The notes under the pieces were generated by a model. That model saw nothing but the letters and a program-made list of their open reading frames with translations, was not told the DNA's origin and made no database searches. Shown here in pieces: positions 1 through 64,000 of a stretch of DNA of 64,000 nucleotides. Origin of the DNA: Minisyncoccota bacterium (lineage in GTDB: Bacteria; Patescibacteriota; Minisyncoccia; Phycocordibacterales; UBA9973); assembly GCA_017991395.1 (NCBI GenBank), contig JAGOQQ010000001.1, positions 33,864-97,863 of the forward strand, read 5' to 3'. The position numbers and the translations under genes were made by a program. Numbering within the stretch: the stretch's first letter is position 1; the number at the start of each line of letters is the position of its first letter.

Positions 1-410
1 TTGATGATGTAGTATATGATCAAAATTGTCGCAACTCCGATTCCAAACGTTGAAACAATAGTCACCACAAAATTTGTAGCACCAAACACTCCACTCAACA
101 CCAACAACACAGATGCGATAGCCACAAGAATAAATGGGAGTAATTTTACAAACAATTTCAGCAACGCTTTAATATAACGCTTCAAGACACTGTTTGTTGG
201 AAGAAAATCATTATAAGTTACATTTTCTTTCCTGAAATCCTTGAGTATAAATTGTGTCGCACCTGCAGTGATAATAAATTGAAATACTACCAACGCAATT
301 GACCCCAGCGTGTTTACCACAGTGGTATGCGAATCTGACATTTCCCCTAACACAATCACAATCAGACCTGCCACTAATGTTGCACCAAAGTAAAGTGCTT
401 TTCGCTCCAT
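1..410 (-). CDS. Partial CDS, multi-TM membrane protein; only the N-terminal part is in the window and it continues past the left edge
   Basis: Reverse-strand ATG at 410..408, then a hydrophobic open frame (MERKALYFGATLVAGLIVIVLG...) that runs to position 1 without a stop. It is missing from the ORF track because it is edge-truncated. Confidence 0.4.
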   Translation of the reverse strand, partial: MERKALYFGATLVAGLIVIVLGEMSDSHTTVVNTLGSIALVVFQFIITAGATQFILKDFRKENVTYNDFLPTNSVLKRYIKALLKLFVKLLPFILVAIASVLLVLSGVFGATNFVVTIVSTFGIGVATILIIYYII

Positions 411-489
411 GAGTGATTTGTATGCCTTTTTAAACGATTGCTTGATTGAAAATGTCTTCATATTTTTTATAGAACTCTATTATTATTTA

Positions 490-1869
490 TTAAGCTTGCG
501 GTGCAACTTCAACAATGTCTCCTGCAGGAACCTCCTGTACATTGACTTCAGCTTCTACTTCTTCTATAGCTTCCACTTCTTTGGCTTCGACTGATGGAGT
601 AGATTTTGCTTCGATAACCACATTCAATGCTTCAACGAGCTTTGCTCGGTATTCCATACTCATATCAACAGGATATGTTTCTGGAGTAACCTCAGACACA
701 AGTCCAAGAAGTACGAGTTCTGACTTGATAGTTTCTGCATCAAACTTTACTTTCTTTGAAGAAATACCTGTGTACCATGGATACTTCACTGATACATCCC
801 CAGCAGTATTTACGGACACTTTTGGAGAAAGCCACATTGGAAGAAATCCAAATAGTTTTCCTCGTGATGCAAGCTTGAGAGTGACTGTGCTATCTGTCAT
901 TGAAACTTCTTTAATAATATCACTGTCTTGTACCACCTTTCGAACATACAATGACAACTCTTCTTTTGTTGACACTACACCTGCGCTTTCTGGAACTTTT
1001 TCTTCTTCACCTATTGTGTCATTTTGTGTGACTTTGAGTGAGAATGCTTCTGGTGCTTCAACTGTTGCTTCAACACCAAATGAATTTTTACTTGCATCCC
1101 AGCCTGCAACAATCTCACCAAGATTTGACTTGACTGTAGCAAGTGCTTCACTGTTTGCGTCTCCTTCTGCTGCATATGCGTCTATACAAGAGATTGTTTG
1201 ATTTAAGAGTTTTGAAATATCTTCCGCTCGAGTCGCATCAAACTCTTTTGCTTTCAATACCATATTCATCTCAATCAAGAGAGATCGAGCGATTGCTTGA
1301 TATCGAGAAAGCATTACTGAATCAATCGCTTTATCACTTTTTGGCTTTAGGCTTTTAAGTGCAGCACTTGCTTCTTTGTATGCATTTTGAGTTGATTCAT
1401 GGAGTGATGCCTGTGCTGGATCCTTTCCTTGAAATTTCAAATTAATATTTTTTTCATAACTTGATGCATTCCATGCGAGACTTGCACGATTGTTGTCTGA
1501 CTGCTTCATGAGAGAGGCATCCAATGCTTTACAAAAATCTTCCCCTTCGTTTTTTGAACCTGCGATGAGTGCATTTACAACTTGAGTAAGTGCACTTCCT
1601 GTTCCAAAACCTTGAGAAATTTTCTCTGATGTTTCTAATTCTGTTTCTGTATTTTGTTGTGCGGGACCAGCTGCTTCTACTTCCAATGTATCATTTCGAA
1701 CCACACCTTCTGTTTCGGTTACAATTGAAACTGAAGTATCTACTAGTGACTCTGCATTTACACGCACTGAAGAAACGACTGCTAAAAGAACAATTGCTAT
1801 AATATACATGCTTTTCTGTGTGCTCATACTGTCTAGTTTACCAGAAAACAGTACAAAAATACCATACAA
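490..1869 (-). CDS. Secreted hypothetical protein, about 445-459 aa, Glu/Ala/Val-rich
   Basis: Long ORF whose N-terminus looks like a signal peptide (MYIIAIVLLAVVSSVRVNA). I recognise no motif. The true start may be the internal Met near 1827 or 1809. Confidence 0.5.
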   Translation of the reverse strand: MYGIFVLFSGKLDSMSTQKSMYIIAIVLLAVVSSVRVNAESLVDTSVSIVTETEGVVRNDTLEVEAAGPAQQNTETELETSEKISQGFGTGSALTQVVNALIAGSKNEGEDFCKALDASLMKQSDNNRASLAWNASSYEKNINLKFQGKDPAQASLHESTQNAYKEASAALKSLKPKSDKAIDSVMLSRYQAIARSLLIEMNMVLKAKEFDATRAEDISKLLNQTISCIDAYAAEGDANSEALATVKSNLGEIVAGWDASKNSFGVEATVEAPEAFSLKVTQNDTIGEEEKVPESAGVVSTKEELSLYVRKVVQDSDIIKEVSMTDSTVTLKLASRGKLFGFLPMWLSPKVSVNTAGDVSVKYPWYTGISSKKVKFDAETIKSELVLLGLVSEVTPETYPVDMSMEYRAKLVEALNVVIEAKSTPSVEAKEVEAIEEVEAEVNVQEVPAGDIVEVAPQA

Positions 1870-1904
1870 AAATGGGGTTGACCGAGGGTTTTTTTTGTAT
1901 TCTA

Positions 1905-2498
1905 TTAGCGTATGCCTGTATCGATGACGATCAACACTCCTGTGCCTTCGTCTGAGACAACTTCAACCCACTGCTTCTCGACGGGTCCCATACCGCCCGG
2001 GTACACATCTACATAATATTCACCAGGAGGAGGAGAAAATTCAAACGTGCCATCATCTTTTATATTTCTCCATTCAATCACGTGCGTGCCTGTACTGTCA
2101 TATAGTCGTGCAATTCGTGATGTATATGCCTCAGTTGGAGGATTGCACGGTACCCCCTCTCTTTCTACTGGACAGAAAGGGCCAATTTCGACTTTTCCAA
2201 ATATTGCACCGTCTGGCACAATCTCATTACCTGAATCATTATACAAAACACCTTCTGTAAATGTTTTTCCTCCGTCAGCACACTGCCGAGGAAATGATTC
2301 CATTATAGGATTTCCTGCACTGGCACATTCTTCAAAATTTGAAACTTGCTCGCCTGTTGGAATTGGTGTCTCGACCGGCATACTCAGTCGATACACAAAT
2401 GCATACACAGTAAGCGCAAGGAATAAAAAAAATACTAAGTATGATTGCCACATTTTTTGTTGATAGACCATATGTATAAGTATAATACTCAAACTCAA
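1905..2498 (-). CDS. Hypothetical N-terminally anchored protein
   Basis: ORF with one N-terminal TM segment (LVFFLFLALTVYAFVY) followed by a Cys-containing soluble domain. Start may be an internal Met (2471 or 2453). Confidence 0.45.
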   Translation of the reverse strand: MSLSIILIHMVYQQKMWQSYLVFFLFLALTVYAFVYRLSMPVETPIPTGEQVSNFEECASAGNPIMESFPRQCADGGKTFTEGVLYNDSGNEIVPDGAIFGKVEIGPFCPVEREGVPCNPPTEAYTSRIARLYDSTGTHVIEWRNIKDDGTFEFSPPPGEYYVDVYPGGMGPVEKQWVEVVSDEGTGVLIVIDTGIR

Positions 2499-2552
2499 AA
2501 AAAGACAGGGTTTTTGTTTTTTTAAAATTTAATTTAATAGCAAAGTTTTTTC

Positions 2553-2663
2553 AATCCTCCCTATTTGGAGCACGCATAAAATTCTGCTGAATTTTTGCTA
2601 TACTCGCGCCGTCGCGCTCCGTAATGTTCCAAATAAAGGAGGATTCTGGTTTTTGGAAACCAG
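2553..2663. ncRNA. Structured intergenic element, copy A: 16-bp outer stem enclosing a conserved ~57-nt core with two mini-hairpins, followed by a small hairpin
   Basis: Stem arms aatcctccctatttgga / tccaaataaaggaggatt. The core acgcataaaattctgCtgaatttttgctatactcgcgccGtcgcgctccgtaatgt matches 27564-27620 at all but 2 positions, and those 2 fall in mini-hairpin loops. Strand and function are unknown. Confidence 0.4.
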
Positions 2664-2742
2664 GCATAAAAACAGCAAGACAAATAGTCAAAACTAAGCG
2701 TCGATATTCTTCCGCGCTAAGTCTGCATAGGTCCGCGTCTAG

Positions 2743-3330
2743 TCAGCGTTTGACAGAAAGCCAGCAACTACTTGAGTGTTCAACCACCATCCCTATTCCC
2801 TGCATAAATGCATAACAAATTGTTGAACCGACAAATTTGAATCCGCGAGCTTTCATGTCTTTACTCATTGCATCAGATTCAAGAGATGTGGCGCGATAGT
2901 CTTTTATAGACTTCGGTTTTTTTATAATTGATTTTCCGCCTGTAAATTGCCAGATGTATTTTGCAAAGGTTTTATATTCCTTTTGTATTTCCAAAAACTT
3001 TTGCGCATTTGAGATTGTCGCTAAAATTTTTAGTTTATTGCGGATAATTCCAGCATCGGACATAAGTCGAGCAACGTCTTTCGAATTAAATTTAGCAATT
3101 TTTTTGGCATCAAAATTCGCATATGCCTTGGCAAAATTTTCCTCTTTGTGTAGTATGCATTTCCACGACAAACCCGCTTGATTTGTATCAAGCACTATGG
3201 CTTTAAATATTTCTTTATCGTCCTTAGTTGGCCTGCCCCACACAGTATCGTGATACACTTGCATCCGCTCATCATCGCCAACCCACGGACAACGAACACG
3301 ACTATTTTCTTTAGATTTTTTTGTTTTCAT
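2743..3330 (-). CDS. tag: DNA-3-methyladenine glycosylase I
   Basis: RCPWVGDDERMQVYHDTVWGRP...LDTNQAGLSW...DAGIIRNKLKI matches the Tag family signature (Zn-binding Cys/His N-terminus, QAGLSW, IIRNR/K). Confidence 0.8.
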   Translation of the reverse strand: MKTKKSKENSRVRCPWVGDDERMQVYHDTVWGRPTKDDKEIFKAIVLDTNQAGLSWKCILHKEENFAKAYANFDAKKIAKFNSKDVARLMSDAGIIRNKLKILATISNAQKFLEIQKEYKTFAKYIWQFTGGKSIIKKPKSIKDYRATSLESDAMSKDMKARGFKFVGSTICYAFMQGIGMVVEHSSSCWLSVKR

Positions 3331-3333
3331 TTA

Positions 3334-3765
3334 CTATCCAACTTGGGCAACAATACATCCGAGCAATACAAAAAGGATGAGTCCATATCCTGCATTGAGT
3401 AAAAATATTTCTCTCATCTCTTTATATGATTTTCCACTCCACAACACCGAGCCAATTTCAGACGGAATGACAAATCCAATCCACATAAGTAGCGATGTGC
3501 CGACTGTTTCTCCAATTGTAAAGTTATCAAAATTTAATACCACAATCGAAAGAGTAGCGACTGTCATCGCTGATGCAATCATTTGGATCACATACATTTT
3601 CCACATTTGTTTTTTCCCTTCCTCGATTTTTGCCGTATCATTTGGATTCATTCCCATGAGTGTCATCCATTTTTTTCCAAACAAAGGTCCAAACCAAATA
3701 GAACCAAGCACGATAGATACAAGCACTCCGAGCCCAACTGCTCCCCATGATATTAATGAAAACAT
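3334..3765 (-). CDS. Small 4-TM membrane protein, DUF1761-like
   Basis: 143 aa, hydrophobic, with WFGPLFGKKWM near the N-terminus, which resembles the DUF1761 family. Recalled from memory, not searched. Confidence 0.45.
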   Translation of the reverse strand: MFSLISWGAVGLGVLVSIVLGSIWFGPLFGKKWMTLMGMNPNDTAKIEEGKKQMWKMYVIQMIASAMTVATLSIVVLNFDNFTIGETVGTSLLMWIGFVIPSEIGSVLWSGKSYKEMREIFLLNAGYGLILFVLLGCIVAQVG

Positions 3766-3925
3766 ACACAGTTTATAGGTGATAGGTTATAGAAGATTAA
3801 AACACAAAATCAACCTCATTTCACTATTACCCAACTACTTGCTAATACTACAATTATATCTTCTTTTGGTTTATATGAAAATCAATAAAAAACCTCGCAC
3901 AAGTGCGAGGTTTTCGTTTGTAAGC

Positions 3926-4441
3926 TTATTTAGATTCGTGCCCAGTACATCCACCTTTGCAACCTTCACATCCATCACATTTTCCGTGACAACCACAGTT
4001 GCATCCTTTTTGACACGCACCATCTTTACAATCACAGCTTGCCCCTTTCCAAATTGTATATTTACCAGGGCCAGACAATACAATCCCAAGAGACATTGCA
4101 AGAAGAGCGATATCAAGCTCAAATCCGCCAGGTCCTGTGAGGCCACTATCTGCTTTGACTGTCATCATTGCTCCAAACATCACCACTGAGAGCAACACTC
4201 CAAACACTGCTGTTCCTATACCCAAGATCATTGAAACTCCTCCGAGGAACTCGATTAGTGACACAGCATATGCGACAAACTCTCCAAGTCCAATAGATTT
4301 AAAGAATCCGATAGTCCCCTCCATTCCCTTAAGTTTACTCCAGCCGTGTGCAATAAAGATAATACCGAGAACCACTCTAATTAGAAAAAGTCCTGTATTT
4401 GGTCGTGTTAATTTGTTTTTTAAATTTGAATATGCCTGCAT
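3926..4441 (-). CDS. DoxX-family membrane protein with a C-terminal metallothionein-like Cys-rich tail
   Basis: DoxX-like N-terminus (LIRVVLGIIFIAHGWSKL) and TM helices. The last ~36 aa are CDCKDGACQKGCNCGCHGKCDGCEGCKGGCTGHESK, with 13 Cys. Confidence 0.7.
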   Translation of the reverse strand: MQAYSNLKNKLTRPNTGLFLIRVVLGIIFIAHGWSKLKGMEGTIGFFKSIGLGEFVAYAVSLIEFLGGVSMILGIGTAVFGVLLSVVMFGAMMTVKADSGLTGPGGFELDIALLAMSLGIVLSGPGKYTIWKGASCDCKDGACQKGCNCGCHGKCDGCEGCKGGCTGHESK

Positions 4442-4544
4442 GATTATTTGTGCGCAATTACGCCTAACTTATAATTGTGTGTAGTATACCATTTCACATA
4501 TCTTCATGTGAATACTTCATTTTTATCAAAAGCACTCTGGTGAT

Positions 4545-4955
4545 TTATTTTGACTTGCTTTTCTTTGCCTTAGAAACTGAATTCTTGACTACCGCTTTCA
4601 CTTTTTTTCCTCCTTTAGTAATAGTCTTTTTTGATTTCGAAACTACGGCTTTCCATCCTTTTTTGAGTGATGCAATTTCAGCTGCAAGTTCTGCGCTATC
4701 AATATTTTTCAATGACTTATATTTCTTTCCTACTTCATCGACAATATTCTCATATGCTGAAGTGGTTACTTCTTTTGCATCTTCCATCTTCTCCATCACT
4801 TCACCTTTCATTTTGAGCATCCACCCTTTGAGCTTCTTTTGATTCTTCTTTCCTGCTGGACCAAAAAGTAAATACGACATTACACCAATCGCTGCTACAC
4901 CTGCACCTATTGCTATCACTTTCCCTGTGTTATCCCCTGCTTTTTTATTTTTCAT
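4545..4955 (-). CDS. Lys-rich N-anchored protein (YtxH/DUF948-like)
   Basis: N-terminal TM (VIAIGAGVAAIGVMSYLLF), then a charged, coiled-coil-like region and a K-rich tail. Family assignment is tentative. Confidence 0.4.
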   Translation of the reverse strand: MKNKKAGDNTGKVIAIGAGVAAIGVMSYLLFGPAGKKNQKKLKGWMLKMKGEVMEKMEDAKEVTTSAYENIVDEVGKKYKSLKNIDSAELAAEIASLKKGWKAVVSKSKKTITKGGKKVKAVVKNSVSKAKKSKSK

Positions 4956-4979
4956 AATTTTAATTAGTTAGTATTAAAT

Positions 4980-5237
4980 CTATTCACGAGAAGTCTTTCG
5001 TTTCTTTTTCTTTGCAAAAAGAAAATTGAAAATTGTACTGTCCACGATTCTATCTTTTACTTCACTTATTTCATCTTCTGCTTTTACCATTGCGTGATTT
5101 ATATTTCGGGTTGCATCTCTAAGATTTCTTAAGACAGAAATCAAATAATAAAGTGCAATACTTCCCAATACAAGAAAGACGACCACAGCAATAGTTGTTA
5201 CAAAAAAGAATATATCTGCTTTCATTAATGTATCCAT
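4980..5237 (-). CDS. Small membrane protein (DUF948-like)
   Basis: Likely start is MDTLMKADIFFFVTTIAVVVFLVLGSIALYYL: one TM segment, then a short charged tail. The ORF-track start at 5306 looks like an upstream over-extension. Confidence 0.35.
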   Translation of the reverse strand: MDTLMKADIFFFVTTIAVVVFLVLGSIALYYLISVLRNLRDATRNINHAMVKAEDEISEVKDRIVDSTIFNFLFAKKKKRKTSRE

Positions 5238-5411
5238 ATAAAAATCATTAGCTACTAATACTTTCGTACAACTTCCTCCTTTGGAAATTATATCACAAAA
5301 GACCATGTTGTATTATTTTCGTCAAATACTTATTTACATAGAATTGTATTTAATCTGAATAGGTATATCATATTAAGAGGACATTATAACTTATTAGCAA
5401 TTTCTATTTTT

Positions 5412-6629
5412 ATGTTTACCTATCTAATTTTTGAAATCATTTCCGCCATTATTGGCACAAGTGCTTTAATTATTCTTATTATTCATTTTTATCGCACACG
5501 AACCGCCCGAGACGAAATAAAAAAGAAAACGGTATTCATTCCAATATTGCTCTTCATAATTGCATTTTTAAGTGGACTCATTGCAAACAAAACGTACACA
5601 CCTGATTTTGCAATGCCGGCATTTATGCATTCTCATGCACCAGGTGGACTCGCGCCGTCAATACCATTCGCCAATATCTTAGATTTTTTAATTAACAGAA
5701 ATAAATTTATATCTATTGATGACATCTCAGCAAATCCAAATGATGTACCGACCTCTGCCAATATTCCCGGTCCAGATGGTTTAGTGCACATTGAACTTGT
5801 TGCAAGAGAGGTCATATCGGAAATAGCTCCAGGAATTTATTTCAATTACTGGACATATAACAATCAAGTACCAGGACCAATGCTGCGCGTGCGCGAGGGC
5901 GACACAATACAACTTTCACTAACCAATGACGAAACAAGTCTTCATCATCACAATATAGATCTTCACTCTGTTACTGGACCAGGAGGAGGTGCAAGTCTCA
6001 CACACGTTGCTCCAGGAGAAACAAAAACATTCCAATGGAAAGCACTCAATCCTGGACTTTATATTTACCACTGTGCAATGCCAAATGTGAGCACTCACAA
6101 TTCTCATGGTCAATACGGACTCATAATGGTAGACCCAAAAGACCAATCTGTTGCACTATCTCCTGTTGATAAAGAATTTTATGTAGTTCAAGGTGAGCTC
6201 TACACAGTTGGCCAAATTGGAAAACAAGGATTGGTTCCATTTGATTCGGATGCTCTGCTTGATGGAACGCCGAACTACATCACATTCAATGGAAAAATTG
6301 AAGGGACACCTCGAATGCACGCACAGGTTGGGGATACTATCAGAATGTATGTCGGAAATGGTGGTGTAAATCTTATATCCTCATTCCATGTTATCGGAGA
6401 AATATTTGACAAAGTTTACCCTGAAGCAAACATTGGTGGAACCATTGAAAAGAATGTACAGACCACAGCCGTACTACCAGGAGGAGCGAGTATTGTTGAA
6501 TTCACTGTTGATGTTCCCGGAAAATACCTTTTAGTTGATCATGCGCTGGCTCGAATGAATAAAGGTGCGTGGGCAGTTCTCGAAGTGACTGGTCCTGAAA
6601 ATCCTGAAGTATTCAAAAAAGTTGAATAA
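5412..6629 (+). CDS. nirK: Copper-containing nitrite reductase (NirK, multicopper oxidase family) with an N-terminal membrane anchor
   Basis: Type-1/type-2 Cu ligand motifs: HHHNIDLHSVTGPGGGA, LYIYHCAMPNVSTHNSHGQYGLIMVDP, and a C-terminal cupredoxin domain. N-terminal TM helices are present. Confidence 0.8.
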   Translation: MFTYLIFEIISAIIGTSALIILIIHFYRTRTARDEIKKKTVFIPILLFIIAFLSGLIANKTYTPDFAMPAFMHSHAPGGLAPSIPFANILDFLINRNKFISIDDISANPNDVPTSANIPGPDGLVHIELVAREVISEIAPGIYFNYWTYNNQVPGPMLRVREGDTIQLSLTNDETSLHHHNIDLHSVTGPGGGASLTHVAPGETKTFQWKALNPGLYIYHCAMPNVSTHNSHGQYGLIMVDPKDQSVALSPVDKEFYVVQGELYTVGQIGKQGLVPFDSDALLDGTPNYITFNGKIEGTPRMHAQVGDTIRMYVGNGGVNLISSFHVIGEIFDKVYPEANIGGTIEKNVQTTAVLPGGASIVEFTVDVPGKYLLVDHALARMNKGAWAVLEVTGPENPEVFKKVE

Positions 6630-6631
6630 TA

Positions 6632-6661
6632 AAAAGCGGTTCCATGTGGAACCGCTTTTTT
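6632..6661. terminator. Rho-independent terminator (bidirectional hairpin) after nirK
   Basis: aaaagcggttccatgtggaaccgctttttt: perfect 11-bp stem flanked by A and T runs. Confidence 0.7.
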
Positions 6662-6697
6662 AATTGAACATACCAAGTTTTAATTTTCAATTTTTAC

Positions 6698-7255
6698 TTA
6701 GTGATATCTGAATCTCCAATCAATCGATGGAAATTTGGAAAATCCATGTGACAAAAATGTATCGATGATGTGTGAGAGTAAGACAATTGGTATAAGAGAG
6801 AACAGTGATCTTGTGAGCGTCCATTCAATTTGCGGATAAAGTAATTGTCCTAGACTATAGCCGGAAATACACGGCACCAACACACCTGTGATCATATCGT
6901 ACAGACATATCACCAGAAATCCTTGAAAAAAATATTTACCGGTTGATTTCAGGTATTTGTCAGAATCTTTCACCTTCGTGATACATGAAGCGCCCACGGT
7001 GAGTATGGCCATGAGAGCACTTCTAAACAAATCATATTCGAAATTATACTCCCACTCTTTATGCATAAGTGAGTAAATAAATCCGTATATCATTATTGAA
7101 ATGAATACATACAGAAATCCGGCGATTTTGCTATGCCTGGATATCGGCAACCCCACACCTTGGAGCAAGGTCACATTTGAGATGGCAGTCAGTAATTTGA
7201 ATAGATACGTGAGACCTATGCCGACAATTGTCGTACTAATTAATCGATTTTTCAT
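6698..7255 (-). CDS. Hypothetical polytopic membrane protein
   Basis: 185-aa ORF with 5-6 predicted TM segments. No recognised motif. Confidence 0.45.
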   Translation of the reverse strand: MKNRLISTTIVGIGLTYLFKLLTAISNVTLLQGVGLPISRHSKIAGFLYVFISIMIYGFIYSLMHKEWEYNFEYDLFRSALMAILTVGASCITKVKDSDKYLKSTGKYFFQGFLVICLYDMITGVLVPCISGYSLGQLLYPQIEWTLTRSLFSLIPIVLLSHIIDTFLSHGFSKFPSIDWRFRYH

Positions 7256-7385
7256 GAGATATTGAGTTTTTATGAACGTTGGATTTTAGTGTACACGAGA
7301 GGGGGATGAGAATCAAGCAAACAAAAAAGTGAAATTTATAAATAAAAAAAATGCCCGGCTGGGCAATTTTTTGTTATATCAAATC

Positions 7386-7769
7386 CTATTGAGGCAACTT
7401 GGATTCAAGTTCTTTTATTTTTGTTTCTAAAAGCTCTATTGCTTCAGCATTCTTAGATTCTTGTGCATGTTCAAGTTCTTGAGAAAGTGAATCAATGATA
7501 TCGTTGAGCTCATCCTCGTCTGTATATCCAGCATCGATAAATACTGTACCGATATCAATTATGCTTTTGGCTTGTGCGAGCGGATCGTTAGAAGTATCGA
7601 TTGCCTGTTGCGACGCAAACCACTTATCATATAGTTTCTTAGCATTGACGCCTGTTGGATTATCTTCTGTTTCAAAATAATCCTTGCCTTCGTCATGAAG
7701 CGCCTTGTATGCCAAGACAACCTCCTCTCTACTAGGTACCCCTTCTTGATTATTTATTTCTTTTTCCAT
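7386..7769 (-). CDS. Hypothetical acidic protein
   Basis: 127-aa ORF, D/E-rich, with a coiled-coil-like C-terminus. Confidence 0.45.
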   Translation of the reverse strand: MEKEINNQEGVPSREEVVLAYKALHDEGKDYFETEDNPTGVNAKKLYDKWFASQQAIDTSNDPLAQAKSIIDIGTVFIDAGYTDEDELNDIIDSLSQELEHAQESKNAEAIELLETKIKELESKLPQ

Positions 7770-7824
7770 ATCAAAATTATAACAGACAATATCTGACTTG
7801 CAAATGTAATAAAAAATACTTATA

Positions 7825-7853
7825 AAAAACTCCCATTATTGGGAGTTTTTTTC
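7825..7853. terminator. Rho-independent terminator downstream of htpX and its 3' repeats
   Basis: aaaaaactcccattattgggagttttttt. Confidence 0.6.
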
Positions 7854-7865
7854 TTTGTTACCCAA

Positions 7866-8246
7866 GAGGGCATTGATTCGAGATTCCATTGGTGGGTGTG
7901 TCATCCCAAAATGAAATGTGTCATCGAATGCACGACAATTTCATCCGGGACGAGAAGTGGTATTTTTAAGACTTATCTTTTGTATTAAGCAACGCATGTA
8001 TTCGAGATTCCATTGGTGGGTGTGTCATCCCATATGAAAATTGTCCAAAAAAATAATACAGACAATTTCATACGGGACAAGAAGTGGTATTTTTAAGATT
8101 TATCTTTTATGTTAAGTAATGCGTTTATTCTTGATTGCATCGGGGGGTGTGTCATAAAAAGTTGTGCCATTTTTGATGTCTTCCCTTTTGGATCAGCGAG
8201 ATACAGATGTGCAATTGCGGTTGATTGTTTTTTCATTGGCGCGCTA
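7866..8246. repeat. Tandem repeat, ~125-bp unit x3. The proximal copy is the real 3' end of htpX; two degenerate copies lie downstream
   Basis: Copies start near 7870, 7994 and 8121 (attcgagattccattggtgggtgtgtcatccc ...). Each distal copy still encodes MTHPPMESRIHALLNTKDKS*, versus the genuine MTHPPMQSRINALLNIKDKS*. Confidence 0.8.
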
Positions 8247-9019
8247 TGGCCACCAATTTTTCGAAGTGCGTTTGCAAGTCCTTCTGGATAACGAGTCAGG
8301 AGTGCGCCGGATGCATCCGCGAGATATTCACGCCTTCGAGAAATTCCAAGCTGAAGCAACATACCAGCAATCGGCGCGAGTATTGCTGCTACGATTGCGA
8401 CGATCATCAAAATATTTCCACCTTTGTTGTCATTGTCTCGGCTTCCGCTTCCCCACATACCCATTCTCAAAAACACATCAGAAATAATACTAATAAATCC
8501 TACAAGCACGACTGCCACAGTAGATACAAGCATATCGCGATTGCCAATATGGGCGAGCTCATGTGCAATCACTCCTTCGAGTTCACTTCTATCCAATATA
8601 GACATAAGTCCAGTTGTCACTGCCACCACAGAGTGTTTTGGATCGCGTCCGGTTGCAAATGCGTTTGGAGCCGAATCTTGTACAATGTACACCTTAGGCA
8701 TTGGAAGCCCGGCAGTGATTGCAAGATTCTCCACGATTCGTATTAGCTCAATATCATTCTTTGGATCAGCCGGCTTTGCCCCAGCAAGAGAAACGACAAT
8801 TTTATCAGAAAACCAATACGAAGTAATATTCATTACAATTGCAAATATTACAAAAAAATAAAGGATTGTTGGGTCGCCATACACTTGCGAAAAAAGCAGT
8901 CCCAGTCCCACGACCACCATCAAAAACACGGTCATGAGTAGCCATGTTTTGCGAATATTTTGTGCTTGATGTGTGTAAAGTGTGGCCATATAAAAAGTGT
9001 TCTTATTCCAAATCAACAA
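8093..9019 (-). CDS. htpX: Zinc metalloprotease HtpX (peptidase M48)
   Basis: HELAHIGNRD (HEXXH), TM helices, M48 architecture. Start may be the Met at 8989. Confidence 0.85.
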   Translation of the reverse strand: MLIWNKNTFYMATLYTHQAQNIRKTWLLMTVFLMVVVGLGLLFSQVYGDPTILYFFVIFAIVMNITSYWFSDKIVVSLAGAKPADPKNDIELIRIVENLAITAGLPMPKVYIVQDSAPNAFATGRDPKHSVVAVTTGLMSILDRSELEGVIAHELAHIGNRDMLVSTVAVVLVGFISIISDVFLRMGMWGSGSRDNDNKGGNILMIVAIVAAILAPIAGMLLQLGISRRREYLADASGALLTRYPEGLANALRKIGGHSAPMKKQSTAIAHLYLADPKGKTSKMAQLFMTHPPMQSRINALLNIKDKS

Positions 9020-9289
9020 TTATTTCTTGAATGAATCAAGTCCGAGACCTGGTGCGTGACCGTCTATAATATTTCCGCGATCATCTGTCTTCACTACCAT
9101 AAAATCCTCATGCGTGTCAGCATTGTATACATTTGTTGTGACCGATACCAAATCCCCTTCCTTGTTGTATATTTCATAGCGAATTTGTTGACCATCTTGA
9201 TTCTTTACAGATACATGAAATTCACCTGATTGCGCTTCGGCAATGACCTCAATATTGTAATTTTTTTCTAACAGTTGTGTGTAGTTCAT
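9020..9289 (-). CDS. Small hypothetical protein (~89 aa)
   Basis: Likely start is MNYTQLLEKNYNIEV.... The ORF-track 5' extension overlaps the end of DUF2207 and is probably spurious. Confidence 0.4.
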   Translation of the reverse strand: MNYTQLLEKNYNIEVIAEAQSGEFHVSVKNQDGQQIRYEIYNKEGDLVSVTTNVYNADTHEDFMVVKTDDRGNIIDGHAPGLGLDSFKK

Positions 9290-9318
9290 TTGTGTAATCT
9301 TATACTTATAATACCATT

Positions 9319-11262
9319 TTACCAGCTCCCTCCTCCACCTCCTCCGCTTCCGCCCCCAGAAGAACCTCCACCGGATGAACCTGACGATCCACTCGATGAT
9401 GACGATCGTGGCGCAGTGGCACCAATTGACGCACTTGTACTCCGACTGAGTCCTGACAACCCTGTCGCAAACGAGTGCATTGTGAACGCTGAACCTGTAT
9501 CGGATACGAGCCATGCAGGTGGCTCTAGAACGATATTTTCAAATTCCGACACCCACTTTTTTTCGAGACCAAATGCCATCGCGTACGGCAACAATTTTTC
9601 AAAAAGTTCCGGAGTCTGTGCGGGTGCATTGGCAAAATTGATACGATCCTTTTCTGCAACTTTTATGTAGTATTTCAATCCTTCGACTTTTCGACGCAAC
9701 TGCATACCTTCATCAGTATAATCCAATATTTTTATGATCGACAACGACACAGACACCAATAACACAAATGCAGACACTATAAGCGCCCATTTCACACCAA
9801 AAAAACCCATTCCAAAGAAAAATACGAAACTCGCAAGAAATATATATTGAAATAATCCTTCAAGTCTACTATTTTTAAAACTTTTGTATTTAGAAAATAA
9901 TGTATGTTTTTTCGGATTAATAAACTGTTGATCAATCTCATTTTGATAATCACCGAGGGTTTGTGTCGCGAGCTCGTATGTCAAAACACCCATCTGTGAC
10001 TTCGTATTTAATTCCATTTTATTTTTGAGTTCCTCTAGTTCTTCTTGACCCATCGCAGATTTGATTACGTCTGGAATTTTATCAAAAATAGTATTCTCTT
10101 GAATATCAGCAACCTTTTCACCCGTAAGATGTAAAATAAGTCGTGTCTCATTTTGACTCAATTGAGATGTATCCTTTTCTTTGAGTGAAAATGAATACTT
10201 ACCATTTGCTTGATGAATTGTGATATATCCTCTCACTGCCAAATCTACCACCACAGACGAAACATCTTTCAGTCCTAAAAATCCGTTCATTAAATATTTT
10301 GCTTGTACGGGCGAGATGTCGGATGGAAGTGAGTATTCATGTATCAATGGGTGTGTACGATTGAACTTTTTTAGACGTACATATGCGCGAATTTTTTCTT
10401 TCAATAAAAACCATGCGAGAAAAATAGGAATTACTACTGGCCAATATGTGCGAAGCAAATACATATAGTAGTCTTCTCTATCAGGTCTCACCATCACACC
10501 GAGAGGAAACGAAAATGATGCAGTGATACCTTCGTACGGGTTCAACTCAGTCGTACTAAACATGAGTGTATTTGGATTGACCATGTTGAAAGCACCGCAC
10601 GAAGTATTCACGCCAAACGCTCCACAATAAAACGAAATTGACTCTTGATTGATTGGGGTGTTCTCTGGGAGGACGAAAGTAGCGGTGATATTTGAAATTG
10701 GAATATCCCAATCTACACCAATCATATTGAAATACACTTCATCAAAATTCTCAAAAAAACCAACAGAATTTTTTATTGAATAATCTAGAATATATGTATG
10801 CACGCCTTCAATAACAACATCCGGATCACCTATCTTTATGGTGAGATAGGCTGAATTGTCGGTGACATCAAACATGTACGACTGACCACTTGTATCAGTC
10901 ACGTCATGTATAGAAAACTCTACTTCTTTGTACTGCCCTCCTGCTTTGAATCCTGTCGGAATTGTACGAAAAATTCCATGTCTATCTGTACCCTCAAATT
11001 CATACTCAATTGTCTCTGTCACACGCACATCTCCAGACTCATCGAGTACAAACTGTACATCATATGACTGTATATGCTCAAATCCTTTCATTTCCTCACT
11101 AGAATTCAACACCCCTGTTTCATCTGCAGGATTTTGAGCATGTGCAAAATTTAGTGCCCCACAGAGAGCTATCAGCGCAAAAAATACTATCACTATTTTT
11201 ATGAAAAATAATCTGAATATATTTTGCTGATGGTTGGTAAAGTAACTGTGCATGCGTGTCAA
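9319..11262 (-). CDS. DUF2207-family membrane protein
   Basis: Signal/anchor, large extracytoplasmic domain, internal TM helices, and the C-terminal Gly/Ser-rich tail characteristic of the family (SSSSSGSSGSSGGGSSGGGSGGGGGGSW). Confidence 0.7.
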   Translation of the reverse strand: MTRMHSYFTNHQQNIFRLFFIKIVIVFFALIALCGALNFAHAQNPADETGVLNSSEEMKGFEHIQSYDVQFVLDESGDVRVTETIEYEFEGTDRHGIFRTIPTGFKAGGQYKEVEFSIHDVTDTSGQSYMFDVTDNSAYLTIKIGDPDVVIEGVHTYILDYSIKNSVGFFENFDEVYFNMIGVDWDIPISNITATFVLPENTPINQESISFYCGAFGVNTSCGAFNMVNPNTLMFSTTELNPYEGITASFSFPLGVMVRPDREDYYMYLLRTYWPVVIPIFLAWFLLKEKIRAYVRLKKFNRTHPLIHEYSLPSDISPVQAKYLMNGFLGLKDVSSVVVDLAVRGYITIHQANGKYSFSLKEKDTSQLSQNETRLILHLTGEKVADIQENTIFDKIPDVIKSAMGQEELEELKNKMELNTKSQMGVLTYELATQTLGDYQNEIDQQFINPKKHTLFSKYKSFKNSRLEGLFQYIFLASFVFFFGMGFFGVKWALIVSAFVLLVSVSLSIIKILDYTDEGMQLRRKVEGLKYYIKVAEKDRINFANAPAQTPELFEKLLPYAMAFGLEKKWVSEFENIVLEPPAWLVSDTGSAFTMHSFATGLSGLSRSTSASIGATAPRSSSSSGSSGSSGGGSSGGGSGGGGGGSW

Positions 11263-11265
11263 AAA

Positions 11266-11943
11266 TTAAAGTGAGAAATTCATTGTATTCCAATACCATT
11301 GACCATTTTTTAGTTCAAACGCCATCCAATTGTCAGATTGATTTGTTGTCTTGACGGTCATATCATCACCTGTTGGGAAATTCATCACATACAACGTGGG
11401 TGTATTTGAAACACTATCGAACTGTATATCCCATTGTACTTCTGGCTGACGAAGATTTAGTTCATTCACCTGCTTAAACACTATAAACATCTTACTAGCG
11501 TCTTCTTTCGTTATAAGTTCATTCTCTTTTTTTAGATTATCTAGACCTACTTCTTTTGCGTACGCCTCGAGTCCTTCCAGGTCCCCAGACTCAAGTAGTG
11601 TGCGAATCTTCATGAAATTTTTGATTGCATGATCAATAGTAGCTTGTGTAACCGGCTCTCCTACTTTTGTTGAGATTGTACTTGAATCAACTGATTGTAC
11701 TTGTTGTTGATTGTTTGAATTTTGTGTATCCATAGTGTTTGTGATGTTTCCCTCAATATTTTGCGCATCGTTTTGTGCGCTATTTTTTACAATAGTATAG
11801 CCAAAAAATATGACACCTGCTAAAACCATTATTATAATAATAAATTTACTATTTATTCCTCGCACCTTTTCCGGTTGTGCCGGTGGAATGCTTGATGATT
11901 GAGTAAGATTTTCTTCCATATGATTATATTTTTCCTGCATCAA
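11266..11943 (-). CDS. Hypothetical N-anchored protein
   Basis: ORF with a single N-terminal TM (FIIIIMVLAGVIFFGYTIV) and an N/Q/S-rich linker. Confidence 0.45.
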   Translation of the reverse strand: MMQEKYNHMEENLTQSSSIPPAQPEKVRGINSKFIIIIMVLAGVIFFGYTIVKNSAQNDAQNIEGNITNTMDTQNSNNQQQVQSVDSSTISTKVGEPVTQATIDHAIKNFMKIRTLLESGDLEGLEAYAKEVGLDNLKKENELITKEDASKMFIVFKQVNELNLRQPEVQWDIQFDSVSNTPTLYVMNFPTGDDMTVKTTNQSDNWMAFELKNGQWYWNTMNFSL

Positions 11944-12589
11944 GTGACTTTTGCATAGCTTCTTTCAAATTTATTGAATCAAGCTGTGTCAGATCCACAT
12001 ACCATACACCTTCAATTTTTGCATAAGAAATTTCAACGTTACCCTTTATTGGGCCAATGTAGCCATTCTCTTTTGCATTCTTGATTAGCTCGTCGATATT
12101 TTCCTGAAATAGTACGTATTTCAAACTACACTTTGCCACAGCATTTTCACCGCTATCTATTTGTTCAAATGTACATGACTCGCCTGCGTCGAGTGGTGCC
12201 GAATACTCACTATACTTCAAACGACTAAGTGGCCACTTCAAACCATCCCAAAGACTTCCATCTTCATGCATTGCGCGAAGTTGTTTCTCTTTATCAGTTT
12301 GAACTTCTTCTGACACACCCTTTTTCGTCGCAACTAGTTTATACACTAAGACATAATTTTCAATATCTTTATTTTCTAGTGCCATTGTCAGGCTTTCGGT
12401 CGCGGCCGCGATTCCCTTCAAATCCCATTCTTCAAGGGTGAAATCGGACTTACTCTCTTCTTCGAGTTTTATTAAGTTTAAATTTTGAGACATTGTTGTA
12501 GTGTTGTTCGAATTAGTAAAATAATAAAATACGCCCGCTATCGCAATGAGCCCTACAATAGTTAAAATAGTTTTGGTAATTGTATTCAT
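11924..12589 (-). CDS. Hypothetical N-anchored protein
   Basis: N-terminal TM (ILTIVGLIAIAGVFYYF). 20-nt overlap with the downstream ORF. Confidence 0.45.
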   Translation of the reverse strand: MNTITKTILTIVGLIAIAGVFYYFTNSNNTTTMSQNLNLIKLEEESKSDFTLEEWDLKGIAAATESLTMALENKDIENYVLVYKLVATKKGVSEEVQTDKEKQLRAMHEDGSLWDGLKWPLSRLKYSEYSAPLDAGESCTFEQIDSGENAVAKCSLKYVLFQENIDELIKNAKENGYIGPIKGNVEISYAKIEGVWYVDLTQLDSINLKEAMQKSLDAGKI

Positions 12590-12625
12590 TTAAATCTATT
12601 ATTGCACACTTATAAATGCGAAAAA

Positions 12626-13153
12626 TTAGTTTGCAAAATCTGCATCATCACATTCAATTCGCGCCACTGCATTTGTTGCTTCACTTGTATCAGTGTTTAC
12701 AAAGTCACCTTCAGAAACTGCGGTGAGTGCGACTTTGCATAAATTCTTCTTATCAAACGCATTTTTCTCTGGATGTGGGTTTATTTCAATTCGAAGAATA
12801 TTGGTTCCCTCCTTGAGATACGAAGAACTTATTGGTATTGATGCTGCAGACCCAAAAAGCGGATCACCATCATCAATCAGGTTTTCATTAACATATATTT
12901 TGTATGCGAGCGCCCCTCCGAAGGTATTTGGGAGTGCATAATTGAGTGCCATTGTTTCCTTGTCCAATTCAAACTCTTGCTGTTTTATTATTTTTGCAGA
13001 TGAGTCATAGGCAGATTGCGTGTTCTCACTTTCGTTGTTGTTGTTCATAAATAGTTCAGAATTATTTAATAAATAGCCACCTACTGCAATGAGTGCAATA
13101 ACCAGCAATATTTTTGGGATACTGTTACCTTTTTGGGAATACATAGTCGACAT
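12626..13153 (-). CDS. Hypothetical N-anchored protein
   Basis: N-terminal TM (ILLVIALIAVGGYLL). Confidence 0.45.
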   Translation of the reverse strand: MSTMYSQKGNSIPKILLVIALIAVGGYLLNNSELFMNNNNESENTQSAYDSSAKIIKQQEFELDKETMALNYALPNTFGGALAYKIYVNENLIDDGDPLFGSAASIPISSSYLKEGTNILRIEINPHPEKNAFDKKNLCKVALTAVSEGDFVNTDTSEATNAVARIECDDADFAN

Positions 13154-13218
13154 AAAAAATAAATAATTATTCTATTATATTTAATTTTGAATTATTGTTT
13201 TGCATATTAGTAAGTGTT

Positions 13219-13800
13219 TTAGAAAATCTTCACAGAATCAATCACGGATAGATTTAAGTTATTAATATCTCCATAAAATTCAAGTGTTTTATAACTTGAA
13301 CCGTTTAACTTAAACATTACATGAAATTTATTTGATTCGTATGCATCTTGTGTATATCGGTATGAAATTCCGTTACTATTAGTCTTATTGCTTATGAATG
13401 TTCCGAGTACAGGTTGAAATGAGTACTGACCACTTTCAGCATCTGACAATTCGTCTGTAGTGGGTGTTCCAAACACTAAACCTGAAGAAGAGAACGATCC
13501 GATAAATTGCTTACTACCGTCTTGGTTTGTCAAAAACTTTTCTTTAACTTCTCCATAAGCCGGTGGGTACATAAACGAAATACCAACCTGATCATTAGTG
13601 TATTGGACTAAATTATTTTGTGGTTGATAGTCTGATTCCGCAGTATTATTTGTAGTTTGTGCTTGTCCAGCTGGAGACTGGAGTTGCTGATCAATAACAA
13701 TCTGATCAGATTTTAGCTTAGAAAAAACCATATATATAAGGAATCCGATTACAATCACAAGAAGTACGATAACTATTGGGTTTGTTTTATTGTTTTGCAT
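13219..13800 (-). CDS. Hypothetical N-anchored protein, paralog of 14459..15022
   Basis: MQNNKTNPIVIVLLVIVIGFLIYMVF here versus MENNKPNPIVIVLLVIAVALLAYIAF in the neighbour. Confidence 0.5.
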   Translation of the reverse strand: MQNNKTNPIVIVLLVIVIGFLIYMVFSKLKSDQIVIDQQLQSPAGQAQTTNNTAESDYQPQNNLVQYTNDQVGISFMYPPAYGEVKEKFLTNQDGSKQFIGSFSSSGLVFGTPTTDELSDAESGQYSFQPVLGTFISNKTNSNGISYRYTQDAYESNKFHVMFKLNGSSYKTLEFYGDINNLNLSVIDSVKIF

Positions 13801-13833
13801 TTTTATAAATTACTTAAGTCTTGTTTTTAACTC

Positions 13834-14457
13834 TTATGCTGCCTGTATTAAATTACTTTTTCTATTTGAAATTCCAAAGAACAATAGCACAGCAAAAATA
13901 CCACCGAGTGTGTCTGAGAGCATATCTTTTTGCGCATCCCAAATATCACCTTGACTTCCAAGCACTGCGAGTCCTGCGGTTGGATCTGAATTCACTGCAT
14001 ACCACCATTCAAAAAGCTCATAGACCGCTGCAACTGAAATGATTATACAAAGTGCAAAAAATCCTGCTTGAATTTTTGTCTTCACGATACTTCGTGAGCG
14101 TAAATATTCCATAATTGGAAATGCATAAAATCCGACTGCAAAATGCCCTATTCTATCGTAATTATTTCTCGCGAATCCGAAAGCTTGTGATACTGCATCA
14201 AACGGTACTCGTTCAAAGGTATAGTGTCCGCCGATTGTGTGCATGAAAATCAACACACTCATCAAGACATAAGACAACGAAGAAAATCTAACACCTCGAA
14301 ACCAAAGTATTACGAGAAAAACTACAATAGGAATAATTGTCATATTTTCTGCAAACCATACAGAACGGTCAAATGGATTAATGGCTAAAATTGAAAAAAG
14401 AACAACGTAAATTGCAAGAAGTGTTGCTGAAACTTTTTTTGAATAATTGTTTTCCAT
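13834..14457 (-). CDS. DUF2238-family (YjdF-like) membrane protein
   Basis: MHTIGGHYTFERVPF...DRIGHF motif typical of DUF2238. Start is probably the Met at 14457. Confidence 0.55.
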   Translation of the reverse strand: MENNYSKKVSATLLAIYVVLFSILAINPFDRSVWFAENMTIIPIVVFLVILWFRGVRFSSLSYVLMSVLIFMHTIGGHYTFERVPFDAVSQAFGFARNNYDRIGHFAVGFYAFPIMEYLRSRSIVKTKIQAGFFALCIIISVAAVYELFEWWYAVNSDPTAGLAVLGSQGDIWDAQKDMLSDTLGGIFAVLLFFGISNRKSNLIQAA

Positions 14458-14458
14458 G

Positions 14459-15022
14459 CTATTTAACAAGGATTGAAGAATAATCAATCATTGATCCACC
14501 TTCTGAGTCATCAGTTATAGTTAGTCCGTAGTCACCAAAGTCAATCCATGCAATTATTTGTTTGGGCCCATTTTGGAATTGTTTAACCGTGTATGATCCA
14601 TAATTTTTTGCACCCAGATATGTTGCAGTTGATGAAGAAGTTCCATTTTCAAGTTCAGAAAATAGTGCACGATGTTGCGCGAGTGCATTAACTGGAATCT
14701 CAATTACATAAAACCTAATATTGTCGTTACTGTCGAGAAACATAACAAATGACGAATCTTCTTCTGGGCGTGCATTATACGGGGTCAGACTGTTTGAATA
14801 ATTGAAGCTGATAGTTTTTCCCGTTTTTGTACTTTTTTTCACAAATGAAGCAAGATTGTTTGCTTGATTATTTTGACCAGTTGAATTTCCCTGATTTTGA
14901 GAATTCACTTCTTGAATCTGTTTTTGTTCGTTGTTATCCTTTCCGAATGCGATATATGCAAGTAATGCAACAGCGATCACAAGGAGTACGATAACTATTG
15001 GGTTTGGTTTATTGTTTTCCAT
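14459..15022 (-). CDS. Hypothetical N-anchored protein, paralog of 13219..13800
   Basis: Shared N-terminal anchor (see 13219..13800) followed by an N/Q-rich linker. Confidence 0.5.
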   Translation of the reverse strand: MENNKPNPIVIVLLVIAVALLAYIAFGKDNNEQKQIQEVNSQNQGNSTGQNNQANNLASFVKKSTKTGKTISFNYSNSLTPYNARPEEDSSFVMFLDSNDNIRFYVIEIPVNALAQHRALFSELENGTSSSTATYLGAKNYGSYTVKQFQNGPKQIIAWIDFGDYGLTITDDSEGGSMIDYSSILVK

Positions 15023-15031
15023 AAAAAATAA

Positions 15032-15562
15032 CTATTCTATTATTATTGGTATTTGGATACTTTTAATTGGCTTGCCTGATTCTCCGCCTGATGGATCGTC
15101 TTGTTTGATTTCAAAATATGCATTTCCTTTTGGAAGTCCTGTGAAGTCGATGTTGCCTTCAAACGCAACACCTTCCACTGTCATCCAATCTGTCGTTGCC
15201 ACCCCATTACTTTGTTTCAACACTTTTTTATTTGAATCCAAAATATTTATCAATACATTTGCTTCAAAAAAATATCCTCCTTTGAGCTCGCCTCGATACG
15301 AGAGTATTCCTTTCACTTTGGACATTGGACGAATTGAAAAAGATACAAGATTGCCTTTGTCTCCCAAAATTCCCTCTTTGTCTGAAAGTGGTGGAAGTGT
15401 GGTGTCTATTGATTCAGTTTCGGTGGTGTTATTTTCTGTTGGAAAATAAACTTCTTTATTTTGAAACATAAATCGAAGTGCAATTACCATCAACACAATC
15501 AAAATGAGGAGTAAGACACTATTTAATTTTGAACCAAAAAACCAACATTTCTTTTCTTCCAT
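15032..15562 (-). CDS. Hypothetical N-anchored protein
   Basis: N-terminal TM (VLLLILIVLMVIALRFMF). Confidence 0.45.
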   Translation of the reverse strand: MEEKKCWFFGSKLNSVLLLILIVLMVIALRFMFQNKEVYFPTENNTTETESIDTTLPPLSDKEGILGDKGNLVSFSIRPMSKVKGILSYRGELKGGYFFEANVLINILDSNKKVLKQSNGVATTDWMTVEGVAFEGNIDFTGLPKGNAYFEIKQDDPSGGESGKPIKSIQIPIIIE

Positions 15563-15567
15563 ACAAT

Positions 15568-16119
15568 TTAGAACTTCACTTCCACATTATTCTTCGCTGC
15601 ATCCCCTTCATCAAGATCAAAGTATTCTTGTTTAGAAAATCCAAAGAACTTTGCGATGATATTTCCAGGAAATACTTCTACACGAGTATTCAAATCTCGC
15701 GCGTTTCCATTGTAAAAACGGCGTGATGCTTGAATTTTGTTTTCTGTATCAGAAAGTTCACGCTGAAGTTCGAGGAAGTTTGTGTTTGCTTTCAAATCTG
15801 GGTACGCCTCAGAGATAGCAAAGAGAGATTTCAAAGTTCCAGAAAGCATATTTTCTGCTTCACCTTTGTCGTGAGGATTGTTGCCTGCTTGCATAGCTCG
15901 TGATCGAGCTTCTGTCACTTTTTCAAATGCTGAAGATTCGTGAGTGGCATATCCTTTGACAGTGTTCACGAGATTTGGAATCAAGTCATAACGACGCTTG
16001 AGCTGAACATCAATATCTGCCCATGCCTCTTTTGTACGATTGATTGCACCAACAAAACCATTGTAAGAAACAATTGCCCACAAAATCACCGCACCAATAA
16101 TTATATAAAAGATAATCAT
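15568..16119 (-). CDS. lemA: LemA family protein
   Basis: N-terminal TM plus conserved LemA segments (RRYDLIPNLV, EAYPDLKAN, RRFYNGNARDLNTRVEVFPGNIIAKFFGF). Confidence 0.8.
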   Translation of the reverse strand: MIIFYIIIGAVILWAIVSYNGFVGAINRTKEAWADIDVQLKRRYDLIPNLVNTVKGYATHESSAFEKVTEARSRAMQAGNNPHDKGEAENMLSGTLKSLFAISEAYPDLKANTNFLELQRELSDTENKIQASRRFYNGNARDLNTRVEVFPGNIIAKFFGFSKQEYFDLDEGDAAKNNVEVKF

Positions 16120-16175
16120 ACTTTTTTAAGTTAATTAATACACTAAAATTATATCACATTTCTCAAAGTAAAGAG

Positions 16176-16204
16176 TTGACATATCTGTGAATATCTAGTA
16201 TTAT
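16176..16204 (+). promoter_or_regulatory. Sigma70-like promoter for the 16222 gene
   Basis: TTGACA - 17 nt - TATTAT, ~20 nt upstream of the ATG. Confidence 0.5.
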
Positions 16205-16221
16205 TTGACAAAACGATCAAC

Positions 16222-16515
16222 ATGAAAACAGGACACATGGTACTTGAGTATCTCAAGAGAGATATTGGGAACTTCAAAAATGAGCTTCTCGACGCAGATG
16301 CAATCACGGCACAAGTCGCCAAAGAGAGATTTGGCGCATTGTTTAAAAAGCATTATCAAATGCTCCCTGCCGGAGAATTGTGGTTAACACTTTTTGATAA
16401 AGAAGTCATACCACTGTTTTACTTTATAAAAGAAAACAGGGGTGACATCTTTGAATCTCGGGAAAGAACTGACACGATTATCTGGAATTCATATCGAGAC
16501 ACGGTAATTTCTTGA
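16222..16515 (+). CDS. Hypothetical protein (97 aa)
   Basis: ORF with a consensus promoter upstream. No recognised motif. Confidence 0.4.
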   Translation: MKTGHMVLEYLKRDIGNFKNELLDADAITAQVAKERFGALFKKHYQMLPAGELWLTLFDKEVIPLFYFIKENRGDIFESRERTDTIIWNSYRDTVIS

Positions 16516-16601
16516 TATCTAAATGCATCTCAAAACTCACACTTTTGAAACGAACACCCTGAACAGAAAAAATCTCACACACGAACCTTAAAAACCTACA
16601 G

Positions 16602-17264
16602 ATGAAACAACCAAACCGCGAATCAATACTACTTGTAGTTGAAATACTACTCGCACTAATACTGCTTGTGTATTTCAGGGATGATTACCAAACATCGATA
16701 ATTGTCTCTATCCTTACTTCTATGTTTCTCGGAATTCACATAGTCACAGAACCGGAAATATACAAACTCGTCACCAACAAGACTGCGTACTGGCTCACAA
16801 TCACACTCACAATCATGACTCTTGTGATTGTAGGTCAGCAATACTATATTTTTTTTGGCGAGAAAGAGATATTGTTTATAAAACTTTATAATCTCACTAC
16901 AACAATTGCGTTACTGTTAGCTATTCTTTCACTTGGCATACAATTTGGATTATATACTGTTGCGCATTTTGTGCACTATATCATAAAGAGAAAGTCTCGC
17001 ATCTCACGTGGTTGGTGCAACATACAAGAACCACTTCTGCGAGGACTACTCTTGATACGTGTTGGCAGAAAAATGGGAACAGTTCGTCCCAATTATGACG
17101 ATGATCTATTTGTTGCACCAAGAAAATTGCCAAACATATCTGAGTACAGAGTACTAGATGCAGGAAAACAATATCCAGCAGACAAACCCCAAAAATTCTT
17201 TTATTCAGTCTTTCATAAAATAAACGAGATGAAAAATGAACTCAAAAATTCGTTTTCATCATAG
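16602..17264 (+). CDS. Hypothetical polytopic membrane protein
   Basis: About 5 TM segments. No recognised motif. Confidence 0.45.
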   Translation: MKQPNRESILLVVEILLALILLVYFRDDYQTSIIVSILTSMFLGIHIVTEPEIYKLVTNKTAYWLTITLTIMTLVIVGQQYYIFFGEKEILFIKLYNLTTTIALLLAILSLGIQFGLYTVAHFVHYIIKRKSRISRGWCNIQEPLLRGLLLIRVGRKMGTVRPNYDDDLFVAPRKLPNISEYRVLDAGKQYPADKPQKFFYSVFHKINEMKNELKNSFSS

Positions 17265-17275
17265 TGAAAATAGCA

Positions 17276-17310
17276 AAAAGCCGTCATTATCCAATGACGG
17301 CTTTCTTTTT
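17276..17310. terminator. Bidirectional terminator between the 16602 gene and secF
   Basis: aaaaagccgtcattatccaatgacggctttctttttt. Confidence 0.6.
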
Positions 17311-18218
17311 TATTTGTTCTTATCTGATTTTTGCTCTATTGCTACGAGCAACGGCGACGCCAGGAATATACTTGAGTATGTTCCAAAAAACATTCCGACT
17401 GTGAGTATGAGGGCAAAATATCGAGTAGTTTCTGGTCCAAAAATAAGCAGTGCGAGAAGTACCAATATTACAGTAAGTGACGTATTGATAGACCGTGTAA
17501 ATGTTTGAGAAATACTTTTTCCAACTGTATTCTCAAATTTTTCTATAATTTTATTGTTGTTATTGAACGCGAGGTTTTCTCGAATTCTATCAAACACTAC
17601 AATGGTATCTGAGATTGAAAGTCCCAATACCGTAAGGAGTGCAACTACAAAGAGTGTATCCATTTCTGCACCAAAGACATGTGAGACAAGTGCAAACACT
17701 CCAGCTGAAATCACCACGTCATGCACAAGCGCAACCATTGCAATCACACCATACTTCCAAGACGAAACTGGCTCAGAAACTTTTCGAAATGCGTATGCAA
17801 TAAATGACACAATCACGAGTATCACCAGTACGATTGAGACAATTGATTTTCGTGCAAGTTCTTTTCCTACTGATGGTCCAATTGTTGTAAAATTCTTCTC
17901 TTCGACTTTTACAGTACCATTGAGTGAAAGTATGTTCATCAATTCTTTTCGCTCTGATTCGGTGAGAGAATGAGTCTTGACGATGAATCCATTTTCTCCT
18001 GCTGGCTGTACGAGCGCGGACTTGATTGAACTTTTTTCGATACCCTCTGTGATTTTTGACTGCTCAGGTCGAGCATCAGGATACACCACCTCTGCAAGTG
18101 CCCCGCCCTTGAATTCGATGCCGGGCTTAAGTCCAAATACAACAAGCATTGTTATTGATGCAAGTACAAACACTGCTGAAATTCCTAAAAATATTTTTCT
18201 GTTTCGAATGATAAACAT
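17310..18218 (-). CDS. secF: Protein translocase subunit SecF
   Basis: SecF topology and conserved segments (N-terminal TM, periplasmic loop, C-terminal 5-TM bundle). Lies immediately downstream of secD. Confidence 0.85.
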   Translation of the reverse strand: MFIIRNRKIFLGISAVFVLASITMLVVFGLKPGIEFKGGALAEVVYPDARPEQSKITEGIEKSSIKSALVQPAGENGFIVKTHSLTESERKELMNILSLNGTVKVEEKNFTTIGPSVGKELARKSIVSIVLVILVIVSFIAYAFRKVSEPVSSWKYGVIAMVALVHDVVISAGVFALVSHVFGAEMDTLFVVALLTVLGLSISDTIVVFDRIRENLAFNNNNKIIEKFENTVGKSISQTFTRSINTSLTVILVLLALLIFGPETTRYFALILTVGMFFGTYSSIFLASPLLVAIEQKSDKNK

Positions 18219-18275
18219 ATATGGTAGTTAGTAGATAGTAGTAAGTGCGTAAATAGTGTGCCTAGAAAATCAAAT

Positions 18276-19655
18276 TTATTTTGACAATCCAGAACTAAAG
18301 AGAAACTTTACGACCTTTGACGTATCAGACACATCGAGTGCAAACAAAAATATTCGCGTAACCATAATTGCTGAGAACAAAGATACGAGTACGCCCATGC
18401 CAAGCATCAGTGCAAAACCTTGAATCAATGTTGTTCCAAATGAAAACAAAATGGTCGCAGTAAGAAGACTTGAAATATTTGAATCTCGAATCGATGCCCA
18501 TGCTTTGTCGAAACCTTTTTGTATAGCGTCTCGTACAAGACTGCCCTTTTTCATTTCCTCTTTTATTCGTTCAAAGATAAGAATATTTGCATCAACTGCA
18601 ATACCAATAGAAATGATAAATCCTGCAATACCTGATGCGGTAAGAGTCACCGGGATAAGCTTAATGAGCGTAAGCATGATTGCAACATACATTCCCAATG
18701 CGAGAATTCCAACAAAACCTGGCAATCTGTACCAAAGGAGTAGGAACACCGCAATCACACCAAAACCAATCATTGAGGCAGTCACACCTGCATCCACTGC
18801 ACGACCACCAAGCGATGGACCAATTGTCTGTGTAGATACGAGTTCGACAGGCACAGGAAGTGCACCAGAATTGAGACGTCCAACGAGTGTCTTTGCCTCT
18901 TGTGGAGTAAACTGGCCAGTGATGACTGCGTTTCCTCCAGTAATTTCCTGTTGAACGTTTGGAGTTGAGATTGGATATCCATCAAGATAAATCGCGATTG
19001 TTTTGCCAATATTTTCTTTTGTTAGACGTGCAAACAATTCACTACCCTCTTCGTTGAATTGAATTGACACAATAGGACTTGATGTTTGTGGATCAAATTC
19101 GAGTCGTGCACGTTTCAAATATCGTCCAGTCAATGGAGAATCAACATAGTACGGATCATCAATCACATCAGTAACAACTTCACCTTTTTGTGATTTTTCT
19201 ACTGCGTCATTATATTTTTTTACAAGCTCTTCCTTTTCCTTTCCTTCAGGTCGTTCAGTTTTAAATTCCAAGAGTGGTGTTTGTCCAATCATCTCAATTG
19301 CTTTTGATACATCAGTCACACCAGGAAGATCCACTATAAGTCGGTGATCATCTGTTGCAAGGGCGCCACCTTTTTGAATCTGTACATTTGGCTCTGATAC
19401 TCCAAACAGATTGACACGTCGCTCAACAATATCTCGAAGTGCATTCATTGAATTTTCTATTTCACCCTTTTCAACCAAAGACACATCTGCACGATATACC
19501 AAATGGGTTCCACCAGAGAGGTCCAATCCTAGTCGAAACTTCTTTGACATCAACCATGAATCAGCATTTGTAGTAATTTCTGAGGCATACACAAAATAAC
19601 CGGCGAGTGCGCCGAGGATCAATATCAACAATGCGGTGATTCTTTTTTTTAACAT
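18276..19655 (-). CDS. secD: Protein translocase subunit SecD
   Basis: LGLDLSGGTHLVY, and the C-terminal TM bundle with the GIAGFIISIGIAVDANILIFERIKEE motif. Confidence 0.85.
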   Translation of the reverse strand: MLKKRITALLILILGALAGYFVYASEITTNADSWLMSKKFRLGLDLSGGTHLVYRADVSLVEKGEIENSMNALRDIVERRVNLFGVSEPNVQIQKGGALATDDHRLIVDLPGVTDVSKAIEMIGQTPLLEFKTERPEGKEKEELVKKYNDAVEKSQKGEVVTDVIDDPYYVDSPLTGRYLKRARLEFDPQTSSPIVSIQFNEEGSELFARLTKENIGKTIAIYLDGYPISTPNVQQEITGGNAVITGQFTPQEAKTLVGRLNSGALPVPVELVSTQTIGPSLGGRAVDAGVTASMIGFGVIAVFLLLWYRLPGFVGILALGMYVAIMLTLIKLIPVTLTASGIAGFIISIGIAVDANILIFERIKEEMKKGSLVRDAIQKGFDKAWASIRDSNISSLLTATILFSFGTTLIQGFALMLGMGVLVSLFSAIMVTRIFLFALDVSDTSKVVKFLFSSGLSK

Positions 19656-19719
19656 ACGTTACCGAAAATTACCCAATAATATGGCTATTGTATGCTTAAT
19701 TTACTATCAGAGCAAGGTG

Positions 19720-20271
19720 CTAGTTCTTGACAACATGTGCTATTTTGAGTGCATGATGAATCACGTATGTGGTGAGAATTCCCAGTGCAAACCCTCCTAC
19801 AATATCGATAGGAAAATGCACACCAGAAGCAACTCGTGCGAAACCAATCACTAATGCACACACAAAATACACCACTCCCATTCGTGGATGATAAAACCAA
19901 AGTGCTGTTGCAAGCGCAGAGAAAAATGTGGCGTGCCCCGAAGGAAACGAGTCGTATCCTCCATAATAAAACAAAGGGTTTATGGTATCAAAATATAAAA
20001 ATGGTCGAGGCGCACTCACAATCCATTTTAAGAGCACCACGATTGCCCACGACAACACTACTGATCCAAACACAGTCACCAGTTCAAACAATTTTGTCTT
20101 TGCCATCATTATTGGATTCTCTTTGTGAAGATATGTGTCATTGTGAAATAACACAAAAAAACCTGCGAGTATCACAATGAGTGTCCCAAATCCAGTTGCA
20201 AGCCATATTATCAATGATTGTGAGAACACAGAGTTAAACTCAATCATTGGGAAAAAAAGTAGCGCGTCCAT
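19720..20271 (-). CDS. PAP2-family phosphatase (undecaprenyl-diphosphatase/PgpB-like)
   Basis: PAP2 motifs KWIVSAPRP, PSGHA and ARVASGVHFPIDIVGG. Confidence 0.75.
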   Translation of the reverse strand: MDALLFFPMIEFNSVFSQSLIIWLATGFGTLIVILAGFFVLFHNDTYLHKENPIMMAKTKLFELVTVFGSVVLSWAIVVLLKWIVSAPRPFLYFDTINPLFYYGGYDSFPSGHATFFSALATALWFYHPRMGVVYFVCALVIGFARVASGVHFPIDIVGGFALGILTTYVIHHALKIAHVVKN

Positions 20272-20306
20272 ATATACAGTGTAGATTGAATACTTAAAAT
20301 AGCAAA

Positions 20307-21449
20307 CTATATTCCGAGAAATTCATTTTTCATACTATCTCTATGTGTTGAGAGGCCATATTGTCGCATACCCATTAGTATTCCAAGTGCGGTAAACGTG
20401 GTGAGTAAGTGTGATCCGCCATAACTTAGAAACGGCAACGTAATTCCCGTCACAGGCATCACTCCAATATTCATACCCACATTAATAATAAAGTGACTCA
20501 TCAAATATATAGCGACTCCCATACCAAAAAGCATTTCAAAATTTGTCACACCAAGTTTGGCGGTGACAAGTATCCTCCAAATCACAATTCCATAACAAAT
20601 AAATAATAGTGTTACACCAACAAAACCCCACTCCTCTGCAAAGGCTGCAAAAATAAAGTCGGTTTCGTATTCGGGCAAAAACTGTAATCGTGACTGTGTA
20701 CCATACCCTACACCCTTCCCGAGAAATTGCCCCGAACCTACAGCAATAGTGGACTGGTATGCATTGTATCCAGTACCTCGAATATCTGCGTATGGATTGA
20801 GGAAGTTTGATATACGAGCCTTTTGATATGGTTGAAATACAAAGAGCCAGAGCGTCACAAACGCCAATGCTCCAAGGCCAAATACTACTGCAAGATGTTT
20901 TTTTGAAATTCCTGATACAAGTGTCATTCCAAGCCACACAAAGAAAATAATCATCGCTGATCCAAAGTCTGGTTGTAAGAACACAAGAATAAACGGAATA
21001 AACGCATAGAGTGCGGATACAAAAAGATGCTTCACATGAGCAATCTCAACATGTCTACGTGAAAAATATTTTGCCAAAATAAGTATCACAATAAGCTTTG
21101 CAATATCGGAAGGTTGAAACGCAAATCCGCCAAATGAAAACCAACTCTGTGCCCCTTTGACTGTGTTACCGAGAACAAAAAGTATGAGGAGGACTCCGGT
21201 GATTGCCAAAAAGAATGTCACAAGCACATCTGTTCTTCTCAAAAAACGAAAATCCATTGTCGATAAAATAAAAAAAATCGTGAAAGAAATTCCAATCCAC
21301 AAAAGTTGTTTTTCAAAATATGCACCATCACCCACAAATGATTTCATGGTGATCAACCCCGAACCAACAAGGGGTATGATTGCACTGACAAGCAACCAAT
21401 CCATACCACGTGTTGTAGTACTTTTAATTTTTTTTAGAAATAACGGCAT
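20307..21449 (-). CDS. SEDS-family peptidoglycan polymerase (RodA/FtsW)
   Basis: 10-TM protein with SEDS conserved blocks (FQPSDIAKL, QPDFGSAMI, a large extracytoplasmic loop). Confidence 0.8.
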   Translation of the reverse strand: MPLFLKKIKSTTTRGMDWLLVSAIIPLVGSGLITMKSFVGDGAYFEKQLLWIGISFTIFFILSTMDFRFLRRTDVLVTFFLAITGVLLILFVLGNTVKGAQSWFSFGGFAFQPSDIAKLIVILILAKYFSRRHVEIAHVKHLFVSALYAFIPFILVFLQPDFGSAMIIFFVWLGMTLVSGISKKHLAVVFGLGALAFVTLWLFVFQPYQKARISNFLNPYADIRGTGYNAYQSTIAVGSGQFLGKGVGYGTQSRLQFLPEYETDFIFAAFAEEWGFVGVTLLFICYGIVIWRILVTAKLGVTNFEMLFGMGVAIYLMSHFIINVGMNIGVMPVTGITLPFLSYGGSHLLTTFTALGILMGMRQYGLSTHRDSMKNEFLGI

Positions 21450-21452
21450 GTG

Positions 21453-22241
21453 TTAGTAGAGTTTTTCTCCGAGCGTAAATGGATCAATGATTGGAAGTAT
21501 TTCAAGCGTCTGAGCATTTTTTCCAAATGGGTACAACCATGAAAAATTGACTTTGACTTCGGTCTGCTTTGGCAATCCGTCGACAATTGTTCTTGAAACT
21601 CCGATTGCATTGTCGAGCTGATCATACACTACAGCAATCACGGGGAATTTCCCTACATCAATAAATGATTCGTTGCGTAGTGTTGCGTATGCTTTTGGAA
21701 CTGTCTCGAGTGAGCCGAGTCCTTTGTCGGATTCTACAACACGCGCTTCTTTATAAATAGCTGATGTTTTCCAAAAGATCGGCTGTTTGGTAAATTCAAA
21801 ACGTGTGATTTTTGGTATTCTATTTCCGCCAGTTGAAAGTGCTTCTTCAAAAATGACTGTGTGTCCGTTTGGTAAAATTGATGCCATGCCTTCCCTTTGA
21901 GTAATCACGACATTTCTCTCATCATAAAGTTTAAATTGATATGGCACGGATTTGACCGCTGCATCCACATTTTGATTTTCAATATACGCCGCAACATGAT
22001 ACACACCTGGTGCTACTTCAAACGCACGCGCCCATACGACAATGAGCTCACGCGTGTCTGACATACACATGAGCGAACAGGTTCCGCCACAATCAACTCC
22101 TGTCTCAGCTCCATTTTTTTTGCCGTCTGTACATGTGGCTGGAACAGAAATTCGAGGGTAAATAAGAGCAAACAGCACACCTAGAATTACGAGGAGTACG
22201 AGTGAAAGATATACAAATTGTCGTTTGCCTGCCCAAGTCAT
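21453..22241 (-). CDS. Hypothetical N-anchored protein adjacent to the SEDS gene
   Basis: N-terminal TM, Cys cluster (CTDGKKNGAETGVDCGGTCSLMC). Its stop abuts the SEDS gene. Confidence 0.5.
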   Translation of the reverse strand: MTWAGKRQFVYLSLVLLVILGVLFALIYPRISVPATCTDGKKNGAETGVDCGGTCSLMCMSDTRELIVVWARAFEVAPGVYHVAAYIENQNVDAAVKSVPYQFKLYDERNVVITQREGMASILPNGHTVIFEEALSTGGNRIPKITRFEFTKQPIFWKTSAIYKEARVVESDKGLGSLETVPKAYATLRNESFIDVGKFPVIAVVYDQLDNAIGVSRTIVDGLPKQTEVKVNFSWLYPFGKNAQTLEILPIIDPFTLGEKLY

Positions 22242-22243
22242 AA

Positions 22244-22285
22244 GAGTAGTTAGTAGTTAGTAGTTAGTAGTTAGTAGTTAGTAGA
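22244..22285. repeat. Heptanucleotide microsatellite (AGTTAGT/CTACTAA)x~6 immediately upstream of the 21453..22241 start codon
   Basis: agtagttagtagttagtagttagtagttagtagttagtag. In mRNA sense, (ctactaa)n ctactcttATG. Confidence 0.8.
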
Positions 22286-22478
22286 AAATACAAAATGCAT
22301 TTCCTAAATACTAGAAACTAACAACTATAAACTAATGTAAATTATAACATTAAAAAACCCTAGCACTAATAGTACTAGGGTAATCTTAAAGAAATATTTT
22401 AAATTCTTAAATACACTTCTGCTGAGAATGTTCGCGTTAAGTCTGCGTTAGTTCGCGAATACAAAAATCGAACACTTG

Positions 22479-22587
22479 GTGTTGGCGACAACCTACTTTC
22501 GCCCGAAGACTATCATCGGCTCAGTAAGGCTTAACTTCTCTGTTCGGAATGGAAAGAGGTGTTTCCCTTACGATAGATCACCAACAC
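22479..22587 (-). rRNA. rrf: 5S rRNA
   Basis: Reverse complement reads GTGTTGGTGATCTATCGTAAGGGAAACACC...CCGAACAGAGAAGTTAAGCC...GAAAGTAGGTTGTCGCCAACAC. It has the conserved CCGAAC/GAAGT and AGTAGG blocks and the helix I pairing. Confidence 0.85.
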
Positions 22588-22692
22588 TAAATGTTCGATT
22601 TTATATGTGCACACAATTCAAAAATTTTTTCAAACTCGACGAAGCGATTTCTCGCCCCGTCTTAGTGAGTTCCCGCGAACTAAGTTCGGGGT

Positions 22693-22715
22693 CACCAACA
22701 CTAAATGTTCGATTT
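22693..22715. repeat. 23-nt direct duplicate of the 5S 5'-end junction
   Basis: caccaacactaaatgttcgattt occurs at 22579-22601 (spanning the 5S 5' end) and again at 22693-22715. Confidence 0.6.
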
Positions 22716-22805
22716 AGTGATTGTTTAGTTCATCATTTAAGCACTCAAGTATAAAGGGGACTCTAAAATCCGTTCCCCATTCCACACATTTCTCCTACAC
22801 ATTCG

Positions 22806-22895
22806 TGATCTCGACGGGATTCAAACCCGCGACCTCAGAACCAGCTCCTGGCAATCTACTGGTGCTACGCTCTAATCAGACTGAGCTACGAGACC
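22806..22895 (-). tRNA. tRNA-like gene between 23S and 5S with canonical acceptor, D and T arms but no canonical anticodon arm; about 14 nt extra. Possibly intron-containing or a pseudo-tRNA
   Basis: RC reads GGTCTCG TA GCTC AGTCTGATTA GAGC ... GCGGG TTTGAAT CCCGT CGAGATC A. No 5/7/5 stem-loop can be found between the D and T arms. The only local pairing there is ACCAG/CTGGT around a 14-nt loop. Confidence 0.45.
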
Positions 22896-23575
22896 GTACT
22901 CAGGAAACGGGCGATATGGACGGTGTCCTACGACCTGATATGTTGACCTGCTCAACTCGATCTAGTCTATACCCTTTTGTATTCCATCGTTAAATGGGCC
23001 TACTTAAGTCTGAGGGATACCCCCAATAATCCGTACTCGAACAGCTTCATACTGTTGCGCAACCAGCATTAGTGCTGATTCACGGCTATAAGACACGTCA
23101 AGTATGTTGCGTATGCTTGGAAACCAAGTATACATTAACAACACGACAACACTTTTGGTTTTACTTCCATGTTTGGGTTCATTCCATTAGTGACGCTTCC
23201 TGAATGTTTTTAATTTTTGCAAAATGTACTATTTATACTTGAATGCTTAAATAGTTGTTGTCATAATAGTGATTTTCAAAGTTCCTAATAGGAATCGAAA
23301 CATTAGTACGCCTCGGCTGAGTACATTACTGTACGTACACCTAGCGCCTATCGACGTGATCATCTCTCACGCTTCTTAAACGATTCCTAATCTTGAAGGT
23401 GGCTTCCCTCTTAGATGCTTTCAGAGGTTATCCATTCCCGACATAGCTACCCTGCATTGCTTTTGGCAAAACAGCAGGTACACCAGAGGTCAGTTCACCC
23501 CGGTCCTCTCGTACTAGGGGCAAGTCTTCTCAAGAATCAACGCCTGCAGTAGATAGGAGACCAACCTGTCTCACG

Positions 23576-24038
23576 CACCTACTTGCCCCACATAGCTTTT
23601 TGAAAAAAGCGACGTGGGGCCATACTCATATATCGACGAAGAGATATGAGTATGTTTTTCTCGTATTACTACGAGGATTGGACTGTAACTTCATCTCTTT
23701 CAAGATGTTTGACATTCAGTCTCTACGGGTCACAGTCATTATAAAATGACATAGTTCCCTCGGTATTGCCCCATCCGCGATTTTCCGCGTTTAATCCGCG
23801 AACTTCTGCGTTTGTCGGGTTCCACCGATATAAGTCAACTTCTCATACACTATTTCTAATGTATGCCGCCGTGAAATGTACTTACTGTACATTCATGGTC
23901 TTGTCTCTGTAAACATAAGTATTTTTACAAATACTTCCCTCAACGGATTCAAACTGCCCAATGCGTAGAACCTTATTCGTAGAGCGCAGAGCGTCGATCA
24001 AGATGCAATTGCATTTTGAATCAAACGTTTTACGTTCC
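23576..24038 (-). other. ~463-nt insertion in 23S domain V at the GAACGU|CGUGAGACAG junction (E. coli ~2593-2596 region); candidate ORF-less group I intron
   Basis: Exon-like TTAGAACGT (ends in U) lies upstream. The insert ends ...TAGGTG (terminal G) directly before CGTGAGACAGG. There is no ORF >=60 aa on the rRNA strand inside it. Confidence 0.5.
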
Positions 24039-24734
24039 ACGTTCTAAGATCTACGACCTGAACGGTTTGAACCCAGCTCGCGTACCTTTTTAAATGGCGA
24101 ACAGCCATACCCTTGGTAGCTTCTCCACCACCAGGATAAGGTGAGCCGACATCGAGGTGCCGAACTCCGCCGTCGATATGAACTCTTAGGCGGAACTAGC
24201 CTGTTATCCCTAGAGTAGCTTCTATCCGTTAATCTTCGACCGCATCTAATGCGAATCGTCGGTTCACTAGGTTCTGCTTTCGCACCTGCTTGGGATGTAC
24301 CCCTCACAGTCAAGCCAGCTTGTGCCCTTACACTATCGGCACGGTTTCCATTCGCGCCTAGCTGACCTTAATAAACCCCTCCGTTACTCTTTAGGAGGGT
24401 ACCGCCCCAGTAAAACTACCTTCCAGAAACTGTCTCTCTCCGTTTTTGCCGTAGAGATTAGAATATGCCCATTAAAAGAGTGGTATTTCACTGACGAGTA
24501 TTACATCACCGAGATGATGCACATAACCTCTCCCACCTATGCTACGCATTTAATAAACATACTCAATATCAAGATGTAGTAAAGCTTCTAGGGTCTTTTC
24601 GTCTAACTGCAGGTAACCGGCATCTTCACCGGTATTGTATTTTCACCGAGCAGGTCCCCGAGACAGTTTCCCAGTCATTACACCATTCGTGCGCGTCGGA
24701 ACTTACCCGACAAGGTACTTCGCTCTTCTGTACC

Positions 24735-24942
24735 TAAAAGAAGGACTCTATCTTCATCCATTTCATAAAGAAATTAGGATGTATGGCGCTGGTCTCTCGA
24801 TAGCCATATTTGGACTTGCTATGCATTACTGCACAACAAGGTAGCTTTTTGTTTGGTATAACTTCATCACACTTTTGATCAATTGTTTATCTTTTTCTAT
24901 GACGGTCCCAGTCCTTCACTACACTTCAATGAAATGTAGTGA
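24735..24942 (-). other. ~208-nt insertion in the 23S between CCUAAGGU and AGCGAAGUACCUUGUCGGGUAAGUUCCGAC (E. coli ~1931 site)
   Basis: The universally contiguous CCTAAGGT|AGCGAAATTCC is interrupted. The insert contains a hairpin tcactacatttcattgaagtgtagtga. No ORF. Confidence 0.5.
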
Positions 24943-24977
<35 letters not shown>

Positions 24978-25914
24978 CAGGGCTTATATCAGCCAGCTCA
25001 TGTCTTGCGACAATCACCACCGATATTTGACCTTCTGGCATTGGTCAGGTGTCACCCCCTATACATCCTCTTACGAGTTCGCAGGGAGCTGTGTTTTTGA
25101 TAAACAGTTGCCAGGAATACTTTCGCTGCGGCCACGCACATCACGCAGAGCACGATGTGCAAGCTAAAAGTTAAAAAGTTTAAAGCTAAAAGAAGAGAAA
25201 TGCATTTTGTATTTCCTTTCAGCTTTTGACTTTAAGCTTTCAGCTTATTGCCATCACATTCTATGTGATGTGCGCGGCAAGCCTTATCCCAAAGTTACGG
25301 CTGCTTTTTTGCCGAGTTCCTTGGGGACCTCTCACTCGTTCGCCTTGGTCTACTCGACCTGACTACCTGTGTCGGTTTACGGTACGGGTTCTCACATATT
25401 AGAGCTTAGAAGCTTTTCTTGGAAGCGTGCTTTATATCATCCCCATGGGCGTACCCACAGATTTATGCTCTGCTTGCATGTGTCTTGCGACTGCTTCCGG
25501 ATTTTCCTGGAAGCCACACTCACAGCACAAACTCAAATCCATTAATGAGCGATATATACTACACTCCGTCCCTCCATCGCATACGTGAGAAGTTAAGGAA
25601 TATTAACCTTATGTCCATCGGGTGCGGTTTTCACCATTCCCTTAGGCCCGACTAACCCTTGGCTGATTATCATAGCCAAGGAAACCTTAGTCTTTCGGCG
25701 GGAGGGGATCTCACCCTCCTTGCGGTTACTTGTGCCAACATTCTTACTTCTCATCACTCCAGAGTGGGTCACCCCTTCTCCTTCACTGCGGATGAGAACA
25801 CTTGCCTACCACTGCACTTGTCCGAAGACAAATACAATCCTCAAATTCGGTATCACGTTTAGCCCCGATTATTTTCGGCGCGAAATCTCTTGATGAGTGA
25901 GCTGTTACGCTTTC

Positions 25915-25946
<32 letters not shown>

Positions 25947-26530
25947 TCATTGTCAGAGAAATATCACATCCTTGATTTGCACTTAACGTGAATTTAGGGA
26001 CCTTATTTAGAGATCTGGGCTGTTTCCCTTTTGACATATGGAGCTTAGCCCCCATTGTCTAACTGCTAAGTTATGACTCTTGGTATTCGGAGTTTGATAG
26101 ATTTCGCGAGATTGCTCCCTGTCGAGATCTTCCAGTGCTCTACCCCCAAGAGGAACACTTAACGCTAGCCCTAAAGCTATTTCGGCAAGAACCAGCTATT
26201 ACCAGGTTCGATTAGCTTTTCACTCCGACCCACGCGTCATCCGAAAGTATTGAACGGCTTATCGGTTCGGTCCTCCATCTGTCTTTCGACAAACTTCAAC
26301 CTGCACATGGGTAGCTCACCTGGCTTCGGGTCTTATGCATACTACCAATTACGCGCTATTAACACTTGGTTTCCCTGGGGCTCCGTTGCGTAGCAACTTA
26401 GCCGAGCAGCATGCATAAACTCGTTGGCTCATTCTTCAATAGGCACGCCATGACGGAACACGATAAATCGCGTCCGCTCTGACTCCTTGTAAGCATATGG
26501 TTTCAGGTCTATTTCACTGTCCTTCCGGAC

Positions 26531-26571
<41 letters not shown>

Positions 26572-27545
26572 ATTCAAAAATATTTAGCCTTGCCAGTTAG
26601 TTCTGGCAGATTCCTCCAAGCTATTCGTGTCTTAGAGTACTCAAGAGCAGTAACGAAAGAGATATAATTATTTAAGTTACAGGACTATCACCTTCTTTGG
26701 TCGTGCTTTCCAGCACCTTCACATATAATTATATTTTTTGACTCTTCTCGTAAAACGAAGTTACTGTCTTACAACCCCTCACAGTAATATCCGAAGATAT
26801 TTCGTAAGGTTTGGGCTTCTCCGGTTTCGCTCGCCGCTACTCACGGAATTCATATTTGTTTCTTTTCCTCCAGGTACTGAGATGTTTCACTTCCCTGGGT
26901 ATGCATCTACACGTCAAGCGCATAGATTATCTCGAATAACCGAGATAGAGTTTCCTCATTCAGAAATTTCCGGATCAAAGGTTGTTAGGCACCTCCCCGA
27001 AACTTATCGCAGCCACACCACGTCTTTCATCGCTTTTTGAATCCTAGGCATCCACCATATGCTCTTAATTTCCTATTAGGAAATTTAAAAACCACTAAGT
27101 ATAGATATTTCTGCATATATCTATACGACAACATCACCGTACTTCAAACCGCTTCGAAGTACAGTGAACTCTGTTTTCAATACACAAAAAGAAAAGACCC
27201 TTAACTGTGTGTATCGAAACAGGATGAACTTTTCAAACAACCAGCCTTTCTGTCGTGAACTAAAAAACCGCCTGTTGGCGGTAAAAGAAAACCCCAAAGG
27301 ATTAACCTTTACGCCAACGAAGTGATTTTTTATTACTTACCATATCGTGAGAAAGAGTATATATGAAAGCAAAACCAAAGTCAAGTGATTTTTGCCTTGC
27401 AGAACAAGGCTTTTTCCCCTATTCCATACAAGCCTTATATTGCTTAATTTTAAAGGGAAAATGAGATTTTTTTGGGTTAAATTTTTTGATTATTTTTAGG
27501 TATTTTTATAGCTTTTTCCATCTTTAGAATTTTATTTTTCTTATC

Positions 27546-27655
27546 AATCCCCCGCATCTGAAACACGCATAAAATTCTGGTGAATTTTTGCTATACTCGC
27601 GCCTTCGCGCTCCGTAATGTTTCAGATGCGGGGGATTCTGTATTCAGGAATACAA
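27546..27655. ncRNA. Structured intergenic element, copy B (see 2553-2663): perfect 18-bp outer stem, conserved core, trailing small hairpin
   Basis: Outer stem atcccccgcatctgaaac / gtttcagatgcgggggat. The core differs from copy A at only 2 positions. It is followed by tgtattc-ag-gaataca. Confidence 0.4.
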
Positions 27656-27730
27656 AAATAACACAAAGACATCTAAGAAAAAAACTCCCTTGATCGTAAT
27701 CATATCAAGAGAGTTTTCAACGGAATACTA

Positions 27731-28537
27731 TTAATTCATCGGAAATGTTGGCCCAAAGCCAATCGCAGTACCTGAGGCACCAGGAGCTTGAAAGTTTATT
27801 CCAGCAAAGCCAACATTGAATAATCCATCGGTAACAAATGTTGAGTCTGGTATATCAGCTTTAATAGTAAAAGTAATATTACCATTTGCCTTTACGAAAA
27901 TAGGATTTGGAAACACCCAAGCATGATACGATGTACCACCGCCAGGCAATTGATAGAATGAAGATGCAGGAATTGTAGAAATCAAAGTTGTACCTTTGTA
28001 GATCTTAAAATTTGTAACTTTCTGCACTGGATTGACGGGAGTACCTAGCCAAAGCCCGTTAATACATACATCTTGATTACCTGTTGCAAAAAACCGAACC
28101 TTCGCCATTTCAAAATCAGCAATAGGAGGATGGCTAACGCTGAAATAACCAGGAATCGGAGTAGATAGTGAGGTCATAGAAAATGTCCCTGAACTTAAAC
28201 CTGGAGAACATACACTTGCACTGGTTCGTAATAACGTAGCACTGTCGGGAATATTAATATTAGAAGTATTGTCGCTTGTTTGATTAAAATTAAATGAAGT
28301 TAAAATTTCAGCATCAGTTTTTTCTATTAGACTCTCTTTATTTAGAGAATCGTTTTCAGAAAGAAGAAAATTATTATCCTTTTCCGTTATTAAAGCTGCG
28401 CCCTCCTGTCTTCCTATTGAAGTGAGAGGTATCATGTTGCCGATGATTATTCCTAACACAAGACTAACAAGAACGAACACAGCACTAAAAGTATTATTCT
28501 TTTGTGGATGAACCGCGGAATTCATTATTGGTTCCAT
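27731..28537 (-). CDS. Hypothetical secreted/anchored protein
   Basis: N-terminal TM (FSAVFVLVSLVLGIIIGNMIPL). S/T/N-rich, with a Gly-rich C-terminus. Confidence 0.45.
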   Translation of the reverse strand: MEPIMNSAVHPQKNNTFSAVFVLVSLVLGIIIGNMIPLTSIGRQEGAALITEKDNNFLLSENDSLNKESLIEKTDAEILTSFNFNQTSDNTSNINIPDSATLLRTSASVCSPGLSSGTFSMTSLSTPIPGYFSVSHPPIADFEMAKVRFFATGNQDVCINGLWLGTPVNPVQKVTNFKIYKGTTLISTIPASSFYQLPGGGTSYHAWVFPNPIFVKANGNITFTIKADIPDSTFVTDGLFNVGFAGINFQAPGASGTAIGFGPTFPMN

Positions 28538-28668
28538 TTTTATTTTATTTAGTTAATAATATTATCTCATTCAAATTATACCACACACCATTAAAGCAAT
28601 AAAATATTTTTGAGGATACACAAAACCCCTCTTTCGAGGGGTTTTTGTAGATGTCTGTCGTGAATGAA

Positions 28669-29358
28669 TTACATTCGTGAAGACATTTGATCTTTGACAC
28701 GATCGATAGCTTTTGACGCTGCTTCTTTTCCACCGAGTCCAAATGCGAGACCTCCTGCAATCGCAAGCATCGCAATGATACCTGTGAAGAGAATTTGCAT
28801 GAACTGAGGAGCGACACCAAGCTGTGAAAGTGCAATGATGAGTGCGAAAGTCCAGATTGCATAGTGAGCAATTGTACCAAGCATATTTGCTGAACGCACA
28901 TTTGCTGCCTTTGCACCTCCTGTGATAATTCGTCGCATTGCATCAGAGATAACTGTCGCAAGCACGAGAACAAGTGCTGCAATGATAACTTGTGGCAAGT
29001 AACGAAGCACTACTTCACGAAGAAATTCATTGACTTGTGTAAGTCCAATCACTTCGAGTGAAGTCATAAGGAAGACGATAACGATAAACCATTTTACGAT
29101 TCCACCGATAAATCCTCCAACAGAAAGCTTCATATCTGCTTTTGCAAGAATATCAGAAACTCCTGCACTTTGGAAAAGTTTGTCGAGCTTGAGTGCTCCG
29201 ATAACATTTGCAAGTGCTTTTTCGACAACAGAACCAACTACCCAACCGATTATAAAGACTATGATCGCAATGATCAGATTTGGAACGAAATTAACAAATC
29301 CGTACCAGAGACCTTGTAGAGATGTGCTAAATACGTCACCCCAATTTTGAATCAACAT
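28669..29358 (-). CDS. Conserved membrane protein (TM-helix-repeat type)
   Basis: Likely start is MLIQNWGDVF.... Several TM helices with amphipathic K/A-rich connectors. Family assignment is uncertain. Confidence 0.45.
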   Translation of the reverse strand: MLIQNWGDVFSTSLQGLWYGFVNFVPNLIIAIIVFIIGWVVGSVVEKALANVIGALKLDKLFQSAGVSDILAKADMKLSVGGFIGGIVKWFIVIVFLMTSLEVIGLTQVNEFLREVVLRYLPQVIIAALVLVLATVISDAMRRIITGGAKAANVRSANMLGTIAHYAIWTFALIIALSQLGVAPQFMQILFTGIIAMLAIAGGLAFGLGGKEAASKAIDRVKDQMSSRM

Positions 29359-29476
29359 ATTACTTTGGACCACGAAGACCGTGGTGATCGTACCCAAACG
29401 GGTACAACTAACAATTTTACTAATAACATCTTTAAGCTTCGACCTCTAAAGTGCTATGCACCAATTATACCAATAA

Positions 29477-30178
29477 TTAATTATTCGCTAAAGATTGTGT
29501 GGATAACTGAGCCGACTCTATAAGCCTCTCATGGGGATAATCAAGGATATCCCTAATCAGCTTATCGTACATGCTGAGTCTATAAAGAAAGTCCTGAGTC
29601 TCAAATACTGCATACGAAAGCTCCTTCCCTACCTCTGCTTCGAGTGCTTTTATGAGATTGTCGAGTGAACCTTTTTTGATAGTATCGCCCACAAGCAGAA
29701 AATCAACACGACTGTCATCATCCCCAATAAACACACCGGAGACAAGAAAGAGTTTAATTTTACCAACTTTTTTAAATCGCTGAACAAGATCGTCTGGTCG
29801 CAAAAATTCTGCATCAACAAGTAAATTTTTGAGATGATCAGAATACACAAAACCTGGCGTGAGGCACCAACCGTTTACTTTTTTTGTGCGTGCTTTTTTA
29901 CGTGGAGTTGCAGCAATTTCCTTTGAAAAAGATTTTGCTTTGATCATTCCCGCTGACTGTAGCGCATTGAGCTCACGACGAGCTGTGGGACGTGCTGTTC
30001 GACTTCGAGTTGCAATATCAACAGTATCAAAGCACTGCTCTGGGTTGAGTAAAAAAAGTCTCATAATCTTGACTCGCGGTAATGAACCAAAAAGTTTTCC
30101 TAGTGTTTCAAGTGCCATAATAGGGTTATTATAGACCTTTCGACGGATGGGTACAAGGGAGGAATATATTTTTGACAC
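29477..30178 (-). CDS. Winged-helix (ArsR-like) transcriptional regulator with a C-terminal domain of unknown function
   Basis: LPRVKIMRLFLLNPEQCFDTVDIATRSRTARPTARRELNALQSAGMI resembles an ArsR/MarR-type HTH. The C-terminal ~130 aa are unassigned. Confidence 0.5.
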   Translation of the reverse strand: MSKIYSSLVPIRRKVYNNPIMALETLGKLFGSLPRVKIMRLFLLNPEQCFDTVDIATRSRTARPTARRELNALQSAGMIKAKSFSKEIAATPRKKARTKKVNGWCLTPGFVYSDHLKNLLVDAEFLRPDDLVQRFKKVGKIKLFLVSGVFIGDDDSRVDFLLVGDTIKKGSLDNLIKALEAEVGKELSYAVFETQDFLYRLSMYDKLIRDILDYPHERLIESAQLSTQSLANN

Positions 30179-30190
30179 TGATATTCAGTC

Positions 30191-30652
30191 GTGTTATTGT
30201 CTTTAAAACAGCAAAAAATGAAACCGTACATACACACTGAAAGTCTCGTCTCTAAAAATGAAATCGAGTTGTTCAACCAAATTAAACGTGACATTGAATC
30301 CTTGCCTGATAATTTTGATCTAGGAAATGACCAAAACAATCAACCAATTATTCTCACGTGCCACATGCTCGCTCAAGCAATCAGTAAAAAGTATTCACTT
30401 ATGCGAGTGGATGGAAATTACCAACCAGTATTTATGAACCATTCATGGTGCATAAGTCCGGACGGCAATATCATTGATGTATATCCGTGTGGAATTATCG
30501 GCGGACCACTATTGGTATATGTCCCAGATGTACGAACTCTGCATCAACTCTTTGAGACATATGTAGCATGCCCTGTGAATATTTATGGCGTACTGAGCAA
30601 ATCCTACTTTGAACATAGTGTGTCAAAAATTTTAAATCAGATGAATTCTTGA
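30191..30652 (+). CDS. Hypothetical protein
   Basis: 153-aa ORF followed by a clean terminator. Confidence 0.4.
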   Translation: MLLSLKQQKMKPYIHTESLVSKNEIELFNQIKRDIESLPDNFDLGNDQNNQPIILTCHMLAQAISKKYSLMRVDGNYQPVFMNHSWCISPDGNIIDVYPCGIIGGPLLVYVPDVRTLHQLFETYVACPVNIYGVLSKSYFEHSVSKILNQMNS

Positions 30653-30671
30653 AATAATTCAGGAAAACAAA

Positions 30672-30696
30672 AAGTCCGCATTTGCGGACTTTTATT
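30672..30696. terminator. Rho-independent terminator
   Basis: aaagtccgcatttgcggacttttattt. Confidence 0.6.
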
Positions 30697-30809
30697 TCAC
30701 ACACTCTACTCACGTTTTAAGAAAATCCCTCATTTCTGAGGGATTAAAATGTGATTCTCACTAAGTTCTTGGTAAAACCGCCTTGATTGTTTGTACTTGG
30801 AATATTTCC

Positions 30810-31265
30810 CTACGCCGGTTTCAAACGGTTTTTTCCAATAGCCTTCTTAAGTCGCCCCGACGGTTCATTTGGCCACTCTCTTAAAATTTCTGCAAACTTC
30901 ATCAATTCTGCCCAACCTACATTAGTACCAAACCATTGAAACAAGGTGTGCACTACCCGGTCGACAATCTCATGATTTTCGCGAAACTTTTTTCCCCATT
31001 CTTTCTCTATTTCTGTACGTTCAGTTGGAAATGGATCTGGGAAAGGTTCATTCATGGCTAAAATACTATATATTGTCGTCATCAAATTATCGCTTCCTTT
31101 CCGTTTTAAAAGAAAATTGAGTGCTGCCCTTTCTCTTATTCCACCATCTAGTCTATGGGATTTAATGGATTTACTTTCACGGATTCTAAGATCCGTATAT
31201 CGAGAATATTTCTTGATATGCTTTTTTTGTTCTGGAGTCATTTCTTCGGTTTTTAGAGTTTTCAT
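30810..31265 (-). CDS. Hypothetical basic protein
   Basis: 151-aa ORF. No recognised motif. Confidence 0.4.
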   Translation of the reverse strand: MKTLKTEEMTPEQKKHIKKYSRYTDLRIRESKSIKSHRLDGGIRERAALNFLLKRKGSDNLMTTIYSILAMNEPFPDPFPTERTEIEKEWGKKFRENHEIVDRVVHTLFQWFGTNVGWAELMKFAEILREWPNEPSGRLKKAIGKNRLKPA

Positions 31266-31466
31266 TACTCTACTCCTACTTTTCTGTATTGTAAAGATTT
31301 TAGAATAGAATCATGCATACAAAAAATACCCTCAAACTGAGGGTATTTTTTGTATTTTTATTTAATGTGAGGTTGTTATTTCAATTCAACCTGTCACACA
31401 TAAATTCCTGCTGGAATTTTGCGCGACCCCGCCTCGACGCCGTCGCGTCTCCGGCTCAAATTTGAG

Positions 31467-31856
31467 CTATTTAAGCTCAACTTTGCCTCCTGCTTCTTCG
31501 ATCTTCTTCTTCAAATCTTCAGCCTCTGCTTTCTTCATTCCATCCTTAAGTGTTGCTGGTGCTGCGTCTACGAGGTCCTTTGCTTCCTTAAGTCCGAGTC
31601 CGAGAACTTCTTTAACAACTTTCATAACACCAATTTTCGCTTCACCTGCTGATGAGAGAACAACTGTAAATGAATCTTTTTCTTCTGCTGCTTCACCACC
31701 TGCTGCTGGTCCTGCAACTGCAACAGCTGCTGCTGATACACCAAATTTTTCTTCGAGAACCTTTACGAGCTCGTGGAGCTCAATTACTGACATAGTGTCA
31801 ATTTTCTCAACAAGGTCTTTAAACTTTGCTGGAACTTCAAATGTTTTTTCTTCCAT
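31467..31856 (-). CDS. rplL: 50S ribosomal protein L7/L12
   Basis: MEEKTFEV...[18 protein letters not shown], Ala/Gly/Glu hinge, and C-terminal domain [19 protein letters not shown]...[10 protein letters not shown]. Confidence 0.9.
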
Positions 31857-31932
31857 ATTGTTTTTGCTTCTAGCTACTAGCATCTTGCTACTAGCTTAAT
31901 AATAAATTAAATAATGTGATTCGATGCGAAAG

Positions 31933-32433
31933 CTAGTTGCTAGTCGCTGTCTTTTTTTCAGCAATTGCTTGTGTAACCACAGCAAGGCGCTGAATTGGTG
32001 AATTGATGAGATTCACAAATTGTGCAATGAGAGTCTCACGTGAAGGAATAGTTGCGATAGTCATCATTTCACTTGCGTTCATGTACTTTCCGTCAAATAC
32101 TCCACCAACGATACTCACTGTATCCTTGTGTGTTTTGTGGAATGCATACACGCCGCGAGCTGGAGCAATCAAATCTTCTCCAAATGCAATCGCGATTTCT
32201 CCCGGCAATTCTGGTAGTTCACCTGTGTACCCTTTTTCAGACAATACTCGCTTCAAAAGAGTTTTCTTTGTGACTTTATATCCTGACTTTTCTGCACGTA
32301 GTGCGCGTCTAAGCTCAGTTGTTTCAGACACTGGGAGCTTTTTGAATTGTACGAATACGATTGATTTTGCTCCATCGACAAGTCCTGCAAATTCTTTTAC
32401 GAGACTAGTCTTTTTTTGTTTTGTAAGTGCCAT
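31933..32433 (-). CDS. rplJ: 50S ribosomal protein L10
   Basis: MALTKQKKTSLVKEF...TTELRRALRAEKSGYKVTKKTLLKRV; located upstream of rplL. Confidence 0.9.
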   Translation of the reverse strand: MALTKQKKTSLVKEFAGLVDGAKSIVFVQFKKLPVSETTELRRALRAEKSGYKVTKKTLLKRVLSEKGYTGELPELPGEIAIAFGEDLIAPARGVYAFHKTHKDTVSIVGGVFDGKYMNASEMMTIATIPSRETLIAQFVNLINSPIQRLAVVTQAIAEKKTATSN

Positions 32434-32632
32434 ATGTATAAGTGATAAGGGATTAGTGATAAGCAAATAGGGATTCTTTTATACCCTAAACCCTTTTCAC
32501 TATTCCCTAAAATTAAAAATCGACCTGTGACGGCCGACATAGAATTACGCGTTGTATACCAAAAGGATACTCGCGTGCCTCGACGGGAAATTAAGTGATT
32601 TCACACCCGTGGTCTCTGGCCTCACGGGTTTG
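32434..32632 (-). promoter_or_regulatory. Long structured rplJ 5' leader (candidate L10(L12) autoregulatory leader). Its last ~85 nt belong to the 5'-UTR hairpin family also found before rplE and rplX
   Basis: ~200-nt untranslated leader with GC-rich hairpins (cccgtgaggccagagaccacggg). The start-proximal part is ...agggaatagtgaaaaggg...aatccctatttgcttatcactaatcccttatcacttatacatATG. Confidence 0.4.
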
Positions 32633-32662
32633 ATAGTACCACATTACAAAGCGAAGAGTCAA
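32633..32662 (-). promoter_or_regulatory. Candidate promoter for rplJ-rplL
   Basis: Minus-strand TTGACT - 18 nt - TACTAT. Confidence 0.4.
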
Positions 32663-32670
32663 GATTAGTC

Positions 32671-32829
32671 TTAATTATTCAAATCAATCGTTGTCTCACT
32701 TACCGCGGATCCTGTGGTCTCTTCTGTGCTCTTGCCTTCCATCAAAGAAATCGCAAAAATAACGACAATTCCAACCAAAAGCACACCAATAAACGTGATA
32801 ACCATTTTAAAAAAATGTTTTGTGATCAT
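32671..32829 (-). CDS. Possible small membrane peptide (~52 aa); below the ORF-track length cutoff
   Basis: MITKHFFKMVITFIGVLLVGIVVIFAISLMEGKSTEETTGSAVSETTIDLNN. Read by eye; coordinates approximate. Confidence 0.25.
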   Translation of the reverse strand: MITKHFFKMVITFIGVLLVGIVVIFAISLMEGKSTEETTGSAVSETTIDLNN

Positions 32830-32836
32830 ATATAGT

Positions 32837-34072
32837 TTAATTCAAAATAGTAAATTGCACACTCGCACCATCTTCTGAAGGCACCGCATACAGTGATGTT
32901 TCTGAGAAAAAAGTCACCACGCCATCTTCTGACACATCTTCCTTTACAAATTCACCTGTCAAAAAATTCCACTGACGAATCGTCGAGCGAAGTGGCTTAC
33001 CTGACACGTCCGAAAGCCACACATTTTTTTCATTCACATTAAAACCAAGTGGAGTCTCTTTGACCATATCAACATCCGGCGGATTCTGAAGTGTCAGTGG
33101 GGTCATTTTTTCTCCAAGATAATTGTAGGGAGTAACGGTGTTTTGAGAATACACGAATACATTTCGAGAAAACACATCAATCAACACTTCAGATACCGAT
33201 ACATTTTTATGAAGTGTCACCGCAGTGTCATTTTTTACATTGAGAATATAATCGCTTCGTCCATCATCAAAACCTCCTGAGACGAGTACTGATTCATCCC
33301 CAAGCGAAACGGCATCAAAAAATCTTCCGCGAGAAACAGATGTGTATTCTTTGATAGATTTAGTGACAGTGTCCACGCGTGCCACAAATTGCCTTTCGCC
33401 TGCTCCCTCACCCAAATCAGTTCCATCGCTTTTGAATATCAATAAATCTGTTGGTACCTTAAGCCACACTGCTGGAGTGTCGAATGTGTCATCAGTAAGA
33501 ATACTTGAGTTGCGACTTTCAACAGAATACACGAAGACACCTCCTTCGTTTGTATTTTTGTATGCAACAAAAAGACTATCTGGTGAAATAACTGGGTGTG
33601 ATCCAAAAGACGATACTACATTTAGTGCATCATCCTTAAGATTGTATATGTACACACCATCAGAAGAAAAAACGACAAAATTGTTTGACCATGAAGGCTT
33701 GCCGACCAGCGATCCATCGTATATTTTTTTCATCACACCTTTTGAAATATCAACAAGTACTACATACGAGCCTTTTTCGAGTTGTCCTTCAACAGGATTT
33801 GACTCACCTTGAAATAATGCAAAACGACTATCAGGCGAGAAGTACACAGAACCTGCCACTTTATCGACACCAATACCAAAAGTTGAAATATCGCCTGAGA
33901 GACGGCTTAGTGCGTCACTTGTGGGTACAAATACACCATTCTCCTCTTGGTGTTCTTCCGACAAAGGTCTTTCGGCTATGTCTGGTGAACTTTGAAGAAA
34001 TAGTGCAGAAATAATACCCGCAACCATAAGTATGATAACAAAAAACACTATTTTTCCTTTTTGAGTAAGCAT
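32837..34072 (-). CDS. Anchored beta-propeller protein with PD40/TolB-like repeats
   Basis: N-terminal TM, then repeated ...SPD(S/G)... blades (FSPDSRFALF, ISPDSLFVAY, VFSSDG). Confidence 0.5.
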   Translation of the reverse strand: MLTQKGKIVFFVIILMVAGIISALFLQSSPDIAERPLSEEHQEENGVFVPTSDALSRLSGDISTFGIGVDKVAGSVYFSPDSRFALFQGESNPVEGQLEKGSYVVLVDISKGVMKKIYDGSLVGKPSWSNNFVVFSSDGVYIYNLKDDALNVVSSFGSHPVISPDSLFVAYKNTNEGGVFVYSVESRNSSILTDDTFDTPAVWLKVPTDLLIFKSDGTDLGEGAGERQFVARVDTVTKSIKEYTSVSRGRFFDAVSLGDESVLVSGGFDDGRSDYILNVKNDTAVTLHKNVSVSEVLIDVFSRNVFVYSQNTVTPYNYLGEKMTPLTLQNPPDVDMVKETPLGFNVNEKNVWLSDVSGKPLRSTIRQWNFLTGEFVKEDVSEDGVVTFFSETSLYAVPSEDGASVQFTILN

Positions 34073-34106
34073 ATCGTAGAGTAATTATATCACACAGGCC
34101 GAGTCG

Positions 34107-35222
34107 TTATTTTGTAGGATTTTTGACCGCAATTTTGTCGATGCAATCAAATGTCTTATTTGTCATCGTTGCAAGTAAAAATCTTTCTTCTACTTTTTTA
34201 CGCGATTCTTTTCCTTGTTCAAATATAAGAAGTGGATTTGTGGCATACAGTGTAAATGTGTCTGCAAGTGATTGCTCTTCGTTCTCTTGTGAAAGCAGCA
34301 CGCCATTTTTTGCATCTACCATCTCACTGATTCCTCCAACATTACTTGAGATTATCGAAAGTCCCCGCGCCATGGATTCGAGAATTGCCATCGGAAACCC
34401 TTCCCAGTGTGAAGTGAACACCAAAATATCTTTTGAAAGAAGCGTGTTCTCTACCGCCTCCCTATCAATTCTCCCCACAAACTCTGTCTCAACAAATGGC
34501 ATGAGAAGTGTCGCCATTTGTTCTGCACGCATCTTGTACGATCCATCGCCAATAAACGTCATCTCAAATTTTTTCTGCAATTCTTCGCTCAGTCGTGAAA
34601 GTGCGCGAATGATAATAAATGGATTTTTGGGTGCGTCCATTTTTCCGACAAACACAAGTCTAATTTTTTCTGAAAGTTTTCTTTCCACAAGTGGCGGTAG
34701 TGCGACGCCGTTGTAAATTGTCACAACCTTGTGTGAAAAAAATGGAAGATAGCGAACAACTGTTTTTCTATCATTTTCTGACACGGCGATCATTTGCTTT
34801 GAAATCAAACCTGTCAGACCTTCAGCAATAATACTTACCACTTTTCTCCAAAATGGTGTACCGTCAGTAAAACTCACGCCATGAAATGTGTGAATTGAAG
34901 GTGCAAGCCCCACACTTCCCCATCTACCTACGATTCCGCCTGCAAAGCTATGAGTCGACACAACATCTGGTTGAAATTGCTTCACTATTTCTCTCACATC
35001 AAAAATCGCCTCAAGTTGTGTGATTGGGTTTAGTGTATTTGAAAAGAAAGGTGAGAAAACCACTTGCACGTATTGACCTTGAACATTTTTTGAAAGCCAG
35101 CCTTCCTTGTCGGTCATAAGGAGTACATGATCTCCTCTTCGTGCGTGTGCATGAATGAGGTCAGAGACAACACTCTGCGCTCCGCCCTCTTCACCCTTTG
35201 TGATTACATACAGAATTTTCAT
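34107..35222 (-). CDS. Glycosyltransferase family 1 (GT4)
   Basis: MKILYVITKGEEGGAQ N-terminal domain, and the C-terminal EGFPMAILESMARGLSIISSNVGGISEMV motif typical of GT4. Confidence 0.8.
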   Translation of the reverse strand: MKILYVITKGEEGGAQSVVSDLIHAHARRGDHVLLMTDKEGWLSKNVQGQYVQVVFSPFFSNTLNPITQLEAIFDVREIVKQFQPDVVSTHSFAGGIVGRWGSVGLAPSIHTFHGVSFTDGTPFWRKVVSIIAEGLTGLISKQMIAVSENDRKTVVRYLPFFSHKVVTIYNGVALPPLVERKLSEKIRLVFVGKMDAPKNPFIIIRALSRLSEELQKKFEMTFIGDGSYKMRAEQMATLLMPFVETEFVGRIDREAVENTLLSKDILVFTSHWEGFPMAILESMARGLSIISSNVGGISEMVDAKNGVLLSQENEEQSLADTFTLYATNPLLIFEQGKESRKKVEERFLLATMTNKTFDCIDKIAVKNPTK

Positions 35223-35308
35223 ATACCCATAATACCACGCAGAAGATTGGATGGGGAAAATAAAAAAACCCGCAGGTGCGGGCTGTCACTCTTTAACACT
35301 TTTCCATT

Positions 35309-36046
35309 TTATGCCTTTTCGAGAAATTCTAATCTTGCTTCCTTATTTGGTCCATTATTAAACATAGTAACCAAAAGTACTTTTACTTTCATGATTTTGT
35401 TTGCTTTATAGTAACCAATCCAACTGGCATCATGCTTTTCAGATGCAAATTCTGTAAAAATATCGCGCACGATATCTTGCACTATGCATGCATTACCAGT
35501 AGTATGACCGAGGTTTTGATACAAAAGCATATCATTAACACTCTGAAGCAATTTAAGTTTGTCTTCCTTGTGTTCCGTCACAAAATTGTTCTGAATAACA
35601 TTTTTAAATAGAGTATAAAATACTCCGTAAAGGCGATTTGATTTCTCTGTTAATTCAATTTTAATAGCTGGGTGTTCACTTTCAAAAGACTCAACAAGAG
35701 ACCAAACTGACCCAGGATTACTTACTACCTTTTCCATTCGATCTAGCAAATAACACGTGAGCATCGAGCAATAGATATTTTCTGATTCCTTTGCTAATAA
35801 TTTAGTTGTTCTGACTACATTAGAGTGGACGTAAAACACAGCAAGACTTGCAATAAAAAATACAATTGCAAAATTTTCAGAGTCAGACATGGCAAATAAC
35901 ATACTGGCCGAAATAAGTGTTACCATCGCAATAATAAAAACAATATTGATGATATTATGAAGAGATGCAAGAATCGAGGGTTTATTACTTTCTTTCATAT
36001 ACCCAGAGAATTCGTAACCTGTTGGTTGGTTTGTTCCAATATCCAT
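35309..36046 (-). CDS. Hypothetical membrane protein
   Basis: Two N-terminal TM helices followed by a soluble domain. No recognised motif. Confidence 0.45.
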   Translation of the reverse strand: MDIGTNQPTGYEFSGYMKESNKPSILASLHNIINIVFIIAMVTLISASMLFAMSDSENFAIVFFIASLAVFYVHSNVVRTTKLLAKESENIYCSMLTCYLLDRMEKVVSNPGSVWSLVESFESEHPAIKIELTEKSNRLYGVFYTLFKNVIQNNFVTEHKEDKLKLLQSVNDMLLYQNLGHTTGNACIVQDIVRDIFTEFASEKHDASWIGYYKANKIMKVKVLLVTMFNNGPNKEARLEFLEKA

Positions 36047-36070
36047 TTTTTCAGTTTTTTAGGAGTTTTC

Positions 36071-36102
36071 TTCAGACTATACTTTTGAGGCGAAATGTCA
36101 AC
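36071..36102 (-). promoter_or_regulatory. Repeated promoter-like motif, copy 1 (upstream of 35309..36046)
   Basis: Minus-strand gTTGACAtttcgcctcaaaagTATAGTctgaa. Nearly identical to 36405-36436. Confidence 0.35.
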
Positions 36103-36150
36103 TTATTATATTTTCAAATAAAAAAGCTGGTGCGAACCAGCTTTGGTGAC

Positions 36151-36390
36151 TTACCTTTCATCTTGAATTTCTTGAGCCAATAATTTTACATGATACAACA
36201 CATTCATTCCTGCAAGCACAAGAAATGCGGGGACACAAATCAGTACAAAAACCAGCATTTGATTTGTCCCACTATCATCAAGTAACATCATTAAAATGAC
36301 AAAAATTATTTGAATAAAAAAATGATAGATATTAAATCTAATTTGCTTGTAGTTGCTTCTGTCCTGAATCTTTGTTGTCTTGTTTTCCAT
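36151..36390 (-). CDS. Small 2-TM membrane protein
   Basis: 79-aa ORF preceded by the same promoter-like motif. Confidence 0.4.
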   Translation of the reverse strand: MENKTTKIQDRSNYKQIRFNIYHFFIQIIFVILMMLLDDSGTNQMLVFVLICVPAFLVLAGMNVLYHVKLLAQEIQDER

Positions 36391-36404
36391 TGTGCAGTTT
36401 TTTA

Positions 36405-36436
36405 TTCAGACTATACTTTTGAGGGAAAATGTCAAC
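36405..36436 (-). promoter_or_regulatory. Repeated promoter-like motif, copy 2 (upstream of 36151..36390)
   Basis: Minus-strand gTTGACAttttccctcaaaagTATAGTctgaa. Confidence 0.35.
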
Positions 36437-36477
36437 AAAGTTAAGCGTAAAGCGTGGAACGTAGAACGTTGACCATT

Positions 36478-36524
36478 CAAATTACAAAAGAGCGGCGCCG
36501 TAGGCGCCGCTCTTTTGTAATTTG
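36478..36524. terminator. Long palindromic terminator (22-bp stem) after rplE; near-identical to the one after fusA
   Basis: caaattacaaaagagcggcgcc gta ggcgccgctcttttgtaatttg, with a T-tract on the mRNA side. Confidence 0.65.
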
Positions 36525-36629
36525 AGATTCTGAAACAAGTTCAGAATGACACAATGCAAATTCAGAGTGAAAATTGCAGATTTGATTTCTTCTGCGCCTA
36601 GTCAGCGTTAAGTCCGCGACTGTCAGCGT

Positions 36630-37169
36630 CTACTTCTTGAACGGCACCCCCACGAGTTCAAAGAATTTTGTTGCTTCTGCTTTTGTTTTTGCAGTTGATA
36701 CAAGTGTGATCGCAAGACCAAACACATCCTTGATTTCTTCGTCTGCAGTTTCAGGGAAAATAGTGTGTTCCTTGATACCGATAGTTGCATTTCCGATATT
36801 GTCTACAATTTTTCGATCAATACCACGGAAGTCTTTTGTTCGAGGAAGAGAGATGTTCAAAAGCTTTTCAAGAAACGCGTACATTCGTGCTCCACGAAGT
36901 GTCACCATGACACCTACAGGATCACCTTGTCGAATCTTAAATGATGCCATTGATTGCTTTGCACCCTTGAGTGATGGCTTTTGACCTGTGATCTTGGTGA
37001 TACGATTAATGACGAGCTCGTTGCGCTTTATGTCACGCTTCATACCAGAACCTGTTCCGACTGACACCACGACTTTTACAAGCTTTGGTGAGGCCATTTT
37101 GTTCTTGTATCCAAACTCAGCTTTCATCACGTCGTATGCATTTTGTGATTTTTCTTTTACTGATTTCAT
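36630..37169 (-). CDS. rplE: 50S ribosomal protein L5
   Basis: Canonical L5 sequence (MKSVKEK...YDVMKAEFGYKN...NISLPRTKDFRGI...). Confidence 0.9.
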   Translation of the reverse strand: MKSVKEKSQNAYDVMKAEFGYKNKMASPKLVKVVVSVGTGSGMKRDIKRNELVINRITKITGQKPSLKGAKQSMASFKIRQGDPVGVMVTLRGARMYAFLEKLLNISLPRTKDFRGIDRKIVDNIGNATIGIKEHTIFPETADEEIKDVFGLAITLVSTAKTKAEATKFFELVGVPFKK

Positions 37170-37253
37170 AAATTTAGTGATAAGGGATTAGTGAGAAGCG
37201 AATAGGGATTTTTACTTCTATTCCCTGTTCCCTTTTCACTAGTCCCTGTCTAT
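37170..37253 (-). promoter_or_regulatory. 5'-UTR hairpin element preceding rplE (family shared with rplJ and rplX)
   Basis: mRNA sense: ...agggactagtgaaaagggaacagggaatagaagtaaaaatccctattcgcttctcactaatcccttatcactaaatttATG. The arms agtgaaaaggg / cccttatcact are complementary. Confidence 0.4.
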
Positions 37254-37559
37254 TTATATTTTCGCTCCACTCTTTCGAGCAATACGAATCTTTTTTCCGT
37301 CTTCGACCTTGTATCCTACTCGAGTTCGCTTTCCTCCTTTTGGATCAATCATCATCACATTTGAAACATGCATTGGCATTGCTACTTCAACTGTTTGACC
37401 TTTTTCACCACGTCGCTTTGGCTTTTGGTGTTTTTTGTGAAGATTGAGACCTTCGATAATCACCTTATCAAGATCGCGAAGTGTCTTGACGACAGTTCCT
37501 TTCTTGCCCTTGTCGCGTCCAGTAGTCACTATTACATTGTCTCCTTTTTTGATTTTCAT
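37254..37559 (-). CDS. rplX: 50S ribosomal protein L24
   Basis: MKIKKGDNVIVTTGRDKGKKGTVVKT... KOW motif. Confidence 0.9.
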   Translation of the reverse strand: MKIKKGDNVIVTTGRDKGKKGTVVKTLRDLDKVIIEGLNLHKKHQKPKRRGEKGQTVEVAMPMHVSNVMMIDPKGGKRTRVGYKVEDGKKIRIARKSGAKI

Positions 37560-37654
37560 AAATTTAGTAAGTAGTAAGTAATTAGTAGGAAATAGTTAGA
37601 TGCTTTCGGTTTTGAATCCCTACTAACTACTTACTACTAATTACTTACTTGATT
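37560..37654 (-). promoter_or_regulatory. Large imperfect hairpin between rplN and rplX built from TACTAA/TAGTAAG-type repeats
   Basis: Plus strand: agtaagtagtaagtaattagtagg ... cctactaactacttactactaattacttact. The 3' arm ends ...cttactaaatttATG(rplX). Confidence 0.4.
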
Positions 37655-38026
37655 TTAAAGTACCTCCGGTGCAAGCGAGACTATCTTTTGATAACCTTTT
37701 TCCTGAAGTTCTCGAGGAATTGGACCGAAAATACGACCTCCTTTTGGATCAAGCTTTCCTTTTTCAAGGATAACAACTGCGTTTTCATCAAAACGAATGT
37801 ATGATCCGTCTTTTCGACGAAATGCCTTCTTTTGACGAACAACAACTGCTTGGTGAACATCCTTCTTCTTCACCGCTTTTCGTGGTTGTGCAACTTTGAC
37901 AGAGATAATAACTTTATCTCCAAGCTGTGCGTATCGCTTTTTTGAGCCTCCAAGAATCTTGAAAACCTTTCCGACGGTACCACCACTGTTGTCTACTATT
38001 TTTACTACTGTTTCTGTTTGAATCAT
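37655..38026 (-). CDS. rplN: 50S ribosomal protein L14
   Basis: MIQTETVVKIVDNSGG... Confidence 0.9.
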   Translation of the reverse strand: MIQTETVVKIVDNSGGTVGKVFKILGGSKKRYAQLGDKVIISVKVAQPRKAVKKKDVHQAVVVRQKKAFRRKDGSYIRFDENAVVILEKGKLDPKGGRIFGPIPRELQEKGYQKIVSLAPEVL

Positions 38027-38030
38027 AAGC

Positions 38031-38273
38031 CTATTTTACGATAAATGTTTTATCCTTTGAGATAGGACGTGTTTCAACGATTTCGACAGTATCGCCAATT
38101 TTGTGTGTGTTGTTCTCATCATGCGCCTTGTACTTCTTTGAAATTTTTTGGTACTTCAAGTACTTTGAATTTTTGACATAGCGAGTTACCGACACAACAA
38201 CAGTTTTGTCCATCTTGTCTGACACTACGATACCCTTCAGTGTCTTATGTAATTTTGTCTTTTCGTTAGTCAT
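38031..38273 (-). CDS. rpsQ: 30S ribosomal protein S17
   Basis: [29 protein letters not shown].... The ORF-track 5' extension overlaps rpmC and is spurious. Confidence 0.85.
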
Positions 38274-38277
38274 ACTA

Positions 38278-38475
38278 TTATTTGTTGCGTGTGTGTAGCT
38301 CGGTGAGAAGTCGTGCGATTTCTCTTCGAGTTGTCCGCGCGAGGCGCACATTTTTGCTTTTTGAACCAGCGAGTCCAAAAGATAACTTTTGAATTTGTTC
38401 GCGATTTTCTTTGAGATTCTTTGTGAGATCTGGAATGTTCATTTCTCGAATCTTTTGCATAGTCTTCTTTGCCAT
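38278..38475 (-). CDS. rpmC: 50S ribosomal protein L29
   Basis: [33 protein letters not shown]... Confidence 0.85.
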
Positions 38476-38479
38476 AAAA

Positions 38480-38899
38480 TTAGTCTCTTTTTATTACTCG
38501 TGATTTCACTGGAAGCTTTGTTCCTGCCTTGCGAAGAGATTCGCGGGCGATTGCTTCAGTGACACCGTCTACTTCAAAAATGATTCGACCAGGGCGTACT
38601 TCAAAACAGTATCCTTCTGGATCTCCCTTACCTTTACCCATCGGCACTTCAGCAGCCTTTCGTGTAAATGGTCTGTCTGGGAAGATTCGAATCCAGATTC
38701 GTCCTGTTTTTCCAAGTGCTCGAGACATTGCTTTTCGAGCAGCTTCAATTTGATTTGAAGTCATTCGTGCAGAAGTCTCAGCCTTTAATCCATATGAACC
38801 GAATGAGAGTGTAATACCACGAGTGTCAGGTCGGAGGGCTTCCATATCCTTTCTCATAGTATGCCATTTTCGGAATTTTACTTTCTTTGGTAGCAACAT
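38480..38899 (-). CDS. rplP: 50S ribosomal protein L16
   Basis: MLLPKKVKFRKWHTMRKDMEA... Confidence 0.9.
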   Translation of the reverse strand: MLLPKKVKFRKWHTMRKDMEALRPDTRGITLSFGSYGLKAETSARMTSNQIEAARKAMSRALGKTGRIWIRIFPDRPFTRKAAEVPMGKGKGDPEGYCFEVRPGRIIFEVDGVTEAIARESLRKAGTKLPVKSRVIKRD

Positions 38900-38909
38900 A
38901 AGCCTTTAA

Positions 38910-39581
38910 TTATTTTTGTATTGGTTTATCATTGAAGATTTCTCCTCGATAAATCCAAACCTTAATACCAATATCTCCATACGGAAGGTGTGCCTTCTCG
39001 CGTGCGAAGTCGACGTCTGCGCGGAATGTCTGAAGTGGAATACTACCTTTCTTTGCTTGTTCTGTTCGGGCGATTTCTGCACCACCAAGTCGTCCACCGA
39101 GCACCACACGTACTCCTTCTACGCCTCGTACTGCCATAACCTTTTCGATTGTAGTTTTGAGAACACGTCGGAAAGGAAGACGCTTTTCGAGTCCTTCTGC
39201 AACAGAGTACGCAATAATGTGCGCATCTGAGTCTGGTGAAGTAACTTCAACAATATCAAGTTTCAAATCTTCTGGAACCTTGATTGCCTTTTTCTTGAAA
39301 AATTTTGTGATATCTTCTCGGAGCTTTTGTGCGCCTTCACCCTGACGTCCAATAAGCATTCCTGGTCGAGAAGTTCGGATGATGATTCGAGTAGTCTTTG
39401 GACTTCGTTCGATATCAAGTGATGAAATATAAAATCCTCGGAGTTTTTTTGCGAGGTATTCTCGAAGAAGCACATCTCCACGAAGAAGAGTTGCGTATTG
39501 TCTGCCTGTTGCAAACCATCGTGACTTCCAGTCGCGAAGGATAACAAGTCGATGTGAATATGGGTGAACTGTTTTTGACAT
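38910..39581 (-). CDS. rpsC: 30S ribosomal protein S3
   Basis: KH domain (RIIIRTSRPGMLIGRQGEG) and the S3 C-terminal domain. Confidence 0.9.
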   Translation of the reverse strand: MSKTVHPYSHRLVILRDWKSRWFATGRQYATLLRGDVLLREYLAKKLRGFYISSLDIERSPKTTRIIIRTSRPGMLIGRQGEGAQKLREDITKFFKKKAIKVPEDLKLDIVEVTSPDSDAHIIAYSVAEGLEKRLPFRRVLKTTIEKVMAVRGVEGVRVVLGGRLGGAEIARTEQAKKGSIPLQTFRADVDFAREKAHLPYGDIGIKVWIYRGEIFNDKPIQK

Positions 39582-39601
39582 AAAATTATTCAGTAATTAG
39601 C

Positions 39602-40018
39602 TTACGCTTTCTTTGTTGTTACTTTTTTCTTTGCGACCTTCTTTGGTGCTACTGCTACTTTCTTTGCTGACTTTGACGCTTTGACTGAAGTTTCTTTGAG
39701 TCCGAGTTCAATCGCAACATGACTTGTTCGCTTGTTGATTCGGTACGCAGAACCACGCGCTCGAGGCATCATTCGCTTCAAGACAATTCCCTTGTCGACT
39801 CGCACACTCTTTACAATAAGATCATTTTTGTCTGCTCCTGTTGTGTTGAGCGCGTTTACCAATGCAGACTCAAGAAGCTTGAGCACTGGGTTTGCTGCAC
39901 GCTTAGGCATAAAACGAAGCTGATCGATTGCATCAACTGCGCGCTTTCCTACAATAGCGTCTCCTACGAGACGTGTTTTGCGAGGTGATTGTCGATAATT
40001 TTTAAGAATTGCTTTCAT
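39602..40018 (-). CDS. rplV: 50S ribosomal protein L22 with a Lys-rich C-terminal extension
   Basis: MKAILKNYRQSPRKTRLVGDAIVGKRAVDA... Confidence 0.9.
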   Translation of the reverse strand: MKAILKNYRQSPRKTRLVGDAIVGKRAVDAIDQLRFMPKRAANPVLKLLESALVNALNTTGADKNDLIVKSVRVDKGIVLKRMMPRARGSAYRINKRTSHVAIELGLKETSVKASKSAKKVAVAPKKVAKKKVTTKKA

Positions 40019-40035
40019 TGTAATATATTAAAGGA

Positions 40036-40383
40036 TTATTTCTTCTTTTTGTCGTCTCCTGATGCACGAGCTGATTTTGCAGCTGAGATTTCAGCTTCTT
40101 TCTTCTTTGCTTCGAGTTCTTTTTGCATCTTACCTCCGTGTCGTACGAATTTTCGAGTAAGAGAGAATTCGCCGAGTTTGTGCCCTACCATATCTTCTGT
40201 GACAAGAACTTCGACATGAGTCTTTCCATTGTGAACACCAAAAGTAAATCCGACCATTTCTGGACTAATCGTACACGCACGCGCCCAAGTCTTAATAAGG
40301 CCAGTTTCAAGTGGCTTCTTTCCTTCTATCTTTTTAAGTAAACGTTCGTCCACGTATGGACCTTTTGAAAGTGATCGTGTCAT
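40036..40383 (-). CDS. rpsS: 30S ribosomal protein S19 with a C-terminal extension
   Basis: [19 protein letters not shown]...[32 protein letters not shown]. Confidence 0.9.
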
Positions 40384-40421
40384 ATAGCAAATAAAATAGC
40401 CCTTTAGGAGCTAGTCCACAT

Positions 40422-40450
40422 ATCTTAGCAAATGGAAATAATGCTGTCAA
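40422..40450 (-). promoter_or_regulatory. Internal sigma70-like promoter directly upstream of rpsS
   Basis: Minus strand TTGACA - 17 nt - TAAGAT. Confidence 0.5.
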
Positions 40451-40546
40451 ATACATATCGCGGACTTGACGCTGACTACCACGGAATGACTCGTGAGCTC
40501 TGGCCAGCAACACGAACACGCATCACAAGTACGGAGACTCGGGCAA

Positions 40547-40570
40547 CAAAAAACCTCCCTTTTGGGAGGT
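40547..40570. terminator. Terminator hairpin after the inserted small ORFs
   Basis: aaaaacctcccttttgggaggtt. Confidence 0.55.
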
Positions 40571-40579
40571 TGTAGACAG

Positions 40580-40819
40580 TCACAATTTGCCATAAACATA
40601 TTTCTTTACCTTTGACTCAATCAGGAAATCAACCAAAAAAAATGGGGCTCCTAAAACTGGAGACAAGAAACAGCACATAACGTAGAAACAAAAAAATGTA
40701 AACAGATTCTGACTTAACAGAAAAAGTGTCACGCAAAAAAGTAGTGCTAGCACAATTCTCGCAGTCATTTGAATAGTATTTTTCCTGTTTCGAACTGGAT
40801 ACCATTTTGAAACAAACAT
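40580..40819 (-). CDS. Small membrane protein inserted between rplB and rpsS
   Basis: 79-aa ORF with two TM segments. Confidence 0.35.
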   Translation of the reverse strand: MFVSKWYPVRNRKNTIQMTARIVLALLFCVTLFLLSQNLFTFFCFYVMCCFLSPVLGAPFFLVDFLIESKVKKYVYGKL

Positions 40820-40833
40820 TCTGTATAGACGAT

Positions 40834-41088
40834 CTACTTTGGCAAACTTATTTGAAAATTCCTTTTTTCTTCTGCACTCATTCTTTTCACTTCATGAAAA
40901 CTTCGAGGCGAAAATTCAATTCCATACTTATAGAAAAATCTTATTTTTGAATGTGTATTTGGCCCTTCAGGGCAATCACTTTCGAATTCAAGGATGAGAT
41001 TTTTTAATTTTTGACGTACTTCATCTCGTATCATGGTATATGATTTTTTGTTTATTTGAATCCTACACCAAATGGATTGTTTGAGCAA
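40834..41088 (-). CDS. Small hypothetical protein inserted between rplB and rpsS
   Basis: 84-aa basic ORF. Confidence 0.35.
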   Translation of the reverse strand: MLKQSIWCRIQINKKSYTMIRDEVRQKLKNLILEFESDCPEGPNTHSKIRFFYKYGIEFSPRSFHEVKRMSAEEKRNFQISLPK

Positions 41089-41090
41089 TC

Positions 41091-41120
41091 AAAAAGCGAC
41101 GGCCATGGCCGTCGCTTTTT
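41091..41120. terminator. Terminator-like hairpin immediately after rplB
   Basis: aaaaagcgacggccatggccgtcgcttttt. Confidence 0.55.
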
Positions 41121-41151
41121 GATTGCATATTTTGAAATAGTACAAATTGTA

Positions 41152-41994
41152 TTACCCTTTCTTTCCAGTTTTTCGTCGAGTGACGATAAGTGGATTTGAG
41201 TATTTCTTTGGAGTTCGAGTTTTGACACCAAATGCTTGTTTTCCGTGTCGAGTTTTTGGACCTCGTCGTAGACCAATACCTTGTCGTCCTTCTCCTCCTC
41301 CGTGTGGGTGATCCACTGGGTTCATCACAGATCCTCGTACAGTTGGTCGGATACCCTTCCAGCGTGAACGTCCTGCCTTTCCCCAGTTCATAAGTTTGTA
41401 TTCTTCGTTTGATACTTCACCAATAGTTGCCCAGCAATTTTCAGAAACTTTTCGGACTTCTGTTGATGGCATCTTGATTTGAGTCTGTCCATCGGCATTT
41501 GCCACAACTTGAGCAAAAATACCTGCTGAACGAGCGACTTTCGCCCCTCCTTCTGGTTTAAGTTCAATGTTGTACACAAATGTACCTACTGGAATCACTC
41601 GAAGTGGAAGTCGGTTTCCCGGCTTCAAAGGAGCTTTTTCAGATACGATAAATGTATCGCCTACCTTGAGTGACTTTGGAAGAAGCACATAGCGCTTTTC
41701 TCCGTCGTTGTATGCAACAAGTGCAATGAGTCCTGATCGGTTTGGATCGTACTCAATTGTTTGAACTTTTGCTGGAATATCAATCTTGTCGTACTTGAAG
41801 TCAACAAATCGAAACGATCGCTTGTGTCCACCTCCTTTGTGAGCAGTTGTGATACGTCCCATGTTGTTTCGTCCTACTCCACGCTTGAATCCCTTTGTAA
41901 GAGATTTTTCTGGCTTTCCGCGTGTGAGCAACTTTCGGTATTCAACTACTGAAGTATGTCGACGTGATGGTGTTGTTGGTTTAAATTTTTTCAT
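41152..41994 (-). CDS. rplB: 50S ribosomal protein L2
   Basis: MKKFKPTTPSRRH...VMNPVDHPHGGGEG. Confidence 0.9.
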   Translation of the reverse strand: MKKFKPTTPSRRHTSVVEYRKLLTRGKPEKSLTKGFKRGVGRNNMGRITTAHKGGGHKRSFRFVDFKYDKIDIPAKVQTIEYDPNRSGLIALVAYNDGEKRYVLLPKSLKVGDTFIVSEKAPLKPGNRLPLRVIPVGTFVYNIELKPEGGAKVARSAGIFAQVVANADGQTQIKMPSTEVRKVSENCWATIGEVSNEEYKLMNWGKAGRSRWKGIRPTVRGSVMNPVDHPHGGGEGRQGIGLRRGPKTRHGKQAFGVKTRTPKKYSNPLIVTRRKTGKKG

Positions 41995-42024
41995 AACTTG
42001 TATTTAGACGTGAGTCTTCGATTA

Positions 42025-42333
42025 TTATGCGAATTCAATCGTATCTCCCTTTTTGAGATATACCATAGCCTTCTTACCTCCTCCTTTAACACCTGATCGA
42101 CCTCGTACAGTGACTTTTTTTCGCTTCAACACAACCACATTTACTTTGATTGGAGAGATATTGTAAAGCACTTCAATCGCTTTTTTCACTTCAACTTTTG
42201 TTGTTCGTGGATCAATATCAAATGTGTAGACATTGTTCTCAAGTGATCGTGATGACTTTTCAGTAACACGTGGCTTCTTCAAAATTTTTGTTACATCAAG
42301 ATTGATGTTTTTGTTGTCTGTTTTCTTTGCCAT
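42025..42333 (-). CDS. rplW: 50S ribosomal protein L23
   Basis: Typical L23 size, sequence and position. Confidence 0.85.
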   Translation of the reverse strand: MAKKTDNKNINLDVTKILKKPRVTEKSSRSLENNVYTFDIDPRTTKVEVKKAIEVLYNISPIKVNVVVLKRKKVTVRGRSGVKGGGKKAMVYLKKGDTIEFA

Positions 42334-42337
42334 ACAA

Positions 42338-43006
42338 TTATTTTGAAGTTATCTTCTTTCCAATAATGCCGACTGACTCTTCTGGTTTTGCAACTACAAG
42401 AAAACGGTAGTTCAACACATCGAGTGGAGAAAGTTCTCCTACTCGTCCGAGAGTAACATTTCCGAGATTTCGGAAACTCTTTTCCACCGCATCATCTTTT
42501 TCTGGAAGTGCAATAAAGATTGTGTTTTCTTTTCGGTATGCGAGCTTTTCGTATCCTGGAATTGTTGCGAGTGTCTTCACTACTTCTCCTGCAAATTTTG
42601 TCTTTGCATCAGCAAGTGAAATCGCATCAACAAAAAGAATTTCACCATGACGATTCTTCTCTGAAAGTACAGTGAAGAGTGCCTTGATTTTCATTTTTTT
42701 GTTAATTTTCTTTGTGTAGTTCTTTTCTGAAAGAGGACCGTGAGTCACACCTCCACCAATCCAAATCGGTGAACGTGATGAACCGTGACGAGCTCGTCCT
42801 GTTCCCTTTTGTCTCCATGGTTTCTTTCCTCCTCCTCGTACTTCACCGCGAGTTTTTGCATTCGCAGTACCTGCACGTTTGTTTGCCTGCATTCCTGTGA
42901 CCACTTGGTGCACAAGGTCTGCATTCCATGAGAGTCCAAAGACTGCCTCGGGGAGTGCAATCTTCCCTGACTCTTTTCCTTTTTGATTGTATACTTTTGC
43001 TTCCAT
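42338..43006 (-). CDS. rplD: 50S ribosomal protein L4
   Basis: ...RGGGKKPWRQKGTGRARHGS... Confidence 0.9.
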   Translation of the reverse strand: MEAKVYNQKGKESGKIALPEAVFGLSWNADLVHQVVTGMQANKRAGTANAKTRGEVRGGGKKPWRQKGTGRARHGSSRSPIWIGGGVTHGPLSEKNYTKKINKKMKIKALFTVLSEKNRHGEILFVDAISLADAKTKFAGEVVKTLATIPGYEKLAYRKENTIFIALPEKDDAVEKSFRNLGNVTLGRVGELSPLDVLNYRFLVVAKPEESVGIIGKKITSK

Positions 43007-43016
43007 GGTGAGATTG

Positions 43017-43628
43017 TTATTTAGTCATGAGAAGAGCCACTGTTCCTCGACGTCCTGGAATAGCTCCTTTTACTAATATTTGATTTGCTGATGCATCAAT
43101 ATCAAGAATCGTAAGATTTGGTACTGTGATCACGTCAGAACCCATTCGTCCTGCCATTCGCATTCCTTTTGGAACACGTGTTCGAAGACCTCCTCCGATT
43201 GATCCTGGTTCTCGTTCTGAGTGCTTTTGTCCGTGAGTTCGTGGTCCTCCTGCAAATCCGTGTCGCTTGACCACACCTTGGAAACCTTTACCTTTTGAGA
43301 TTGAAGTCACACGAATCACATCCCCTTTCGAAAATGTATCAAGTGTAATTGTATCTCCGCGTCCAAGGTTTGGTGCTTCTTCAAATCGAATTTCTTGCAT
43401 GTGGCGGAAATTTCCGAGATCTTTCAAATGACCTTTTTGAGGTTTTTTCATTCGAGATTCTTTTTGCTCGTCAAATGCAACTTGGACTGCGTTGTATCCA
43501 TCAGTCTCTTGTGTCTTTATCTGAGTGATCACGTTTGGGGTAACTTCAATAAGCGTGGCTGCATGTGCAACACCGTTTTCACTGAAGTACTGGATCATAT
43601 TCTGTTTTTTTCCAAGTATGAATTTCAT
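43017..43628 (-). CDS. rplC: 50S ribosomal protein L3
   Basis: MKFILGKKQNMIQYFSENG... plus the C-terminal FKGDVIRVTSISKGKGFQGVVKRHGF. Start is the Met at 43628. Confidence 0.9.
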   Translation of the reverse strand: MKFILGKKQNMIQYFSENGVAHAATLIEVTPNVITQIKTQETDGYNAVQVAFDEQKESRMKKPQKGHLKDLGNFRHMQEIRFEEAPNLGRGDTITLDTFSKGDVIRVTSISKGKGFQGVVKRHGFAGGPRTHGQKHSEREPGSIGGGLRTRVPKGMRMAGRMGSDVITVPNLTILDIDASANQILVKGAIPGRRGTVALLMTK

Positions 43629-43726
43629 AATAGTAATAACTAAAGCAATAAGGCTTAAGGCCAAAGCTTGATTAAATTTCTTTTTATTAAAGCTTCGGCC
43701 TTTGGCCTTACAACTTCAATGTGTGA

Positions 43727-44092
43727 TTAAAGCATTTTAACGTCAATATCAACTCCTGATGGAAGTGAGAGGTTCGTGAGAGCCTCGATAGTCTTCGCAC
43801 CTGGATTCAAGATATCAATCACTCGCTTGTGAGTTCTCATCTCAAACTGTTCTCGCGCATTCTTGTAGATGAAAGGCGAACGATTCACAGTATATTTCTT
43901 GATTTCAGTTGGGAGTGGGATTGGGCCCATGATCTTCGCATCGTGTCGTGTTGCAGTATCAATGATCTGCTTCACTGATGCATCGAGAATTTTGTTCTCA
44001 TATGCACGCACACGAATGCGGAGCTTCACAACACCCTCCTCTTTCGAGACTGACTTCTTTTTTGCTTTTGTTGTTTTTTTCTCTGTCGTCAT
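43727..44092 (-). CDS. rpsJ: 30S ribosomal protein S10 with a short Lys-rich N-terminal extension
   Basis: [21 protein letters not shown]... Confidence 0.9.
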
Positions 44093-44132
44093 TTTCGAAT
44101 GTACTAAAGGAATAAGGCGCACGCGACTTTGG

Positions 44133-45332
44133 TTACTTTGTGATTTTTGTTACAACTCCAGCTCCTACTGTCTTTCCTCCTTCTCGGATAGCAAAACGAG
44201 TATTATCTTCGAGTGCAACTGGTGCTACGAGCTTCACATTGAGCTTCACTGTATCTCCAGGCATAACCATTTCTTTTCCAGCTTCGAGAGTTACATCTCC
44301 TGTGACGTCTGTTGTTCGGATGTAGAATTGTGGCTTGTATCCATTGAAGAATGGAGTGTGTCGTCCTCCTTCTTCTTTCTTGAGAATGTACACTTCACAT
44401 TCAAATTCTGAGTGAGGAGTTACTGATCCTGTCTTCGCAAGAACTTGTCCTCGAGTAAGGTCTTCTTTTTTCACACCTCGTAGAAGAATACCTGCGTTGT
44501 CTCCAGCCATACCTTCTTTCAAAGATTTGTTGAACATTTCAACACCTGTAACTGTTGTCTTAACAGTATCTTTGAGACCAACGATTTCGATTTCTTCTCC
44601 AACCTTTACGATTCCTCGTTCGATTTTACCTGTTACCACTGTTCCTCGTCCTTCGATAGAAAAGATGTCTTCGATAGGCATTAGGAATGGTTTGTCGATT
44701 TCACGTTCTGGAACTGGGATGTATGTATCGAGAGCTTCAACGAGTTCAAGAACTTTCTTTGCCCATTCATCGTCGTTTGATCCTGATTCAAGTGCTTTGA
44801 GTCCTGATCCACGGATAACTGGAGCGTTTGCACCATCAAATCCATTTTTTGTAAGAACTTCTCGAACTTCTTCTTCCACAAGATCAAGCATGTCTTTGTC
44901 TTCAACCATGTCGCACTTGTTCAAGAATACAACAATTCGTGGAACACCCACTTGCTTTGCAAGGAGAACGTGTTCACGAGTTTGTGGCATCGCTCCGTCT
45001 GTCGCTGCAACCACGAGCACTGCACCGTCTGTTTGAGCAGCACCAGTAATCATGTTCTTAATGTAGTCAGCGTGACCTGGCATATCGATGTGCGCGTAGT
45101 GTCGTGCTGGTGTCCAGTACTCTGAGTGAGAAAGTGAAATAGTGATTCCACGAGCCTTTTCTTCAGGAGCTTTGTCGATTTGATCAACACCTTTGATAAC
45201 TGAGCCGTATTCTCCACCTTGTCGTGAAAGAACAGTCAAAATAGCCGCAGTAAGAGTAGTCTTACCATGGTCAACGTGGCCCATTGTTCCCACGTTTACG
45301 TGAGGTTTGTTACGATTGAATTCACCTGCCAT
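44133..45332 (-). CDS. tuf: Elongation factor Tu
   Basis: [31 protein letters not shown]... G domain and domains II/III. Start coordinate is +/-1-3 nt (approximate). Confidence 0.95.
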
Positions 45333-45487
45333 ATATATTATGTAGCGGCGGATTGTATATACACCTTTATCCACGAGAACCAGGGACAAAAGTGAATACA
45401 CAATCCGCACAATTAAAAACCTAATAATAAAACAACCAACCCACTTTTTGCACAAATAAAAATAGCGCAAAAGTGCGATTACTTCTC

Positions 45488-45516
45488 ATAGTAGCAAAGC
45501 GCAATACATGTGTCAA
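45488..45516 (-). promoter_or_regulatory. Strong sigma70-like promoter upstream of tuf
   Basis: Minus strand TTGACA - 17 nt - TACTAT. Confidence 0.5.
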
Positions 45517-45580
45517 CTTTTCGGAAAAATAATACCTTGGTTTTTTCTAAAGTATTGACATATGCAAAATATATTGCAAT

Positions 45581-45610
45581 AAAAAAGCCCCGAATCACTG
45601 ATCCGGGGCC
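45581..45610. terminator. Terminator after the 45642 gene
   Basis: aaaaaagccccgaatcactgatccggggcc. Confidence 0.6.
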
Positions 45611-45641
45611 AACCTTAAACTATACTTAACTCATCAAAATA

Positions 45642-46436
45642 TTAATTTTTTACAAACCTCACTGCCCCGCCTTGGGACCTGATGAGATACATTCCAGGTG
45701 AAAAATCTCTTACTGGTACACCATTCTCTGGCATACCTCCTCTGTACACAAGTTTGCCATCCATTGAGACTATCTGAACTTCTCTGCCGACAAGCGCTGG
45801 TGCATACAGCACATCACTTGAAGGATTTGGAAACACGACAATATTCTCAGGTGTTGGAGCCGGATTAAACACTGAAGCACAGGTTGTGATTTGAACTATC
45901 TCCAGTGGAGACTTTGCAGTGTCTCCTGGTAGATACAAATCAACTCCGTATGCGTATCTAACGCACGGACTCCATACTCCGAAGTCAGTCAGCAAAGAGT
46001 CGTCTGTGTTGTAAATCGGCATACCGGTCGTATAGTACAACCAGTTTCCTGAATTAGTGTCCAATGCATCGCAAATTTTTATGGATGCAAATGCGACGGG
46101 ATTGTTCCCAGTGTTTAATGCAAAATACCGCTTGAATCTCCAATTTGGATATGGTACTGGAGAATTGTCATTGATGACATCGAACGTGTCTCCAATGGCA
46201 AAAGTGCTCATTGTTCCCAAAGTTTTTGGAATAAATTTTGAATTCACCATGGCTTTGTCTTTTAACTCAACCATGATTTCAAGAGGCATCACGTGCCGAC
46301 TTTCTATCGAACGATCATTTCTGGTTCGTTCAATTACACATACCTTTTCTTTCATATCAACTGTGATTTTTACCACAGTGGCATTTGCAAAGAGTACCAA
46401 TAGTACTCCCAGCACACTAAGTAAGATTTTTTTCAT
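45642..46436 (-). CDS. Secreted protein with a C-terminal domain resembling the T9SS (Por) sorting tail
   Basis: Signal peptide MKKILLSVLGVLLVLFANA. C-terminus IVVFPNPSSDVLYAPALVGREVQIVSMDGKLVYRGGMPENGVPVRDFSPGMYLIRSQGGAVRFVKN is similar to the Por_Secre_tail pattern (from memory). Confidence 0.5.
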   Translation of the reverse strand: MKKILLSVLGVLLVLFANATVVKITVDMKEKVCVIERTRNDRSIESRHVMPLEIMVELKDKAMVNSKFIPKTLGTMSTFAIGDTFDVINDNSPVPYPNWRFKRYFALNTGNNPVAFASIKICDALDTNSGNWLYYTTGMPIYNTDDSLLTDFGVWSPCVRYAYGVDLYLPGDTAKSPLEIVQITTCASVFNPAPTPENIVVFPNPSSDVLYAPALVGREVQIVSMDGKLVYRGGMPENGVPVRDFSPGMYLIRSQGGAVRFVKN

Positions 46437-46551
46437 GATGTAAATGTCCTTTTTTTGTTTAAGCCCATCATACCACAGTAATGATAATTTGTAAAGGAGC
46501 CTGCTGTGTATAAGTGTCCACTTAGCATTTTATGAAAAAAGACCCGAAAAA

Positions 46552-46938
46552 TCAGGTCTTTTGCCCTTCCAAGGCATACATTTCAATTATCCTCTTTACA
46601 CAGTGGACAACGAAAAACGCAATTGAGCTCACTGCATATAATGACAAGAATATTACTCTATGGGTTATCTCAAATGCACTCATTGCACACAAACCAAGAC
46701 ATAAAAGAACAAGTGTAACGACCGAGAAAAGTGTGTACACTTTCTCAATTCGTGCAAATTGCCCACACACATTCCAAACCCCAAGTACGAGTGCATCCGC
46801 CAGCAAAATAGTAGTATGTGTTTTTTGGTGAAATTCTCCACCCAAGACAACATATGTCATATATACAATCAATATCAGTACAGGTGCATGAGTCATTAGA
46901 ATCATGCACCACGGAATACTCATTTTGATGTATCTCAT
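46552..46938 (-). CDS. Small polytopic membrane protein
   Basis: 128-aa ORF with 4 TM segments. Confidence 0.4.
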   Translation of the reverse strand: MRYIKMSIPWCMILMTHAPVLILIVYMTYVVLGGEFHQKTHTTILLADALVLGVWNVCGQFARIEKVYTLFSVVTLVLLCLGLCAMSAFEITHRVIFLSLYAVSSIAFFVVHCVKRIIEMYALEGQKT

Positions 46939-46943
46939 ACTAC

Positions 46944-47429
46944 TTATTGCTCTGGGAATCGGTGAGGTAATCGTGCGAGCGTAGATACATAGCCTTCATC
47001 GAGGGTCGTAATCTTGAACTGTACAAAATACTTCTCGGAACTAAATTTTGGATCCTTGAAGAAGAGATGAAACTGTACAGCATTTTCAAACTGATTAACC
47101 TCAACGGTCTTCTGTGCTACAACATTCATATCCTTGTCTAGAATTTCAAGTAGTGTCATAGCCGACACCAAGCATCTTTTCTTTTTTGAAGACAATTCAA
47201 AATGATAGCTTAACTTAATTGAATCTTTGACAAACTCGAATGTGGGACCCATCGGATATTCTACGATTTTCATCGATGAATCAATGCACGTCTCTTTTGT
47301 ATAGAGCTTATACGGTACATTTTCTCCTCTGGTCAAATAATCGATCTTGATTACTTTGTCTTTTGGCGGGACTTGTCCAAGACAAATACTGACCACAAGA
47401 CACATGCATACTGCAAGGATTTTTTTCAT
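46944..47429 (-). CDS. Secreted/lipoprotein-like hypothetical
   Basis: Signal peptide with lipobox-like MKKILAVCMCLVVSICLG. Confidence 0.45.
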   Translation of the reverse strand: MKKILAVCMCLVVSICLGQVPPKDKVIKIDYLTRGENVPYKLYTKETCIDSSMKIVEYPMGPTFEFVKDSIKLSYHFELSSKKKRCLVSAMTLLEILDKDMNVVAQKTVEVNQFENAVQFHLFFKDPKFSSEKYFVQFKITTLDEGYVSTLARLPHRFPEQ

Positions 47430-47512
47430 GTTTTCAAGTTTTAAACTGTTTAGACTTACACTACAAGAAATAAACTATTTGTCAATAGATGCAGAGCTCT
47501 GGGGATGTTTTC

Positions 47513-47556
47513 AAATTCAAAAGAGCGGCGCCCTTGGGCGCCGCTCTTTTGAATTT
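47513..47556. terminator. Long palindromic terminator (20-bp stem) abutting the fusA stop; paralog of 36478-36524
   Basis: aaattcaaaagagcggcgcc cttg ggcgccgctcttttgaattt. Confidence 0.65.
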
Positions 47557-49706
47557 TATTTTCGTGTTTTCACGATTTCGTCTGTCACATTTTGTGGCAC
47601 AACATCATATCGTACGAATTCCATAGTGAATCCTGCACGCCCTTCTGTCATAGATCGTAGGTTTGTCATGTATCCGAACATTTCAGAAAGTGGCACAACT
47701 GCACGCACCACCTTGTTCATTCCTCGGTCTTCCATACCATCGATAAGTCCACGCTTTGATGAAAGTGACCCAGTCACGTCTCCCATAAATTTTTCTGGAG
47801 TAATCACTTCTACCTTCATCATAGGTTCGAGAATCACAGGCCGAGCAAGTTTTGCTGCGTCTTGAACAGCCATTGATGATGCGATTTTGAACGCCATTTC
47901 GTTTGAGTCCACATCGTGGTAACTTCCGTCATAAAGTTCAACTTGTACATCCACCATCTTAAATCCTGCCACCACACCTCGATCAAGTCCTTCTTTAAAT
48001 CCTTTTTCACATGCAGGAATGTATTCGTTTGGAATCACACCTCCCTTAATGTTGTTAACGAATTCAAAGTGATCATCACGCTTCACATTTTTTGGAAGAT
48101 CATCAATATCTTCTTTAGACATAGTCATATCCATTGGCTTCACACGAATACGTACGTGTCCGTAGTTTCCACGTCCTCCAGACTGCTTGATGTACTTTCC
48201 TTCTACTTCTGCATTTCCTGTAATAGTTTCTCGGTATGCTACTTGTGGCTTACCAACGTTTGTTTCCACAGAAAATTCTCGCTTCATTCGGTCCACGATA
48301 ATTTCAAGGTGAAGTTCTCCCATACCTGCGATGATTGTCTCACCTGTTTCTTGGTCAGTAGACACACGGAATGTTGGGTCTTCTTGTGCGAGACGATTGA
48401 GCGCCATACCCATTTTTTCTTGGTCTGCTTTTGTCTTTGGTTCAACACGAAGCGAGATAACTGGTTCTGGGAACACGATTCGGTTGAGCTCTACAGGATT
48501 TGCTTCATCACAAAGTGTGTCTGAAGTAATAGTATCTTTGAGTCCCACCGCAGCGGCGATTTCTCCCGCAAATACTTTCTTCACTTCTTCACGATCGTTT
48601 GCGTGCATTCGCAAGATTCGTCCGATTCGTTCTTTGTTTCGAGTTCGTGGATTGTATACATAACTTCCTGCTTCAAGTGAACCTGAGTACACACGGAAGA
48701 AAATAATTTGTCCTACGAATGGATCTGTCGCAACCTTAAACGCGAGCGCAGAAAAAGGTTCATTGTCAGATGCTTTTCGTTCAACATGTTCATCGTTGTC
48801 TGGATTGATACCTTGAATTGGAGGAATGTCTGTTGGTGCTGGAAGATAGTCTACCACTGCATCAAGTACGAGCTGAACACCTTTGTTTTTGAGCGCACTT
48901 CCTGCAAACACTGGGAAAATTTCGTTTGCAATAACTCCCTTTCGAAGAAGTTTTTTGAGAGTATCAATATCTGGAATTTTTCCTTCGAAGTATTCGTTCA
49001 AGATTTTGTCATCTTGCTCAACGATTTTTTCGATAAGTTCACCGTGGAACTTTTCTGCATCAGCTTTGTACGCTTCAGGGATTTCTTTTTCAACAACCTT
49101 ATTTCCCATTTCACCTTCAAAGTAGTATGCCTTCATCCGAAGAAGGTCAATCACTCCTTCGTGATTTTCTTCAAGACCAATTGGAATTTGTACACGAATC
49201 GCTTTTTTTGAGAGACGATCTAAAATAGTGGCATATGAACGTTCAAATGACGCACCAGTTCGATCGAGTTTGTTGATAAAACAAATACGTGGCACATTTG
49301 CTTCGTCAGCATAACGCCAGTTTGTTTCTGATTGTGGTTCTACTCCAGCCACACCATCAAACACCACCACTGCTCCGTCGAGTACTCGAAGTGAACGCTT
49401 CACTTCTACAGTAAAGTCGATGTGCCCTGGTGTGTCGATAATGTTGAATCGGTGTTTTTTGTTTTTGTCCGCAAGGTCATATGTCGGTGTCCAAAAACAA
49501 GTTACCGCAGCCGATGTGATAGTAATACCACGTTCGCGCTCTTGCTCCATCCAGTCTGTTGTTGTCTCACCATCGTGCACTTCACCGATTTTGTGTGACA
49601 CGCCCGTATAATAAAGCACGCGTTCTGTGGTCGTAGTCTTACCCGCATCAATGTGGGCAATGATTCCGAAATTTCTTACTTTCTCCAATGGATAATCTCT
49701 TTGCAT
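47556..49706 (-). CDS. fusA: Elongation factor G
   Basis: [35 protein letters not shown]..., 716 aa, all EF-G domains. The ORF-track start at 49778 is an upstream over-extension. Confidence 0.95.
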
Positions 49707-49904
49707 GTGTGTGTAATACTTGAATACTAACTCGAGAATGAGTACCGCATTCAAAATGATAATTGTGTGCCTAGACAAATGCCTAAAACATCACTCTAAT
49801 AATTAAAAAAAGCGTTCGATTTGAACGCTCCTAGTATACGACATTTGAAAGATTTTATCAAATAAAAAAACCCACACAATGTGCGGGTTCAAGAAGCATA
49901 AGAA

Positions 49905-50456
49905 TTAAGATTTCACAGGTTTTAATTTGCAAAGTTTTTTATAAGTTGAGACAAGTTGAAGTTTTACTCCTTTTTCTGTTTCAATTAAATCTCCACACAA
50001 TAAACGATGTTTTAATTTTTCAAAAGCTCTCTCTGGTTCTTTGCCCTCTGATACCAGATGAACGACATCGAATGGTTCACCAAAAAAATACAGAGAAGCT
50101 TCGAAAGTCCATTTATTCTGAGAGTAAGATGGACTATTTCGCTTACATATTACTTCGAGTTTGAAATTGTTTTGCAAAAAAAATTTCTCATAATCTTCAA
50201 AATCCAATCCATCACTACGATTAACGTCAGAGTATCCATCAACATAGAATTGAAGCAAGTATTTCTTTTCGTATGCGTGAACTAATTTCGGACAAGATTC
50301 TGCGTGTGAATAATCATAGCCACCACCAGAATGCATAATTTTATAATTACCAATAATGCCTTTCGGTCCAGGGTTTGCACGAAATTTTCTTTCATAAGGA
50401 ATTAGTTTGATTGCATTCTTTTTCCCACACAATGGGCAATCTTTAGATTTTTCCAT
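49905..50456 (-). CDS. Hypothetical protein (CxxC-containing), first gene of a cassette inserted between fusA and rpsG
   Basis: MEKSKDCPLCGKKNAIKL.... No recognised family. Confidence 0.4.
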   Translation of the reverse strand: MEKSKDCPLCGKKNAIKLIPYERKFRANPGPKGIIGNYKIMHSGGGYDYSHAESCPKLVHAYEKKYLLQFYVDGYSDVNRSDGLDFEDYEKFFLQNNFKLEVICKRNSPSYSQNKWTFEASLYFFGEPFDVVHLVSEGKEPERAFEKLKHRLLCGDLIETEKGVKLQLVSTYKKLCKLKPVKS

Positions 50457-50779
50457 TATCTTTTGTTTTTAGTTTTGCTTACACTTGCAGTTTTTTTAGA
50501 TTTCGGCGCATTTTTGGTAATTTCAGTTTCCAAAATAGGCTTAAGTTCAAAAGTATATTCAGTACTTTTTACTTTGTTCTTTTGTCGGATTTTTTTGGTT
50601 ATGGTATACGCAGACAATGGTACAGCAAAAGTTACCCAGTAGAATGTGTAGATATCTCCTGTCAAAAGCCTCTGTCGACTCGAAGAACCCAAAAAAATTG
50701 ATCCCTCAGGGATCAGTATTCCCGTTTCATCGTTAAATCTATGGATACGATATCCTTTTAATTCTTTCTTTCTAATCAT
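50456..50779 (-). CDS. Hypothetical small protein, translationally coupled to the 49905 gene (start/stop overlap)
   Basis: 107 aa with one TM (YTFYWVTFAVPLSAY). Stop overlaps the next gene's start. Confidence 0.4.
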   Translation of the reverse strand: MIRKKELKGYRIHRFNDETGILIPEGSIFLGSSSRQRLLTGDIYTFYWVTFAVPLSAYTITKKIRQKNKVKSTEYTFELKPILETEITKNAPKSKKTASVSKTKNKR

Positions 50780-50796
50780 GATATTTATTTTTTAGT

Positions 50797-50846
50797 GTTA
50801 TTTACCCTAAAACTACTCTTTTTGGAAAATTTGTCAAACAAAAAAA
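50797..50846 (-). promoter_or_regulatory. Repeated ~45-nt upstream element, copy 1 (promoter-like TTGACA...), in front of the 50456..50779 gene
   Basis: Minus-sense tttttgtttgacaaattttccaaaaagagtagttttagggtaaa(taac); 45-nt match to 51681-51725. Confidence 0.4.
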
Positions 50847-50852
50847 CCTGAC

Positions 50853-51660
50853 TCACGTCAGGTTTTTATAAATTGAGAGCATTTCCGATTTAAGGTTTTT
50901 TCGATTTACCTTCTTGTTATCAATCTTGTAATGGTCTTCTAGCAAAAACCATGCCTTCCATCTTCTTAAAAAAATTTTTTGATCTTCTGGAAGAAAACTA
51001 TCATTGAATACTAAAAGTTGCTTTATGAAATAATCCATCGCAGATCGGCGAGCATCCCACACTTTTGTTTTACTACCAGAGAAGGATTTTGCATATACTT
51101 CATCAAGCGAATCCATAATCACATTACGTAGTTTTTTTCTGAAATCTTCCGTGACAAGTTCAAAGCCCAAAGTTATGACAATTAAAGTCTTGGCATTTGT
51201 GGATACAATGAATGCATCGTCACCATCATGTCTTGAAAAATTTCCTGAGAATATCTCTACAAAAATATTTGAAAAAATTCCAAGAAAAACTTCATCCATA
51301 AATTCTTTCTTGTCTATATTGTGACCAGGAATTACAGCTACACTATAATCATGATATTCTCTCTTTATCAGAATATTCTCCAAATCTGAAAGAATTCTTT
51401 TGATATACCGCTGTGGAAAATGGAAATCATCTCTTGGTACAAGACTCCTAAAATCTGGATCTTTCTTGCTCAAAAGTTTTAAAATACCTGTGATGACTAA
51501 AAAGGAAACTTGATCATCCTCCACACTTTCTTCTAAGATCTTATTGAGGCTTTTGATGTCTTCGTTTAAGGTTGCTCCAACAACTCGAACAGCTATTTCA
51601 GCCTTTTTTTGAACATCAAGAAGTCCTCCTCCTGATTTCTGAATTACTTTCTTTCCCATT
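50853..51660 (-). CDS. Hypothetical protein (~269 aa)
   Basis: Likely start is MGKKVIQKSGGGLLDVQKK... at 51660. The ORF-track N-terminal extension covers the repeated upstream element. Confidence 0.45.
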
Positions 51661-51680
51661 ATGTTTTTGTTTTTAGTTTT

Positions 51681-51725
51681 GTTTACCCTAAAACTACTCT
51701 TTTCTGAAATTTTGTCAAACAAAAA
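51681..51725 (-). promoter_or_regulatory. Repeated ~45-nt upstream element, copy 2, in front of the 50853..51660 gene
   Basis: gtttaccctaaaactactcttttctgaaattttgtcaaacaaaaa (plus strand). Confidence 0.4.
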
Positions 51726-51964
51726 TACCCTACCATTATATGGCAGGGTATTGTAATACTTATTACTAAACAATACTATTATTTTCCAAAGGAGGAGGTG
51801 GAAGATCTTTATTTCTCTCTTCTTCTTCCTTTTTTTCTTCCACTGAAAGTTCTCTTGTTGGTGTATTTACGTCAAGATACACTTCTTGTGGTGGTGCTGG
51901 AAGTTTGTTTTCTTCTGATTGTGATGGGAATTGTTCCATAGTCTTATTTTTGTATTATTATAAT

Positions 51965-52265
51965 ACAAAATATTATATCATACAAAAAACACCTTTCGGT
52001 GTTTTTTCTAATAGATTTATTACCAAGCAAAATGTGGGACACATTTCTGGGATAGATTTTGAATTGGGAGATCCAAAATCATATCAAGAAATGCATGCTC
52101 CATTTTGCACTGGTAAAAAGAAAACCGCTTTCGCGGTTGTTCTTTGTTACCAAGCAAAATGGTTGTGTTTTAACAGTTTTTATATATAAAAACTAAAAAA
52201 CACATGCTCCATTTTGCACTGATATAAAAAAATCCCTTTCGGGATTTTTTTCTACCAAGCAAAAT
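51965..52265. repeat. Three tandem ~110-nt modules downstream of rpsG. Each has a copy of the rpsG 3' end (cattttgcttggta, minus sense) plus a distinct rho-independent terminator hairpin
   Basis: ccaagcaaaatg recurs at ~52022, ~52148 and ~52254. catgctccattttgcactg occurs twice. Hairpins: aaaaaacacctttcggtgtttttt, aaaaccgctttcgcggtt, aaaaaaatccctttcgggattttttt. Confidence 0.7.
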
Positions 52266-52722
52266 GGGCAAATGCTTTGTTTGATTCTGCCATTTTGTGG
52301 GTGTCGTCTCGTTTTTTTACAGAAGCTCCTTCACCTTTTGATGCTGCGATGAGTTCATCTGCAAGCTTTACTGCCATTGGCTTTCCTTTTCCACTTCGAG
52401 CTGCTCCGACAATCCATCGTGTCGCGAGTGCGAGTCGTCGTTCTGGTCGAACTTCTCGAGGAACCTGATAGTTTGCACCACCGATTCGTCGTGAACGTAC
52501 TTCCATCACTGGAGATGCGTTTTTGATAGCGAGGTCAAAGATTTCAAGCGGGTTTGGATTTGCTGTCTTTTCTTTGATGATATCAAACGCGCCATAGACC
52601 ACCTTTGAGGCAGCAGTCTTTTTTCCGTCCCACATAACATTGTTAATAAACTTCTGAAGTCTTTCAGAGTTATACAATGGGTCTGGGCCCGGCATATTTC
52701 GATTTTTTACTTTTCTTCGCAT
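52252..52722 (-). CDS. rpsG: 30S ribosomal protein S7
   Basis: MRRKVKNRNMPGPDPLYNSERLQKFINNVMWDGKKTAAS...KAFAHFAW. Confidence 0.9.
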   Translation of the reverse strand: MRRKVKNRNMPGPDPLYNSERLQKFINNVMWDGKKTAASKVVYGAFDIIKEKTANPNPLEIFDLAIKNASPVMEVRSRRIGGANYQVPREVRPERRLALATRWIVGAARSGKGKPMAVKLADELIAASKGEGASVKKRDDTHKMAESNKAFAHFAW

Positions 52723-52785
52723 TCTTTTTGAATGAGTACCCCGCGCTAACCGGATAACTCTTATGTAAATAAATTACGTGTTGGC

Positions 52786-52821
52786 TCCCGAAAGCGGAAC
52801 AACTCAGGAAATCTTTCGGGA
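52786..52821 (-). promoter_or_regulatory. Hairpin in the 127-nt rpsL-rpsG intercistronic region (candidate S7 translational-feedback site)
   Basis: tcccgaaagcggaacaactcaggaaatctttcggga. Confidence 0.3.
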
Positions 52822-52849
52822 TACTTTTTAATGATTGAGAATTTTATTT

Positions 52850-53269
52850 CTACGCCTTCGCTTTTGGTCGCTTGTTACCGTAGAGTGATCGAGACTTTCG
52901 TCGTTTTTCAACTCCAGATGCATCAAGTCGTCCTCGTACAATATGGTATCGTACTCCGATCAAGTCCTTTACACGTCCTCCTCGTAGCATTACTACTGAG
53001 TGTTCTTGGAGATTGTGTCCTTCACCTGGAATATAGGCTGTTACTTCCATTCCGTTTGTAAGTCGTACACGAGCAATCTTTCGGAGCGCTGAGTTTGGCT
53101 TTTTTGGTGTAGTTGTTGAAACTTTTGTACACACACCACGCTTAAATGGAGATGGGTAATATACTGGTCGGTTGTGGATTGTGTTCATTCCACGTGCGAG
53201 AGCCACCGCCTTTGATCGGCGAGTAGTTTTCTTTCGGTTTTTTCGTACGAGTTGATTGATTGTAGGCAT
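52850..53269 (-). CDS. rpsL: 30S ribosomal protein S12 with a short insertion and C-terminal extension
   Basis: [24 protein letters not shown]...[10 protein letters not shown]... Confidence 0.9.
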
Positions 53270-53356
53270 AATATAAATAAAATAGCCATGAAATGACTAG
53301 TCCACACACTGTACTATACTGGCCCAAAAAACGCAAGGGTCCGAATGACACAAAGG

Positions 53357-56300
53357 TTACCGGAGGGTAACCTTTTCTCGAATAAGCCCATTTTTCACTT
53401 CAATAGATGGAGTTGTGTGTACTTTTGTATATGTCTCATCAGCGTTTTTCTTCTCAATGGTCACATAGTAATTGCCATTTTGAATAAGACAGAAGTATTT
53501 TCCGAGTTCATTTGTCACCTTGTGCGCGACTTCAGTATCAGATCCAGACGTAAATATTCTCAATATCGCAAATGGCACCGGTACACCATCGAGTGTTTTG
53601 ACACTTCCAAATGCCTTGCGTGATACTCCTGTTTCGCGAACAACCATGAAAAATACGTAAGTTCCAAAAATGAAAATATTATAAAACGTTGGTCCAGTCA
53701 AAAGTGCAATGACTGAGAAGAAAAATCCAAGTCCAAAAAAAGCATCTGATATCCGCGCAATGACCAAATCTTTCTTTGAGAAAAATTTCATGAGCTTCTG
53801 ATCTCGTTTTGCAAATTCATTCCAATCAAATCCAATTGGATCCATCGGAATATTTCGAATCAACACATCACCCTGTGACTTCACTTCAATCTCTGTTCCA
53901 TAATACAAATCAAGATACAATTCATCCCGAGTCTTCCCTGCAAGTTTAATCGAAGGAAATTGATAGTGCGTTTTTTTAGCAACCATTCTATATGAACCTG
54001 GTGGCACGAGGAATCCATATCGCCCATCCATGTCGGTAATAGAAGTAGCGACTTCCTTCCCTTGCACATCATAAAGAGCCACAATCACCGGATCAAGTGG
54101 TTGCTTTGTCACAGAATCATACACAGTTCCCCAAGGACGATTTCGTTTCTTCAGTCCAAATGCATTCAATATCAATGTCCAAATTCGATATGGAATAAAC
54201 ACCACTTCAGTAAATGAAAATGGATTCAAAAAGAGTACTGGTGCCACACTAAACACTGCTCCCATCACAAGACCGACCACGGCAATAATCTGCGCGAGAG
54301 GATTTAAGTTTGGAGCATTCAAAATACGATCAACTTGATCATATGTGTCTTCAGTTATATCTTGAACTATACAAAAAGTATGAATGACTTCATTTTGTAT
54401 TACTTGAAAGACTGTAGCATTTGCGGGTAAATCTACATCACATCTATCCACTTCACCGAGCACATTTGGTCCATCATTTGGATTTTCATCTCCCGGCAAT
54501 TCTGGCTCATCTGGGACTACAGGATTATCTGGATTGTTGGGATCATCCGTAATTGGACCACCATTATAATTTGGATCAGGAAGTACCTCCTCTGTTGGCG
54601 TATCATCATCTGGCAAAACTGGCGTAAGTGTATTTACCTCACTTTGATCAAATGGAGAAATACATCCACTGTCACCACCAGAACCAGGTGCAAAATCAAT
54701 GTTTCCGTCGCCATCATTGTCGACACCATCACTACACACAGGCAACACAGTCTCGACATTATACTCATTATTATCAAATGGAGTTTGGCATCCCGGATCA
54801 GACATATCTACCAATCCATCACCGTCATCGTCTCCAGCATTATTACATTGAAAGGGTGAGTTGTTTTGCCCATTTGATTCATCATTGTCTCCATACGACT
54901 CACAGCCCGTATCACTTGGATAATCAGTAAATCCATCACCATCATTGTCCGCATTGTCTGCACACTGGTGTGGTGTTGAACCACTTCCTCCCCCGCTACT
55001 TCCTTGGCTTATTACGATTGAGAAAGATTTTGTATCAGAATAAAATTCTCCCGGACTTACCGCATCCACGGCACGCATTTCAAATGTATATGTCCCTGCG
55101 GTCGTCGGAGTACCTGTAAGATCAGTCCCTGAAAATGAAAGTCCTGTCGGCAAACTTCCCGAAACAAGTTCAAGTGACACAGTTCCCTGAGAATTTGAAA
55201 TAGTAAAAGACTGCGAATATGAATCACCCACTGTGTGAGCAGAATCAATAGAAGACGTGGTGAATGTCGGCATTTCATACACAGATACTCGAGAATTTCC
55301 GGCATCTGCGACGTAGAGTCTGCGTGTGCCTGATTCAAAAAATATTCCTTCTGGTTGGTGAAATCCGTCTTCTTCAGTGGTGTCAGTCGATGCCACAAAT
55401 GTAGTTTGACCGATCACACCAATGGCATCTTCTCCATCTGTAATTTCCGCGACATCAAACACCATGACACGATCGGCAATTTCATCTGTTACAAAAAGTG
55501 AATGAGAATCTTGATCGTATGCAAGAGCGCGCGATGTAGCAAAATCACTCTGACTCGTAGCATTGTCATCAGTAGTAAAATCAGTTGCACCAAGTACATG
55601 GATTGCATTTTCACCACTTACGATTGTTGCTATATCAAACACTAAAATTCGACTATCATTGTCTGTCACAAAAAGTCTATCGCCTTCTCTGTCGAGCGCA
55701 ATCCCTGTCGGACTCATAAGTGATGCTTGATCCACTTCCAAATCAGCAGAGTCAAAATCAGTTTGTCCGAGCTCGTATACTGCAGGCTCACCATCTATTA
55801 TTGTCGCTACATCAAACACCATCACGCGATGGTCCGCTGAATCTGCAACATATAAAAGTTGTGTATCTTCATCTATGGCAAGGCCTACTTCTGGTGTGGT
55901 GAGTGCGTCTTGAGCTGGCCCAAAACCTGGCGTTACAAAATCCGGAGCACCGAGTACGTATATCGCATTCTCACCTGTTGTCACAGTAGCCACGTCGTAG
56001 ACAACGACGCGAGAATTCGATGAATCCGTGACAAATAGGCGATTTGTTGTCGCATCAAATGCCACTGAGTGAGGTATTGCAAGTCCTGATTGAGTGGTCG
56101 CAGCGGAAATGGTAAGAAAATCTGCTTGCCCGAGCACATAATCAGGCATTTCATCAACAAGCTCATTCGAAGAATTCAAATCAAACACCAACACACGATT
56201 GTGCTCTGGATCTGCTGCAAAAAGACGGTGATTTACAGTATCGATTGCAATATCATGAGCTTCGTCAAAAGTATAGATAGCAAAATTTGATGCACTTCCA

Positions 56301-57514
56301 AGTGTAAAATCCATTTCTCCATCACCATCCAAATGTCCGAGCCCGTCTACGGCATTTTCACCGTCTGTGATTGCAGTAACATCAAAAATCATCACGCGAT
56401 TATTGGTCGAGTCAGCAACGTACAATGTATCGTCATCATAGACATACAATCCACGTGGCGCGCTGAGTCCAGTTTGAGAGGTCGTTGCTGTTGCAGTAAC
56501 AAAATCGGACTGTCCGAGAACTGCCACCGCGTTTTCGCCGTCCGTGATTGCAGTTACATCAAATTTCAACACACGATTGTTTGACGTGTCGGTTGTATAC
56601 AAATATGCACCTGCACTACTATCACCCCACACAGCGTTTGGCTGGTTACAGCCTGATTGAGTTGTGGCAGTGAGAGCGCTATTTGCATCTACCTGGCACA
56701 ATACATTTGCCGAAGCTTCACCATCAGTAAGTACAGTGAGGTCATATGAAAGTATACGGTGATTTTTGGTGTCTGCGACAAACAATCGCGGTGATACTTT
56801 GTTCTCAAAAAACACACCCCGAGGAAATTTAAGGGTGGTAGATGAAGTTCCAGATGTTCCTGGATTTCCGAGATGATTTACATACAATTCTCCATTTGTA
56901 ATTGCAGAAACATCAAACACACTGATTCGGTGATTCGCAGAATCGGCAACAAACAGCCGATCACCGGTGTCATCAAAAAATAATTGATATGGTGCGTTCA
57001 TGCTTGCTGAGTTCCCCCCAGCACCTGCAGTGTTAAAATCACCCTGTCCGAGGACATTTGAAGCAATTTCAAAGTCTGTCACAGTACTTACATCAAACAC
57101 CATCACGCGATTGTTGCCGGTATCAGAGACAAAAAGTCGTAATCCTGTCTGGTCAAGCGCAAGGTGTGTGGGTGAAGAAAAAGTCCGGTGCGAAGTACTA
57201 CTTGTGATCTCATCAAAGTCTGTCTGACCAAGTACATTGTCTGCAATTCTATCGATGAGCTCATTGTTTACATCCAGATTAAATACAAGGACACGATGAT
57301 GTGCATTGTCTGAGACAAAAAGTCGGTGATTGACGGTATCCATCACCATGTCATACGCATTTACTACTTCATCATTAGTGTTGTACAAATGATCTACAAA
57401 TGTATTTTCTGGCTGAAAATTTCCCCCCGCACTAAAAACCGCACTAGGTGGAAGCACCATGAGCAACAACATGAACACAATAGTAGGTTTTTTAAAAAAA
57501 CGAAAAAACTGCAT
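53357..57514 (-). CDS. Giant (1385 aa) cell-surface protein. Signal peptide, multiple NHL-repeat beta-propellers, Asp/Cys-rich Ca-binding-like repeats, and a C-terminal membrane region with two CarboxypepD_reg-like domains
   Basis: NHL motifs (NHRVLVFDL, NNRVMVFDV, YVADSTNNRVMIFDV, many more). CADNADNDGDGFTDYPSDTGC / CNNAGDDDGDGLVDMSDPGC / CSDGVDNDGDGNIDF repeats. PWGTVYDSVTKQPLDPVIVALYDVQGKEVATSITDMDGRYGF, flanked by TM helices. Confidence 0.75.
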   Translation of the reverse strand: MQFFRFFKKPTIVFMLLLMVLPPSAVFSAGGNFQPENTFVDHLYNTNDEVVNAYDMVMDTVNHRLFVSDNAHHRVLVFNLDVNNELIDRIADNVLGQTDFDEITSSTSHRTFSSPTHLALDQTGLRLFVSDTGNNRVMVFDVSTVTDFEIASNVLGQGDFNTAGAGGNSASMNAPYQLFFDDTGDRLFVADSANHRISVFDVSAITNGELYVNHLGNPGTSGTSSTTLKFPRGVFFENKVSPRLFVADTKNHRILSYDLTVLTDGEASANVLCQVDANSALTATTQSGCNQPNAVWGDSSAGAYLYTTDTSNNRVLKFDVTAITDGENAVAVLGQSDFVTATATTSQTGLSAPRGLYVYDDDTLYVADSTNNRVMIFDVTAITDGENAVDGLGHLDGDGEMDFTLGSASNFAIYTFDEAHDIAIDTVNHRLFAADPEHNRVLVFDLNSSNELVDEMPDYVLGQADFLTISAATTQSGLAIPHSVAFDATTNRLFVTDSSNSRVVVYDVATVTTGENAIYVLGAPDFVTPGFGPAQDALTTPEVGLAIDEDTQLLYVADSADHRVMVFDVATIIDGEPAVYELGQTDFDSADLEVDQASLMSPTGIALDREGDRLFVTDNDSRILVFDIATIVSGENAIHVLGATDFTTDDNATSQSDFATSRALAYDQDSHSLFVTDEIADRVMVFDVAEITDGEDAIGVIGQTTFVASTDTTEEDGFHQPEGIFFESGTRRLYVADAGNSRVSVYEMPTFTTSSIDSAHTVGDSYSQSFTISNSQGTVSLELVSGSLPTGLSFSGTDLTGTPTTAGTYTFEMRAVDAVSPGEFYSDTKSFSIVISQGSSGGGSGSTPHQCADNADNDGDGFTDYPSDTGCESYGDNDESNGQNNSPFQCNNAGDDDGDGLVDMSDPGCQTPFDNNEYNVETVLPVCSDGVDNDGDGNIDFAPGSGGDSGCISPFDQSEVNTLTPVLPDDDTPTEEVLPDPNYNGGPITDDPNNPDNPVVPDEPELPGDENPNDGPNVLGEVDRCDVDLPANATVFQVIQNEVIHTFCIVQDITEDTYDQVDRILNAPNLNPLAQIIAVVGLVMGAVFSVAPVLFLNPFSFTEVVFIPYRIWTLILNAFGLKKRNRPWGTVYDSVTKQPLDPVIVALYDVQGKEVATSITDMDGRYGFLVPPGSYRMVAKKTHYQFPSIKLAGKTRDELYLDLYYGTEIEVKSQGDVLIRNIPMDPIGFDWNEFAKRDQKLMKFFSKKDLVIARISDAFFGLGFFFSVIALLTGPTFYNIFIFGTYVFFMVVRETGVSRKAFGSVKTLDGVPVPFAILRIFTSGSDTEVAHKVTNELGKYFCLIQNGNYYVTIEKKNADETYTKVHTTPSIEVKNGLIREKVTLR

Positions 57515-57547
57515 ATATTTAAATTATATCACAGTACTTGAAGTGGA

Positions 57548-58177
57548 CTAAAAAGTCTGCCCTGTGATAAGCGTGTACAAGAAAAACAAAACCGGTGCAA
57601 TAAATCGCGACAAGAAAAACACCACAAAAAGTAACAACATGAGTGAGTACCGCTCAAGCATATATTCATACTTCTGAAATTTGTCGCCAAGAAGCGAGAA
57701 TAAAATTCGTGAACCATCAAGTGGTGGAACTGGTATTAAGTTGAAGATTGCAAGCACCAAATTGAGACCGACTATTATCTGGAGAATTTCGTATGTACTT
57801 GAATCCGTAATAATGATTCCTTGCGCAATAAGCACACGAGCGAGAATTCCAAATACAAGCGCAATACACATATTTACAATCACACCAGCCGATGCCACAG
57901 CGAGTGTACCCCATCTTTTGTTCCGAAGATTTGCAGGATTGTACGGCACGGGCTTTGCCCAGCCAAACACAAACCCGGCACCAGAGAGAATAAGTATTCC
58001 TGGCAAAATGACTGATCCAAACCATTCAATATGCGAGAGCGGATTGAGAGTCAGGCGCCCTTGATTCTTGGCAGTATTGTCTCCCCAGAGAAACGCGACA
58101 TATCCATGGGCAATTTCATGTATCACAATTGAGAAAATAAGGATAATTATGTAAAAGATTGAAAAAATGAGTGTCAT
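57548..58177 (-). CDS. Site-2-protease-like zinc metallopeptidase (M50 family)
   Basis: HEIAHGYVA (HExxH), NPLSHIE, GWAKPVP, and 4-6 TM helices. Start is probably the Met at 58177. Confidence 0.6.
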   Translation of the reverse strand: MTLIFSIFYIIILIFSIVIHEIAHGYVAFLWGDNTAKNQGRLTLNPLSHIEWFGSVILPGILILSGAGFVFGWAKPVPYNPANLRNKRWGTLAVASAGVIVNMCIALVFGILARVLIAQGIIITDSSTYEILQIIVGLNLVLAIFNLIPVPPLDGSRILFSLLGDKFQKYEYMLERYSLMLLLFVVFFLSRFIAPVLFFLYTLITGQTF

Positions 58178-58245
58178 ATGGATATTTCTTGCGTTGTTAT
58201 AAAATATATGATACCATAACCATACATTTTTAATACACATATTAT

Positions 58246-58491
58246 ATGGCAAAAGTCTGCGAAATTACAGGAAAAAAATCAGTTGTTGCTGGAGCATACT
58301 CCAATCGTGTTCGTGCTACCAAGTTCAACCCTTGTGACACACGACGAAAGTATCCAAATCTTCAATCAAAACGCATCTACGTACCAGAACTCAAAAAGAC
58401 ATTCAATCTCACAATCTCAACTCGTGCAATAAAGACAATCAGTAAAAACGGTGCCTACGCAACTCTCAAAAAAGCTGGAATAATCAAATAA
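58246..58491 (+). CDS. rpmB: 50S ribosomal protein L28
   Basis: MAKVCEITGKKSVVAGAYSNRVRATKFNP... Confidence 0.8.
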   Translation: MAKVCEITGKKSVVAGAYSNRVRATKFNPCDTRRKYPNLQSKRIYVPELKKTFNLTISTRAIKTISKNGAYATLKKAGIIK

Positions 58492-58516
58492 AAAACCGCC
58501 GTACGGCGGTTTTTTA
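58490..58516. terminator. Rho-independent terminator after rpmB
   Basis: aaaaaaccgccgtacggcggtttttt. Confidence 0.6.
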
Positions 58517-58528
58517 ATGCAAATATTA

Positions 58529-59083
58529 CTACCAAATACTTGAAATATAACAATCAGTTATCCCACTAATTCCGTTTGGATTCGTACTAGGATTACTCCA
58601 CCAATTATATGCATAGACCGAAAAACCACCTTCGTAAAAAGCAAAAGGTCCAAAGCCAAACTGGAAACAAGAAAAATTCACGAGATCTGGATTATTTGAT
58701 TGGCCAGTATTTGTCCCCTGCAAAGATGCAACATCATCAACAATTTTCTTAATATTTTCATCCGGTTTTGAACTTACATATTTATCTACATCGATACCAA
58801 ATGCGGTCATCAACTCTTGCTTAGTTCCAGTGACAAAACGAGTCATCTTAATATTTTTCATTGCCGCAACTTGCTCATCAGTAGGAATATTTCTATCATT
58901 AGTACTATCAACATATTGCTGTTGTGACTCAATCGCCTGACCTTGCAAATTTGTATCGTCAACATTGCTCATCATGCCACCCCCAAACACTCCACCAATT
59001 ACAATACCAATTAGCAAAATCAACGCACCGACTATTAGATTGTTTTTTTCTACCCTTGTTCCCACTGTAGAATTTTGTTCCAT
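58529..59083 (-). CDS. Hypothetical N-anchored protein
   Basis: N-terminal TM (LIVGALILLIGIVIGGVFGGG), then a soluble domain. Confidence 0.45.
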   Translation of the reverse strand: MEQNSTVGTRVEKNNLIVGALILLIGIVIGGVFGGGMMSNVDDTNLQGQAIESQQQYVDSTNDRNIPTDEQVAAMKNIKMTRFVTGTKQELMTAFGIDVDKYVSSKPDENIKKIVDDVASLQGTNTGQSNNPDLVNFSCFQFGFGPFAFYEGGFSVYAYNWWSNPSTNPNGISGITDCYISSIW

Positions 59084-59160
59084 ATTTTAATTAATTAAGA
59101 ATAATATACATATAAGTATGAAGTATTTGATTAAAATGTCAAAGGACTAACTGTGAGAAA

Positions 59161-60015
59161 TTATCTTCTCAGTCCAATCGTCTCTCCATTTGTCTCTAGC
59201 GTAATTGATCCCATATCGATGGTGCTAAAATATGGTATTTCAAGTTTCTTTAATCTGTCCATTACTTCCGTGTGTGGATGACCGTACGAATTATTTTTTC
59301 CGGCTGAGATAATCGCGAGTCCTGGATTGGTCGTGGTCAAAAAAGTCTCACTTGAAGATGTGCGTGATCCGTGATGTCCTAGTTTTAATACATCAGTTTT
59401 CAATTGTGATTTATATTTTTTTGATAAATACATTTCTGTCGCAATCGGTGCGTCACCAGTGAGAAGAAATGAAGTGTTTTTGTAAATATACATTCCAACA
59501 ACAGAAGAATTGTTCGTCTCCCAATCTGATACATCCATACCTGGAAAAAGCACTACAAAATACGCTCCATCACCAAAATCCACGACCATATTTTCACGAG
59601 CATACATATGTGGGATTTTTTTCTGTGAAATAGACTGCTCAAGGGATTGATAGACTTTCGACGTCGAGGTGCTTCCTGGTTCGACAAATCCACCAATTTC
59701 AAATATATCTAATACGTCCGACATTCCCCCGATGTGGTCCGCGTCGGGATGTGTGCCTATCACCAAATCAATCGACGTATCAAAAAGTGGCATAATTTCC
59801 GAAAGTATTTCTGACGCATCAGAGCCCCGACCTGCGTCTACAAGAAGTTGTTTACCCGACGGAGATTCAATAAATATCGAGTCGCCCTGCCCTACATCCA
59901 AAAAAGTGACCGTCGATACCTCATTTCTCGCAGTAGAATTTTCGTACCCCACAAGATACAACGTGATGAAAATACTTAGGAAAATTATGACGGCGCGCCG
60001 AAAAAAAGTGTTCAT
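59161..60015 (-). CDS. ComEC-type metallo-beta-lactamase-fold domain protein (free-standing ComEC C-terminal domain)
   Basis: Signal/anchor plus MBL motifs DVGQGDSIFIE, IGTHPDADHIGG and LKLGHHGSRTSSS. Confidence 0.7.
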   Translation of the reverse strand: MNTFFRRAVIIFLSIFITLYLVGYENSTARNEVSTVTFLDVGQGDSIFIESPSGKQLLVDAGRGSDASEILSEIMPLFDTSIDLVIGTHPDADHIGGMSDVLDIFEIGGFVEPGSTSTSKVYQSLEQSISQKKIPHMYARENMVVDFGDGAYFVVLFPGMDVSDWETNNSSVVGMYIYKNTSFLLTGDAPIATEMYLSKKYKSQLKTDVLKLGHHGSRTSSSETFLTTTNPGLAIISAGKNNSYGHPHTEVMDRLKKLEIPYFSTIDMGSITLETNGETIGLRR

Positions 60016-60056
60016 GATATACTTAAAATTGTATCATTATAAGCTCAACATCACAT

Positions 60057-60644
60057 ATGTTTAAAGAAAAATCATTCACATTCAAAGAACTCAGCGGAAT
60101 TTCAGCAAAGAATATCGAGGAACACCTCAAGCTTTATTCGGGATATGTCAAAAACGCAAATACAATCCTCGCTCACATGGACGAACTCGCAAAGGACGGC
60201 GAGAAATATGCGTATGAAATATCTGAACTTCAACGTCGCTTTTCATTCGAATTTGATGGCATGAGAAATCACGAGTATTTCTTTGCCTCACTTGTAGATG
60301 GGCATCACCCTCTAAGTGGAGAATCTGCACTCAAATCAAAAATCGAAGAACAATGGGGATCGTTTGACTCATGGCTAAACCGGTTCAAAACTTTGGCAAT
60401 GACACGAGGTGTGGGATGGGCAGTGCTGTACTTTGATACTCATACCGGCAACCTAGTTCATGCATGGGTTGAAGAACAACACTTGGGACACCTCACAGGA
60501 CTCACTCCTATACTAATGCTTGATATGTGGGAACATGCATACGTGTATGATTTTCCAACATCAGAAAAGAAAAAGTACATTGAAGCTTTTTTTGAAAACC
60601 TCAACTGGGAAGAGATCGAAAAGAATTTTGCGAGTGTAAAGTAA
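60057..60644 (+). CDS. Fe/Mn superoxide dismutase
   Basis: HLKLYSGYVKNAN, GMRNHEYFFASL, and LDMWEHAYVYDF (the DxWEHAYY metal-ligand motif). Confidence 0.8.
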   Translation: MFKEKSFTFKELSGISAKNIEEHLKLYSGYVKNANTILAHMDELAKDGEKYAYEISELQRRFSFEFDGMRNHEYFFASLVDGHHPLSGESALKSKIEEQWGSFDSWLNRFKTLAMTRGVGWAVLYFDTHTGNLVHAWVEEQHLGHLTGLTPILMLDMWEHAYVYDFPTSEKKKYIEAFFENLNWEEIEKNFASVK

Positions 60645-60717
60645 TACTCTACACACTGACGTGCGCGAATACAAAAAAACACACTTTGAGAAATCGAAGT
60701 GTGTTTTTGTATGTATA

Positions 60718-62217
60718 CTATTTTAAATCATGCGGTTCGGCACTCTCTTTCTTTTTGTACCACCATACACACATCGCGACATACCAAAGGAGCACGACTA
60801 CGATTGAAAAGTACGGGATCACGACGTGCGAAAGTGGCGCACCACTCCCCCGTACGGAAATTGAGAGTATGCACGAAAGTATAAAAGATGAGAGTGCGAC
60901 CAATGGAAGCGCGAGTACTGGAAAAATCATAAATATAAATGTCGAGAGCGCACCAAAAAGCATTGAAAGTGGCACGAGTGGTGCAATGAGAACATTTGCA
61001 GGAATCGACACCAATGACACGATGCCCATTTTATATGCAACAAATGGAAGTACAGTGAGATTTGTCGCAATCGTCGCAGAAACAATTTCTTTTAGTCCTT
61101 TGTTTTTTATCCATTTAAACCAAAGTGCCACGAGTGGTGTGACATAGACCAGTCCCACTGTCGCGATAAATGAAAGCTGAAACGACACATCAAATACAAG
61201 TATCCATGGATTTGAAAGTATCATAATCGAACCCGCAATCAAAAGCGCCCGTCCAATATCAAATTCCTTTCCTGTCATTCGTGAAAGGTATGCGAGAAGT
61301 CCCATGATTGTGGCGCGAACAATTGTGGCACCGAGTCCGGTCATTATTGCAAAAAGCACCACCGCAATCGCTCCACCAACAATTCCAAATGTCACTCCAA
61401 GTAGCGGTATCAGTACATACGCAATCGCTTCTGAAATTATTGTGACGTTGTATCCAGAAAGCGCCACAATGTGTATCGTCCCGGTTTTTATAAATGAATC
61501 CTGAAGTTCTTTTGATATTCCACCTCTCTCTCCAATCAAAATACCAAGGAGCAAACCTTGTTCGTCTTTTGCGTGTGAATCTATAATTGTACTTCGAATA
61601 TATTCTTTGATTTTATACAGTGTTTTGAGTACTGGTGAAGCTTTACCTTCACTTAAAAACGTATACTTTGGATATCGTATTTCAAAAAACACCCTTTCCT
61701 TTGCTAAATATCCTGAATAATCAAATATTCTTCCGGTGTCTGTTTCAAACGGTTGCGGGATTATAAAATCGCCTGCAACCTGAAGAATATCGCCGTACTT
61801 CACCTGTACACCCTTGGGTAATGTCACAAGTATTCGAGCCTCATTATATTTTACAATCACCTTTGTATTTGTCTCTCTGTAGTCAGGTGGGGAGATTATT
61901 TGCATCGGAGCATCGACGCGTGGCACTGCACTCAATGATTCAATCACATTTTTTCGATACTCCTTTTCGGAGTGAAATCTAAAAACTGAAAATGAAAGTA
62001 CACACAAACACAGTGCACCCAACAACAAAAATGTTTTCGTTTTTCTAAAAAATGTTCTCACCAGCACGAGTGCGAGTGCCAAGAATATGAGTGGTGTATA
62101 TTTTGGCGTCGAGTAAAACGACTCAGTAAGCACAGCTACAAAAATAGATCCTGCCGAAATCGGCACGATCCATTTCTTCAACGTCACTATTAACCTAGCA
62201 AATTCTTGAGTGTCCAT
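60718..62217 (-). CDS. comEC: ComEC/Rec2 competence channel (membrane domain only: DUF4131 + competence domain)
   Basis: Polytopic membrane protein with the ComEC core (GTIHIVALSGYNVTII). Lacks the C-terminal MBL domain, which is encoded separately at 59161..60015. Confidence 0.7.
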   Translation of the reverse strand: MDTQEFARLIVTLKKWIVPISAGSIFVAVLTESFYSTPKYTPLIFLALALVLVRTFFRKTKTFLLLGALCLCVLSFSVFRFHSEKEYRKNVIESLSAVPRVDAPMQIISPPDYRETNTKVIVKYNEARILVTLPKGVQVKYGDILQVAGDFIIPQPFETDTGRIFDYSGYLAKERVFFEIRYPKYTFLSEGKASPVLKTLYKIKEYIRSTIIDSHAKDEQGLLLGILIGERGGISKELQDSFIKTGTIHIVALSGYNVTIISEAIAYVLIPLLGVTFGIVGGAIAVVLFAIMTGLGATIVRATIMGLLAYLSRMTGKEFDIGRALLIAGSIMILSNPWILVFDVSFQLSFIATVGLVYVTPLVALWFKWIKNKGLKEIVSATIATNLTVLPFVAYKMGIVSLVSIPANVLIAPLVPLSMLFGALSTFIFMIFPVLALPLVALSSFILSCILSISVRGSGAPLSHVVIPYFSIVVVLLWYVAMCVWWYKKKESAEPHDLK

Positions 62218-62927
62218 TCTTGGATAAGATTTTGTTCTTCCTCTTTTGAAAACACTTTCTTGAAGCGTGCTCCTTTTTTTCCCTTCACTCTTTTTTCACA
62301 CTCCGCCCATGACTTGTCCGTATTCACTGTGCTTCCCACCATCGACACATATGAATACGCAGGCTTCGTGCTTGAGCTTGATTTCTTTTTCGTGCTCGTT
62401 TTTTCTGGTGAAAATGACAAGATATTTTTACCAAGCATTTGCTCATACATCGTAAGTGCTCCGGTAAACAGTGCGACTTTTTTCCCATCTGCATACAGTG
62501 TGGCAATCTCATCCGCGCGCTCATTGCCAGTGATTCCCGCGTGCCCTTTTATTTTCTTCCAGACTAGCTTGCTTTTTATGGCTCTCACATCTTGTGCGAG
62601 TAGTTTCCACAAATCTTTGTTTTCAACATCAGTTTTTGTACTCGTTTTCCATCCATTCTTTTCCCATCCATAAACCCATTTTGTAATTCCGTTTATTAAA
62701 TATGAAGAATCTGTATGAATTTCAATTGGGTTATTTTCATTTTTTAAATACATGAGGACATCATGTGCAGACGTCATTTCCATTCTGTTGTTGGTGGTAT
62801 GATCTTCCCTTCCTCCACGTTCAACCACCTTGCCAATATCTGGCATCACAATCACTGCGCCGTATCCCCCTTTCCCTGGATTACCGCGAGAACTTCCATC
62901 AGTAAAGACAACAATTGTAGTATTCAT
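62190..62927 (-). CDS. rnhA: Ribonuclease HI with a C-terminal hybrid-binding-like (Cauli_VI-type) extension
   Basis: MNTTIVVFTDGSSRGNPGKGGYGAV...TNNRMEM...HTDSSYLI...KGHAGITGNERADEIA. The C-terminal YSYVSMVGSTVNTDKSWAECEKRVKGKKGARFKKVFSKEEEQNLIQEW resembles the RNase H1 HBD. Its 3' end overlaps the comEC start. Confidence 0.75.
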   Translation of the reverse strand: MNTTIVVFTDGSSRGNPGKGGYGAVIVMPDIGKVVERGGREDHTTNNRMEMTSAHDVLMYLKNENNPIEIHTDSSYLINGITKWVYGWEKNGWKTSTKTDVENKDLWKLLAQDVRAIKSKLVWKKIKGHAGITGNERADEIATLYADGKKVALFTGALTMYEQMLGKNILSFSPEKTSTKKKSSSSTKPAYSYVSMVGSTVNTDKSWAECEKRVKGKKGARFKKVFSKEEEQNLIQEWTLKNLLG

Positions 62928-62985
62928 TTTTATAGTATAACAAAAAACCACCCGTAGGTGGTTTTTTGTTAATAATTTATCATTT

Positions 62986-64000
62986 TTATTTTGAACGTAT
63001 CCATGTCCACTCTGAAAATCCAACATTTCCCGCATTATCATATGCCTTTGCACGGAATGAGTATGAGGTATTCAAGAGTGTTTGAGGTACTACCCAATCA
63101 CACGTATACGGTGCTGTGGTGTCTGTACATATCAATGCACCAACTCCAGGTGAGATTGCATTTGCTTGTCTAAATTCAACCTTGGTCACACCCACATTGT
63201 CTGATGCATTTGCAGTAAACGTCACAGTAGTTCCTTTGTTGAACTTTGTACCTTTTACCGGTGAGACAATTGCGACTACTGGCAGTGATGTATCAGTAAG
63301 CGTTGTGGTTACATTCACTGTAGCAGGTGGTTGAGATGTGTTGTTTGAAGTGTCTCGAGCCTGTACTCCAAACAGATATGAAGTATTTGGCGAAAGTCCA
63401 CTAATTGTATATGACGTTCCTGGAGCACCTGTTACGTATCGATTTGCACCTGTATTTGAATCTTTCCACACATCATATCCCATCAAGGCAACATTGTCGG
63501 TAGAAGGATTCCAAGAAAGCGTTACAGTCGTGTTTGAAATATTTGTTACCACAAGTCCAGTCACCGCAGTTGGCCACGTTGTATCAACATTGTTCACCGT
63601 GACACTTCGAGGTGATGTTTGAGTAAAGTTTCCCGCTGCATCATATGCTTTTGCATAAAATGTGAATGTTCCATTTGGTGATGATGTTGAATTCCACACA
63701 AATGTATAGTTGTTTGATCCTGCTGATGCACCAGTTCCAAGTACTGTATCATCGCTCTTGTAAAATGTGACTGTTGTCACTCCCACGTTGTCAGTTGCGT
63801 TTGCTGTGAGATTTACTGTTGCTCCTGTCACCGTAGCATTTGACGAAGGCGCACTGATTGAAACTACGGGTGCAGTTGAGTCAACAACAACATTGTTCAC
63901 TACAATAGACACAGGAGCAGACGTTGTAGTATTTCCTGCTGCATCAAATGCTTTTGCAGTAATACTATATGTTCCATTGGTAAGAGTTGTTGTATTAAGT
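62986..64000 (-). CDS. Partial CDS: large surface protein made of bacterial Ig-like (Big) and fibronectin-III-like repeats; continues beyond the right edge
   Basis: Repeated blocks APVVSISAPSSNATVTGATVNLTANATDNVGVTTVTFY... and LPVVAIVSPVKGTKF...ASDNVGVTKVEF. The frame is open through to position 64000. Confidence 0.6.
   Translation of the reverse strand, partial: LNTTTLTNGTYSITAKAFDAAGNTTTSAPVSIVVNNVVVDSTAPVVSISAPSSNATVTGATVNLTANATDNVGVTTVTFYKSDDTVLGTGASAGSNNYTFVWNSTSSPNGTFTFYAKAYDAAGNFTQTSPRSVTVNNVDTTWPTAVTGLVVTNISNTTVTLSWNPSTDNVALMGYDVWKDSNTGANRYVTGAPGTSYTISGLSPNTSYLFGVQARDTSNNTSQPPATVNVTTTLTDTSLPVVAIVSPVKGTKFNKGTTVTFTANASDNVGVTKVEFRQANAISPGVGALICTDTTAPYTCDWVVPQTLLNTSYSFRAKAYDNAGNVGFSEWTWIRSK

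Follow-up and report, generated by a model that had tools for sequence, protein, structure and literature searches.

The window, by which we mean the whole 64-kb stretch of DNA analysed here, comes from a small-genome groundwater bacterium, Candidatus Pacebacteria (CPR). It carries rpsL, rpsG, fusA, and tuf in that order on one strand, as established from ORFs, Pfam hits, and a tblastn map, but the contiguity of the canonical str operon is lost: of its three junctions two are broken, that of rpsG and fusA by 2545 nt (~2.5 kb; minus strand) and that of fusA and tuf by 2235 nt. The upstream border of the rpsG-fusA island is rpsG, which encodes the 156-aa ribosomal protein S7 (52252..52722, minus strand; identical genes in the related loci L003 and L099 match Pfam Ribosomal_S7), and the downstream border is fusA, which encodes the 716-aa EF-G (47556..49706, minus strand, ATG at 49706; the identical gene in L099 has Pfam EF-G domains). 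An earlier sequence-only reading held that unfamiliar genes interrupt rpsG and fusA, which we confirm on the minus strand, and counted three of them; all three, here termed A, B, and C, are present, but a fourth ORF, orf57, which lies between rpsG and gene A, had been overlooked. The GC content of the island is 0.33 compared with 0.40 in its flanks. Since the identical arrangement occurs in four more independent assemblies (L100-L103) beyond the contig of the source genome, the island is not a product of misassembly.

The rpsG 3' end (CATTTTGCTTGGTA) is present three times at 51980..52267 on the minus strand (repeat families D3, D4, D6, I1, and I7). A strong intrinsic terminator (hairpins of -12.8 to -13.3 kcal/mol, z -4.8 to -5.3) comes after each copy, and inverted partial copies lie between the three. 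As this duplication was seen only in the window and in L003/L004, with two copies in L003, we rejected it as a general insertion signature. The first island cassette, orf57 (51766..51939, minus strand), was taken from the ORF list and is called as a gene in public assemblies. It encodes a Pro/Glu-rich protein of 57 aa, has an extended -10 box, TGaTATAAT (51980-51972), and is followed by its own intrinsic terminator (51724..51752, minus strand; -18.4 kcal/mol, z -4.9), the T-run of which enters the -35 box of the repeat that precedes gene A. It is unique to this genome, with no homologue among the 95 loci searched, and L003 carries a 177-aa gene in its place.

Gene A (50853..51659, minus strand) encodes 268 aa from its ATG at 51659, rather than the 269 aa first given. 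Its AlphaFold2 model (pLDDT 80.7, pTM 0.81) predicts an all-alpha soluble protein of 11 helices, and Foldseek found no fold relative for it in the PDB (best E 0.08, TM ≤ 0.36) or in BFVD (best E 0.04); a confident model without a fold relative makes gene A a reasonable target for structural genomics. The family is tiny and restricted to Paceibacteria: seven homologues were found, a profile search of 1.84 billion representative proteins returned 13 matches, all from the same small family, and a metagenome scan yielded one additional short contig. Two leads were not borne out. For a regulator of the RRNPP/Rgg type, which combines an N-terminal helix-turn-helix domain with TPR-like repeats, Pfam gave no helix-turn-helix family and the Foldseek alignments to Rgg2 and Rgg144 reached a TM of only 0.20-0.24 (E 0.27-0.8); as for a conserved partner, the metallo-beta-lactamase-fold neighbour in L098 is shared with neither L096 nor the window. 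Directly 3' of gene A is an intrinsic terminator that is conserved in L003 (50842..50867, minus strand; -14.6 kcal/mol, z -6.0) and whose hairpin includes the gene A stop codon.

Upstream of gene A lies the first of two copies of a repeat, P1, which is 65 nt long, 88% identical between the copies, and found nowhere else in the window. Copy 1, located by repeat search (51665..51729, minus strand), consists of TTGACA (51718-51713), a 16-nt spacer, TAGTTT (51696-51691), and an A-rich leader without a Shine-Dalgarno sequence that extends to the gene A ATG. Copy 2 (50784..50848, minus strand), with TTGACA at 50837-50832 and TAGTTT at 50815-50810, lies upstream of B and C and is predicted from its sequence to drive both. 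The duplication had been recognised before as a 45-nt element with a spacer of 16 or 17 nt; the two copies stand, but the element is longer and imperfect and its spacer is 16 nt. For the 18-mer GAGTAGTTTTAGGGTAAA, the 64 kb contain exactly two matches where 0.05 would be expected, and none of 100 shuffles gave as many. A third, leader-only copy (GTGTAAGCAAAACTAAAAACAAAA; 50461..50485, minus strand; family D2, 92% identical to copy 1) lacks the promoter hexamers and lies inside the 3' end of gene B, directly 5' of the gene C ATG; within it, the 17-mer CAAAACTAAAAACAAAA (50477-50461) has two exact matches against 0.09 expected.

The -35 hexamer of P1 is a perfect TTGACA separated by 16 nt from TAGTTT, which matches the -10 consensus at 3/6 positions, and a consensus promoter scan did not flag P1. 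Upstream of the gene A homologue in L003 the element is near identical. Between the window and L001, identity is 84.9% for P1 and 64.9% for the gene A coding sequence; judged from these values, constraint acts more strongly on P1 than on the gene behind it. A 7-bp dyad in P1 (TAGTTTT, 9 nt, AAAACTA) was dropped as an operator because, by inspection, it is not conserved in L001 or L032. P1 is best read as gene A's own conserved promoter-like element and leader, of which a second copy has been set before B, and not as the signature of a system.

Gene B (50456..50779, minus strand), an ORF of 107 aa present in five assemblies, matched only itself among 5.8 billion protein clusters and shows no clear sign of a membrane segment (the maximum mean over 19 residues on the Kyte-Doolittle scale is 1.07). 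Its C-terminal tail is Lys-rich and is read from the decayed leader copy, and B may be a very young gene. A terminator-like hairpin within it (codons 22-27) was rejected as an attenuator, being not significant (z -1.1, 25/200 shuffles). Genes B and C overlap by one base (TAATG), as expected of the coupled pair described previously. A type II toxin-antitoxin pair was considered on the basis of this overlap and rejected, since homologues of C have other upstream neighbours and B has no homologue.

Gene C (49905..50456, minus strand) encodes 183 aa with a C7-x2-C10 motif and has four homologues, all in Paceibacteria. In their alignment C7, C10, H51, C55, and C154 are invariant, which suggests a CCHC-type zinc site, and the product is probably a zinc-binding protein. 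The AlphaFold2 model is poor (pLDDT 58.8); in its C-terminal half the predicted order is helix 86-95, strands 98-106, 116-124, and 132-138, and helix 141-153, the same order of helix, three strands, and helix as in the double-stranded-RNA-binding domain (dsRBD). The best Foldseek matches of this low-confidence model were mostly dsRBDs, at E 0.04-1, while sequence-profile searches for dsrm or related domains gave no match in Pfam or NCBIfam and nothing relevant in the PDB; a dsRBD-like domain is thus possible, with low confidence. From their dN/dS values, 0.31 for A against L003 and 0.24 for C against L006, A and C are real genes. An intrinsic terminator follows gene C (49868..49890, minus strand; -13.8 kcal/mol, z -4.8).

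The promoter scan found a promoter-like site for fusA itself (TTGATA, 17-nt spacer, TATACT; 49833..49861, minus strand; 10/12 consensus matches). At the start of the fusA leader, ~100 nt 5' of the ATG, is a terminator-like hairpin (49808..49832, minus strand; -11.6 kcal/mol, z -4.95) that looks like an attenuator; similar small hairpins with T-runs are also present in L003 and L001. Counting from rpsG to the fusA promoter gives six strong terminators, and there are seven strong hairpins in all. Intrinsic terminators bracket every unit of the island (z -4.8 to -6.0; 0/200 shuffles fold equally well), with a hairpin and T-run directly 3' of each of orf57, A, and C (z -4.8 to -6.0). The units follow one plan, in which the T-run of a strong terminator leads into a -35 box (TTGACA); after a weak -10 box comes a leader that is very rich in A and lacks a Shine-Dalgarno sequence, and then the ORF and the next terminator. 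The A content of the island leaders is 0.57-0.67 compared with a mean of 0.37, and Shine-Dalgarno sequences are rare in this genome (3/50 ORFs). Rfam gave only sub-threshold matches to known RNA elements, all sitting on the terminator hairpins. From the hairpins and the separate promoters we predict not a single str operon but several transcription units, namely rpsL-rpsG, orf57, A, B-C, and fusA.

The statement that the island proteins belong to no recognisable family is borne out by HMM and structure searches. Pfam, PHROGs, PADLOC, and NCBIfam gave no family match for orf57, A, B, or C (PHROGs, none at E < 0.25; PADLOC defence models, 0 families at E ≤ 1), and sequence-profile searches of the PDB returned nothing relevant. 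A phage origin was rejected, as A and C had no relatives in IMG/VR scans or INPHARED tblastn and the model of A had no fold match in BFVD. Until a function is found, these proteins should be regarded as ordinary CPR hypotheticals.

The gene order of relatives separates the genes from one another. In L003, whose A is 93% identical, the order is rpsG, a 177-aa gene, A, DUF6915, and fusA, and in L001 it is rpsG, an alpha-CTD-like protein, a PaaX/Cas2-like protein, a 324-aa gene, A, and fusA; neither has B or C. Conversely, C precedes fusA without A or B in L006 (genes of 129 and 184 aa, PNP_UDP_1, genes of 236 and 245 aa, C, fusA) and in L010 (rpsG, 146 aa, 189 aa on the opposite strand, C, fusA). 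In L012, gene A is probably the last gene before fusA, where the contig ends. Away from the junction, a homologue of A lies between hisS and ybeY in L005 and one of C lies 5' of leuS in L011. In the contexts recovered, A and C co-occur nowhere outside this genome, the L012 contig ending just after A. The claim of one novel three-gene system is not supported by these orders, A occurring without B or C in L003 and L001 and C without A or B in L006 and L010. That of a self-contained, separately promoted module survives in part: the promoter-like and terminator elements are there, but A and C occur without each other and B only here. The genes are lineage-specific and not housekeeping ones, as the earlier reading implied; A and C fall into tiny families found only in Paceibacteria.

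Interrupted junctions are common in this clade. In a survey of the 41 closest loci/species (fusA identity ≥ 78%), the rpsL-rpsG gap had a median of 18 nt and a maximum of 127 nt. The rpsG-fusA gap had a median of 445 nt, exceeding 400 nt in 21/41 and 1 kb in 17/41 and being shorter than 100 nt in 13/41, and the fusA-tuf junction exceeded 400 nt in 23/25 of the closest species. In non-CPR loci, rpsG-fusA was tight in 9/9 (median 24 nt) and fusA-tuf had a median of 84 nt. The notion that the str order is near-inviolable therefore does not apply to this clade. The gaps contain 69 ORFs in 27 loci, 62 of them on the operon strand, and gap GC is at or below locus GC in 25/27. Hardly any of these ORFs are shared, with only five small clusters common among them; their Pfam content is heterogeneous, and the PADLOC matches of the gap proteins of relatives were limited to Cas2-like and subtilase models. 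A Pfam scan of the island proteins of the window and of 57 gap proteins above 70 aa in length detected no recombinase of any kind, integrases and transposases included. We found no paper on the rpsG-fusA junction in CPR, and to our knowledge it has not been described as a hot spot. Genomic islands of Patescibacteria have been reported to bring novel sequences and to be enriched in translation genes (PMC12455944).

Regulatory modules recur in these gaps before different genes. P1 precedes A in the window, L003, and L001, precedes B in the window, and is the first island promoter of L032. A second module, P2, precedes DUF6915 in L003 and both the 245-aa gene and C in L006, and a third, P3, precedes C in L010 and both A and a 182-aa gene in L012. 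C in L010 and A in L012 are each followed by the same terminator and fusA promoter and so occupy the same flanked slot, and in three lineages unrelated genes stand behind one common terminator-promoter-leader module. The presence of unrelated ORFs between the same module and the same downstream terminator suggests that cassettes are gained or replaced by recombination inside the modules, as far as can be inferred from a handful of genomes, several of which are short metagenomic contigs. Alternatively, the likeness of the modules could result from duplication followed by gene conversion within a genome.

Based on these observations, we believe, with a probability of roughly 0.65, that the rpsG-fusA junction in the Paceibacteria clade is a hot spot of accessory-gene turnover and that the island described here consists of four independent small genes, not one system. 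Our best reading is of a lineage-typical hot spot made of autonomous promoter-gene-terminator cassettes that resemble phage morons. In our model, the native promoter and 5' leader of gene A would be the source of the 65-nt repeat, a diverged second copy of which would drive B-C. The third copy would have kept only the leader and would now be read as the C-terminal tail of B; its presence suggests that C once had its own P1 copy and that the B ORF has since extended through this copy as far as the start of C, which it now overlaps. The modules would double as homology arms and as ready-made expression signals. As the closest available relative has ~87-93% nucleotide identity, the events cannot be polarised. 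A more far-reaching form of this model, which we consider unlikely, is a recombinase-free platform for gene capture and exchange, in which P1, P2, and P3 would act as portable expression adaptors and homology arms, unrelated ORFs could replace one another in fixed slots next to the cell's most highly expressed genes, and new genes such as B would be born as ORFs extend over decayed module copies.

The opposing view is that A, B, and C are one co-regulated accessory system inserted as a unit, for example a defence or toxin-antitoxin module or one in which A regulates P1. It would account for the same promoter and leader before A and before B-C, the TAATG overlap of B and C, the operator-like conservation of P1 beyond that of the gene A coding sequence, and the Foldseek alignments of A with Rgg-type regulators, which are full-length but weak (E 0.27-0.8). 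However, A and C are never together outside this genome in the recovered contexts, B has no homologue, PADLOC, Pfam, and NCBIfam give no match, the TM to Rgg is only 0.22-0.24 with no helix-turn-helix domain detected, unrelated genes in L032 stand behind P1-like modules, and A in L012 behind other variants of the module; we therefore consider such a system improbable. The shared promoters before A and B-C fit co-regulation equally well, and a functional link among the island genes is possible. Given that the rpsG-end repeats bracket only ~110-nt terminator units and not genes, that the duplication is missing from 81 other loci with the same hot-spot behaviour, that no recombinase was identified among the gap proteins or island proteins with Pfam, that A and C lack viral relatives in IMG/VR and INPHARED and A a match in BFVD, and that attC-like repeats are absent, the repeated elements being promoters and terminators, we are still less inclined to see the island as a scar left by a mobile element (integrative element, prophage remnant, or integron-like platform) that targets the rpsG 3' end site-specifically, even though the three rpsG 3' ends (two in L003) recall the att duplications left by integration at gene 3' ends and the island GC of 0.33 departs from the 0.40 of its flanks.

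Location itself might point to A and/or C as lineage-specific translation- or RNA-associated factors kept beside translation genes for co-expression. The rpsG-fusA gap harbours A in at least three lineages (window/L003, L001, and L012), in L005 A lies between hisS and ybeY, C lies just 5' of fusA in three lineages and 5' of leuS in L011, both are under purifying selection, and the C-terminal half of C has a predicted dsRBD-like topology. Nevertheless, CPR genomes are so dense in translation genes that such proximity is often expected by chance, A and C are missing from most close relatives (L006 has no A and L003 no C), the families are tiny (13 members for A, 4 for C), and the dsRBD match, obtained with a low-confidence model, does not reach significance, which leaves this the least probable of the alternatives. 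A narrower question is whether B is a non-functional open frame over cassette debris, made up of a promoter/leader copy, a short 5' fragment, and a decayed leader, so that C would be the sole real gene of its unit. B indeed has no homologue anywhere in the 5.8 billion clusters, its last ~9 codons copy a non-coding leader, and a weak terminator-like hairpin lies at codons 22-27. Against this, a frame of 107 codons in DNA of 33% GC is unlikely by chance (estimated at ~2.5e-4 per start), the distance from the leader to the B ATG is the same as for gene A, the stop of B and the start of C overlap exactly, the hairpin inside B lacks significance (z -1.1, 25/200 shuffles), and identical B is found in five assemblies. 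That B is debris seems to us unlikely, although less so than the three preceding alternatives.

These findings correct an expectation: in this CPR clade the str genes do not form an invariable block, and both fusA junctions are routinely expanded. The island offers a compact and sharply delimited natural example of accessory-gene turnover in ultra-small genomes, a few hundred to a few thousand bases long, with conserved flanks and reusable regulatory modules. It could be used to study how new genes are acquired and expressed where the machinery for recombination and mobile elements is minimal. Furthermore, P1 is a candidate native strong promoter, with a leader that has no Shine-Dalgarno sequence, for an uncultured lineage.

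The closest parallel is with phage morons, reportedly described by Hendrix and colleagues as autonomous promoter-gene-terminator units between genes that are adjacent in related genomes. Like morons, each island unit has a promoter-like site and a strong terminator, is low in GC, is co-oriented with the surrounding transcription, and differs between close relatives, and the island sits between genes that are adjacent in relatives (gap <100 nt in 13/41 of the closest loci). In contrast to morons, it lies in a cellular core operon of a CPR bacterium and not in a phage genome, viral homologues were not found, and several of its cassettes share one promoter/leader module. Similarly, integron cassette arrays consist of unrelated small ORFs, most of them without assigned function, in series, in one orientation, at a fixed site, with single slots replaced between relatives. 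However, the island has no intI, attI, or attC, its boundary repeats are terminator hairpins and promoter/leader modules, and while integron cassettes are promoterless, island cassettes have their own promoter-like sites and terminators. The hypervariable regions of SAR11 and Prochlorococcus, and the concept of horizontal gene transfer hot spots in which flexible islets are flanked by core genes, provide a further comparison. With such chromosomal hot spots and the islands of Patescibacteria (PMC12455944), the rpsG-fusA region shares conserved core flanks, a high turnover of mostly unannotated genes, and a biased composition; in contrast, it is very small (0.4-7 kb), lies inside the str cluster, holds genes that are nearly all co-oriented, and reuses regulatory modules. 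Compared with the canonical str operon, the four core genes retain their order and orientation, but interruptions of 2.5 kb and 2.2 kb part rpsG from fusA and fusA from tuf, and fusA has a promoter-like site of its own.

The host is a Candidatus Pacebacteria (CPR/Patescibacteria) metagenome-assembled genome in which, on the minus strand, rpsL (53269-52850) and rpsG (52722-52252) are separated from fusA (ATG at 49706) by orf57 (57 aa, 51939-51766), gene A (268 aa, 51659-50853), gene B (107 aa, 50779-50456) and gene C (183 aa, with a C7-x2-C10 motif, 50456-49905). The sequence-only reading had recognised that genes interrupt the rpsG-fusA junction, and was right about the sizes of the last two, the CxxC motif and the coupling of B to C, which overlap by one base (TAATG); it made the first gene one residue too long, at 269 aa, and did not list orf57. 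The GC content of the island is 0.33 vs ~0.40 in its flanks. The arrangement recurs unchanged outside the source contig, in four other independent assemblies (L100-L103), so that it is no artefact of assembly. The gene directly upstream of rpsL (53357-57514, minus), conserved in the closest relative, L003, encodes an NHL-repeat/beta-propeller protein of 1385 aa that includes a CarboxypepD_reg-like domain. There is no 16S gene within the window; in the region 22480-27078 (minus), the 23S rRNA gene extends over 3795 nt, compared with 2925 nt for the model, and includes a group I intron (23659-23922), as is known from CPR bacteria, and a 90-nt Rfam tRNA match (22806-22895) is not recognised by ARAGORN.

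Strong intrinsic terminators (-12.8 to -18.4 kcal/mol, z -4.8 to -6.0) bracket all units and fusA has its own promoter-like site (10/12 consensus matches), and we therefore predict the transcription units rpsL-rpsG / orf57 / A / B-C / fusA. The promoter-like repeat reported before A and before B is indeed there, albeit with a length of 65 nt at 88% identity rather than 45 nt (51729-51665 and 50848-50784); this element, P1, is the predicted promoter and leader of gene A itself. Both copies start within the T-run of the preceding terminator and continue with a perfect TTGACA, a 16-nt spacer, TAGTTT and a ~35-nt leader up to the ATG. Across the 64 kb, the 18-nt core is present at exactly these two places (0.05 expected), and the A content of the P1 leaders is 57-67%, the mean for leaders being 0.37 in this genome, where Shine-Dalgarno sequences are nearly absent (3/50 long ORFs). 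A third copy, of the leader only (50485-50461), occupies the last codons of gene B directly before the gene C ATG and includes a 17-mer identical to the gene A leader (0.09 expected). Directly after the fusA promoter-like site, ~100 nt before the start codon (region 49706-49861, minus), there is a hairpin resembling a terminator (49832-49808, -11.6 kcal/mol, z -4.95); comparable small T-run hairpins occur in L003 and in another relative, L001, and it may attenuate EF-G expression from within the leader. Within gene B, a perfect 7-bp stem followed by seven T's (50699-50715, minus; codons 22-27) does not differ significantly from shuffled sequence (z -1.1), and its action as a translation-sensitive attenuator is conceivable.

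The impression that these proteins match no recognisable family has held: orf57, A, B and C have zero matches in Pfam, PHROGs, PADLOC and NCBIfam, and a search for viral relatives of A and C in IMG/VR and INPHARED found none. For gene A, a set of 5.8 billion protein clusters yields 7 homologues, and a profile search of 1.84 billion representatives yields 13 matches. Its model is a confident 11-helix all-alpha protein (pLDDT 80.7, pTM 0.81) for which structure comparison with PDB and BFVD gave no significant match and PDB has no sequence relative; our working guess is a cytoplasmic all-alpha protein. Gene C has 4 homologues, with C7, C10, H51, C55 and C154 invariant. Its model is weak (pLDDT 58.8); for the C-terminal half, the predicted order is helix, three strands, helix, and the top Foldseek matches are mostly double-stranded-RNA-binding domains (dsRBDs) with E of at least 0.04, a likeness that we treat as a lead only. 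Provisionally, we take the product of gene C to bind zinc and perhaps nucleic acid. With dN/dS values of 0.31 and 0.24, respectively (rpsG and fusA, 0.00-0.02), A and C are under purifying selection. Gene B has zero homologues among the protein clusters searched and no convincing membrane segment. The Pro/Glu-rich orf57, found only in this genome, is preceded by an extended -10 box (TGaTATAAT), and its short leader holds a perfect palindrome (GTATTATAATAATAC; region 51766-51988, minus). For the present we regard gene B and orf57 as young or marginal genes.

Synteny in relatives bears out that A and C are lineage-restricted, with differing neighbours. L003 (rpsG 100%, fusA 98.9% and A 93% identical) has the order rpsG, a 177-aa gene in place of orf57, A, DUF6915, fusA; in L001 (A 49% identical) rpsG is followed by an RNA-polymerase-alpha-CTD-like gene, a PaaX/Cas2-like gene, a 324-aa gene, A and fusA. 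Gene C (66% identical) precedes fusA in L006/L007, where the rpsG 3' end is the same and the fusA start near-identical, after genes for 129, 184, PNP_UDP_1, 236 and 245 aa, and also in L010 (50% identical), after genes of 146 aa and 189 aa (opposite strand) downstream of rpsG. More distant homologues lie elsewhere, A between hisS and ybeY (L005) and C before leuS (L011). Genes A and C are thus distributed independently: among the recovered contexts they occur together only in this genome, and neither has a constant neighbour, so the cassette is not a conserved module. Of the proposed novel three-gene system, the separate promoter-like and terminator elements stand; the unity of the three genes does not, given the independence of A and C and the restriction of B to this genome.

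The regulatory modules are reused. P1 lies upstream of A in L003 (near identical) and L001, where it is 84.9% identical to the window copy and the alignable A coding sequence 64.9%; in 1.38 Mb of related loci its core motif with the -35 box is found elsewhere only at the first island promoter of L032. A sister variant, P2 (AAAGCATAATCTGAGGGAAACT), precedes DUF6915 in L003 and occurs twice in L006, before the 245-aa gene and before C. Another, P3, precedes C in L010 and occurs twice in L012, before a 182-aa gene and before A. L010 and L012 also share sequence downstream of the gene (terminator and fusA promoter), so the same flanked slot holds C in one and A in the other. The window and L003 are homologous across A, the terminator of A and, in the following unit, the TTGACA; the homology is gradually lost near the next start codon, beyond which the window continues with B-C and L003 with DUF6915.

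We surveyed 80 species-level loci around rpsG. In the 41 close loci (fusA identity >= 78%), the rpsL-rpsG gap has a median of 18 nt (maximum 127) and the rpsG-fusA gap one of 445 nt, exceeding 400 nt in 21/41 and 1 kb in 17/41 (maximum 7.4 kb); the fusA-tuf gap has a median of 2.2 kb and exceeds 400 nt in 23/25. All three junctions are tight in 9 non-CPR loci (rpsG-fusA median 24 nt, fusA-tuf 84 nt). The 27 expanded gaps hold 69 ORFs, 62 of them on the operon strand, with only five small shared clusters, and gap GC is at or below locus GC in 25/27. Their Pfam content is mixed: four PaaX/Cas2-like proteins, two Pol-beta nucleotidyltransferases, single cases of subtilase, PNP_UDP_1, DUF6915, histidine phosphatase and response regulator, and also large surface proteins; it includes no integrase or transposase, and no recognised defence system was found. 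The sole recurrent family, a ~166-aa protein with a PaaX central (Cas2-like) domain in four species (L001 4305-4805; L027 10982-11482; L032 11583-12083; L040 10562-10936), is probably a small regulator. The fusA-tuf junction of the window (45642-47429, minus) holds three more hypothetical genes (161, 128 and 264 aa), matched by genes at this place in L003, the 161- and 128-aa ones being 91% and 78% identical. These two encode proteins with strongly hydrophobic segments; the C-terminus of the 264-aa protein resembles a T9SS sorting domain, which is unusual in a CPR bacterium. A survey of aquifer Patescibacteria described many genomic islands with novel sequences, enriched in translation genes (PMC12455944), which agrees with the hot-spot picture here.

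Autonomous terminator-promoter-leader-ORF units at this junction vary among relatives; the modules are conserved and duplicated. In the likeliest scenario, cassettes are gained or replaced by recombination inside the conserved modules, which would also furnish expression signals ready for use and shield the inserts from the strong transcription of the translation genes next to them. Gene C may once have had its own module copy, over whose decayed remains the gene B ORF would have been extended, giving the Lys-rich tail of B and the TAATG coupling. To a bolder reading, a recombinase-free, module-mediated exchange platform that is also a source of new genes, we give a probability of roughly one in five. 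That gene B is non-functional, which we hold rather unlikely, touches only one part of the island and is compatible with the main explanation.

A single co-regulated system of A, B and C, which the shared promoter would suit, is improbable, being contradicted by the separate occurrence of A and C in relatives and by B being unique. In the 270-nt stretch after rpsG, its last 14 nt (CATTTTGCTTGGTA) occur three times (51980-52267, minus), with a strong terminator after each; partial copies in inverted orientation (CAGTGCAAAATGGAGCATG) could form long hairpins with the repeats. This triplication would fit a scar left by a mobile element that targets the 3' end of rpsG, but the repeats enclose nothing beyond terminator units, the island proteins and 57 gap proteins above 70 aa include no Pfam recombinase, and the duplication, with two copies in L003/L004, is missing from 81 other related loci, so that we consider such a scar decidedly improbable. 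Least probable is that A, C or both are lineage-specific translation or RNA factors, as the recurrent positions beside fusA, hisS, ybeY and leuS and the dsRBD lead might suggest; patchy gene presence weakens this idea.

We read the locus as a hot spot for accessory genes, in which moron-like cassettes carry lineage-restricted genes; features of this kind are known, but one would not expect them within the str gene cluster, as in this CPR clade, and it is of modest additional interest that unrelated genes reuse a single promoter/leader module. Like phage morons, the units have their own terminator, a promoter-like site and a lower GC and are inserted between genes that are adjacent in relatives; unlike morons, they do not lie in a phage. 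Any likeness to an integron array is superficial, as intI, attI and attC are all missing here and the cassettes have putative promoters. In its behaviour the locus is comparable to a chromosomal hot spot or flexible islet, within a str operon whose gene order is kept but whose contiguity is lost.
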